A stretch of DNA of 32,000 nucleotides. It comes from Geobacter metallireducens GS-15 (GTDB lineage Bacteria; Desulfobacterota; Desulfuromonadia; Geobacterales; Geobacteraceae). Below the pieces are notes generated by a model that saw only the letters and a program-made list of their open reading frames with translations, did not search any database and was not told where the DNA came from. Positions 1-32,000 of this stretch are shown here, one piece after another. Where the stretch lies: positions 1,950,001 to 1,982,000 of the forward strand of contig NC_007517.1 of the NCBI RefSeq assembly GCF_000012925.1. The letters are read 5' to 3'. The position numbers and the translations under genes were made by a program. Numbering within the stretch: position 1 is the stretch's first letter; each line of letters opens with the position of its first letter.

Positions 1-1
1 C

Positions 2-778
2 TACGAAGCCGCACCGTTCGCGGCCCGGTATCTCGCCAAGAGTTCGCCGGAGTATCTGGGGTACATCATCATGCATCATCACCACCTCATGGCGGGATGG
101 TCGCAGCTCGACGAGGCGGTGCGGCGGGGAGCCCCGGTGCGGGAGAGCGCTTCCCATGGCGACGATGAGGGGGCGCGGGAGAACTTCCTCATGGGAATGT
201 TCAACCTGGCCATGCAGAGTGCGCCGAAGGTTGTCCCGCTCATCGACCTCACCGGCCGCAAACGCTTGCTGGATCTTGGGGGAGGACCCGGTACCTGGGC
301 AATCCACTTCTGTCTCCAGAATCCGGGATTGGACGCGATTGTCTATGATCTTCCCACCACCCGCCGCTTTGCCGAGGAGACCGTCGCCCGCTTCGGACTT
401 GCGGATCGGGTCGGGTTCGTGGCTGGGGATTTCCTCGAAAACGATACTCCAAAGGGCTTCGACGTGGTCTGGCTTTCCCATATCCTCCACGCCTATGGCC
501 CGGACCAGTGCGCCGTGATCCTCGAGAAGGCGGTGAGAGCCCTGGAACCGGGAGGACTTCTCCTCGTCCAGGAGTTCGTTCTGGACGACACCAGATCCGG
601 TCCCCTCTTTCCGGCGCTCTTTTCCCTGAATATGCTCGTGGGAACCACAGCCGGGCAGTCTTATTCCGAAGGCGAACTCTCTTCCATGATGGCTGCAGCC
701 GGTCTCCGTGACGTGAGGCGCCTGCCGCTGGAATTGCCGAACGGTGCCGGGATTATTGCCGGGACGGTTCGGCAATGA
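2..778 (+). CDS. SAM-dependent O-methyltransferase (family-2 OMT-like), 5'-partial
   Basis: The frame is open from the window edge: YEAAPFAARYLAKSSPEYLGYII precedes the listed Met at 71, so the gene starts upstream. SAM motif I is LLDLGGGPGTW. The OMT-type C-terminal block is DVVWLSHILHAYGPDQCAVILEKAVRALEPGGLLLVQEF. Confidence 0.75.
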   Translation, partial: YEAAPFAARYLAKSSPEYLGYIIMHHHHLMAGWSQLDEAVRRGAPVRESASHGDDEGARENFLMGMFNLAMQSAPKVVPLIDLTGRKRLLDLGGGPGTWAIHFCLQNPGLDAIVYDLPTTRRFAEETVARFGLADRVGFVAGDFLENDTPKGFDVVWLSHILHAYGPDQCAVILEKAVRALEPGGLLLVQEFVLDDTRSGPLFPALFSLNMLVGTTAGQSYSEGELSSMMAAAGLRDVRRLPLELPNGAGIIAGTVRQ

Positions 779-868
779 TATCCGTTGGCATCCATTGATG
801 AATAAATATCTAAAGTCTTTTCGTGCAGCCGCCGATACCTATTATTGAGCAGTTAGATTATCGCCCGT

Positions 869-1054
869 ATGGCGAAGGGGTTCGGTGTGGAAGAGGCAGT
901 TTACAAGTTCCCGTTTCTCTCTGTGGCGCAGGTCCATTCTTTTTCAATGGACCGCCCCGTTTCCATTGTTTTCGGACCGGACAACATGTACTGGGTGGTT
1001 CCCGACGCCGTTGCCCGAGAACTTCATCGCCGCGGCTATCAATTCTGCCAGTGA
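869..1054 (+). CDS. small hypothetical protein (61 aa)
   Basis: The ORF has a protein-like, non-repetitive translation (VYKFPFLSVAQVHSFSMDRPVSIVFGPDNMYWVVPDAVARELHRRGY). There is no clear Shine-Dalgarno and I recognise no family. Confidence 0.3.
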   Translation: MAKGFGVEEAVYKFPFLSVAQVHSFSMDRPVSIVFGPDNMYWVVPDAVARELHRRGYQFCQ

Positions 1055-1079
1055 CGATTGCTGTATCCATGTTTAGCCG

Positions 1080-1109
1080 TTGACTTGCCCTGTTCATTGA
1101 CGTTAGAAT
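1080..1109 (+). promoter_or_regulatory. sigma-70-type promoter candidate for yacG-gltX
   Basis: TTGACT (1080-1085), 18-nt spacer, TAGAAT (1104-1109). It lies 77 nt upstream of the yacG ATG. Confidence 0.45.
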
Positions 1110-1144
1110 CCGGCCGTTGAACCTGGCCGGATATCCTGAACCTG

Positions 1145-1180
1145 CCCCAGGTATGCCACAGCACCTGGGGTTTTTGTTTG
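1145..1180 (+). terminator. intrinsic-terminator-like hairpin in the yacG-gltX leader
   Basis: CCCCAGGT (1145-1152) pairs with ACCTGGGG (1163-1170) around a 10-nt loop, followed by TTTTTGTTTG. It sits between the candidate promoter and the yacG ATG (1186). Confidence 0.4.
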
Positions 1181-1185
1181 CACAA

Positions 1186-1377
1186 ATGAGCGAAAAACCA
1201 ATCACCATAGTGCCGTGTCCACGCTGTCGGAAAGAAACCCCCTGGCAGGGAAACCCCTTCCGACCCTTCTGCTCCGAGCGGTGCAAGACCATGGATCTTG
1301 CCGCCTGGGCCGATGAGGAATACCGCATCGCCAGTGAGGATACCCCTGGCGATGATGAATCTGACGAAAACCCGTAA
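1186..1377 (+). CDS. yacG: DNA gyrase inhibitor YacG (zinc-finger protein)
   Basis: Translation [48 protein letters not shown] carries the YacG CPxC...[11 protein letters not shown]...DLxxWAxEEY signature. The listed ORF (1117) was trimmed to the internal ATG at 1186. Confidence 0.85.
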
Positions 1378-1387
1378 AGGAGTTCCC

Positions 1388-2785
1388 ATGTCCGACGTAC
1401 GCCTCCGCTTCGCGCCGAGCCCCACCGGTTACCTTCACGTTGGGGGGGCGCGTACCGCGCTTTTCAACTGGCTCCTGTCCCGCAAGGAAAAAGGGACTTT
1501 CATCCTCCGCATCGAGGACACCGACGTGGCCCGTTCCACCCAGGAATCGGTGGACGCCATCCTTCAGGGGATGGCCTGGCTTGGCCTCGGCTGGGACGAA
1601 GGTCCCTTCTACCAGTCGGAGCGTTTTCCCGTCTACAAGGAGTTCGTGGAGAAGCTCGTGGCCGAGGGTAAGGCATACCGTTGCTACTGCACCTCCGAGG
1701 CGCTGGAGGCCAAGCGGGAGCTGGCCATGAAGGAGGGGCGCAAGCCCAAGTACGACGGCACCTGTCGCAACGGAGTGGAGGAGCCCGGGGATAAGCCGTA
1801 CGTAATCCGTTTCAAGGCGCCCCACGAAGGGGTAACGGTCTTCGATGACCTCATCAAGGGTCGGATTGCCTTCAATAACGACGAACTGGACGACCTCATC
1901 ATCCAGCGCAGTGACGGCACCCCCACCTACAACTTCGTTGTGGTTATCGACGACGCCACCATGGGGATAACCACCGTTATCCGGGGCGATGACCATATCA
2001 ACAACACCCCTCGCCAGATTCTTCTCTACGAGGCCCTTGGCTATCCCGTGCCCCGCTTTGCCCACGTGCCGATGATCCTCGGCGCCGACAAGACCCGTCT
2101 CTCCAAGCGCCACGGCGCCACGAGCGTCATGGCCTACCGTGACATGGGGTTTCTCCCCGAAGCCATGGTCAACTACCTGGTGCGGCTTGGCTGGAGTCAC
2201 GGCGATCAGGAGATCTTCAGTCGAGAGGAACTCATCGAGAAGTTTTCCATCGAGGCGGTGGGCAAATCTGCCGGAGTATTCAATCCTGACAAGCTCCTCT
2301 GGCTCAACCATCACTACATCAAGGAGAGCGCTTCCGAGCGGCTGGCGGAGCTTTTAATCCCCTTCATGAAGGAGCGTGGCATTGTTCCCGAGTCGGGACC
2401 GAGCCTTTCCCTCGTGGTGAAGACCCTCCAGGAGCGTTCCCGGACCCTCGTGGAGATGGCTGACGGCGCGATTTTTTACTACCGAGGCGATTTTGCCTAT
2501 GACGAACAGGCTGCGGCCAAGCACCTGGTTCCCGATGCCGCACCACTGCTGGAAGCGTTGGCGGACAAACTGGAGGCGCTCGCCGACTTCAGTCAGGCGA
2601 GCATAGAGGCTCTGTTCAAGGAGTTCATCGCTGAGAAGGGGATCAAGCTGGGGCAGGTGGGGCCGGCGGTTCGTGTCTCCCTCTGTGGCGGCACCGCATC
2701 CCCCGGCATCTACGAGGTAATCGAGGCCCTGGGGAAAGAAGAAACCCTGCGGAGGCTGCGCCGCGCCGTGGCTTTTATCGGGTAA
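1388..2785 (+). CDS. gltX: glutamate--tRNA ligase
   Basis: Class I aaRS HIGH-type motif ([20 protein letters not shown]) and KMSKS-type motif (RLSKRHGA). The ATG at 1388 is preceded by AAAGGAG. The listed ORF (1298) was trimmed. Confidence 0.95.
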
Positions 2786-2821
2786 CGCAGCAAGCCTCAC
2801 AGGTCATGGGCGAAAATCAAA

Positions 2822-2857
2822 GGGGCGGCACGATATGATTTCGTGTCGCCCCTTTTT
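2822..2857. terminator. bidirectional intrinsic terminator between gltX and the convergent MshEN-REC gene
   Basis: A 12-bp stem joins GGGGCGGCACGA and TCGTGTCGCCCC (one G-T pair) around a 7-nt loop. TTTTT follows on the + strand, and the A-rich upstream run (GAAAATCAAA) provides a U-tract on the - strand. Confidence 0.8.
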
Positions 2858-2871
2858 CCGGTTAGGGTGGT

Positions 2872-3705
2872 TTACTTGTAACGCTTCGTCAGCTCGAAGG
2901 CCCGCTTGACCCGAGTAACAATTCTGATTGGTTGGACCGGTTTGGCGATGAAGTCCAGAAAACCGGCCTCCAACGCCCGTTGTTCATCTTCGCCGGTGGC
3001 CTTGGAGGTGATGAGGATGACGGGAATGTCGGCGGTGGCCGGGTTTGTGCGCAGAGCACGCAGGAGGCCGAAGCCATCCATGCGCGGCATGGTTGCGTCG
3101 GTTAAAATCATGTCGGGTTTTTCGGTCACGGCCGACTTGAGTCCGTCAACCCCGTCATGGGTCACCAGAACGTCGTACCCTTCTTTCAGAAGCGCCACCT
3201 GAATGACGGTAGCCACGGGGAGGGTATCTTCCACCACGAGGACTTTCTGTCGTTGCACGTCCTTCATCTTGCCATGGAGGTAGTGCTTCTCTATGGCGGC
3301 CAAAAGCTCCTGCCGCGTGGCAAGGATCGGCACCACTTTGAGCCGGTGCTTCTTGGCCAGGAAATCGACGGTGTCCTGATCAAAGGGATCGTTCAGGGCC
3401 AGGGCCAGCATGTTCTCTTTCAGTTTGAGGGGAAAAACAAGCCGCTGTACCGCCATGTCCTGGGGGACGAGGGAGAGCAGCTCCGGCGGAAATGCGTAAT
3501 CGACAAACCCCTTCACCGTTTTGATGCCGAGTTGTTTCGACAGGGCATCGATCAGTTCCTCACCGGTGATGACCCCCATCTCCTCGAGAACCTGACCAAG
3601 TCGTTTTCCGCTCCCCTTCTGGCGCTCCAGGGCCCGCTCAATGGTCTTGACGGTTATGATTCCCGCCTCCACCAGCAGGTCGCCCAGTTGCTTTTTCTGT
3701 ACCAT
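2872..3705 (-). CDS. MshEN (T2SSE_N) domain - response regulator receiver fusion protein
   Basis: The N-terminus has two tandem MshEN-type motifs, QLGDLLVEAGIITVKTIERALERQ and RLGQVLEEMGVITGEELIDALSKQ, separated by KGSGK. The C-terminus is a CheY-like receiver (VLVVEDT...MILTDATMPRMDG...ILITSK...FIAKP). The track start at 3711 is TTG; I prefer the ATG at 3705. Confidence 0.85.
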   Translation of the reverse strand: MVQKKQLGDLLVEAGIITVKTIERALERQKGSGKRLGQVLEEMGVITGEELIDALSKQLGIKTVKGFVDYAFPPELLSLVPQDMAVQRLVFPLKLKENMLALALNDPFDQDTVDFLAKKHRLKVVPILATRQELLAAIEKHYLHGKMKDVQRQKVLVVEDTLPVATVIQVALLKEGYDVLVTHDGVDGLKSAVTEKPDMILTDATMPRMDGFGLLRALRTNPATADIPVILITSKATGEDEQRALEAGFLDFIAKPVQPIRIVTRVKRAFELTKRYK

Positions 3706-3858
3706 CAGCAATTCCCTTCACTTCCGGAGATTTGAGAGCTGGATCGCGAATTTCCTGCCATAGTGGCGTACTGACGGAAAACTTCACTCATTATATCGGA
3801 CACTTTCCCAAATACTTTAGCCAAACAGTAAGAAATTGTTCAACTGTTCGAATCGGCG

Positions 3859-3882
3859 TAAAAAAGGCCCCGAAACGGGGCC
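3859..3882 (-). terminator. intrinsic terminator downstream of amtB
   Basis: GGCCCCG-AAA-CGGGGCC hairpin (3866-3882). On the - strand it is followed by a T-run (the + strand A-run at 3860-3865). Confidence 0.8.
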
Positions 3883-3907
3883 TTGATAAGGGTGACAGGG
3901 AAGAAGA

Positions 3908-5128
3908 TCAGCGCACATGATCCTCTGGATAGGCGCCGATTTTGTGAATGGAGAGGTCAGCGCCGGCAAACTCCTCTTCGTCCGAGAGCCGGATGCCGAC
4001 GGTCTTGGAAAGAACGGTGTAGACGAGGAACCCGTTCGCAAGGGCGAAGAGGATGGCAGCGACCGTGCCAAGCAATTGGGAAATGAATGATATGCCACCA
4101 ATGCCGCCGAGAAGAGGCTGGCCGAAGATCCCGGCGGCAATGCCTCCCCAGGAGCCGATGATGCCGTGAAGGGGCCAGACGCCGAGAACGTCGTCGATCT
4201 TGAGTCGCTCCTGCTCGATCTGGAAACCGTAGACGAAGATAACGGAGGCGATAGCGCCGGTAGCGAAGGCCCCCAGAGGGTGTATGATGTCGCTGCCCGC
4301 GCAGACGGCGATGAGTCCTGCCAAGGCGCCGTTATGGATGAAACCCGGGTCGTTTTTCCCTGCAAGGAGGGCCGCCAGCACGCCACCAACCATGGCCAGA
4401 AGGGAGTTCACCGCAACGAGGCCCGATATCTTGTCCAAGTGGCCGGCGCTCATGACGTTGAAACCGAACCATCCGACCGCCAGGATCCAGGATCCGAGGG
4501 CCAGAAAGGGGATGTTGCTGATGGGGATAGGGTGGGATTTACTCCTGATGTACCTTCCCATGCGGGGGCCGAGGGTAAGGACTGCGGGGAGGGCAAGCCA
4601 GCCACCCATGGAATGGACCACCACCGAACCGGCGTAGTCATGGAATTCAGCGCCGCCGATACTCTTGAAGAACCCCTGAAGAATCGAAGCGTTCTTTCCC
4701 CAGATGAGAGATTCGAAGATGGGATAGGTCAGTGCAGCGAAAAGGGCGCCGGCGAAGACCTGGGGCCAGAACTTGGCCCGTTCGGCGATTCCTCCCGAGA
4801 TTATGGCCGGGATGCAGGCGGAAAAGCAGAGGAGGAAGAAGTAGTGAACGAGGTCGTACCCCTGGGTGGCGCCCATGAGGTCGCCGGCCGGCACGAGGAA
4901 GGATATGCCGTAGGCGATGGGGAAGCCGACCATGAAATACGCGATGGTGGAGACTGACCAGTCGGTCAGGATCTTTACAAACGCGTTGACCTGATTCTTT
5001 TTGCGGACTGTCCCCACTTCGAGGAAGGCGAAACCGGCGTGCATTGCAAAGACCATGACGGCGCCGAGCATGAGGAAGAGGACATCGGTGCTGTTCTTGA
5101 GACCTGTCGCCATCGACAGCTGATCCAT
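3908..5128 (-). CDS. amtB: ammonium transporter (Amt family)
   Basis: Polytopic membrane protein with Amt-type blocks (FAMHAGFAFLEVGTVRKKN, VVHSMGGWLALPAVLTLGPR, DDVLGVWPLHGIIGSWGGIAAGIFG). The listed ATG at 5134 sits 1 nt after GGAGG. The next ATG at 5128 has 7-nt spacing and is preferred. Confidence 0.9.
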   Translation of the reverse strand: MDQLSMATGLKNSTDVLFLMLGAVMVFAMHAGFAFLEVGTVRKKNQVNAFVKILTDWSVSTIAYFMVGFPIAYGISFLVPAGDLMGATQGYDLVHYFFLLCFSACIPAIISGGIAERAKFWPQVFAGALFAALTYPIFESLIWGKNASILQGFFKSIGGAEFHDYAGSVVVHSMGGWLALPAVLTLGPRMGRYIRSKSHPIPISNIPFLALGSWILAVGWFGFNVMSAGHLDKISGLVAVNSLLAMVGGVLAALLAGKNDPGFIHNGALAGLIAVCAGSDIIHPLGAFATGAIASVIFVYGFQIEQERLKIDDVLGVWPLHGIIGSWGGIAAGIFGQPLLGGIGGISFISQLLGTVAAILFALANGFLVYTVLSKTVGIRLSDEEEFAGADLSIHKIGAYPEDHVR

Positions 5129-5197
5129 GGGCATACCTCCGTTGGCATGTGGTTCGGCCCTCGTTCTCCCGTCGTCGGGAAGGGCCGTTTTCCCTTT

Positions 5198-5213
5198 AGC
5201 AACCTCTTTGCCA
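5198..5213 (-). promoter_or_regulatory. sigma-54 (-24/-12) promoter for amtB
   Basis: The - strand reads TGGCAAAGAGGTTGCT, which fits TGGCAC-N5-TTGCW with exact GG-N10-GC spacing. The -12 element is about 70 nt upstream of the amtB ATG. Confidence 0.6.
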
Positions 5214-5334
5214 ATAGTTTAACCAGTTGAAATCACACACAAGAAGGTGCACTGAGCGTTTCGAAAGCAACGGTGCTGACTGTTTATTCATCACCCATGC
5301 CCGGGGAATGGGCTGTCTTTTGGCAAATTTGGAG

Positions 5335-5363
5335 TTGACGCTCGTGTGTCTACGTTGTAAAGT
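5335..5363 (+). promoter_or_regulatory. sigma-70-type promoter candidate for the deacetylase cluster
   Basis: TTGACG (5335-5340), 17-nt spacer, TAAAGT (5358-5363). It lies about 50 nt upstream of the 5415 start. Confidence 0.4.
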
Positions 5364-5414
5364 CGCGGCATTAAAAGAAAATCATGCATAACACCGTTGT
5401 GACCGGGATGCCGA

Positions 5415-6572
5415 TTGCCTGCCAAGACCGCCCTCATATACTCGAACGACTTCAGCCGGTTCAGTTACGGTGACGACCATCCGTTCAAGATCCAGCGTAT
5501 CATTCTTGCCCGCGAGCTCATGGGCATGCTGGGACTCACGGAGTTGCCCGGCGCTTGTATCCATGACTGCCCGCGTGCGGACGAGGCATCCCTTCTCACG
5601 TTTCATTCCCCGGACTATCTACAGCGGCTCCGGGAATTCAGCGATTCCGACGAACCTCGCGCAGACTTCCGGTATGGTCTGGGAGATCTGGACAACCCGG
5701 TCTTCAAGGGATTCTATGACTGGGCAATACTCGGCGTCGGAGGGACCATGGAGGCCGCCCGACTCGTGACCGAGGAGGGGTACGACATCGCCTTCACCAT
5801 GGCAGGGGGGTGGCACCACGCCCACCGGAGCAAGGCATCGGGTTTCTCGTATCTGAATGACGCAGTTATCGCCATTAACACGCTTGTTGCGAAGGGATTG
5901 CGGGTTGCGTACCTGGACATCGACGCCCACCACGGCGACGGGGTTCAGGAGGCCTTTTACGATACCGACCAGGTCCTGACCGTCTCTATCCACGAGAGCG
6001 GCATCTATTTTTTCCCCGGCACCGGCTTCGAGGACGAGATCGGTAGGGGGCAGGGGAGGGGATACTCGGTGAATGTTCCCCTCGTGGCCCACACCGACGA
6101 CGCTCTGTTCATGAAGGCCTTTGACGAAGTGGCCTATCCCCTGATCGCCGCCTACAACCCCGATGTTCTGGTAACCCAACTCGGCGTTGACACGTTTCGC
6201 ACCGACCCCCTCACGCGCCTCGAAATAACCACCCACAGCTACACCTATATCCTGCGCAAGCTGAAGGCGCTGAAAATTCCGTGGGTGGCAGTGGGTGGCG
6301 GCGGATATAACATGATCAACGTTGCCCGGGGATGGACCCTTGCCTGGGGGATCATGAACGGCGTGGAACTGCCGCCGAAGCTGCCGGCCCAATTCGTGGA
6401 TATGATCGCGCCCATGGGACATCCGAACCGGATGCTTCTTGACGCCATGCACTGGGCAGAGGAGGATGACCGGAACCGGGCCCTCGACGCGGTGGAGAGG
6501 AGTATCGCTGCCATTCGGGAAACGGTCTTTCCCGTGATTATCGGAAATTATGCCGCGGCTGCCGGGGAATAG
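5415..6572 (+). CDS. histone deacetylase family protein (AcuC/acetoin-utilization-type class I HDAC-like)
   Basis: HDAC catalytic blocks GGWHHAHRSKASGFSYLND and DIDAHHGDGVQEAFYDTDQVLTVSIHE. TTG start at 5415. Confidence 0.9.
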   Translation: MPAKTALIYSNDFSRFSYGDDHPFKIQRIILARELMGMLGLTELPGACIHDCPRADEASLLTFHSPDYLQRLREFSDSDEPRADFRYGLGDLDNPVFKGFYDWAILGVGGTMEAARLVTEEGYDIAFTMAGGWHHAHRSKASGFSYLNDAVIAINTLVAKGLRVAYLDIDAHHGDGVQEAFYDTDQVLTVSIHESGIYFFPGTGFEDEIGRGQGRGYSVNVPLVAHTDDALFMKAFDEVAYPLIAAYNPDVLVTQLGVDTFRTDPLTRLEITTHSYTYILRKLKALKIPWVAVGGGGYNMINVARGWTLAWGIMNGVELPPKLPAQFVDMIAPMGHPNRMLLDAMHWAEEDDRNRALDAVERSIAAIRETVFPVIIGNYAAAAGE

Positions 6573-7398
6573 TGCACTCGTTGACGCTGCCGGACGGGTG
6601 CTCCACTCCCTTCGGGAGATCAATTTCCTATCTCAGGTGGAGCGTGAGCGATTCTACGTCGGCATACTTCCTCCGCGGCTCTTTGCGTACCTTGGCATCT
6701 CGCCGCAAACCCTCTGCGGCGCCGACGGCCTGAGGCGCATCAAGGTCATCGCCCCGGAGGGGATAGGGATTGCGCGGATCGAGGTCAAGGCGCACCCGGC
6801 AGACACAGACACAGCCTTTTTTCTGGAACTGGCAGACACCCACTACGGCCAGATGGAGCTTTCATTCTGCATCATCGCCGATCCTGAAACGCCCCGCTAT
6901 TACGTGGACAAGGACGCAGCGGGGCGAGACAACTGCTTTACGACCCTGGGCCGCAATATTCCCGAGGAACTCAGGGCCATGGAGGCGGGTCTCTTCCCGA
7001 ACCAGACGAGGCGGGGACTACACCTTTTCGGGGAGTTCTTCCCCATCTTCGAGCGGTTCGTGGATTCCCTCGGAATGGAGATGATAGTGGCGGAGCCCCT
7101 GACCTACGACAATGCCATCCGCTATGAAAAGTACGGTTTCGACTACATAACCGGAAAGCGGCTCATGCTGGAAATAGACCAGGAGTTCCGCCGGGGCGGA
7201 ATCCTTTTCGGGCGGCTCGACGGTTCTAACCCGTTTCGGATGCCAGGTGCTGAGCGTACGGTGCGGGGGAGGAGTTGGGCCATCCACGACGGGATCATGG
7301 ACGAACCCTGGGACGAGGTGCGGATCTACAAGACGGTTGGAGAACATGCTGGAATCGACACCTTTCCCGACAGAAACAATGAAGGAGGACACCCCTGA
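6550..7398 (+). CDS. hypothetical protein with a possible GNAT-like C-terminal half
   Basis: 282-aa ORF that overlaps the deacetylase stop by 23 nt. The segment RRGLHLFGEFFPIFERFVDSLGMEMIVAEPLTYDNAIRYEKYGFDY resembles the GNAT motif A/B region (the ...N.A...YEK.GF ending). I recognise no firm family. Confidence 0.7.
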   Translation: MPRLPGNSALVDAAGRVLHSLREINFLSQVERERFYVGILPPRLFAYLGISPQTLCGADGLRRIKVIAPEGIGIARIEVKAHPADTDTAFFLELADTHYGQMELSFCIIADPETPRYYVDKDAAGRDNCFTTLGRNIPEELRAMEAGLFPNQTRRGLHLFGEFFPIFERFVDSLGMEMIVAEPLTYDNAIRYEKYGFDYITGKRLMLEIDQEFRRGGILFGRLDGSNPFRMPGAERTVRGRSWAIHDGIMDEPWDEVRIYKTVGEHAGIDTFPDRNNEGGHP

Positions 7399-7399
7399 C

Positions 7400-8353
7400 A
7401 TGCACGCGCAAACGAAAGACCTCACCCCCATCAAGGGAATTCGCTACTATTACCCACCCGATGATGCCGTTCTGGTTTTCAAGGACGAGAAGGAGCGGAT
7501 ACATTACGGCGGCATGCCGGTGCCGCTGCTGGAGGATGACTTTGCCAGGCTGGACGGAGAGCCATCCTACGATGAGGTTGGCCGTGGGGTTTACCAGGCC
7601 CTTCGGAGCAATCCCGACTGCATCCTCTGCGACAAATATGCGGCACTCCTCAGGGACGCCTATCCCCACTACCTGGCCGAGTTGGCCAGCAATGCCATCA
7701 TGATCGACAGCAAGGACGTGGAAGTTCCCTATCTCGACCGCAAGATCGCCTGCCTGAAGGTTCTTGCCCTTCTGGAGCCGCAAAATCCGGCTCTCCCCCT
7801 TGAGATCGGCAGGGTCTTTCTTGATCGGGGGATGCGGCTTTCGGCCCTCCATCTTTCCACCGTCAGCATCTATCGGGCCGAGCACTTCCTCAACCGGGCC
7901 CATACCCTCGCACCGGACGACCGCAACATCAATCGTTACCTGGGAGAGGCGTACTACCTTCTCGGCAAGTACGACGAGGCGGTCGGTTTCTGGCGAAAGG
8001 CCACGACAACTGACGAGCCGGAAGCGGAGCGGCTGCGGGAGCGCATTGAACGGATTAGCGCCGGGAATGTTCCCCTGATTCCCCCTGTTGATTATCTGGA
8101 AGCAATCGGAGCGGCCTTTGCATGTAACCAGACCGGAGAGTACGAAGAGTCTATTGCCATTCTTCAGGATATCCTGATGGATCCGGTATTTAGCGAGGAG
8201 TTTCCCATCCCTGAGATTCACTGCGTCATCGGTAAGGGATTCACGGCCCTCGACATGCCGAAGTACGCCGAGGCGGAATTTCGCCAGGCCCTTGTGATGG
8301 ATCCGGCTCACGAGGAGGCCCGAGCTCTCCTTGCCACGATCGCTGCTGCGTAG
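7400..8353 (+). CDS. TPR-repeat protein
   Basis: The ATG at 7400 lies 10 nt after AGGAGG and 1 nt after the previous stop. TPR-like helices include LGEAYYLLGKYDEAVGFWRKA and GKGFTALDMPKYAEAEFRQALVMDPAHEEA. The listed ORF (7247) was trimmed. Confidence 0.75.
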   Translation: MHAQTKDLTPIKGIRYYYPPDDAVLVFKDEKERIHYGGMPVPLLEDDFARLDGEPSYDEVGRGVYQALRSNPDCILCDKYAALLRDAYPHYLAELASNAIMIDSKDVEVPYLDRKIACLKVLALLEPQNPALPLEIGRVFLDRGMRLSALHLSTVSIYRAEHFLNRAHTLAPDDRNINRYLGEAYYLLGKYDEAVGFWRKATTTDEPEAERLRERIERISAGNVPLIPPVDYLEAIGAAFACNQTGEYEESIAILQDILMDPVFSEEFPIPEIHCVIGKGFTALDMPKYAEAEFRQALVMDPAHEEARALLATIAAA

Positions 8354-8365
8354 TTAGGGGTGTCC

Positions 8366-8461
8366 ATGTTCGGCTTCAGCATTGCAGACTGGATTTTCAT
8401 TGGCCTGGTGATGGCAACGATCTTTACCTGTGTTGCCATCAGCGACATGCGGAGGAAATAA
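8366..8461 (+). CDS. candidate small membrane peptide (31 aa), below the ORF-track cutoff
   Basis: ATG at 8366 and TAA at 8459-8461. The translation MFGFSIADWIFIGLVMATIFTCVAISDMRRK is one hydrophobic helix with a basic tail. It fills the gap between the TPR gene and the next membrane protein. The SD is weak. Confidence 0.3.
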   Translation: MFGFSIADWIFIGLVMATIFTCVAISDMRRK

Positions 8462-8500
8462 CACTGATGCGTGCGGATATTCGGTATGGAAGGTAGCGAA

Positions 8501-8938
8501 ATGACGGATGAGCATGACGAGCGACGACCATTGGGGCTGGTGCTCCTTACCGGGCTCTATCTCTTCTTTTTTGTCGTGACAGTGTCCACGTATGGCAGTC
8601 CGTTTCCGTTTCTCGGCAGGATTTACCTCGGGACGGTTGCCAAGGCACTTATCTTTGTCGACAGCCTTGTCTGCCTCTATCTCTTTCTCGGGCTCATGAA
8701 ACGGCAAAACATGACCTGGTACCTGCTTATCTGCTACAACCTGTTCGAGGTAATCAACACAATCGTTAACCTGACCTTTATCACGCCGGCAGAACTGGAG
8801 CGGGTCATCGGAGAACGGATCGACCAGGAGGCGCTCATGGTCAACAACATCGCGAGCGCCCTGGCGATTCTGCTCCTGACCCAGTATATCTACCGGCACA
8901 AGCATTACTTCACGAACTCTCGGAAGTATCTCTTCTGA
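8501..8938 (+). CDS. small integral membrane protein (about 4 TM helices)
   Basis: Four hydrophobic segments: LGLVLLTGLYLFFFVVTV, AKALIFVDSLVCLYLFLGL, WYLLICYNLFEVINTIV and IASALAILLLTQYIY. The ATG at 8501 lies 7 nt after GGAAGG; alternative starts are 8471 (GTG) and 8486 (ATG). It is preferred over the antisense ORF 8354..8905. Confidence 0.65.
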   Translation: MTDEHDERRPLGLVLLTGLYLFFFVVTVSTYGSPFPFLGRIYLGTVAKALIFVDSLVCLYLFLGLMKRQNMTWYLLICYNLFEVINTIVNLTFITPAELERVIGERIDQEALMVNNIASALAILLLTQYIYRHKHYFTNSRKYLF

Positions 8939-9026
8939 CAGGGATTTGACCGGCGTATGCCGAGGTGGGTACCCCTGTTTCTGGCGCTCAGATGTGGGCA
9001 GCTAAACGTTTTACGGGAGGATAGAT

Positions 9027-9899
9027 GTGTTTTTGAAGTCATTGATGGAGCCAAAGGAGGAAGGTGGGCTTTTCCAGAAGCTCATGCACGGCCTTGCCGG
9101 TTCCATCTTCCATGGCGAACAGGCGAATTCCCGGATTGACCTGAGCGATACCCGCGGAGTATCGATCAGGATCGAGAATCTCAACAAACATTTTGGCGAC
9201 AAACATGTGCTCAGGGATGTGAACCTGGAGATTCGTTCCGGCGAAACATTCGCCATCATCGGTCCATCGGGAACCGGCAAGAGCGTTCTGCTTCGGCACA
9301 TCGTCAAACTTGTGCGCCCCGACAACGGCGAGATTTATATCGATGGGCACCCCATATTTGCCGCCAATGGCGAGGAAACGACCGCCAATTACCGTTACAG
9401 CATGGTCTTTCAGTCATCGGCCCTGTTCAACTCCCTTACCGTGGGAGAGAACGTGGGACTGTGGCTGCGGGAGAAACGCGTTTGCAAGGAACAGCGGATC
9501 GGGGAGATAATCCGCGAGAAACTGGCCATGGTGGGGCTTGAAGGGACCGAAGAGCTCAAAACCTCAGAGCTTTCGGGGGGTATGAAAAAGCGGGTCGCCA
9601 TTGCGCGGTCCCTGGCCATGAATCCAGACCTGATTCTCTATGACGAGCCCACTGCAGAGTTGGATCCGGTTACCACCGATGAGTTGGCAAATACGATTAT
9701 CAGACTCAAGGAAACGACGAAAAACACCACGGTCATCGTGACTCACGATCTCAATTTCGCCCTCTATGTTGCCGACCGGATCGCCATGATGCACGGGGGA
9801 ACCATCGTTGGAGCCGGGACTCCTGCCGAGATAAAGGCGAGCGAAAACCCTATAATCAAGGGATTCATCTATACGACTACCAAAGGGATCAAGGGGTGA
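9027..9899 (+). CDS. ABC transporter ATP-binding protein (MlaF-like by eye)
   Basis: Walker A GPSGTGKS, signature LSGGMKKRVAIARS, Walker B LILYDEPTAELD and H-loop VTHD. The GTG at 9027 lies 7 nt after GGGAGG; alternative ATGs are at 9045 and 9081. Confidence 0.9.
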   Translation: MFLKSLMEPKEEGGLFQKLMHGLAGSIFHGEQANSRIDLSDTRGVSIRIENLNKHFGDKHVLRDVNLEIRSGETFAIIGPSGTGKSVLLRHIVKLVRPDNGEIYIDGHPIFAANGEETTANYRYSMVFQSSALFNSLTVGENVGLWLREKRVCKEQRIGEIIREKLAMVGLEGTEELKTSELSGGMKKRVAIARSLAMNPDLILYDEPTAELDPVTTDELANTIIRLKETTKNTTVIVTHDLNFALYVADRIAMMHGGTIVGAGTPAEIKASENPIIKGFIYTTTKGIKG

Positions 9900-9945
9900 G
9901 CGCCGCTTTGCTGGTTTCCGGCGTACCCGGTCAGGGCAGGAATCC

Positions 9946-10959
9946 ATGAATATGCTCAACACAATTAGCGGTATTTTCACTGCTGCCGTCGTGACGACGG
10001 GCGCCCTTCTGCTCTCATCCTGCGCTGAGCTCAAGCAGGACCGTCCCCTGCTGCCGGTCCGCGAATACGAGCGGATGATCGTGGGGCGCCTCGACGCCGA
10101 GTATGTGGGAACCGACAACTGCGTCTCCAAATGCCACAAGCACGAGAAGATTGCCGATGATTTCAGGCACAGTCTGCACGGCGAGCAGATAAAGCCGGAG
10201 ACCGGCCTTCCGCTCGTCAACTGCGAGTCGTGCCATGGCCCTGGGAGTCTTGCCATAGAAAAACTCGGCGATAACGTGGAAGAAAATGACGAAAAAAAGG
10301 TGAAGTGCGACACAAGCACGTTCCTTGACATCCACAATCTCCCGACACCAGCCCAGTCACTCATCTGCCTCAAATGCCACGCGGCCGCCTCGTCGCCGAC
10401 CCTGGCCCACTGGACCGGAAGCGTTCATGCCCTGAACGACGTTGGCTGCTTTGACTGCCACAAACTACACCGAAGCCCTCGCCAGAAGGTGACCAGGGAG
10501 GAGACCGCAGAGCTCTGTTATGGCTGCCATACGGAGATCAAAGCCGAGAACAGCCTCTTTTCCCACCATCCGATCAGGGAGAAGAAGATTGCCTGCACTG
10601 ACTGCCATGATCCCCATGGCTCCGTGCAACCCCATCTCCTCAAGGGAAGCACCCCCAAGGAGCTCTGTACCCGTTGCCACATGGAGAAGCAGGGGCCCTT
10701 CGCCTTCGAGCACGGCGATGTGACCGAGAATTGCGCCACCTGCCACTCACCACACGGTTCGGTCAACAACCATCTCCTCAATGCCGCCATGCCGTTTCTC
10801 TGCCTCCAGTGCCACGGGGGGCATGTGGTTACGCTGATGCCGAATGATCCTGTAGACAAGCGTCTGTTCAACAACCGCTGCACCGACTGTCACTCACAGA
10901 TCCATGGGACCGACATACCGGCGGGGGCCAATAATAATAGGGGCAACTTCCTCCGGTAG
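9946..10959 (+). CDS. decahaem c-type cytochrome, MtrA/DmsE/PioA/MtoA family, with lipoprotein-type signal peptide
   Basis: Ten CXXCH motifs: CVSKCH, CESCH, CLKCH, CFDCH, CYGCH, CTDCH, CTRCH, CATCH, CLQCH, CTDCH. The C-terminal half aligns by eye with Shewanella MtrA (SHHPI..CTDCHDPHGS, FEHGDVTENCATCHSPHGSVN, CLQCH, CTDCHSQIHGT). The signal peptide ends in the lipobox LLSSC. Confidence 0.92.
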   Translation: MNMLNTISGIFTAAVVTTGALLLSSCAELKQDRPLLPVREYERMIVGRLDAEYVGTDNCVSKCHKHEKIADDFRHSLHGEQIKPETGLPLVNCESCHGPGSLAIEKLGDNVEENDEKKVKCDTSTFLDIHNLPTPAQSLICLKCHAAASSPTLAHWTGSVHALNDVGCFDCHKLHRSPRQKVTREETAELCYGCHTEIKAENSLFSHHPIREKKIACTDCHDPHGSVQPHLLKGSTPKELCTRCHMEKQGPFAFEHGDVTENCATCHSPHGSVNNHLLNAAMPFLCLQCHGGHVVTLMPNDPVDKRLFNNRCTDCHSQIHGTDIPAGANNNRGNFLR

Positions 10960-10992
10960 GCGGAATCCAGGCAACCGTAAGGAGTTTGTATT

Positions 10993-13098
10993 GTGATAAG
11001 GCGGGGATACATAGCAAAATTCGTGATGATGGTGGTGTGTCTTTGGGCTGCGACGGCCGTTGCGGCGGGAAGCGACGAGGCCGTTTCTGACAGCGGAACC
11101 ACTGGTCAGCCACCCGCCGTCGAAGGTGTGACCGAAGAGCAAACTTTCGAGGAACCCCCCGAGCCCCCCCCCGAGCCCCCCCCCGAGCAACCCCTCCAGA
11201 ACATGGAGATCGAGACCCATCGCATTGCGGAGGCTTCAGCCGGCTATCGCTTTGTTGGCACCCGCGACAGCGGCGTCAGGGCTGCTGAGTACGACTATCT
11301 TCATTCGAGCCTTGCGGGTGGAGCGCGCTTGACGCATCTTGGCAAGGACCTGAAGCTCGATGTGGACGGCGCCTTTCTCAATACCGAGGACTACTTCGCC
11401 AACCTCATGGCCGATTACGGCGGGTACTACCGGCTGACCGCGCGGACCGAATCGCTCTTCCATAACCTGGATCACGTGACGAGCGATTTGGGTATTTTCG
11501 ATGATCCTGATCGTGCTGCACGTTACGGCGTCTCCACCCGGCGGGACTCTATCCAGTTTCGCTACAAACTCCACGATTACCCTATCCATTTGAATCTGAG
11601 CCACTGGCTCATTGACCGGGAAGGTACGCAGCAGCGCCGCTATGCTGATTTTTCATTTGAAGATTACTATCACAATATCCTTATCCCGACTGAGCCTCCT
11701 ATTGTTCCCGGGTCAAAACTCTACTTCAGGTCACGCAGTGTTAAGCAGGTGTCCTCCGAAGGGACGGCTGGCTTCGACGCCCATCTGGGGCCGGTCAACG
11801 TCGTCTATTCCTTCCTCTTCAGGGAGTTTGACAACGGGGAGTCAACGCCTATCCATGAATACAAAGCGCTGACAGGCCCTTCCGAGCACAACGAAGACCC
11901 GGAAAGCCGCTACTATTCCCACACCGTAAAGCTTTACACGTCACCAGCAGGGGGGATTACCGGCGCAGCCTCCTATACGCATGGCAGGAGGGAGAACCTT
12001 TCTTCGCTGACGTCGGTTGTCGGAGCTGCTAATGTCAAGGACACAATCCAGAATGCAGCGGGCGATTTCACTTACTCTCCCTGCGCGTGGTTCACGACTG
12101 CCATCAAATACCGACATCTCACTATCGATCGCGATACACCGTCAACGCTGTTTATTCCCTCTCTGTCGACCCAGACGGTAACACTCCGCCAGGGTATTGA
12201 TACGCGAAAGGACACCATTTCGGCAAACCTGACCATCCGGCCCAATATGCTCATGAGCGTCAATGGCGAATATCAGGGTATCTTTCAGCACCGCAGCAAC
12301 ACCGGAACGACAGATCCCAAGACGATGTGGAATCTTCCCGAGGATTCCGATACCCATAAGGGAATCCTGACGGTACTGTTCCGCCCCATCAAGGGATTTC
12401 GGCTCAGGGGCCTTTACGAGTACACCACCACCAACAATCCCCTCTACGATTCCGACCCCGAACAGAAACATGAAGGGAGACTTCTCGCCACCTACACGAA
12501 TTCCAGCCGATGGGGCGCGTCGGCAAACTATCGCATTGCCCGGGAATGGAACGATCGCATCTCCCGGACCACTCACCCTGAACTCCTCGATAGCCCCGAG
12601 ACCTACGTTCTTCCTCGCGACCGGAATTTCGTGCATGCGTCCGTCGGCTTCTGGGTAAGCCCCATCGACCGGTTCACGGTAAGCGGCAATTTCGGATACT
12701 TGCGGACCAGGGCTGAACAGGCAGTCCTCTTTGCCACCGTTTTCAATGGTATGAATGCCGCAACCGAATATGTCTCCCAGGGCGAAATCTATTCCGTAAA
12801 CGCCGCATACCATGCCTCCGAGCAACTCGATCTCTCCCTTGCGTATCAGCTGGTCCATTCCCGCTCGACGTTCAAGCCTGGCAGGACTACCTCGGACGGT
12901 ACTCCTACCGACGGAATCAGTGAGCTTTCGCGGATAAAGACCGTGGAACATTCCCTGTCGGCCCGCGCTGACTACCGGCTAATGAAGCATTTTGGCTGTT
13001 CGTTGGATTATACTTACCGTGCATACGACAATCGGTTGTCTTCCGAAGGTGACGGAGCGGTTCATGAGGTTACCGCCCTACTAAAGACTTCGTGGTAA
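10993..13098 (+). CDS. outer-membrane beta-barrel protein, MtrB/PioB-like (701 aa)
   Basis: GTG start 8 nt after TAAGGAG. Signal peptide (VVCLWAATAVAA|GS), then an acidic Pro-rich linker, then about 600 aa of alternating Y/F/R-rich strand-like sequence ending in a terminal aromatic (LLKTSW). It lies directly downstream (33 nt) of the decahaem gene and matches MtrB/PioB-family barrels in size. Confidence 0.75.
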   Translation: MIRRGYIAKFVMMVVCLWAATAVAAGSDEAVSDSGTTGQPPAVEGVTEEQTFEEPPEPPPEPPPEQPLQNMEIETHRIAEASAGYRFVGTRDSGVRAAEYDYLHSSLAGGARLTHLGKDLKLDVDGAFLNTEDYFANLMADYGGYYRLTARTESLFHNLDHVTSDLGIFDDPDRAARYGVSTRRDSIQFRYKLHDYPIHLNLSHWLIDREGTQQRRYADFSFEDYYHNILIPTEPPIVPGSKLYFRSRSVKQVSSEGTAGFDAHLGPVNVVYSFLFREFDNGESTPIHEYKALTGPSEHNEDPESRYYSHTVKLYTSPAGGITGAASYTHGRRENLSSLTSVVGAANVKDTIQNAAGDFTYSPCAWFTTAIKYRHLTIDRDTPSTLFIPSLSTQTVTLRQGIDTRKDTISANLTIRPNMLMSVNGEYQGIFQHRSNTGTTDPKTMWNLPEDSDTHKGILTVLFRPIKGFRLRGLYEYTTTNNPLYDSDPEQKHEGRLLATYTNSSRWGASANYRIAREWNDRISRTTHPELLDSPETYVLPRDRNFVHASVGFWVSPIDRFTVSGNFGYLRTRAEQAVLFATVFNGMNAATEYVSQGEIYSVNAAYHASEQLDLSLAYQLVHSRSTFKPGRTTSDGTPTDGISELSRIKTVEHSLSARADYRLMKHFGCSLDYTYRAYDNRLSSEGDGAVHEVTALLKTSW
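11155..11187 (+). repeat. poly-C / 12-nt tandem repeat inside the barrel gene
   Basis: C6-GAG-C9-GAG-C9-GAG encodes PPEPPPEPPPE. The two nine-base C homopolymers are at 11164-11172 and 11176-11184. Confidence 0.95.
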
Positions 13099-13105
13099 TA
13101 TTTTT

Positions 13106-14080
13106 ATGTGGCAACGCACCTTGATACTGAAACGACTCATATATATTCTGCCGGTGTTGATTTTTGCAGTCTGCGCTACACCTGCGTCCGCGGCGAGAAA
13201 GTTCGTGGCGGCTGTCCTTACCAGCGACATGCCGCGGTACAAGGAGGCCTACCGTGCCTTCGTCAAGGGACTTGCCGCCAAGGGATACGGAGAAGGTGAG
13301 GTGGAATTTGTGACCCAGACTCCGAACCCGGACCCCATCTCCTGGGCCAACAGTGTCAGAAAATTCAGCGCCCTTGACCCTGATATCCTTGTCACGTTCG
13401 GTGCGCCTGCCACAATATCGGCCACACAGGAAGTCCTCAGGATGCCGATCGTGTTCGTGGACGTGTACGGACCGGTGGAAACGGGCATTTCGCGAAGCAT
13501 GACGAAAGCAGGAGGAAATCTGTGCGGCGTCAGCTCCAAGGTGCCCATGACCACACTCATTAAGGCTATGATGGCCATACGTCCCGTTAAGACCCTTGGT
13601 ATTCTTTATAACAGCAGGGAGCGCGGTTCTTATGTCCAGATGCAGGAGATCAAGCGACTGGCCGCCCAGCAAGGATTTGCGGTGTTAGAGGCGAACGTGC
13701 CGGTTGCTTCCGGTCTCGACGCGGCATTAACCCATGTGCTGTCAAAATCCGATTGCCTCTTTGTCTCCGAGAGTTCCGTTGTGAACCGTGGGATGGATAA
13801 GGTAATGCACAAGGCCATGAGAGCTAAGGTTCCGGTCATTTCTCTCGCACCTGATGCGGCAGGGAAGGGGGCCTTGGTATCCCTGGAGGTGAGCCCCACG
13901 GAACAGGGACAACTGGCTGCCAACCACGTGGCCAAGATTCTTTCGGGGATGAAACCGGGAGATCTTCCGATTCTTACGCCCCGCAAAGTCGATCTTGTAA
14001 TCAATCTGGAAAGCGCGAAATCCCTTGACCTTCAGGTTCCGTTCCGTGTATTGAGTCTTGCCACGAAGGTGATCAAGTGA
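13106..14080 (+). CDS. periplasmic binding protein, ABC_sub_bind/COG2984-like
   Basis: Signal peptide (LIFAVCATPASA|AR). Type-I PBP-like blocks are DILVTFGAPATISA, MPIVFVDVYGP, GGNLCGVSS, LGILYNSRERGS and PVISLAPD. Confidence 0.8.
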   Translation: MWQRTLILKRLIYILPVLIFAVCATPASAARKFVAAVLTSDMPRYKEAYRAFVKGLAAKGYGEGEVEFVTQTPNPDPISWANSVRKFSALDPDILVTFGAPATISATQEVLRMPIVFVDVYGPVETGISRSMTKAGGNLCGVSSKVPMTTLIKAMMAIRPVKTLGILYNSRERGSYVQMQEIKRLAAQQGFAVLEANVPVASGLDAALTHVLSKSDCLFVSESSVVNRGMDKVMHKAMRAKVPVISLAPDAAGKGALVSLEVSPTEQGQLAANHVAKILSGMKPGDLPILTPRKVDLVINLESAKSLDLQVPFRVLSLATKVIK

Positions 14081-14120
14081 TTCAGCGTGATAATGGGTTG
14101 GTGTGCCGATAGAGGTATTG

Positions 14121-14507
14121 ATGGGAAAGATTCTGATCGTTGATGACGATAAGGCGTTTTCGCAATTTCTCAAACGATATATTAATCAGCATTATCCAGT
14201 ACTCAAGGTGCAGATCTGCACGAGTCCGGTCCGAGCCCTTCCGATAATTAGCAAGGGTGATGTTGATCTGCTTCTGGTTGACTATGAAATGCCGGTGCTC
14301 GACGGGGATAAGGTCGTCAAGTACGCATGTGAAGTAGGGATGGACAAGAGCAGGATAATCGTACTTTCCAGCCGTGACGCGGATTTTCTCCATGAGCATT
14401 TCCCCCTGGGGACCTGTCTCGCAGTGATGAACAAGTACGAAGCACGGCAGAAGGCCGTGCTCGACATGGTATTCAGTTCACTTCAGCGCAAGGCGGCGGG
14501 GAGATAA
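14121..14507 (+). CDS. single-domain response regulator (CheY-like receiver)
   Basis: The ATG at 14121 follows GAGG. Acidic pocket ILIVDDD, phospho-acceptor context LLLVDYEMPVLDG, IIVLSS and a conserved Lys in VMNKY. There is no output domain. Confidence 0.85.
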   Translation: MGKILIVDDDKAFSQFLKRYINQHYPVLKVQICTSPVRALPIISKGDVDLLLVDYEMPVLDGDKVVKYACEVGMDKSRIIVLSSRDADFLHEHFPLGTCLAVMNKYEARQKAVLDMVFSSLQRKAAGR

Positions 14508-14535
14508 GGATAATTCCGTGCAGGAGGATCTGCCG

Positions 14536-14928
14536 ATGGGAGCAAAAGAGATTACGGTTGTGTTTTACCGTCAGAATCACATGAGAGACAACTGGAAAGT
14601 GGATCTCGACGGTGTTGAGGCGGAACGTTTCTTCGGCAAGCTGGAGGGAGACCTCTCCCGTGCCGGGGTCGTACTGAAGAGATCCCGCAACGAAGCCTTT
14701 ACCATAGACATCAACAGCTATGCCGACCTGTTAAATGCGGTAAGAATTTCCTCACCCGCTGATGGCTTCGGTAGCGTCTGCATCGGGCACATAATCGGGC
14801 AAAGCCAGAATCTCGACATTATGGACGACATCCGACGTGCCGTGATGAGAATCGCCTTTGCGCCGGAGACTGTTCCTCCAGAGGACCATAACCGGAAGGT
14901 ATGTCACAACTGCGGTTGTGGCTGTTGA
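14536..14928 (+). CDS. hypothetical cytoplasmic protein with C-terminal CHNCGCGC tail
   Basis: The ATG at 14536 lies 8 nt after AGGAGG. The 130-aa product has no signal peptide and no family I recognise. The last eight residues contain four Cys and one His. Confidence 0.65.
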   Translation: MGAKEITVVFYRQNHMRDNWKVDLDGVEAERFFGKLEGDLSRAGVVLKRSRNEAFTIDINSYADLLNAVRISSPADGFGSVCIGHIIGQSQNLDIMDDIRRAVMRIAFAPETVPPEDHNRKVCHNCGCGC

Positions 14929-14941
14929 GCACTATGCTGAG

Positions 14942-15424
14942 TCAGTCCTGGAGCGGCGTCACAGGCACAATGCTTGCGGAGAGGGTGCCGTTTTCAAGTG
15001 AAAGAAGAGCGAAGCTCGGTTTGCTGAATCCCCTTTTGAGGCAACCGGGGTTAACGTAGAGTATTCCATCGATCGTGGTGACGGTGGGGACGTGAGTATG
15101 GCCATAGAATACTGCATCGGCCTTCTCTTCGGCAGCCCTCGTGGTAAGCTTGTCCAAGCCTCCCTTCACGCCGTAACGGTCGCCGTGGGTGAGGAGAAAC
15201 TTCATTCCTTCAAGCGACAATAAGGATTCCCGGGGAGAGTCTGTCGAGAAATCGCAGTTACCGAGAACCTTGATGACGGTTTTGCCGCACAACAACTCCA
15301 GAAAAATGGCATCATCGGTGTCGTCGCCCAGGTGAAAGATGTGGTCCACGTCGCCAGCCAGGTCAAAGGCGCGGGCGAGAAGGGTATGATTGCCGTGGGT
15401 ATCTGAAAAAATCGCAATTTTCAT
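14942..15424 (-). CDS. YfcE/MJ0936-family metallophosphoesterase
   Basis: Calcineurin-like motifs are SDTHGN, HLGDD, GNCD, LTHGD and YGHTH. Confidence 0.85.
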   Translation of the reverse strand: MKIAIFSDTHGNHTLLARAFDLAGDVDHIFHLGDDTDDAIFLELLCGKTVIKVLGNCDFSTDSPRESLLSLEGMKFLLTHGDRYGVKGGLDKLTTRAAEEKADAVFYGHTHVPTVTTIDGILYVNPGCLKRGFSKPSFALLSLENGTLSASIVPVTPLQD

Positions 15425-15563
15425 TTTTTTATTGTAACAAACACCCCCCCCTCACAGTCAAAAGAATATTGTCCTCCATTCATGTCTGTAAACGGTTGCC
15501 GATGAAGTTTCCGCATCCGGATGAGGGGGACCATACTGACGCTCAGTCCCTGCGGAGAATCCC

Positions 15564-16469
15564 ATGAAGAAAAACCATGTAGTGATCGGCGTGATCATCG
15601 TGGCTGCCCTTGCCCTTCTTTTCACCCTTTCGATCCAGATTGCGCGGCTGATTTTGGGCGATGGACCCATGGTGAGTTCCGGCGAAGGGGTCGGGTATGT
15701 GGAGGTCAAGGGACCTATCCTGGAATCCGAGGAAATCGTCAAACAACTCAGCGAAATGCGGAAAAAGACCAATGTGAAAGCGGTCGTCCTGCGGATTGAG
15801 TCCCCCGGCGGGGTCATCGGTCCGTCCCAGGAGATTTATGAAGCGGTGAAGAAGCTCGCCAAGACCAAGAAGGTCGTGGTTTCCATGGGGAGCGTGGCCG
15901 CATCCGGAGGGTACCATATTGCCATCCCCGCCGCGGTCATCTATGCCAATCCCGGCACCATAACCGGGAGTATCGGCGTTTTGATGAAACTTGCCAATGT
16001 CGAGGGTTTGATGGACAAGGTGGGGATGAAGGCCTTTACCCTCAAGAGCGGTAAGTTCAAGGACGCAGGCTCACCGGTACGTGCCTTGACCGATGAGGAC
16101 AGGGCGCTGCTTCAGGGAGTAATCGACAATCTTCACACCCAGTTTGTGAAGGCCGTCGCCGAGGCGCGGAAACTCCCGGTCGAAGAGGTCAGGCGTCTCG
16201 CGGACGGGCGGGTGTATACCGGCGAGCAGGCTGTGTCGCTCAAACTCGTTGACCGGCTCGGGACCCTTGAGGATGCCGTTGAGGAGGCGGGTCGCCTGGC
16301 AGGAATCAAGGGTGAGCCGACATTGCTGATGCCGCCGAAAAAACGGAAGCATCTCAGGGATTATCTGCTGGAAGAAGCATCGGGCTTCTTTCGGGAGATA
16401 GTGCGGCGCGAGGGGGGATTCAGCGTCAACTACGAGCTTGATCCGGCCGTGGGCAATGGAGGCCGTTGA
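15564..16469 (+). CDS. sppA: signal peptide peptidase SppA (36K type)
   Basis: N-terminal TM anchor, ClpP/crotonase-like SppA blocks (VVLRIESPGGV, SMGSVAASGGYHIA) and a Lys region (LKSGKFKD). Confidence 0.9.
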   Translation: MKKNHVVIGVIIVAALALLFTLSIQIARLILGDGPMVSSGEGVGYVEVKGPILESEEIVKQLSEMRKKTNVKAVVLRIESPGGVIGPSQEIYEAVKKLAKTKKVVVSMGSVAASGGYHIAIPAAVIYANPGTITGSIGVLMKLANVEGLMDKVGMKAFTLKSGKFKDAGSPVRALTDEDRALLQGVIDNLHTQFVKAVAEARKLPVEEVRRLADGRVYTGEQAVSLKLVDRLGTLEDAVEEAGRLAGIKGEPTLLMPPKKRKHLRDYLLEEASGFFREIVRREGGFSVNYELDPAVGNGGR

Positions 16470-16470
16470 C

Positions 16471-16491
16471 GGTATGGCGGGGCGCCATACC
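16471..16491. terminator. GC-rich hairpin between convergent sppA and the DUF882 gene (no U-tract)
   Basis: Perfect 9-bp stem GGTATGGCG-GGG-CGCCATACC in the 24-nt gap between the two stop codons. There is no T-run on either strand, so a terminator function is uncertain. Confidence 0.4.
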
Positions 16492-16493
16492 AC

Positions 16494-17057
16494 TCACCAG
16501 GTTCTGAAAGCGCCTGAGTCGATGTGAACAAATCCCGAGTTGGGGTAGAAACCGACACCGCCCATGTGGAGGTCGACGGCAGCCTCCCGAATGCTGGCGA
16601 TGCTCTTGCCGGGAATGGAGATGTCGATGGCCCTGCCGGCAAGGTGGAGGCTATGCTGGGCAACTCCGTGGCCGTTCTCCCGCAGCAGGTTATTGTAGAG
16701 GGGCGAACGGTAGGCCGAGATGATGTGTATCTCGTTGTTGCCGCCAAACTTCTTGTCGACGAGATTGAGGAACTCAAGGGTGTTGACGTCCATCTCGGTC
16801 ACTTCATTGGTGTAGTGGCACCGGAGAATCCAGTTGAGGGTGTTGAGGGAGTCGAGATCGTAATTTCCGGCTGCATCCCGGAAGGCCAGGGCAATTCGTT
16901 CACGGGTATGAGTGTTGAAGAGGGAAAGCTGTCCAGGGGGCAAGAGTTCCGGTGTTGACACGAAACGTCCGAATGCCGATCCCACCCCCATGAGCGTAAG
17001 TGCTCCTGTAAGGGTGGCCTTTAGAAAGTTTCTTCTGTTTAACATCTTGAAATCCAT
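16494..17057 (-). CDS. Tat-exported DUF882/YcbK-like peptidase M15A family protein
   Basis: Twin-arginine signal NRRNFLKATLTGALTL...SAFG. Zn-peptidase-like blocks are SAYRSPLYN, HSLHLAGRAIDI and GGVGFYPNSGFVHIDSG. Confidence 0.85.
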   Translation of the reverse strand: MDFKMLNRRNFLKATLTGALTLMGVGSAFGRFVSTPELLPPGQLSLFNTHTRERIALAFRDAAGNYDLDSLNTLNWILRCHYTNEVTEMDVNTLEFLNLVDKKFGGNNEIHIISAYRSPLYNNLLRENGHGVAQHSLHLAGRAIDISIPGKSIASIREAAVDLHMGGVGFYPNSGFVHIDSGAFRTW

Positions 17058-17210
17058 TGATTTTTACCTGCCTTTATTCGAGTGCTGCGGGAAAACGGAG
17101 TCCTATTCGTACCAAAAACGGGTTTTGTGTGTCAACCGTTTCGGTCCCTTGCGGCCTGCAGTGGCTGCCGAATGGGTCAATTACCGGAACGTATGCCATT
17201 GATAAAGCAA

Positions 17211-17233
17211 AAGGAAGGCCAATCGCCTTCCTT
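17211..17233 (-). terminator. intrinsic terminator after the glutamate synthase operon
   Basis: AAGGAAGGC-CAATC-GCCTTCCTT hairpin. The - strand continues TTTTGCTTTATC. It lies 35 nt downstream of the stop at 17268. Confidence 0.7.
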
Positions 17234-17267
17234 TTGTGAATTTTACAGGAAATTTACACTCCGTGCC

Positions 17268-18017
17268 TCAGCGGGGCATGGGGCAGTAAAGGTTGCCGTA
17301 GGGGCGTCGGCTTAGGGGAAGAACCTTCACGAACTCTTCCTTGGCCACGTCTGCGTAGTCGATGCCGAAATCGTTGCAGTATTCCTTCAAATACCCTTCC
17401 AGCTCAAGCCGATCCTCATCGGTAAGCTCGAACACACCGACCTCTCGTGAGAGTTTCGTTTCGTCCACGCCCCCCCGCACAAAGATGGTGCCGCCGTGCA
17501 TGCCGGTGCCGAAGCGAAAGCCGTGCTTCGGTTTCTCCGGCTCGTCGCTGAACAGGTCGAGAAGGATGAGTACCCCCCCAGCCATGTACTCGCCGAAGAA
17601 GTCACCAGCCTTGCCGCCGGCGATCAGAACCGGCTTGTTGGACTCGTAGGACTTCATGTGGATGCCGACCCGGTATCCCACGTCCTTGCGAATGTGGACC
17701 CGCCCACCGCGCATGCCGTACCCGAGCACGTCACCGGCGTGGCCGTGGACGATGACCTTGCCCGCATTCATGGTGTTGCCGATGTTGTCCTGAGCGTTGT
17801 CGTTCACGACGATAGTGGCGCCGTTCATGAACGCAGCCAGGTCGTTGCCTGGAACGCCGTTGATGGCAATGGTGACCGGCCTGTTGATGCCGTCGCCGAT
17901 GAAGTACTGGCCGTTCACGTTGTCGAGGACGATCTCCGCGGCCCCTGCGGCCACTGCCTCACGGATTTTCAGGTTCAGGTCCCGGTAGTAGAGACCTTGA
18001 GCGTCAATTTTTGTCAT
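17268..18017 (-). CDS. glutamate synthase GXGXG-domain subunit (GltB C-terminal-domain-like)
   Basis: Repeated beta-helix GXGXG blocks are HGHAGDVLGYGMRGGRVHI and AGGKAGDFFGEYMAGGVLILL. The listed ORF (18173) was trimmed to the ATG at 18017, preceded by GAGAGAGG. Confidence 0.88.
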   Translation of the reverse strand: MTKIDAQGLYYRDLNLKIREAVAAGAAEIVLDNVNGQYFIGDGINRPVTIAINGVPGNDLAAFMNGATIVVNDNAQDNIGNTMNAGKVIVHGHAGDVLGYGMRGGRVHIRKDVGYRVGIHMKSYESNKPVLIAGGKAGDFFGEYMAGGVLILLDLFSDEPEKPKHGFRFGTGMHGGTIFVRGGVDETKLSREVGVFELTDEDRLELEGYLKEYCNDFGIDYADVAKEEFVKVLPLSRRPYGNLYCPMPR

Positions 18018-18094
18018 AGGAACCTCTCTCAAAGGGGCCAGGCTGGGGTGACGGGGGTAACAGGTCCCCGCTCCCCGGTCCCTGGTCCCGGATG

Positions 18095-19216
18095 TCAGAT
18101 TACTCCCGGCTGCATCTTGGCGATGACCGGCTCTCCGCCGCGGGGTGCCCAGACCTTGTCGGGTTTGGGGCAAATCTCGCGGATTGCCGCCTCCTCGGAG
18201 GCCATGTAGACAAAATCGTCCTTGGTGGCACAGACCAGGGGACGGAGCTTCACCCGGTCATTGAGGCCGATAAGCCCTTCATTGCTGGCAAAGAGGATGG
18301 CGAAGGGGCCGTTGAGCAAGGCGCTGCCGTAACACTGGCGGATGGCGGTGAGAAGCTGTCGCTCGTCTTCGGGAAGGGCGTCGATGATGTCCCAGAAGGG
18401 GGAGGCCATGGCTAGGCTCGCCAACTCCGGGGTGAGACCGTGCTTGCGGATCAGGAGGTCGAGGGTGTAGGCCACGACCTCGGTGTCGGTCAGCATGGTG
18501 CAGAGGTAGCCGTACATTTCCAGGTACCGCTTGTTGATGCCGTAGGACGAGATCTCGCCGTTATGGACAATGGACCAGTCCAGCAGCGTAAAGGGGTGAG
18601 CGCCACCCCACCAGCCCGGGGTATTGGTCGGAAAGCGGTTGTGGGCGGTCCAGATGTATCCCTTGTATTCTTCGAGTCGGAAGAAGTTGGCGATCTCCTC
18701 AGGATAGCCGACCCCCTTGAAGGCCCCCATGTTTTTGCCGGAGGAGACCACGAAGGCTCCTTCGATACCGTTATTGATCCCCATGACGTGTCGGACGATG
18801 ACGTCCTCGTCGGTCATGTTCTGAAACTCGATAGCCTCGTTGTACTCGGCTGTCTGGAGGGGCTTCACGAAGTAACGTTTGAAGGCCGGCGGATTGGCGA
18901 TGGCCGGGGTACGACGGGTGGGGATCTCTTCGTGATGTTCGATGTAGAAGTGCTGCTCCAGATATTCCTCGGTGAGCTGTTGCGCCATTCCACTCTCGTA
19001 CATGAGGTGGAAGGCGTAGAAATCCTTGAACTCAGGATAGATGCCGTAAGCTGCGAAGCCACCGCCGAGGCCGTTTCCCCGGTCGTGCATGAGGGCGATG
19101 GACTTGATGATGACACTCCCCTCGACCAGGTTGCCGGCGGTGGAGATGAAGCCGGTCAGGCCGCAGTTGGAGATGTCTTTCTGGAAGTAGTGGGTCGGTT
19201 TCAATTCTCTGGTCAT
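18095..19216 (-). CDS. class-II (Ntn) glutamine amidotransferase subunit of archaeal-type glutamate synthase
   Basis: GATase-2 blocks are NCGLTGFIS, HDRGNGLGGGFA and AHNRFPTNTPGWWGGAHPF. Confidence 0.88.
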   Translation of the reverse strand: MTRELKPTHYFQKDISNCGLTGFISTAGNLVEGSVIIKSIALMHDRGNGLGGGFAAYGIYPEFKDFYAFHLMYESGMAQQLTEEYLEQHFYIEHHEEIPTRRTPAIANPPAFKRYFVKPLQTAEYNEAIEFQNMTDEDVIVRHVMGINNGIEGAFVVSSGKNMGAFKGVGYPEEIANFFRLEEYKGYIWTAHNRFPTNTPGWWGGAHPFTLLDWSIVHNGEISSYGINKRYLEMYGYLCTMLTDTEVVAYTLDLLIRKHGLTPELASLAMASPFWDIIDALPEDERQLLTAIRQCYGSALLNGPFAILFASNEGLIGLNDRVKLRPLVCATKDDFVYMASEEAAIREICPKPDKVWAPRGGEPVIAKMQPGVI

Positions 19217-19255
19217 GTCAAAACCTCGATCTGGTCGTCGCGAAACGGTGCCGGG

Positions 19256-20566
19256 TCAATGCCCGACGGCCCTGGCCTGTTCGTAAGCTCCCGTCACTTT
19301 GCCGACGGGGGCGAAGAGGGTGGAGCGAATCTCCCGGGGGAGATTGACGAAGCCGAAGTCGGGGGTGAGGAGGTGGTCCTTGAAAGAGCTTACCTCGATC
19401 CGGTCGCGGATAAGACCGGCAAAGATGCCGGCCCGGTCCACGGCCCCCACGAGGACGGCGCCAGCCAGGATACCGTCCTTGAGGACGATCTTTCGGTACT
19501 GGTAGTTCTCCAGATCCTGATAGGTGAGGATCTCGTATTCCTTGGGCTCCACCGGGTTCGTGATCCCCATGGAGATGGTGGATACCTTGAAGAGTTCGAT
19601 GGAGTTCATGGCAATGCCGCCTTGGTACCCCTTTGAACCGCCCGCCATGGTTACCCCGGCGATGTCCCCCTGGATGTAGGCGTCGGGCCAGATGGGCATC
19701 GGGTTCTTGACGCCGGAGAAGAAGTCCTTTGCCTCGGCCACGTCGCCAGCGGCGAAGACCCCCTTCACGTTGGTCTCCATCAGGTCGTCCACCACGATGC
19801 CCCGGTTCACCTCCACGCCGCTTCCCTTGAGGAATCCGGCTGCGGGGCGCACCCCGATGGCGACGACAACCGTGTCGCAGGGGATAAAGTCGCCCGACTT
19901 CAGGGTGACGCCGGTGATGGCGGCGCCATCACCCTCGATCCGCACCACCGTGTCCTCGGTGATGACGTCGATGCCGTTGGCCTTCATCTTTTTGGCCACT
20001 ACCCGCCCGGCGGGGCGGTCAAAGGCGGCGGAGAGGATCCGGTCGGCCAGTTCCACGATGGTGATTTTTTTATCGATAAGATGGAGTCCTTCTGCAGCCT
20101 TGAGGCCGATGAGGCCGCCGCCGATGACCACTACCTTCTCGATATCGTCGGCAATCCCCTTGAGTTTCGCCGCGTCGTCCCAGGTGGTGAAGGTGAAGAT
20201 CCGGTCCTTGCCGGCCATTCCCTCGATGGGAGGAACGAAAGGGTCGCCTCCCGTCGCAACGAGGAGCTTGTCGTAGACGATCACATCGCCGCCGGCGATG
20301 GTCACTTTCCGGTTGTCGGTGTCGACGCCAACCACTTCCGCGTTGAGGAGGAGGTTCACCCGGTTCTTCTCGTAGAAGTCCTCCGGGAGGTAGGCCATCC
20401 GCTTTTCCGTGATGAGGCCGCCGAGGAGGTAGGAGATGAGGGGGCGGCCGTAGGCTACGTGGCGCTCCCGCGAGATGACGGTGATGTTCCCCTGCTGGTC
20501 GATGCTCCTGATACCCCGGATGGCGCCCACGGCAGCCACGGAGTTTCCAATGATCACATAGTTCAT
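19256..20566 (-). CDS. FAD/NAD(P)-dependent pyridine nucleotide-disulfide-family oxidoreductase
   Basis: The start MNYVIIGNSVAAVGAIRGIR is a dinucleotide fold. The second Rossmann is VVVIGGGLIGLKAAE, followed by GVFAAGDVAE. The ATG at 20566 overlaps the ferredoxin stop (ATGA). The listed long ORF (20953) was trimmed. Confidence 0.85.
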   Translation of the reverse strand: MNYVIIGNSVAAVGAIRGIRSIDQQGNITVISRERHVAYGRPLISYLLGGLITEKRMAYLPEDFYEKNRVNLLLNAEVVGVDTDNRKVTIAGGDVIVYDKLLVATGGDPFVPPIEGMAGKDRIFTFTTWDDAAKLKGIADDIEKVVVIGGGLIGLKAAEGLHLIDKKITIVELADRILSAAFDRPAGRVVAKKMKANGIDVITEDTVVRIEGDGAAITGVTLKSGDFIPCDTVVVAIGVRPAAGFLKGSGVEVNRGIVVDDLMETNVKGVFAAGDVAEAKDFFSGVKNPMPIWPDAYIQGDIAGVTMAGGSKGYQGGIAMNSIELFKVSTISMGITNPVEPKEYEILTYQDLENYQYRKIVLKDGILAGAVLVGAVDRAGIFAGLIRDRIEVSSFKDHLLTPDFGFVNLPREIRSTLFAPVGKVTGAYEQARAVGH

Positions 20567-21012
20567 TTCTGGCTCCCCTCCTTGTAGACGAGTGCCCGGT
20601 TGGGGCAGGCATCGACGCAGGCCGGGCTGGTGCGGTCCGGGCAGAGGTCGCACTTGTTGGCCTTTTTCTTCGTGAGGTTGCGCTGCACGGCGCCGTAGGG
20701 GCAGGCCATGACGCAGGACCAGCAGCCGACGCACTGTTCGGTGTCGATCCGGACCACGCCCTTGTCGTCTTTCTGGATGGCGCCGGAGATGCAGGCCCGC
20801 AGGCAGTCGGGCTCGTCGCAGTGGCGGCAGGTGGTGGAGAAGGAGACGACTCCTCCGTCCCACTCCTCGACGGTGCAGCGGGAAATGGGGCGGTACTCCT
20901 CGTGGAGAAATGCCTTGACCGGGTTTTTGGACTGGGAGTGCTCGGTGATGCACGCCACCTCACAGAGGTGGCAGCCGATGCAGACGTCTTCGATCATGTA
21001 GATGCGCTTCAT
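20563..21012 (-). CDS. multi-cluster 4Fe-4S ferredoxin-domain protein
   Basis: Four Cys clusters: CIGCHLCEVAC, CRHCDEPDCLRAC, CVGCWSCVMACP and CDLCPDRTSPACVDACP. Confidence 0.85.
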   Translation of the reverse strand: MKRIYMIEDVCIGCHLCEVACITEHSQSKNPVKAFLHEEYRPISRCTVEEWDGGVVSFSTTCRHCDEPDCLRACISGAIQKDDKGVVRIDTEQCVGCWSCVMACPYGAVQRNLTKKKANKCDLCPDRTSPACVDACPNRALVYKEGSQK

Positions 21013-21015
21013 ACC

Positions 21016-22545
21016 TTATTCTCCAGCGGGCATGACGCCCAGGATGTTCATGTCTTTCTCGGTGAGGCCAAGGGCGCGGAGCTTGTAACGGTTGCCCCGC
21101 AGCGACTCCAGGGCGTTGAGCCCCATGCCGCCCAGGATTTCCTTCATCTCGTGGCCCCAGGCGTGGACCAGGTTCACCAACCGCTCGGCACCAAGTTCGG
21201 GGTTGAGGCGCTTGGCGAGGTACGGGTTGTTGGTGGTGATCCCCCAGGGGCACTTGCCGGTGTAGCAGCGCTGACAGAGGGTGCATCCCAGGGCCAGAAG
21301 CGTCGAGGTCCCCATGTTGATGGCGTCGGCCCCAAGGGCAATGGCCTTGATGGCGTCCCCTGATGAGCGAACCCCACCCCCCACCACGATGGATACCTGG
21401 TTCCTGATCCCCTCGTCCCGGAGCCGTGCGTCAACGGCGGCCAGGGCCAGCTCCATGGGGATGCCGACGTTGTCGCGAATCACTTGGGGCGCCGCGCCGG
21501 TCCCTCCCCGGAAACCGTCGATGGTGATGATGTCGGCTCCGGCCCGGGCCACGCCCGAGGCGATGGCCGCCACGTGGTGGACCGCAGCGATCTTCACCGA
21601 CACCGGCTTCGTGTAGTTGGTGGCTTCCTTGAGGGCGAAGATCAACTGGCGCAAATCTTCGATGGAGTAAATGTCGTGGTGGGGCGCCGGCGATATGGCG
21701 TCAGCCCCGGCCGGGATCATCCGGGTTTCGGAAATCTGATCGTTAACCTTCTCGCCGGGGAGGTGGCCGCCGATCCCCGGCTTTGCCCCCTGGCCCACCT
21801 TGATCTCGATGGCAACGCCGGCGTTCAGATAGGCTTCGCTCACACCGAAGCGTCCCGATGCCACCTGTACCATGACGTTGCTGCCGTACTGGTAGAGATC
21901 CCTGTGGAGTCCACCCTCGCCGGTGTTGTAGAGGGTGCCCAGTTCCTTGGCTGCCATGGCCATGGCCTTATGGGCGTTGAGGTTAAGAGCCCCGTAGCTC
22001 ATGGCGGAGAAGATGAAGGGGTACTCCATCTTGATCTGGGGGGTGAGCTTTGTGGCGAGCTTGGGCTTGCCGGTCTGCTCGTCACGGACCACCTCGATGG
22101 AATGGGGCTTCTTACCCAGGTAGGTCCGCAGCTCCATGGGCTCCCGAAGGGGGTCGATGGAAGGGTTGGTCACCTGGGAGGCGTCCAGCAGCATGTGATC
22201 CCAGTAGATGGGATACTTGGCCGGGTTTCCCATGGCGGCCAGGAGAATCCCCCCCGTGTCGGCCTGGGCGTAAAGGTTGCGGATGTGGGCGTTGGACCAC
22301 GATTCGTTCCGCTTGAACACCTCTTCGTTGCTCCGGATGGTGATGGCGCCGGTGGGGCAGAGGGCCGAGCAACGGCGGCAGCCGATGCAGAGGGTGTTGT
22401 CCTCGGTCAGGGCGTCGGCCTTGGCTTCATAGGCGTGGACCTCGTAGGCGCACTGGCGGACGCAGACCTTGCAGCGGATGCATGTGGCGTCGCTGCGGTC
22501 GATGATGAATTCGTTGAACGATTCCGTTACAGATTTGTAGAGCAC
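21016..22545 (-). CDS. glutamate synthase FMN-binding (GltB central domain) subunit with N-terminal 2x[4Fe-4S]
   Basis: CIRCKVCVRQC and CIGCRRCSALCP are followed by the GltS FMN barrel (VKIAAVHHVAAIASGVARAGADIITIDGFRGGTGAAP, VSIVVGGGVRSSGDAIKAIALGADA). The GTG start at 22545 lies 7 nt after AGGAGG. Confidence 0.9.
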   Translation of the reverse strand: MLYKSVTESFNEFIIDRSDATCIRCKVCVRQCAYEVHAYEAKADALTEDNTLCIGCRRCSALCPTGAITIRSNEEVFKRNESWSNAHIRNLYAQADTGGILLAAMGNPAKYPIYWDHMLLDASQVTNPSIDPLREPMELRTYLGKKPHSIEVVRDEQTGKPKLATKLTPQIKMEYPFIFSAMSYGALNLNAHKAMAMAAKELGTLYNTGEGGLHRDLYQYGSNVMVQVASGRFGVSEAYLNAGVAIEIKVGQGAKPGIGGHLPGEKVNDQISETRMIPAGADAISPAPHHDIYSIEDLRQLIFALKEATNYTKPVSVKIAAVHHVAAIASGVARAGADIITIDGFRGGTGAAPQVIRDNVGIPMELALAAVDARLRDEGIRNQVSIVVGGGVRSSGDAIKAIALGADAINMGTSTLLALGCTLCQRCYTGKCPWGITTNNPYLAKRLNPELGAERLVNLVHAWGHEMKEILGGMGLNALESLRGNRYKLRALGLTEKDMNILGVMPAGE

Positions 22546-22612
22546 CGTGGAACCTCCTGAAAGCGGGTGCGCGAGTGTGTGGGTACTCTCGTGCCTCGTG
22601 GCTTACAGGTTA

Positions 22613-22628
22613 TACAAGAGGCGTACCA
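22613..22628 (-). promoter_or_regulatory. weak sigma-54-like element upstream of the glutamate synthase operon
   Basis: The - strand reads TGGTACGCCTCTTGTA. The spacing fits TGGCAC-N5-TTGCA, but the -24 C is T and the -12 GC is GT. It lies about 68 nt upstream of the GTG start. Confidence 0.3.
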
Positions 22629-22843
22629 GTTTTGTGGTTTCTGATGTTGTTGATGGCAATGTCTTGAAATGACACGTAATTGTATGTGTATTGAAGAGCT
22701 TGTCGATGTGGGAGGGCGCCTGAATTAGTTGCGGCTTATGGGGTTGGGGTGGTGGGGTGTAGAAAAGGGATGCTGTTAGATTACATTGTTTGCACACTGA
22801 CCGGTTGGGCCGATGGTCTACAAAATGAAGATTACCGGAGTGG

Positions 22844-23836
22844 TCAGCGCCAGGGGAAGAGCGTGCGGTATTTCCGGATCTCCTGCTCAAAGGTTTGTTC
22901 GATCTCTCCCTTTGGGCTGTTCAATCTGTAATAGACAAGAGCAAAGGCAATGGCGCCGAAAAGAAGTATGATGCAAGCGGCTGTTGCTAATCGCAACAAC
23001 CGCTTTCGGCGGGAGTAAGCCGCATACTCAAGGGAAGAGATACTTACGGTTCCGCCCTGATGGTCACGAAGCCGATCCAGTTGTTCAAGTGAGATAAACC
23101 TGATTACTGAGTCGCGGTCCCGTTCGTCGATGCAGAGGAAATGGAGGGCGGTGCTGAACAGCGGGGGAGTCCCTTCCTTGGTGCGGAGGGTGTCCACATG
23201 GACCACCTCCGCAATGATTGGCACAATCTTGAGATCTTCAAGGGGAAGGTAGAGTTCCATTGACAGGAGAGTGCCTGTTTGAAATTTATCCCGCGTTCTG
23301 ATTCTGATGCCCGAGCCGCTCAGATTGGCCGCCAGTGGAACTGCTCTGGACGGCTCAGTGGCAGGAGATGTTTCCCTATCGGTTGATAAATGGGCGGCAT
23401 CGTCCGTGGATTGATGTACCGGATACCGTTTTGCTCGCCACCGTTCCTGCAGTTGCTCGGGAGTTGCGTCGAGGTCCAACTGATACCGAACCGGAACATA
23501 GGTCTCGATGCGGTAGTACTCACGCATTTCATCGGGGATGACGTTGCCGATCAACCGGGCGGTTACCTGTGAGCCGTCCCGTTCAGCTACGATGATGGCA
23601 CGACTGCAGTAGGCGTTGCCATCCTTCCCCGTGCGGATGTCGACAAAAGTCCCCGTTTCTGCCCTGACGTCTTCAGGAAGAGCATCACGTGAAATCTGTA
23701 ACGTGATGAGATCTTCTTCCTGCAGGGTGATGATCGCTCCATCACGGAACGGTTTATTTTGCCCGCGGGGGAAGCGAACCTCAACCCGGAGTCCGGTAGC
23801 GAAATGCTTCTGGTAATCGGAGAACTCTTCTTTCAT
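22844..23836 (-). CDS. PilZ-domain c-di-GMP receptor with C-terminal membrane anchor
   Basis: The RxxxR motif (REYYR) is followed by (D/N)xSxxG (NLSGSG) in the central domain. The N-terminus is a YcgR/PilZN-like barrel. The C-terminal TM helix is ATAACIILLFGAIAFALVYY. Confidence 0.8.
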   Translation of the reverse strand: MKEEFSDYQKHFATGLRVEVRFPRGQNKPFRDGAIITLQEEDLITLQISRDALPEDVRAETGTFVDIRTGKDGNAYCSRAIIVAERDGSQVTARLIGNVIPDEMREYYRIETYVPVRYQLDLDATPEQLQERWRAKRYPVHQSTDDAAHLSTDRETSPATEPSRAVPLAANLSGSGIRIRTRDKFQTGTLLSMELYLPLEDLKIVPIIAEVVHVDTLRTKEGTPPLFSTALHFLCIDERDRDSVIRFISLEQLDRLRDHQGGTVSISSLEYAAYSRRKRLLRLATAACIILLFGAIAFALVYYRLNSPKGEIEQTFEQEIRKYRTLFPWR

Positions 23837-23851
23837 GGTGCTTCCATGGAT

Positions 23852-24046
23852 TCAGGATTGAATGAGTTCGTTGAGTTCTTTAAGAAGTTTTTCCAGATCG
23901 GTCTTGTGGACGCCGGCCCCGTGCTCAAGCTCTTCGTAATCGGCCACCTGGCATTCATAGCAATCGAGGCCGTATTTCTCAAATATCTTCAGGGATTGGG
24001 GATAGGTGCGGATGATGTCGCCGATTCTCATGGTTTTCGTGATCAT
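23852..24046 (-). CDS. DUF1858-like small redox-disulfide domain protein
   Basis: 64-aa product with TMRIGDIIRTYPQSLKIFEKYGLDCYEC, which resembles the hybrid-cluster-protein-associated DUF1858 domain. Strong AAGGAG SD. The stop lies 15 nt before the PilZ start. Confidence 0.65.
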   Translation of the reverse strand: MITKTMRIGDIIRTYPQSLKIFEKYGLDCYECQVADYEELEHGAGVHKTDLEKLLKELNELIQS

Positions 24047-24171
24047 CGCCTACTCCTTTGTTGGGGCTTGAGCCCTGTTTTCCGCCATTCCTGAACTCAA
24101 GATACATACTACTCATCGGCAGGTCGGGCGGATGCTTTAGGTTATCGTCTCTTCGTGCCGGTTGAATATGA

Positions 24172-24208
24172 AAAAAGGCGAGGTAGTACCTGAGTATTCC
24201 CCGCCTTC
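24172..24208 (-). terminator. intrinsic terminator downstream of coaD
   Basis: The - strand has an AAGGCGGGG...CCTCGCCTT stem (one mismatch) followed by TTTTTT (+ strand A-run at 24172-24177). Confidence 0.6.
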
Positions 24209-24243
24209 TTCCGTTGAAGGGTAGCGTCCGCTCTAGCTCAAGT

Positions 24244-24735
24244 CTATCTTGGTTTTGAGAACTTATCCTTGAGGGCCTCCCGCACCAGGGGAGGGACCAG
24301 ACCGTCGATGGGGCCGTTCAGGGAACTTACTTCCTTGACGATGGATGACGACAGGTATCCGAAGGGAACCGATGTCATCATGAAGAGCGTTTCAACATCC
24401 TGGGAGATGCTTCTATTCATCTGGGCGATCTGGAATTCGTATTCGAAATCGGATATTGCCCGAAGCCCTCGGATGATGACCGTTGCGTTCTGGGAGAGGA
24501 CGTAATCTACCAGAAGACCGTCGAAAGTGTCAACGCGCGCCCTGACGTTGTCCGCCAGCACACGCTGGATCATGTCGACCCGTTCATCAATGGAAAAGAG
24601 GGAGTTCTTTGCCGAATTACGGGCCACGGCAACGATGATTTCGTCGAAGATTCGCAGCCCCCGGTCTATGATGTCAAGATGACCGTAGGTGATGGGGTCG
24701 AAGGAGCCGGGATAGACGGCAACTTTTCTAGGCAT
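24244..24735 (-). CDS. coaD: phosphopantetheine adenylyltransferase
   Basis: VAVYPGSFDPITYGHLDII (the nucleotidyltransferase H/TxGH motif) plus ISSSIVKE near the C-terminus. Confidence 0.93.
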   Translation of the reverse strand: MPRKVAVYPGSFDPITYGHLDIIDRGLRIFDEIIVAVARNSAKNSLFSIDERVDMIQRVLADNVRARVDTFDGLLVDYVLSQNATVIIRGLRAISDFEYEFQIAQMNRSISQDVETLFMMTSVPFGYLSSSIVKEVSSLNGPIDGLVPPLVREALKDKFSKPR

Positions 24736-24740
24736 GGTCG

Positions 24741-25307
24741 TCAGGAAGTCCCTTTCTGGAAAAAAGTGAGGGCGGTGTCGCCGTAAACCCTCCGGTCGAA
24801 CTGCTGCAATGCACCGAATCTTTCAGGAAAAACTTCACTCGAATCCGATTCAGATACAATGATTGTTTCCCTGGTGACAAACGGTGCTGAGGCCAAAATG
24901 CCGAGGACCTTTTCAGCCAAACCCTGCCGATAGGGAGGGTCGAGGAAAATGATGGTGAACGGTGCAATATTTTCGTTAAGACATTGCAGTGCTGAAGCAG
25001 CGTCTTTTACGATAACCCTGCCTCTGTCTGTGAGATTGAGTTGGGTGAGGTTCTGCCGGATAATGGCGGCCGACTCCCGGTGGCTGTCGACGAATATTGC
25101 CTCGCTGCACCCCCGGCTCAGGGCCTCGATGCCGAGATTGCCGGTTCCGGCGAAGACGTCGAGAACTCTCAGTCCCTCCAGGTTCCCCAGAAGGGAGGTG
25201 AGAATGCTGAACAATGCCTCCTTGACCCGATCCGCAGTGGGGCGTACCCGTTCGCCCCGCGGGGCGGCAAGGCGGCGTCCCCGCGCGGTTCCACCGATGA
25301 CTCTCAC
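24741..25307 (-). CDS. rsmD: 16S rRNA (guanine966-N2)-methyltransferase
   Basis: MRVIGGTARGRRL..P.....RPT.DRVKEALFSIL, VLDVFAGTGNLGIEALSRG and IIFLDPPY. The GTG start overlaps the aldolase stop (GTGA). Confidence 0.9.
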   Translation of the reverse strand: MRVIGGTARGRRLAAPRGERVRPTADRVKEALFSILTSLLGNLEGLRVLDVFAGTGNLGIEALSRGCSEAIFVDSHRESAAIIRQNLTQLNLTDRGRVIVKDAASALQCLNENIAPFTIIFLDPPYRQGLAEKVLGILASAPFVTRETIIVSESDSSEVFPERFGALQQFDRRVYGDTALTFFQKGTS

Positions 25308-26389
25308 CGGGGTTTCCCGATGGAGGCGGCCAGTCGGGAGGCGCTTCCCTTGGCGTGGAACGCCTGAAGAAACTCCTTGGCTTCGCGGTATGCCATGTCA
25401 AAAATCTGCTTTGCATTCTCCTCGGGTATCGCGTCGATCTCGGATTTGAATATTTTTGTGGCGAATTTTATGTCCTTGCCGTTCTCCCGTGCCCAGTGGC
25501 GCATGGCGTCCATGAGGTCGAGGGGAAGCCCTGCATGGGCCACGTTTTGCCAGAGGGTGCCGATGTTTCCCTTGCGGATACCATAGTTGGCCAGTTTGCC
25601 CACGAGCCTAAGGGGAGTTCCGGTAATACCGTGCTGTACCAATCCCGCAAGGCCGAGGCGAACGGCGGCGTCGTAGATTTCCTTTGTCCGGTCCAGATCG
25701 ATTCTGATCATCTCGCCGTCCAGGTAATTTCCCCGCTTGGAGCCGTTGTCAATGGCAAGGAGTTGGGGATGAATCCCTTTTTTCACGAGACAGGACAAAA
25801 ATTCTTGAGTTTCCTCCACCGTGGTCAGGTTCGATTCAACTCCTGCCCGCTTGACTTCCCCCAGTTCCACCTCAAGGCCGTACCCCTCGTTCTCGACGGT
25901 TGCCGCCAATTCAGCGGTGATTCGAATATTGTCCGGCAGAGGATTGAAAGAAGCGTCGATGGCGAAGGAGGTATAACCCGCTTTGACCTGTCCCTCAATG
26001 AGAAGTCGGGCGCGCTCCTGCTCTTCGGGAGAGGTGTTCTGGACGGTGGTGTGGTCGCCGTGGATGATGAACGGTTTTGTGAATTTGTACCGTTCGGCGC
26101 ATTCGATTACCGTGTCGAAAAATACCTGTGGGGTTTGACCGGTGTAGCCTCCATTGAGTCCCCCTTCGGTGCGGGTCAGCTCGAAGGCGATCACGGCATC
26201 GAGTTCCTCGGCGGCCTTCATGATGCCGGGAATGACATGTTTGATCCGTGGGTTGCAGGCCATGAGGATCAAATTTTCGTTTTTGAGAGCGGAGAACAAG
26301 TCGCGGCCATTGAGAAGGCAGATTCGCGACTGTGACCCGATCTTGTTGCGGATTCGCGGAGGAACCAATTCGAGGAGATCATTTATCAT
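25304..26389 (-). CDS. class II fructose/ketose-bisphosphate aldolase family protein
   Basis: TIM-barrel aldolase blocks are PFIIHGDHTTV, SFAIDASF, VELGEV and GLVQHGITGTP. The subfamily cannot be resolved by eye. Confidence 0.75.
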   Translation of the reverse strand: MINDLLELVPPRIRNKIGSQSRICLLNGRDLFSALKNENLILMACNPRIKHVIPGIMKAAEELDAVIAFELTRTEGGLNGGYTGQTPQVFFDTVIECAERYKFTKPFIIHGDHTTVQNTSPEEQERARLLIEGQVKAGYTSFAIDASFNPLPDNIRITAELAATVENEGYGLEVELGEVKRAGVESNLTTVEETQEFLSCLVKKGIHPQLLAIDNGSKRGNYLDGEMIRIDLDRTKEIYDAAVRLGLAGLVQHGITGTPLRLVGKLANYGIRKGNIGTLWQNVAHAGLPLDLMDAMRHWARENGKDIKFATKIFKSEIDAIPEENAKQIFDMAYREAKEFLQAFHAKGSASRLAASIGKPR

Positions 26390-26490
26390 AATGTTCAGTA
26401 TGTAATCCTGGCAAAAAGTTGATATTCTTAAAAAAGGCTTAGAAATTTAGCATGATACGCCAATTGTAGTCAATGGATATCTTTTCGCCA

Positions 26491-26519
26491 TTGACACCCC
26501 CGGGAAGCGACATTAGAGT
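26491..26519 (+). promoter_or_regulatory. sigma-70-type promoter candidate for the dgt-like gene
   Basis: TTGACA (26491-26496), 17-nt spacer, TAGAGT (26514-26519). It lies 26 nt upstream of the ATG. Confidence 0.45.
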
Positions 26520-26544
26520 TGGGCGGAATGGGAGGAGAGGGGAT

Positions 26545-27702
26545 ATGACTGAAGGAGTTGAAGGACGTTCCCAGGAGCGCTCCGATCTGGCCGGCTTTGC
26601 GGCGCGAAGTGCTGAATCCCGTGGCAGGAAGTATCAGGAAGCATTTCGTGATCATCGCCCTGCCTTTGAGCGGGACCGGGACAGAATTATCCACTGCGCG
26701 GCATTTCGTCGCCTGGAATACAAGACCCAGGTGTTCGTCAATCATGAAGGGGACTACTATCGTACCCGGCTCACCCACTCCCTCGAAGTGGCCCAGATAG
26801 GGAAGGCTATCGCCCGGCGATTGGGGGTGAACGAGGAATTGACCGAAGCGTTGGCCCTTGCCCATGACCTGGGACATACTCCCTTCGGCCACACGGGAGA
26901 AGAGGTCCTGAATCGCCTTATGGAGGGGTTCGGCGGCTTTGAGCATAACCTTCAGTCGTTTCGGGTGGTAGACCAACTGGAGGAGAGGTACCCCGGTTTC
27001 AATGGTCTCAATCTTTCATGGGAGGTGCTCGAAGGGATCGTCAAGCATTCTTCCCCCTATGACCGGCCGGTGGGGGTGATCGACAGGTTCCTTCCCGGCG
27101 TGGTGCCGACCATTGAGGCGCAGATCATCAATTATGCCGACGAGATTGCCTACAATAATCACGACATCGACGACGGGCTCAAATCCGGTTTCATAACCCT
27201 TGACCAACTCGATGGCGTGGAGCTTTGGCGGGAGGTTCACGAGGGAATAGCCAGGGCTTATCCTGATATCGATCCGGAGCGGCGTAAGCTTCAGACCATC
27301 AGTGCCCTTATCGGTGTTTTCATCAAGGATCTGACCACCACTAGCCTGGAAAACGTTCAACGCCTTCGCATCACTTCTCTGGATGATCTGCGAAGGATTA
27401 ACCGTCCAGTGGTGGCCTTTAGCCCTGCCACGGCTGAAAAAAATCGTAAGCTCAAAGGGTTTCTTTTTGAAAACCTCTACCGTCACTATAGGGTTGAGCG
27501 GATGCGGGTGAAAGCCGAGCGCTATCTGCGTCAGCTCTTCGAATCCTACGTGAAGCACCCGACGCTTTTACCGCGCAAATATCAGAAAAAAATGGAGATC
27601 CTGGGACGTGAGCGGGTCGTGTGCGACTATATAGCCGGAATGACAGACCGCTTCGCTCTCGATGAATTCAAGCGTCTTTTTGAGCCGTATGAAAGAGTTT
27701 GA
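26545..27702 (+). CDS. deoxyguanosinetriphosphate triphosphohydrolase-like HD-domain protein
   Basis: FERDRDRIIHCAAFRRLEYKTQVF, RTRLTHSLEVAQIGKAIA, LAHDLGHTPFGH and ADEIAYNNHDIDDG. The ATG at 26545 follows GGGAGGAG. The listed ORF (26473) was trimmed. Confidence 0.9.
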   Translation: MTEGVEGRSQERSDLAGFAARSAESRGRKYQEAFRDHRPAFERDRDRIIHCAAFRRLEYKTQVFVNHEGDYYRTRLTHSLEVAQIGKAIARRLGVNEELTEALALAHDLGHTPFGHTGEEVLNRLMEGFGGFEHNLQSFRVVDQLEERYPGFNGLNLSWEVLEGIVKHSSPYDRPVGVIDRFLPGVVPTIEAQIINYADEIAYNNHDIDDGLKSGFITLDQLDGVELWREVHEGIARAYPDIDPERRKLQTISALIGVFIKDLTTTSLENVQRLRITSLDDLRRINRPVVAFSPATAEKNRKLKGFLFENLYRHYRVERMRVKAERYLRQLFESYVKHPTLLPRKYQKKMEILGRERVVCDYIAGMTDRFALDEFKRLFEPYERV

Positions 27703-27787
27703 TCACATAACGGCCTGTTATCACAGAAGAATAGGGGTATATTCTTGACTTGTCGCCGCTATTGGGTTAGTGCTGTAGAAAAATGCA

Positions 27788-27875
27788 TTGATAGACGATA
27801 ATACTCAACCATTCGCGAGAATGGGGCGGAAAGCCTATAGGGTCTCATGCAGACAGCCGGGTTGCCGAAATATCA
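27788..27875 (+). promoter_or_regulatory. GEMM-I cyclic-dinucleotide riboswitch aptamer (c-di-GMP or 3'3'-cGAMP class)
   Basis: AACCAUUC-GCGA-GAAUGGGGCGGAAAGCC...AGCCGGGUUGCCGAAA parallels the V. cholerae Vc2 core AAACCAUUC-GAAA-GAGUGGGACGCAAAGCC...AGCGGGGUUACCGAUGG. The P1 hairpin is at 27809-27824 with a GNRA loop (GCGA). A possible closing helix is TGATA (27789-27793) with TATCA (27871-27875). Confidence 0.75.
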
Positions 27876-27904
27876 TTTTAGAATGATGCGGCCCCGGCTT
27901 TTTT
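27856..27904 (+). terminator. riboswitch expression-platform terminator
   Basis: GCCGGG (27856-27861, shared with the aptamer 3' core) pairs with CCCGGC (27893-27898). An inner hairpin is ATCATT-TTAG-AATGAT. T6 follows at 27899-27904, 62 nt before the downstream ATG. Confidence 0.7.
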
Positions 27905-27966
27905 GCGTCCAGCCACCTTGGGTGCTATAGTGGTCAAGGTAATCTTATCGAGAAAGGAAATTCTTT

Positions 27967-28518
27967 ATGAAAAAATTTCTTACGGTCCTACCTTTGTTTT
28001 TTGCAACGGTGTCCCCGTCGTTTGCTGCTTCCGACGTTGGTTTTGACGTGAATATCAACGTCGGAAACCGCTCTGGTGTTGTGATTCCGGCCCCCCCGGC
28101 GGTAGTGGTCCCGGCTCCGCGGGTTGTGATTGAGGAACCCCCGCTTTTTATTGCACCTCCTCGTCTCGGTTTCTATGTTGGTGTCGATATCCCCTACGAT
28201 ATTTTTTACATCTCCGGTCGTTACTATCTCTGGCAAGATAATTACTGGTACCGTGCGCCCAGCTACGGGGGACCATGGACCGTGGTCAATCACAGAAACC
28301 TCCCCCCCGGACTCCGCAAACACAAACTGGAGCGGATTCGTTACTACCGCGATGACGAGTATCGAGTATACAGCCATGAACATGATCATTATCGGGGCAA
28401 ACATTTCAAGCCGGGGAAAGAGTACAAGGAGCGCTACAAGGAGGAGCGGAAGCGGGAAAAGCGCGAATATAAACACCATGGCGAGGAAAAGGGTCATGGG
28501 CACGGGCACGACGACTGA
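27967..28518 (+). CDS. secreted hypothetical protein with aromatic W/Y core and basic, His-rich tail
   Basis: Signal peptide MKKFLTVLPLFFATVSPSFA|AS. Pro-rich segment (IPAPPAVVVPAPRVVIEEPP). Core YYLWQDNYWYRAPSYGGPW. The tail is KEYKERYKEERKREKREYKHHGEEKGHGHGHDD. Confidence 0.75.
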   Translation: MKKFLTVLPLFFATVSPSFAASDVGFDVNINVGNRSGVVIPAPPAVVVPAPRVVIEEPPLFIAPPRLGFYVGVDIPYDIFYISGRYYLWQDNYWYRAPSYGGPWTVVNHRNLPPGLRKHKLERIRYYRDDEYRVYSHEHDHYRGKHFKPGKEYKERYKEERKREKREYKHHGEEKGHGHGHDD

Positions 28519-28552
28519 AACTGAAGTTGTCAGCGCCTGATCGAGATAAGAT

Positions 28553-28584
28553 AAAAAAAGCCCGGAGAAATCCGGGCTTTTTTT
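28553..28584. terminator. bidirectional intrinsic terminator
   Basis: A7-GCCCGGA-GAAA-TCCGGGC-T7 lies between the convergent secreted-protein gene and yhbY. Confidence 0.85.
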
Positions 28585-28604
28585 CTGGTCATGGAATGGA
28601 TGCG

Positions 28605-28901
28605 TTACTTCCCCTTGGGAAGCTCCAGTTTCGGTTCCTCGGCCTTGCGGTAAAGCAGGAAAGTTCTCCCGAGCACCTGGGCGACCTCTGCGCCACAGGC
28701 TTTCGCCAACTCGTCGGCCACCTCGTGACGGTCCATTATGCAGCTTTCGAGAATCTTCACCTTGATGAGTTCGTGATGCTCGAGTGCTTCGCTGGTTTCG
28801 CGCACGAGGGGAGTGGAGATTTCTCCTTTGCCAACTGTAATTACGGGATTGAGGCTGTGCCCCATCCCACGAAGAAAGCGTTTCTGTTTTCCGGTCAGCA
28901 T
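28605..28901 (-). CDS. yhbY: YhbY/CRS1-type RNA-binding protein
   Basis: LTGKQKRFLRGMGHSLNPVITVGKGEISTPLVRETSEALEHHELIKVKI matches the YhbY signature. The listed ORF (29111) was trimmed to the ATG at 28901, preceded by AAAGGAA. Confidence 0.85.
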   Translation of the reverse strand: MLTGKQKRFLRGMGHSLNPVITVGKGEISTPLVRETSEALEHHELIKVKILESCIMDRHEVADELAKACGAEVAQVLGRTFLLYRKAEEPKLELPKGK

Positions 28902-29035
28902 GCTGGTTCCTTTAATTGTGGTTGTTCGAGCTGCCGGACGTATAGCATGAATCAAACGGCAAGGCAACGCAGGTACGCTCGTTAATTCCTTGATTCCGGC
29001 TAATGCCGGCCCGGGCCAAGGCATGAGCCCTCTGG

Positions 29036-30424
29036 TTACTGCAGCACCACAGCGCTGATCGTGTTCAGGAGCAGTTCCTTTTTGATCGGTTTGGCAAGGT
29101 GCGTTGTGCAACCGGCTTCCCGTGCCCTGAGATAATCGCTGCGTTCAGGACCGGCCGTGAGAGCAACGACGGGCACCGGCGTCCGGTCATGCGTTCGCTC
29201 CCATTCCCGGATCTTCCTCGTGGCCGAAAGGCCATCCATGACCGGCATCTGAATGTCCATGATAATTACGTCATAGTTGCTGGAAGTGAACTTCTTCAAC
29301 GCCTCTTCTCCGTTATGGGCCATATCGACGGCATGGGAGGTGGTTCCGAGAAAGGCGCCGAGAAGCATTCGTATTTCCGCGGCGTCTTCTGCCAGAAGAA
29401 TCCGAAGGCTCCGTTCCGGCAGACTCTTTGATTTTCTGCGTTCTACTGCGGAGGAGAGAAGGGGGGGCGTAACTCCCAGTCGGGCGTTGAACACGAAAGA
29501 AGTTCCCTTTCCCTCCTTGCTCGTCACTCTGATCGTGCCCCCCATCAAGCCGACAAGCCTCTTGGCGATGTTTAGTCCAAGCCCTGTTCCTCCATAGGTG
29601 CGGAACGTAGCCGGAGATGCCTGGGCGTATCGCTCGAAAATTTCTTCGAGCTTGTCACCGGGAATGCCGATCCCCGTATCCTGAATGGTGAAGATGAGCT
29701 GCATTTCCTGGGAAGCCAACGATGATGCTTCCGGTTCAACGGTGATGATGATCTTCCCCTGTTCGGTAAACTTGATGGCATTACCGGCCAGATTGAGGAT
29801 CACCTGCTGAAGGCGCTTCGGATCACCGACAAGTTGGGCAGGAATGTCGGGTGACAGGTGATATTCCAGTTCAAGACCTTTTCTGCCCGCCTGCCAGGCG
29901 ATAAGTTGTGCCGTTCTTTCGAGCAGTTCCCGAAACGGAAATTCAATTTGGTCAAGGTGAATACGTCCTGCGTCAAGCCGTGAGTTGTCAAGAAGATCAT
30001 TGACAAGAGAAAGAAGAAATTCGCCTGCATGATTGAAGGCATTCAGGTATTCAGTCTGTTTCTTGTCGAGGGGGGTTTCGCGGAGCAATTCGACGGCACC
30101 GGTCAGCATTTGTATTTGAGAGCGGATTTCATGACTCACCAGGGCGAGAAGATCTTCTTTTGAGTGGCAGGCAGCTTCGGCTGAAACCTTGGCTCGCTTG
30201 AGATCCCGTTCGATATTTTTCCTCTCGGCCAGTTCCGCCTTCAATTCGACGAGAAGATGTTCGAGTTCAACGATTCGATCGGCATCCGTTACGGCTGTCG
30301 TTCCGGTCTGGGTCACGGTCGGTGTTCCTCTCGACGCACTGTATTTAGCTTGTAATGGATGAGCCGGCTCTTTATGCCGGTGGCAGCAAATCGCCAAATC
30401 AATAATGACGCCTAATCTTGACAT
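29036..30424 (-). CDS. hybrid sensor histidine kinase (coiled coil-HisKA-HATPase-REC) with no recognisable sensor domain
   Basis: H-box [10 protein letters not shown]-box [11 protein letters not shown]1 DTGIGI, G2 GGTGLGL and a C-terminal receiver (ILLAEDA...[13 protein letters not shown]...VVALTA...LAKP). The start was moved from 30589, which would overlap lepA, to the ATG at 30424. The start remains uncertain. Confidence 0.8.
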
Positions 30425-30566
30425 TTGTATATCACAGCTCCAGGGGCTCGGCAATCGCAGAAGTGGCGGAGAATTAATGCTGGATGTATCCGGAGAATAC
30501 CCTTTACAAAATCTCCCTCTTTCGGCTATTGTTCTACGGTTACACTCATTTAACGACAAGGTGTCT

Positions 30567-32000
30567 ATGAAGATCGAAAATATCCGCAATTTTTCAATAA
30601 TTGCTCATATCGACCACGGCAAGTCCACCCTTGCAGACCGGCTCCTGGAGTATACCGGTGCCCTTTCCGAGCGAGAGAGGCAGGATCAGTTCCTCGACAA
30701 GATGGATCTGGAGCGGGAGCGCGGGATAACCATCAAGGCCCAGACCGTCCGCCTGAATTACCGGGCCGACGACGGGAAGGATTACGTGCTGAACCTGATC
30801 GATACGCCGGGACATGTGGACTTCACCTACGAAGTTTCCCGCTCTCTCGCTGCCTGCGAGGGGGGACTTCTGGTGGTGGATGCCTCTCAGGGGGTTGAGG
30901 CCCAGACCCTCGCCAATGTCTATCTGGCCATCGACAACAACCTTGAGGTCTTTCCCGTTCTGAACAAAATCGACCTCCCGGCGGCGGAACCGGAGCGGGT
31001 CAAGCACGAGATCGAGGAGATCATCGGCCTGGACGCCCACGATGCGGTGCTTGCCAGCGCCAAAGAAGGGATCGGGACCCGGGAGATCCTGGAAGAGATC
31101 GTAAAAAAGATCCCTCCCCCGGAGGGAGACCCGGCCGCGCCGCTCAAGGCTCTGCTCTTTGATTCGTGGTATGACCAGTACCAGGGAGTCATTATTCTGG
31201 CGAGGCTCATCGATGGCATCCTCAAGAAGGGTGATAAGATCCAGCTCGTCTCCACCGGACGTAGCTACGAGGCCCTTAAAGTTGGTGTTTTCGCCCCGGT
31301 GATGCGGGAGGTGCCCCAGTTGTCGGCCGGTGAGGTCGGCTTTGTCATTGCCGGCATCAAGGACGTTGCCGACGCCAAGATCGGCGATACCGTCACCCAT
31401 ACCCTCAAGCCCTGTACGACCCCCCTCGGCGGTTTCAAGGAAGTGAAGCCCATGGTCTTCTCGGGGCTCTACCCCATCGACACTTCGCAATACGAACAGC
31501 TTCGCGATGCGTTGGCCAAACTCAAACTCAATGATTCCTCCTTCTCCTACGAGCCGGAGACATCACTGGCGCTGGGATTCGGCTTCCGGTGCGGCTTTCT
31601 GGGGCTTCTCCACATGGAGATCATCCAGGAGCGGCTGGAGCGGGAGTTCAATCTCGACCTCATCACCACCGCGCCAACGGTCGTTTACAGGGTCCACCGG
31701 ATCAAAGGCGACATGATCTCCATCGAGAGTGCCAACCAACTCCCCCCGACCCAGGAGATCGACTATGTAGAGGAGCCGTTCATCCTTGCCTCCATCCACA
31801 CCCCCAATGAGTTCGTCGGCGGAATTCTTGCCCTGTGCGAGGAGAAGCGCGGGGTGCAGCGGGAGATCAAGTACCTGACCCCGACGCGGGTCATGATCAT
31901 CTACGAACTCCCCCTGAACGAGGTGGTGCTCGATTTTTACGACCGGCTCAAGTCCATCACCAAGGGGTATGCCTCCCTTGATTACGAACATCTGGACTAT
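30567..32000 (+). CDS. lepA: translation elongation factor 4 (LepA), 3'-partial
   Basis: The ORF is absent from the track because it has no stop in the window. My own translation from the ATG at 30567 is [31 protein letters not shown]...[14 protein letters not shown]...LNKIDLP, which are G1-G4 GTPase motifs in LepA order. The frame stays open to base 32000. Confidence 0.95.

What the first reader, a model, noticed from the sequence alone, without database searches (positions are those of the whole stretch)
9027..14928. MtrAB/PioAB-type porin-decahaem conduit without an MtrC partner, packaged with an orphan ABC ATPase, a COG2984 binding protein, a lone receiver and a Cys-tailed protein
Seen in the sequence: six co-directional genes are separated by only 46, 33, 7, 40 and 28 nt. 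I see no hairpin with a T-run between them.

The genes, in order:
- an ABC ATPase
- a 337-aa cytochrome with ten CXXCH motifs that aligns by eye with MtrA
- a 701-aa signal-peptide protein with beta-barrel character and a terminal Trp
- a periplasmic binding protein
- a CheY-like receiver
- a 130-aa protein ending in CHNCGCGC

Established knowledge: the decahaem MtrA inserted into the MtrB barrel is the Shewanella trans-outer-membrane wire. Pairs that lack the surface cytochrome MtrC (PioAB, MtoAB) are associated with Fe(II) oxidation or electron uptake. The classical Geobacter conduits (OmaB/OmbB/OmcB, Ext clusters) use different cytochromes.

Inference: no inner-membrane quinol oxidoreductase and no surface cytochrome is encoded nearby. 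Signalling and transport-type genes are co-packaged instead. The unit may therefore be a regulated or sensory electron conduit rather than a standard respiratory one. I know of no characterised Mtr/Pio/Mto locus with this gene set.
Basis: partly seen in the sequence, partly recalled or inferred. Interest (0 to 1): 0.8.

Follow-up and report, generated by a model that had tools for sequence, protein, structure and literature searches.

The report
MtrAB electron conduit with binding-protein partner
Geobacter metallireducens has an operon for an outer-membrane electron wire that always comes with a periplasmic binding protein, and in other phyla the same trio sits inside chemotaxis gene clusters, which suggests the wire may act as a sensor.

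Summary
The window is Geobacter metallireducens GS-15. It carries six tightly spaced, co-directional genes: ABC ATPase, decahaem cytochrome, 701-aa barrel, PF04392 binding protein, receiver, and a Cys-tailed protein.

- **Cytochrome:** a clear MtrA homologue (TIGR03508 299 bits; PDB 6R2Q_A E 1e-44). It has nine CXXCH motifs plus a CX3CH first motif, and a lipoprotein signal.
- **Barrel:** a remote MtrB relative. Pfam scores only 24.9 bits, but the AlphaFold model has 26 strands and its best fold match is MtrB (TM 0.69-0.74).
- **Conserved core:** the new result is that lipoprotein MtrA, MtrB and the binding protein form a conserved trio.
  - The binding protein follows the barrel in 39/39 genome loci and 8/8 metagenome loci of this clade.
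  - It is absent from 0/34 canonical mtrAB or mtrCAB loci.
- **Link to signalling:** in seven clade contigs from outside Geobacteraceae (two traced to Nitrospirota), MCP, CheA or CheW genes adjoin the conduit. Three have the binding-protein gene overlapping an MCP start codon. Some also carry an MtrC-like cytochrome.
- **Lineage-specific additions:** the ABC ATPase, the receiver and the Cys-tailed protein.

The sensory reading gains independent support but remains inference. The ABC/binding-protein adjacency in Geobacterales was already noted in 2024.

The parts
9027..9899 (+). ABC-type ATPase (single nucleotide-binding domain, no membrane domain). RefSeq start is 9045. It has an N-terminal extension of about 45 aa.
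   Evidence: PF00005 E 1e-33; the NCBIfam hits are generic and all fall below their cut-offs, for example MlaF at 172 bits against a cut-off of 441. It is 69-99% identical across Geobacteraceae-type loci. In contig L053 a 70%-identical copy is followed by an MlaD-domain gene. It is absent from the chemotaxis-linked clade members.
9946..10959 (+). MtrA-like decahaem c-type cytochrome, predicted outer-membrane lipoprotein. It has nine CXXCH motifs plus a CX3CH as the first haem motif.
   Evidence: TIGR03508 scores 298.8 bits against a cut-off of 192.2. PDB 6R2Q_A (MtrA) E 1.3e-44 over residues 54-328. The lipobox Cys, the N-terminal linker and the CX3CH motif are conserved in all clade members and absent from 62 canonical MtrA homologues.
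10993..13098 (+). MtrB-like 26-strand outer-membrane beta-barrel, with a signal peptide, a Pro-rich linker and a C-terminal Trp.
   Evidence: PF11854 scores 24.9 bits against a cut-off of 23; 37 of 64 relatives match it. The AlphaFold2 model has pLDDT 85 and 26 long strands. The top Foldseek hit is 6R2Q_B (MtrB), E 3e-18, TM 0.69/0.74; the next hits have TM of about 0.4.
13106..14080 (+). Periplasmic PF04392 (COG2984) solute-binding-fold protein, the conserved third partner of the conduit.
   Evidence: PF04392 E 7e-49. PDB 3LKV E 5e-33. It lies directly after the barrel in 39/39 genome and 8/8 metagenome clade loci and in 0/34 canonical loci, Fisher p 8e-9. It has no conserved Cys, His or Met.
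14121..14507 (+). Stand-alone receiver domain protein (ORF opens at 14103).
   Evidence: PF00072 E 5e-12. The acidic pocket, the phospho-acceptor Asp, the Ser and the Lys are conserved in 40 orthologues, but the C-terminal half diverges from CheY. It is present in all Geobacteraceae-type loci, including the basal ones.
14536..14928 (+). 130-aa cytoplasmic protein with invariant CxGH and a C-terminal VCHNCGCGC. Probably binds a metal or a cluster. It is the most loosely attached member of the unit.
   Evidence: No Pfam or NCBIfam match. The invariant residues are shown. The AlphaFold2 model has pLDDT 85, and no PDB fold match is better than E 0.04. Only 18 representatives exist among 1.84 billion clusters. 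It is missing from L042, L043 and L050-L052 and from all non-Geobacteraceae clade members.
8939..9026 (+). Intergenic region upstream of the ABC gene, where the operon promoter lies in relatives. The promoter is eroded in GS-15.
   Evidence: Most Geobacteraceae carry CTTGCr-N17-TGnTATcAT here. GS-15 and G. hydrogenophilus have lost the match, and no promoter-like site was found in GS-15. The median gap before the ABC gene is 118 nt, against 13-38 nt inside the unit.

Best explanation
**Shown**
- The six genes form one tightly packed unit.
- Its core is a distinct clade of MtrAB-type trans-outer-membrane electron conduit with three parts:
  1. a lipid-anchored decahaem MtrA-like cytochrome, whose first, periplasm-facing haem motif is CX3CH;
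  2. a 26-strand MtrB-like barrel;
  3. an obligatory periplasmic PF04392 binding-fold protein.
- This trio is conserved across phyla.

**Inferred**
- The trio works as an envelope-spanning input device for signalling rather than only as a respiratory outlet.
- Electrons exchanged with an extracellular mineral, electrode or metal ion set the redox state of the haem chain.
- The binding protein reports this state, or a product generated at the conduit, to a transducer.
- In Nitrospirota and other lineages the transducer would be a Cache-domain chemoreceptor, whose gene overlaps the binding-protein gene and which feeds a CheA/CheW/CheY pathway.
- In Geobacteraceae no chemoreceptor is in the operon. 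The output would run through the co-transcribed receiver protein, with its kinase encoded elsewhere.
- The MlaF-like ATPase and the Cys-tailed protein are family-specific additions of unknown role.
For: - **MtrA homology:**
- **MtrB fold:**
- **Operon packing and boundaries:**. A conserved promoter lies ahead of the ABC gene in relatives.
- **Trio conservation:** the binding protein is present in 47/47 clade loci with enough sequence downstream and in 0/34 canonical MtrA loci. Those canonical loci are genuine mtrCAB.
- **Cross-phylum spread:** L057 and L058 carry proteins identical to Nitrospirota MAG proteins.
- **Chemosensory embedding:** MCP, CheA or CheW adjoin the conduit in 7/12 non-Geobacteraceae clade contigs and in 0/62 outgroup contigs, p 8e-6. 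The binding-protein stop codon overlaps the MCP start in L055, L057 and L058.
- **Clade-specific features at the periplasmic end of MtrA:** lipid anchor, conserved linker and CX3CH haem 1.
- **Physiological precedent:** in Shewanella, mtrBC/omcA and a Cache-domain MCP are both needed for congregation at insoluble acceptors (PMC5789149). G. metallireducens makes flagella on metal oxides, and chemotaxis to the oxides has been postulated (PMC2577667).
Against: - No experiment addresses this locus.
- Gene adjacency to che genes could reflect co-regulation of a respiratory conduit with taxis rather than sensing by the conduit itself.
- The Geobacteraceae operon has no MCP, CheA or CheW, and its receiver is not a canonical CheY.
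- The binding protein has no conserved Cys, His or Met that could sense redox state or bind a metal. Solved PF04392 proteins bind aromatic amino acids.
- Not all clade contigs show che genes. L053 has ABC plus MlaD, L054 has an Rrf2 regulator, and L056 has a second binding protein.
- The promoter is eroded in GS-15 itself.
Confidence: 0.5

Rival explanations
1. It is an ordinary respiratory or electron-uptake conduit of the MtoAB/PioAB type, moving electrons for energy metabolism (Fe(III)/Mn(IV) reduction, Fe(II) oxidation or cathodic uptake). The neighbouring signalling genes only regulate its expression or coordinate taxis with respiration. The binding protein would be an assembly or docking factor.
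For: Ten haem sites and a 26-strand barrel are enough to span the outer membrane, and MtrAB alone transfers electrons in proteoliposomes (PMC4245776). The related OmcKL pair of G. sulfurreducens is up-regulated on iron minerals (PMC10553843). Some sister-clade loci carry an MtrC-like surface cytochrome, as respiratory Mtr systems do.
Against: It does not explain why a cofactor-less PF04392 protein is always present in this clade and never in canonical mtrAB loci. It also does not explain why that gene overlaps a chemoreceptor gene in three contigs. G. metallireducens already has three Pcc conduits, two of which (PccF and PccG) were shown to matter for interspecies electron transfer (PMC10989804). 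This locus does not appear among the genes returned by my term search of that paper, which did not cover the whole text.
Confidence: 0.3
2. It is a redox-assisted uptake system, as suggested for Geobacterales by Soares and co-workers. The conduit would reduce or release a substrate such as a metal at the surface. The binding protein would capture it in the periplasm, and the ABC ATPase would power import through a permease encoded elsewhere.
For: An ABC ATPase and an ABC-type binding protein flank the conduit in all Geobacteraceae-type loci, and this proposal is in print (PMC11492766). The small membrane protein mem150 (8486-8938) lies just upstream and is syntenic.
Against: - There is no permease gene in the unit.
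- The ATPase is not the type that normally pairs with PF04392 proteins; in L053 it pairs with an MlaD-domain protein.
- The ATPase is absent from the Nitrospirota and other chemotaxis-linked members, while the binding protein is retained.
- The binding protein lacks conserved metal ligands, and known family ligands are aromatic amino acids.
Confidence: 0.12
3. The flanking genes are functionally unrelated neighbours that have stayed together only because this chromosomal region is stable within Geobacteraceae.
For: Synteny in the family extends over unrelated genes on both sides and on both strands: HDAC, unk282, TPR, mem150, YfcE and S49. The Cys-tailed gene is lost in basal loci, and the REC-to-Cys gap reaches 219 nt in some genomes.
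Against: For the binding protein this is refuted by conservation outside the family, in a different gene context and in another phylum. Tight spacing, the lack of terminators and a promoter only ahead of the ABC gene argue for co-transcription of at least ABC through REC.
Confidence: 0.06

Closest known systems
MtrAB of the Shewanella MtrCAB complex (PDB 6R2Q)
   Same: The decahaem cytochrome is homologous over all ten haem sites (E 1e-44). The barrel has 26 strands with MtrB as its best fold match. The gene order is cytochrome then barrel.
   Different: - No MtrC is present in the window.
- The cytochrome is a predicted lipoprotein with a CX3CH first haem motif.
- The barrel scores only 24.9 bits on PF11854, against 300-745 bits for canonical MtrB.
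- A PF04392 protein always follows the barrel, which canonical loci never show.
PioAB / MtoAB two-gene conduits of Fe(II) oxidisers
   Same: A cytochrome-barrel pair with no surface cytochrome gene.
   Different: Canonical MtoA/PioA-type homologues have ten CXXCH motifs and mostly SPI-type signals, with no binding protein nearby. Fe(II) oxidation was not tested here.
OmcK/OmcL (GSU2203/GSU2204) pair of G. sulfurreducens and syntrophic sulfate reducers
   Same: A two-gene decahaem plus barrel pair in Geobacter. The cytochrome hits NF041028 and the barrel hits NF041027. The literature treats the pair as a porin-cytochrome conduit (PMC10553843).
   Different: Both scores are below the family cut-offs (250 against 325; 77 against 350). 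The Gmet barrel has no haem motif. This is a paralogous subfamily, not an orthologue.
Binding-protein-dependent chemoreceptors (for example Tar with maltose-binding protein, CtpL with PstS)
   Same: A periplasmic solute-binding-fold protein is encoded with, and presumably signals to, an MCP. The two genes overlap in sister-clade loci. The general principle is reviewed in PMC10443332.
   Different: Here the binding protein is tied to an outer-membrane electron conduit. No MCP lies in the Geobacter operon, and no ligand is known.
Geobacterales 'ABC ATP-binding / ABC substrate-binding / MtrA / MtrB' operons noted by Soares et al. 2024 (PMC11492766)
   Same: It describes the same gene set for the order Geobacterales, to which G. 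metallireducens belongs, and mentions the ATPase and binding-protein genes.
   Different: That paper proposed a transport role. It did not report the receiver, the Cys-tailed protein, the lipoprotein/CX3CH signature, the cross-phylum trio or the chemotaxis-linked versions.

Membership tests
DmsE/MtrA decahaem cytochrome family (TIGR03508) | Score above the curated family cut-off | tested here: met
   298.8 bits against a cut-off of 192.2. NCBI names it a DmsE family decahaem cytochrome.
DmsE/MtrA decahaem cytochrome family (TIGR03508) | Ten haem-binding motifs aligned with those of MtrA | tested here: met
   Nine CXXCH plus one CX3CH. All ten align with 6R2Q_A, and the first site carries a one-residue insertion.
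DmsE/MtrA decahaem cytochrome family (TIGR03508) | Soluble periplasmic protein with an ordinary signal peptide, as in Shewanella MtrA (from my own knowledge) | tested here: not met
   A lipobox L-[AS]-[AS]-C is conserved in all orthologues. The genome authors annotated it as 'lipoprotein cytochrome c'.
MtrB/PioB outer-membrane barrel family (PF11854) | Pfam gathering score | tested here: met
   Marginal: 24.9 bits against a cut-off of 23. 37 of 64 relatives match at E <= 0.01, the best at 1e-10. Canonical MtrB scores 300-745 bits.
MtrB/PioB outer-membrane barrel family (PF11854) | 26-strand barrel fold | tested here: met
   The AlphaFold2 model has 26 long strands. Foldseek top hit is 6R2Q_B, TM 0.69/0.74, E 3e-18. 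The sequence profile alone finds no PDB relative.
MtrB/PioB outer-membrane barrel family (PF11854) | N-terminal CXXC motif of the MtrB proteins of metal-reducing Gammaproteobacteria (from my own knowledge) | tested here: not met
   Cys occurs only at residues 16, 364 and 669, so there is no CXXC.
MtrCAB respiratory system | Surface decahaem MtrC/OmcA partner encoded with mtrAB | tested here: not met
   There is only one multihaem ORF in the window, and no MtrC-like hit in any Geobacteraceae locus. Sister-clade contigs L057, L059, L060 and L064 do carry one.
MtrCAB respiratory system | Role in dissimilatory metal reduction | not testable with these tools
   This needs genetics and physiology.
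OmcKL (GSU2203/GSU2204) conduit | NCBIfam family cut-offs for both proteins | tested here: not met
   NF041028 scores 250.5 against a cut-off of 325; NF041027 scores 77.2 against a cut-off of 350.
COG2984/PF04392-type ABC importer (TrpXYZ-like) | PF04392 binding protein | tested here: met
   E 7e-49. The TrpX equivalog is not reached (145.7 bits against a cut-off of 390).
COG2984/PF04392-type ABC importer (TrpXYZ-like) | Membrane permease encoded with the binding protein and the ATPase | tested here: not met
   None of the six proteins has membrane spans beyond a signal peptide. The only nearby membrane protein is the 150-aa mem150, which has no family match.
Mla-type (MlaFEDB) system | MlaF ATPase together with MlaE and MlaD | tested here: not met
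   The ATPase scores 172 bits against a cut-off of 441 for MlaF. The ORFs scanned or on record with Pfam in the window show no MlaD or MlaE domain, and an MlaD probe found none in the window or any Geobacteraceae locus. An MlaD-domain gene follows the ATPase only in contig L053.
Chemosensory (MCP-CheA-CheW-CheY) pathway | MCP, CheA and CheW genes adjacent to the unit | tested here: not met
   None is present in the window or next to the operon in Geobacteraceae. They are present in sister-clade contigs L055, L057-L060, L063 and L064.
Chemosensory (MCP-CheA-CheW-CheY) pathway | CheY-like receiver with phospho-acceptor residues | tested here: inconclusive
   PF00072 matches, and the DD, D, S and K residues are conserved. 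The C-terminal half diverges from CheY: local alignment score 58, against 193 for the Nitrospirota CheY.

The most novel reading that the evidence does not exclude
A clade of MtrAB conduits is a trans-envelope 'redox antenna'. The haem wire samples the electron-accepting or electron-donating power of minerals, electrodes or partner cells outside the cell. A dedicated periplasmic binding-fold protein relays that state to a chemoreceptor (in Nitrospirota and others) or to a phospho-relay (in Geobacteraceae). This would be the first defined molecular input for taxis or gene regulation towards insoluble electron acceptors.
Probability: 0.4. Interest if true: 0.9.

Novelty: new variant of a known kind. 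Interest (0 to 1): 0.72.

Why it matters
How bacteria detect insoluble electron acceptors and donors is an open question. In Shewanella, Mtr proteins and a Cache-domain chemoreceptor are both needed for congregation at minerals, but no physical link between them is known (PMC5789149). G. metallireducens makes flagella on metal oxides, and chemotaxis to the oxides has been postulated (PMC2577667).

A conduit clade that always carries a periplasmic binding-fold partner, and that in other phyla is hard-wired into chemotaxis operons, gives a concrete and testable candidate for that link. It also defines a recognisable subfamily: lipoprotein MtrA with a CX3CH first haem, a remote MtrB, and a PF04392 partner. 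Current iron-gene annotation schemes would probably lump this subfamily with respiratory or Fe(II)-oxidising MtrAB, which could distort metagenomic inference of iron cycling.

Tried and rejected
- **Locus tags and expression data.** I searched papers for guessed Gmet_174x tags and for the protein accessions and found nothing. The genome paper and the six-genome comparison do not mention the locus. I therefore cite accessions ABB31974-ABB31979 only.
- **G. sulfurreducens OmcI.** I could not establish whether OmcI (GSU1228), which has a reported deletion phenotype, is the orthologue.
- **Homologue searches.** Searches with the barrel, the Cys-tailed protein and the cytochrome returned only close (>= 35-66% identical) Geobacteraceae-type orthologues in the 120 rows shown, so they gave no outgroup context. 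The metagenome scan with a mixed alignment solved this.
- **Barrel sequence profile.** Searched against PDB, it found nothing. Only the fold comparison linked it to MtrB.
- **Cys-tailed protein fold search.** It gave only weak thioredoxin-like and ArsD-like matches (E >= 0.04, TM <= 0.42). I do not assign a fold.
- **Rfam.** No RNA element was found in or next to the unit.
- **Sigma-54 promoter.** I looked for one by eye ahead of the ABC gene and rejected it because the spacing is wrong.
- **Absence from G. sulfurreducens.** I considered using the genome scan to claim this, but rejected it. The scan also missed G. pickeringii and Geotalea uraniireducens, which do have the barrel, so it is not exhaustive.
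- **Hartshorne 2009.** The paper was not held.


Full report
**Source and observation**

The barrel protein is 100% identical to the 'outer membrane channel, putative' of Geobacter metallireducens GS-15. The six proteins correspond to ABB31974-ABB31979. With the starts used by NCBI, the gaps are 46, 33, 7, 40 and 28 nt. No terminator-like hairpin lies in any gap.

One detail needs correcting. The cytochrome has nine CXXCH motifs plus one CX3CH (CVSKCH), not ten CXXCH. It is the only multihaem ORF in the 32 kb window. The rest of the window carries housekeeping and signalling genes, with no quinol oxidoreductase family among the Pfam domains recorded or scanned.

**What the six proteins are**

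- **Cytochrome.** It passes the curated DmsE/MtrA decahaem model (298.8 bits, cut-off 192.2). It matches MtrA of the solved Mtr complex at E 1.3e-44 across all ten haem sites. The PDB table mislabels that chain; 6R2Q is the Mtr complex.
- **Barrel.** It only just passes Pfam MtrB_PioB (24.9 bits, cut-off 23). Of 64 relatives, 37 match the model. A sequence profile finds no solved relative. An AlphaFold2 model built on 64 sequences (pLDDT 85) has 26 long strands. Its best structural match by a wide margin is MtrB, at TM 0.69/0.74 and E 3e-18; the next hits are TonB-dependent receptors at TM of about 0.4.
- **Fourth protein.** A PF04392 (COG2984) binding protein (E 7e-49).
- **Fifth protein.** A receiver domain.
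- **ATPase.** A generic single-domain ABC ATPase.
- **Sixth protein.** No family match.

**Conservation within Geobacteraceae**

A scan of one genome per species returned 42 loci, all from Geobacteraceae: Geobacter, Geomonas, Citrifermentans, Geomobilimonas, Geoanaerobacter, Geomesophilobacter and MAGs. The six genes co-occur in nearly all of them.

So do unrelated neighbours on both sides (HDAC, a 282-aa unknown, TPR, a 150-aa membrane protein, YfcE on the other strand, and an S49 peptidase). Within-family co-occurrence is therefore weak evidence of function.

Spacing is more informative. Median gaps inside the unit are 13-38 nt. The median gap before the ABC gene is 118 nt, and before the membrane protein it is 256 nt. 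A sigma-70-like promoter (CTTGCr-N17-TGnTATcAT) is conserved ahead of the ABC gene in most genomes, but it is eroded in GS-15 and G. hydrogenophilus.

The two most divergent genome loci (L042, L043) keep everything up to the receiver but lack the Cys-tailed gene.

**The decisive comparison**

I scanned metagenome contigs with a cytochrome alignment that included Shewanella MtrA. This returned 80 loci grading from 71-82% (the closest two are truncated contigs) down to 30% identity. They fall into two sharply separated groups.

1. **Canonical group (62 loci, 30-39% identity).** These have ten CXXCH motifs, a 'GADTCLxCH' first site and mostly ordinary signal peptides. The six downstream barrels sampled score 300-745 bits on MtrB_PioB, and most loci have a large ORF just upstream; the two sampled are MtrC-like. 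They are canonical mtrCAB or mtrAB.
2. **The Gmet clade (18 loci, 47% identity or more).** These share the Gmet signature: a lipobox Cys, a conserved linker (…P..P..EYE..I.GR.DA.Y.G) and a CX3CH first haem.

In this clade a PF04392 protein follows the barrel in all 8 metagenome loci and all 39 genome loci that extend far enough. None of the 34 canonical loci with equal flank has one (Fisher p 8e-9 on the metagenome set).

Clade members outside the Geobacteraceae type lack HDAC, TPR, mem150, the receiver and the Cys-tailed gene. The trio is therefore conserved in different genomic contexts. Proteins on L057 and L058 are identical to proteins of Nitrospirota MAGs, so the trio crosses phyla.

**Signalling context of the sister members**

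Seven of the twelve non-Geobacteraceae clade contigs carry chemotaxis-type genes next to the conduit. None of the 62 canonical contigs does (p 8e-6).

- The common layout in L057-L060 is DUF4388(-GAF), CheY, CheA, CheW and the MtrA-like cytochrome, with an MtrC/MtrF-like multihaem lipoprotein before the cytochrome in L057, L059 and L060.
- L057 and L058, which extend further, continue with the barrel, the binding protein and one or two MCPs. Pfam finds sCache_3_2, HAMP and signalling domains in the first L058 MCP.
- L055 has cytochrome, barrel, binding protein and MCP.
- L063 has CheY, CheW, MCP and cytochrome.
- The binding-protein stop codon overlaps the MCP start (ATGA or GTGA) in L055, L057 and L058.

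Other members differ:
- L053 has the ATPase (70% identical to the Gmet protein) followed by an MlaD-domain gene.
- L054 has an Rrf2 regulator upstream.
- L056 has a second binding protein.

**Reading of the anatomy**

- In the solved Mtr complex, haem 1 and the N-terminus of MtrA face the periplasm (my own knowledge of 6R2Q).
- The clade-specific features, namely the lipid anchor, the linker and the CX3CH haem, all lie at that end. A periplasmic partner would dock there.
- The binding protein has strongly conserved motifs across both phyla (QTPNPD..SW.N..RK, GAPA, EQG and a C-terminal ATKVIK). It has no conserved Cys, His or Met, so it is not itself a redox or classical metal site.
- Solved family members bind aromatic amino acids.
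- The Geobacter receiver keeps the phospho-acceptor residues but is not a canonical CheY.
- The Cys-tailed protein has an invariant CxGH and an invariant VCHNCGCGC tail. Its model is confident but has no fold match, and only 18 representatives exist among 1.84 billion clusters. It is a recent, family-specific addition.

**Most likely mechanism**

What is shown is a conserved three-part envelope module. What is inferred is that this module feeds signalling. The haem chain would equilibrate with an extracellular redox partner. The binding protein would report this state, or a conduit-derived ligand, to a chemoreceptor in Nitrospirota and others, or to an unidentified kinase and the co-transcribed receiver in Geobacteraceae.

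Precedents exist. In Shewanella, mtrBC/omcA and a Cache-domain MCP are both required for congregation at minerals (PMC5789149). G. metallireducens makes flagella on metal oxides, chemotaxis to the oxides has been postulated, and the genome has about 70 che homologues with many unassigned MCPs (PMC2577667).

I put this model at about 0.5. The main rival, at 0.3, is a respiratory or uptake conduit that is merely co-regulated with taxis. The published transport idea (PMC11492766) is weakened by three points: there is no permease, the ATPase looks MlaF/MlaD-like, and the ATPase is missing from the Nitrospirota-type members. Pure synteny inertia is excluded for the binding protein but not for the Cys-tailed gene.

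**Comparison with known systems and novelty**

The unit works like MtrAB and belongs to the MtrA family by score. It is at best a fringe member of the MtrB family by sequence, though a clear one by fold.

- It is not MtrCAB, because it has no MtrC.
- It is not an OmcKL orthologue, because both proteins score below the family cut-offs.
- It is not a complete ABC importer, because there is no permease.

MtrB homologues in Geobacter (PMC7399161), mtrAB in Desulfobacterota (PMC12133095), and the ABC/binding-protein adjacency in Geobacterales (PMC11492766) are already published.

Several points were not found in the library I searched:
- the lipoprotein/CX3CH signature;
- the binding protein as a clade-defining partner across phyla;
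- the chemotaxis-embedded versions.

I rate this as a new variant of a known kind, with interest 0.72.

Noticed in passing
window 27793-27869 (+): A c-di-GMP-I riboswitch (RF01051, 42 bits against a gathering score of 35) lies about 100 nt upstream of a 183-aa WXXGXW-repeat ORF at 27967-28518.
   Followed up: no
window 14536-14928 (+): The Cys-tailed protein belongs to a very small family: 18 representatives among 1.84 billion clusters. It has an invariant CxGH and an invariant VCHNCGCGC tail. Its AlphaFold model is confident but matches no solved fold. The CxxCGC part resembles the nickel-binding motif of HypB (from my own memory, untested).
   Followed up: partly
window 8939-9026: The sigma-70-like promoter conserved ahead of the ABC gene in most Geobacteraceae (CTTGCr-N17-TGnTATcAT) is deleted or eroded in GS-15 and G. 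hydrogenophilus. Expression in the type strain may therefore depend on read-through or on another promoter.
   Followed up: partly
window 5415-8938 (+): A block of HDAC-family deacetylase, a 282-aa protein with no family match (its start overlaps the HDAC gene by 23 nt), a TPR protein and a 150-aa membrane protein with three or four hydrophobic segments is syntenic with the operon in all Geobacteraceae loci. It is absent from the Nitrospirota and other clade members.
   Followed up: partly
L053 6118-8241; window 10993-13098: The barrel of contig L053 carries one CXXCH motif. The Gmet barrel hits the NCBIfam model for GSU2204 (OmcL), described as a CXXCH-containing (seleno)protein. OmcK/OmcL of G. 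sulfurreducens therefore looks like a paralogous MtrAB-like pair with a haem-bearing barrel.
   Followed up: no
L052 858-2573; L043 3-1424; L042 3-635: In three of the basal Geobacteraceae-type loci (L042, L043, L052) an MCP gene (dCache/sCache_2 sensor domain in L052, the one scanned) lies upstream of the HDAC gene on the same strand, separated in L052 by one SprA-related ORF. This may be a relic of the chemosensory linkage, or it may be chance.
   Followed up: partly
window 9027-9170; L053 2744-2890: The ABC ATPase has a conserved N-terminal extension, (L/I)xQKLxHGxxxSIFxG, which is unusual for a nucleotide-binding domain. It is shared with the L053 copy that precedes an MlaD-domain gene.
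   Followed up: no
window 2872-3711 (-) and 22844-23836 (-): A MshEN-plus-receiver protein and a PilZ-domain protein lie in the window, in addition to the riboswitch. The neighbourhood therefore holds several cyclic-di-GMP-related genes.
   Followed up: no
PDB table: Chain 6r2q_A is labelled 'Cystathionine beta-synthase' in the sequence-search table, although entry 6R2Q is the Mtr complex. The label is an error in the table, not a biological finding.
   Followed up: yes

Follow-up and report, generated by a model that had tools for sequence, protein, structure and literature searches.

The element upstream of gene Gmet_1763 in the window (the whole stretch of 32 000 nt of Geobacter metallireducens DNA that was analysed, to which the coordinates below refer) is very probably the Gm1763 riboswitch, a 3′3′-cGAMP-sensing (GEMM-Ib) member of the GEMM-I family that works as a transcriptional ON switch. 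Gm1763 is already known as a catalogued cGAMP element, and the question of its ligand resolves to 3′3′-cGAMP. As it is listed in a published table, the riboswitch itself holds nothing new; possible novelty sits with the gene under its control. It belongs to the catalogued set of cGAMP riboswitches through which cGAMP signalling in Geobacter is linked to surface and electron-transfer functions. The practical yield of our analysis is a coordinate-level anatomy of the element, evidence of a wide pairing of riboswitch and gene, and a pointer to an uncharacterised target protein. The element had originally been predicted by eye; such a reading of sequence can recover a genuine riboswitch together with its switching logic, and it added no new biology.

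Family assignment and published ligand

In a scan of the whole window with Rfam 15, the only family found above its gathering score was RF01051 (c-di-GMP-I), with a match at 27793-27869 on the plus strand. The match, at 42.0 bits (gathering score 35), covered the full length of the model (positions 1-87); its E-value of 3.9e-5 was computed over the whole window and 4227 families. The original prediction had named a GEMM-I cyclic-dinucleotide riboswitch here and had proposed a covariance-model search as a check; the RF01051 score bears out this call, the match is significant, and the specificity position can be read in the alignment. Directly established for Gm1763 are its family membership and, as described in the sections below, the A at the specificity position, the conserved and covarying structure and a terminator that excludes the aptamer.

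A sensitive search of the gap upstream of Gmet_1763 gave 42.9 bits for RF03167 (c-di-GMP-I-GGC variant), below the gathering score of 59 for this family. We rejected membership in RF03167: its score was marginally above the RF01051 score in the short search but far under its own gathering score. Other low-scoring Rfam matches in the gap (snoRNA, poxvirus elements) were regarded as chance.

GEMM-I riboswitches of G. metallireducens have been compiled in Table S2 of PMC12285248, where Gm1763 is given as cGAMP, reporting Nelson 2015 and Kellenberger 2015; other entries of the table read ‘c-di-GMP’, ‘cGAMP, c-di-GMP’, ‘Undetermined’ or ‘Not tested’. That the element might belong to the cGAMP subclass had been raised in the original prediction, and both the table and nucleotide A27803 (see below) bear this out. 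The same study reported that Gmet1763 was up by log2 0.93 (P<0.01) in a strain with higher cGAMP and by log2 0.56, not significant, in a high-c-di-GMP strain (PMC12285248).

Aptamer structure and ligand pocket

The aptamer was resolved into the following features.

27789-27875, plus strand: complete GEMM-Ib aptamer including P1 (RF01051 match at 27793-27869; P1 pairs from the RF03167 alignment)
27789-27793/27871-27875 and 27796-27797/27866-27867, plus strand: P1, an outer helix of 5 bp and two inner pairs
C27804-G27829, U27805-G27828 and 27809-27814/27819-27824, plus strand: P2, the base pairs and the 6-bp stem, capped by a GCGA tetraloop
27832-27835/27860-27863, 27840-27841/27857-27858 and 27842-27844/27852-27854, plus strand: P3
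27803, plus strand: specificity nucleotide A, aligned to the consensus G directly 5′ of the first P2 pair (RF01051, RF03167)
27830, plus strand: equivalent of Vc2 A47, the first A past the P2 closing pair in the model alignment; invariant
27865, plus strand: equivalent of Vc2 C92 and pilM C75, the first C of GCCG; invariant in the alignment

Standard pairs were present at all 19 of the 19 aptamer pairs tested. In P1, UAUCA (27871-27875) is able to pair with UGAUA (27789-27793), and a purine-rich internal loop separates this outer helix from the inner pairs. The P2 hairpin, AACCAUUC-GCGA-GAAUGG at 27807-27825, has the GNRA loop GCGA, with the stem reading CCAUUC-GCGA-GAAUGG; the core segments GGCGGAAAGCC and AGCCGGGUUGCCGAAA were both found in the gap. 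Thus, the GNRA-capped hairpin and the core segments picked out by eye are all present in the sequence, the hairpin being P2.

It is known that in cGAMP-binding GEMM-Ib riboswitches an adenine replaces G20 (A14 in Gs1761) and pairs with the adenine of cGAMP (PMC6140456). While the ligand could not be assigned by eye, the covariance-model alignment now places A27803 at the position of Vc2 G20 (A14 in Gs1761), and this A is invariant in 31/31 aligned aptamers; A27803 is expected to pair with the cGAMP adenine. An A at the G20 position does not by itself make an RNA selective: both ligands are bound by Vc2 G20A, and bispecificity is also seen in some natural GEMM-Ib RNAs (PMC6140456). C27865 should make a Watson-Crick pair with the ligand guanine; its counterpart in the pilM riboswitch, C75, has been named as the ligand-pairing base (PMC9262584). 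Vc2 A47, to which A27830 corresponds, is the adenine stacking between the two ligand bases (PMC6140456, PMC5888326). We checked the register against the pilM riboswitch (sequence from the SI of PMC9262584): the window numbering equals the pilM numbering +1, and the pilM U15-G38 pair and C75 (PMC9262584) correspond to U27805-G27828 and C27865.

Terminator and proposed mechanism of switching

The 3′ half of the aptamer is also part of a second structure, for which we list the following features.

27855-27904, plus strand: intrinsic terminator, from the minimum-free-energy fold; three-tier hairpin kept in related leaders
27855-27861/27893-27899 (lower), 27864-27867/27889-27892 (middle) and 27871-27877/27882-27888 (upper), plus strand: terminator stems
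27899-27904, plus strand: terminator U tract (U6)
27955-27958, plus strand: Shine-Dalgarno-like AGGA, read from the sequence, 8 nt before the ATG

At minimum free energy the leader folds into the terminator hairpin rather than the aptamer (−44.3 kcal/mol for the whole leader), with z = −3.6 in comparison with shuffles. The base of the terminator is formed by GCCGGG (27856-27861) with CCCGGC (27893-27898), and directly after it comes T6 (27899-27904), exactly as had been noticed by eye; the dual pairing suggested earlier for UAUCA, either with the upstream UGAUA or within an AUCAUU/AAUGAU hairpin, was confirmed as well. In its first 21 nt (27855-27875) the terminator uses the 3′ strands of P3 and P1; therefore, the aptamer and the terminator are mutually exclusive, and the layout proposed in the original prediction holds, with the terminator at 27855-27904 reusing the 3′ half of the aptamer. 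Stabilisation of the aptamer by its ligand would remove the terminator, which gives the element ON logic. The AGGA sequence is situated ∼50 nt past the terminator, outside the switch; being well beyond the hairpin and unsequestered, it argues for control at the transcription level.

Nearest-neighbour folding energies were −41.4 kcal/mol for the terminator versus −13.4 kcal/mol for the aptamer topology. With the terminator far more stable by this energy model, switching would have to be kinetic and ligand-driven. One could envisage the following course of events. Transcription starts probably near 27780, and in the growing leader positions 27789-27875 could fold as the P1/P2/P3 aptamer. There cGAMP would be held in three ways: by pairing of its adenine with A27803, by pairing of its guanine with C27865, and by A27830 stacked between its bases. 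Binding would stabilise P1 and P3, sequestering 27855-27875, the 5′ half of the terminator, and RNA polymerase would then read through into Gmet_1763. In the case of no cGAMP, the more stable terminator hairpin (27855-27899 and U6) would form and transcription would end ahead of the gene. Such a mechanism is that of the pilM riboswitch, transferred to Gm1763 by analogy with this close paralog.

Conservation across Geobacterales

A profile of the 183-aa protein family encoded downstream was scanned against one genome per species, which gave 80 loci. We observed an RF01051 match directly upstream and on the same strand at 28 of the 80 homolog loci; the aptamer-carrying loci came from Geobacter, Geotalea, Geomonas and uncultured Geobacterales. 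In the alignment of 31 sequences the aptamer was 82% identical on average, with A27803, A27830 and C27865 invariant. Across the 29 distinct sequences, the aptamer structure given above had 99.5% of cells paired, while slid controls reached at most 53%. Four pairs of P2 were changed on both sides in these 29 sequences, and the covariation score was reached by 0 of 500 shuffles; as most aptamer pairs never vary, the covariation evidence is limited to P2.

The terminator is also kept. Related leaders retain the AUAUC...GAUAU / GCCG-CGGC / GCCGGG-CCCGGC hairpin and, after it, a stretch rich in T, where 25 of 29 related leaders have an unbroken run of at least 5 T; the sequence of the upper stem differs between lineages, with the pairing kept. 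Given the RF01051 score, the z-value of the fold and the recurrence upstream of 28 homologs, the Gm1763 match is more than chance.

Two related genomes carried extra near-identical GEMM-Ib aptamers before other genes (L059:4694-4770, minus strand, and L086:383-459, plus strand). These extra copies are situated within 2 kb of the homologous gene, and this type of aptamer is multi-copy in both genomes.

Promoter and gene context

The gap and its surroundings contain the following features.

27745-27773, plus strand: putative sigma-70-type promoter (−35 TTGACT at 27745-27750, 17-nt spacer, −10 TAGTGC at 27768-27773)
27967-28518, plus strand: regulated gene Gmet_1763 (from the ORF list), with a 183-aa product
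28553-28584, no strand assigned: palindromic terminator from a terminator scan, with a 14-bp stem and flanks A7 and T7; it closes a one-gene unit

Between the end of the dgt-like ORF (27702) and the start of the following ORF (27967) there are 264 nt, the gap that had been described downstream of the dgt-like gene. CTTGAC was found invariant in the leaders of eight orthologous loci; ∼17 nt downstream there is a TA-rich hexamer, TAGTGC here and TATTAA in several relatives. The conserved CTTGAC and the TA-rich hexamer suggest a promoter at 27745-27773, with a start near 27780. A scan for consensus promoters found no plus-strand promoter in the 264-nt gap; the candidate at 27745-27773 was missed because its −10 element is weak in G. 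metallireducens. The promoter and start site, like the ligand contacts in this particular RNA, are thus predicted from sequence.

Locus tags match the gene order in the window: Gmet_1761 is a class II fructose-bisphosphate aldolase, Gmet_1762 a dGTPase (deoxyguanosinetriphosphate triphosphohydrolase in the gene table of PMC12285248) and Gmet_1765 an ATP-binding (kinase) protein. With this order, the gene downstream of the riboswitch is Gmet_1763. We also considered as a target Gmet_0131, the sole gene with the annotation ‘YXWGXW repeat’ among those in the published riboswitch table, and rejected it, since it neighbours an XRE regulator and an IS110 transposase, a context unlike that in the window.

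The perfect palindrome A7-GCCCGGA...TCCGGGC-T7 sits between the convergent genes Gmet_1763 and yhbY; the terminator at 28553-28584 probably serves both strands, i.e. both of these genes.

Comparisons with two assemblies gave further observations on this region. Over 6.5 kb, GCA_000243475.2 is 99.985% identical to the window, the sole difference being one extra G in a G-run at position 29461. This position falls inside a minus-strand hybrid histidine kinase ORF (29036-30589), which is a single ORF in the window but is split into two gene calls (334 aa and 110 aa) in GCA_000243475.2; the difference is either a frameshift or an assembly error. With respect to GCA_018531165.1, all 54 of 54 substitutions lie in the rsmD, aldolase and dgt genes (24999-27054), while no difference was found over 27055-31518 (4.4 kb), a stretch that holds the riboswitch together with its gene. 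With divergence distributed so unevenly, a recombination boundary may lie near 27054.

Comparison with characterised riboswitches

Three points came from the literature: that Gm1763 is assigned to cGAMP, that the G. sulfurreducens ortholog depends on cGAMP in vivo, and how the paralogous pilM element switches. The pilM riboswitch, Gm0970, is the leader of Gmet_0970 in the same genome (PMC9262584, PMC8835794) and has 80% aptamer identity with Gm1763. The 77-nt core architecture of the two is the same and in register: each has a GCGA tetraloop, a P2 that is closed by C-G and U-G, an A as specificity nucleotide, a C to pair with the ligand, and a three-tier terminator made from the 3′ strands of P3 and P1. 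The sequences of the P2 stem, the P3 loop and the upper terminator stem differ, and so do the targets: pilM/Gm0970 controls an operon of a regulator plus pilMNOPQ, whereas Gm1763 controls a single small secreted protein. The pilM element has been characterised experimentally as a transcriptional ON switch, the terminator being kept from forming by cGAMP; P1 of pilM forms only with ligand, and the co-transcriptional binding window is short (PMC9262584). For Gm0970 a selectivity of roughly 1600-fold and a Kd of ∼16 nM are quoted in PMC8835794. There are thus measured affinities and co-transcriptional folding data for pilM, while in the literature we found none for Gm1763.

The positional ortholog of Gm1763 is GSUR3006, which precedes GSU1247 in G. 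sulfurreducens; the shared order is rsmD, fba, dgt, riboswitch and the homologous gene, and the downstream neighbours differ between the two loci. Supplementary file 1 of PMC6456294 has GSU1246 (dGTPase), GSUR3006 (riboswitch) and GSU1247 in this order, and GSU1247 of G. sulfurreducens PCA is 63% identical to the Gmet_1763 product. The two aptamers are 81% identical, and both elements have the specificity A and a terminator with a U tract; the base preceding the specificity A is G in GSUR3006 and U in Gm1763 (GAUAAGACU versus GAUAAUACU). In wild type, the esnD deletion and the gacA deletion, respectively, expression values were 431, 579 and 120 for GSU1247 and 113, 164 and 32 for the GSUR3006 riboswitch RNA (PMC6456294). 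Both GSU1247 and its leader fall about 3.5-3.6-fold without the cGAMP synthase GacA (PMC6456294), and this speaks for an activation of the positional ortholog that depends on cGAMP in vivo. While in vivo cGAMP dependence was measured for GSUR3006, only a modest RNA-seq shift has been reported for Gm1763.

In the G. sulfurreducens locus the element (L087:2833-2950) is annotated as a ‘cyclic diguanylate-responsive riboswitch’ despite its A20 signature and GacA dependence. Public annotation and the Rfam family name can therefore mislead about the ligand.

Likened by description, Gs1761 (pgcA; crystal structure 4YAZ, cited in PMC6140456 and PMC5888326) is GEMM-Ib like Gm1763 and an ON switch via a terminator, with its A14 corresponding to A27803; unlike Gm1763, it regulates an extracellular cytochrome. 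With the c-di-GMP-binding archetype of GEMM-I, Vc2 of Vibrio cholerae, Gm1763 has in common the RF01051 fold, the GNRA-capped P2 and the equivalents of A47 and C92. The differences are an A in place of G20, which would change the ligand to cGAMP, a much shorter P3 loop (3 nt in Gm1763 versus 15 in the model consensus) and an expression platform in which a terminator gives ON logic.

Alternative explanations

[quoted passage not shown] Gmet1763 was slightly up in both low- and high-c-di-GMP strains (PMC12285248), and the authors of that study invoke c-di-GMP binding for similar discrepancies. Still, the rise in the high-c-di-GMP strain was not significant, and Table S2 of the same paper gives ‘cGAMP’ alone for Gm1763 but ‘cGAMP, c-di-GMP’ for Gm0749, so bispecific cases were distinguished there. 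Furthermore, the ortholog GSU1247 drops 3.6-fold on removal of the cGAMP synthase alone (PMC6456294). Far less probable still is a canonical GEMM-I riboswitch sensing c-di-GMP. Such a reading might be drawn from the name of the best family above gathering score, c-di-GMP-I, and from the GenBank annotation of GSUR3006 as ‘cyclic diguanylate-responsive riboswitch’; however, as Rfam has no separate cGAMP model, the family name is uninformative on the ligand. The G20 equivalent is A in 31/31 relatives, the literature class of Gm1763 is cGAMP (Table S2, PMC12285248), and the ortholog needs GacA while deletion of gacA left c-di-GMP levels not significantly changed (PMC6456294).

One could also argue that the aptamer is a decayed or non-regulatory relic, with the hairpin being merely the dgt terminator or a constitutive attenuator: it is located 153-202 nt past the dgt stop codon and would also end dgt read-through, and the predicted −10 element is weak. 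Near-invariance of the aptamer, with compensatory changes across genera and always before the same gene family, is hard to reconcile with decay, and a conserved −35 element is situated between dgt and the aptamer. In addition, both the leader and the gene of the ortholog respond in vivo to deletion of the cGAMP synthase (PMC6456294), and we see very little chance that the element is such a relic. The cGAMP-sensing ON switch is the reading that we retain.

The regulated gene and its product

The product of Gmet_1763 carries a signal peptide and a WXXGXW/YXWGXW repeat, and its C-terminal tail is charged and His-rich; the tail is also rich in Lys, Glu and Arg and ends with HGHGHDD. A single match to PF12779 (WXXGXW) was found in it, with E = 6.3e-6, and NCBIfam assigned no family to the product. 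An exact copy of the 183-aa sequence is present in two NCBI assemblies, one of them GCA_000243475.2. A literature search revealed no relevant main-text mention of Gm1763/Gmet_1763 or GSU1247.

An AlphaFold2 model built from an alignment of 18 sequences has pLDDT > 90 for residues ∼55-150, and the modelled core consists of a small beta sheet followed by helices. In a Foldseek search of the PDB with this model no match was found below E = 1. Gmet_1763 and GSU1247 define a secreted protein family in Geobacterales, whose beta-sheet core contains the YXWGXW repeat and is accompanied by a long charged helix and a tail rich in His. We propose only tentatively, as a possibility with the odds against it, that this family is an uncharacterised periplasmic or extracellular component of a cGAMP-controlled programme of surface attachment and metal reduction.

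In the database, a G. metallireducens protein of 156 aa (P0002) begins at GTG 28048, codon 28 of the 183-aa ORF, and residues 29-183 of the Gmet_1763 product are identical to it. A start at 28048 would strip the signal peptide from the product. As the upstream 27 residues (MKK...FAASDVGFD) are conserved in orthologs, ATG 27967 is the likelier start, and the annotation of P0002 looks N-terminally truncated.

The second YXWGXW-repeat gene of G. metallireducens, Gmet_0131, is likewise listed behind a cGAMP riboswitch (Gm0131). The location of both Gmet_1763 and Gmet_0131 behind cGAMP riboswitches hints at a small cGAMP-controlled protein family.
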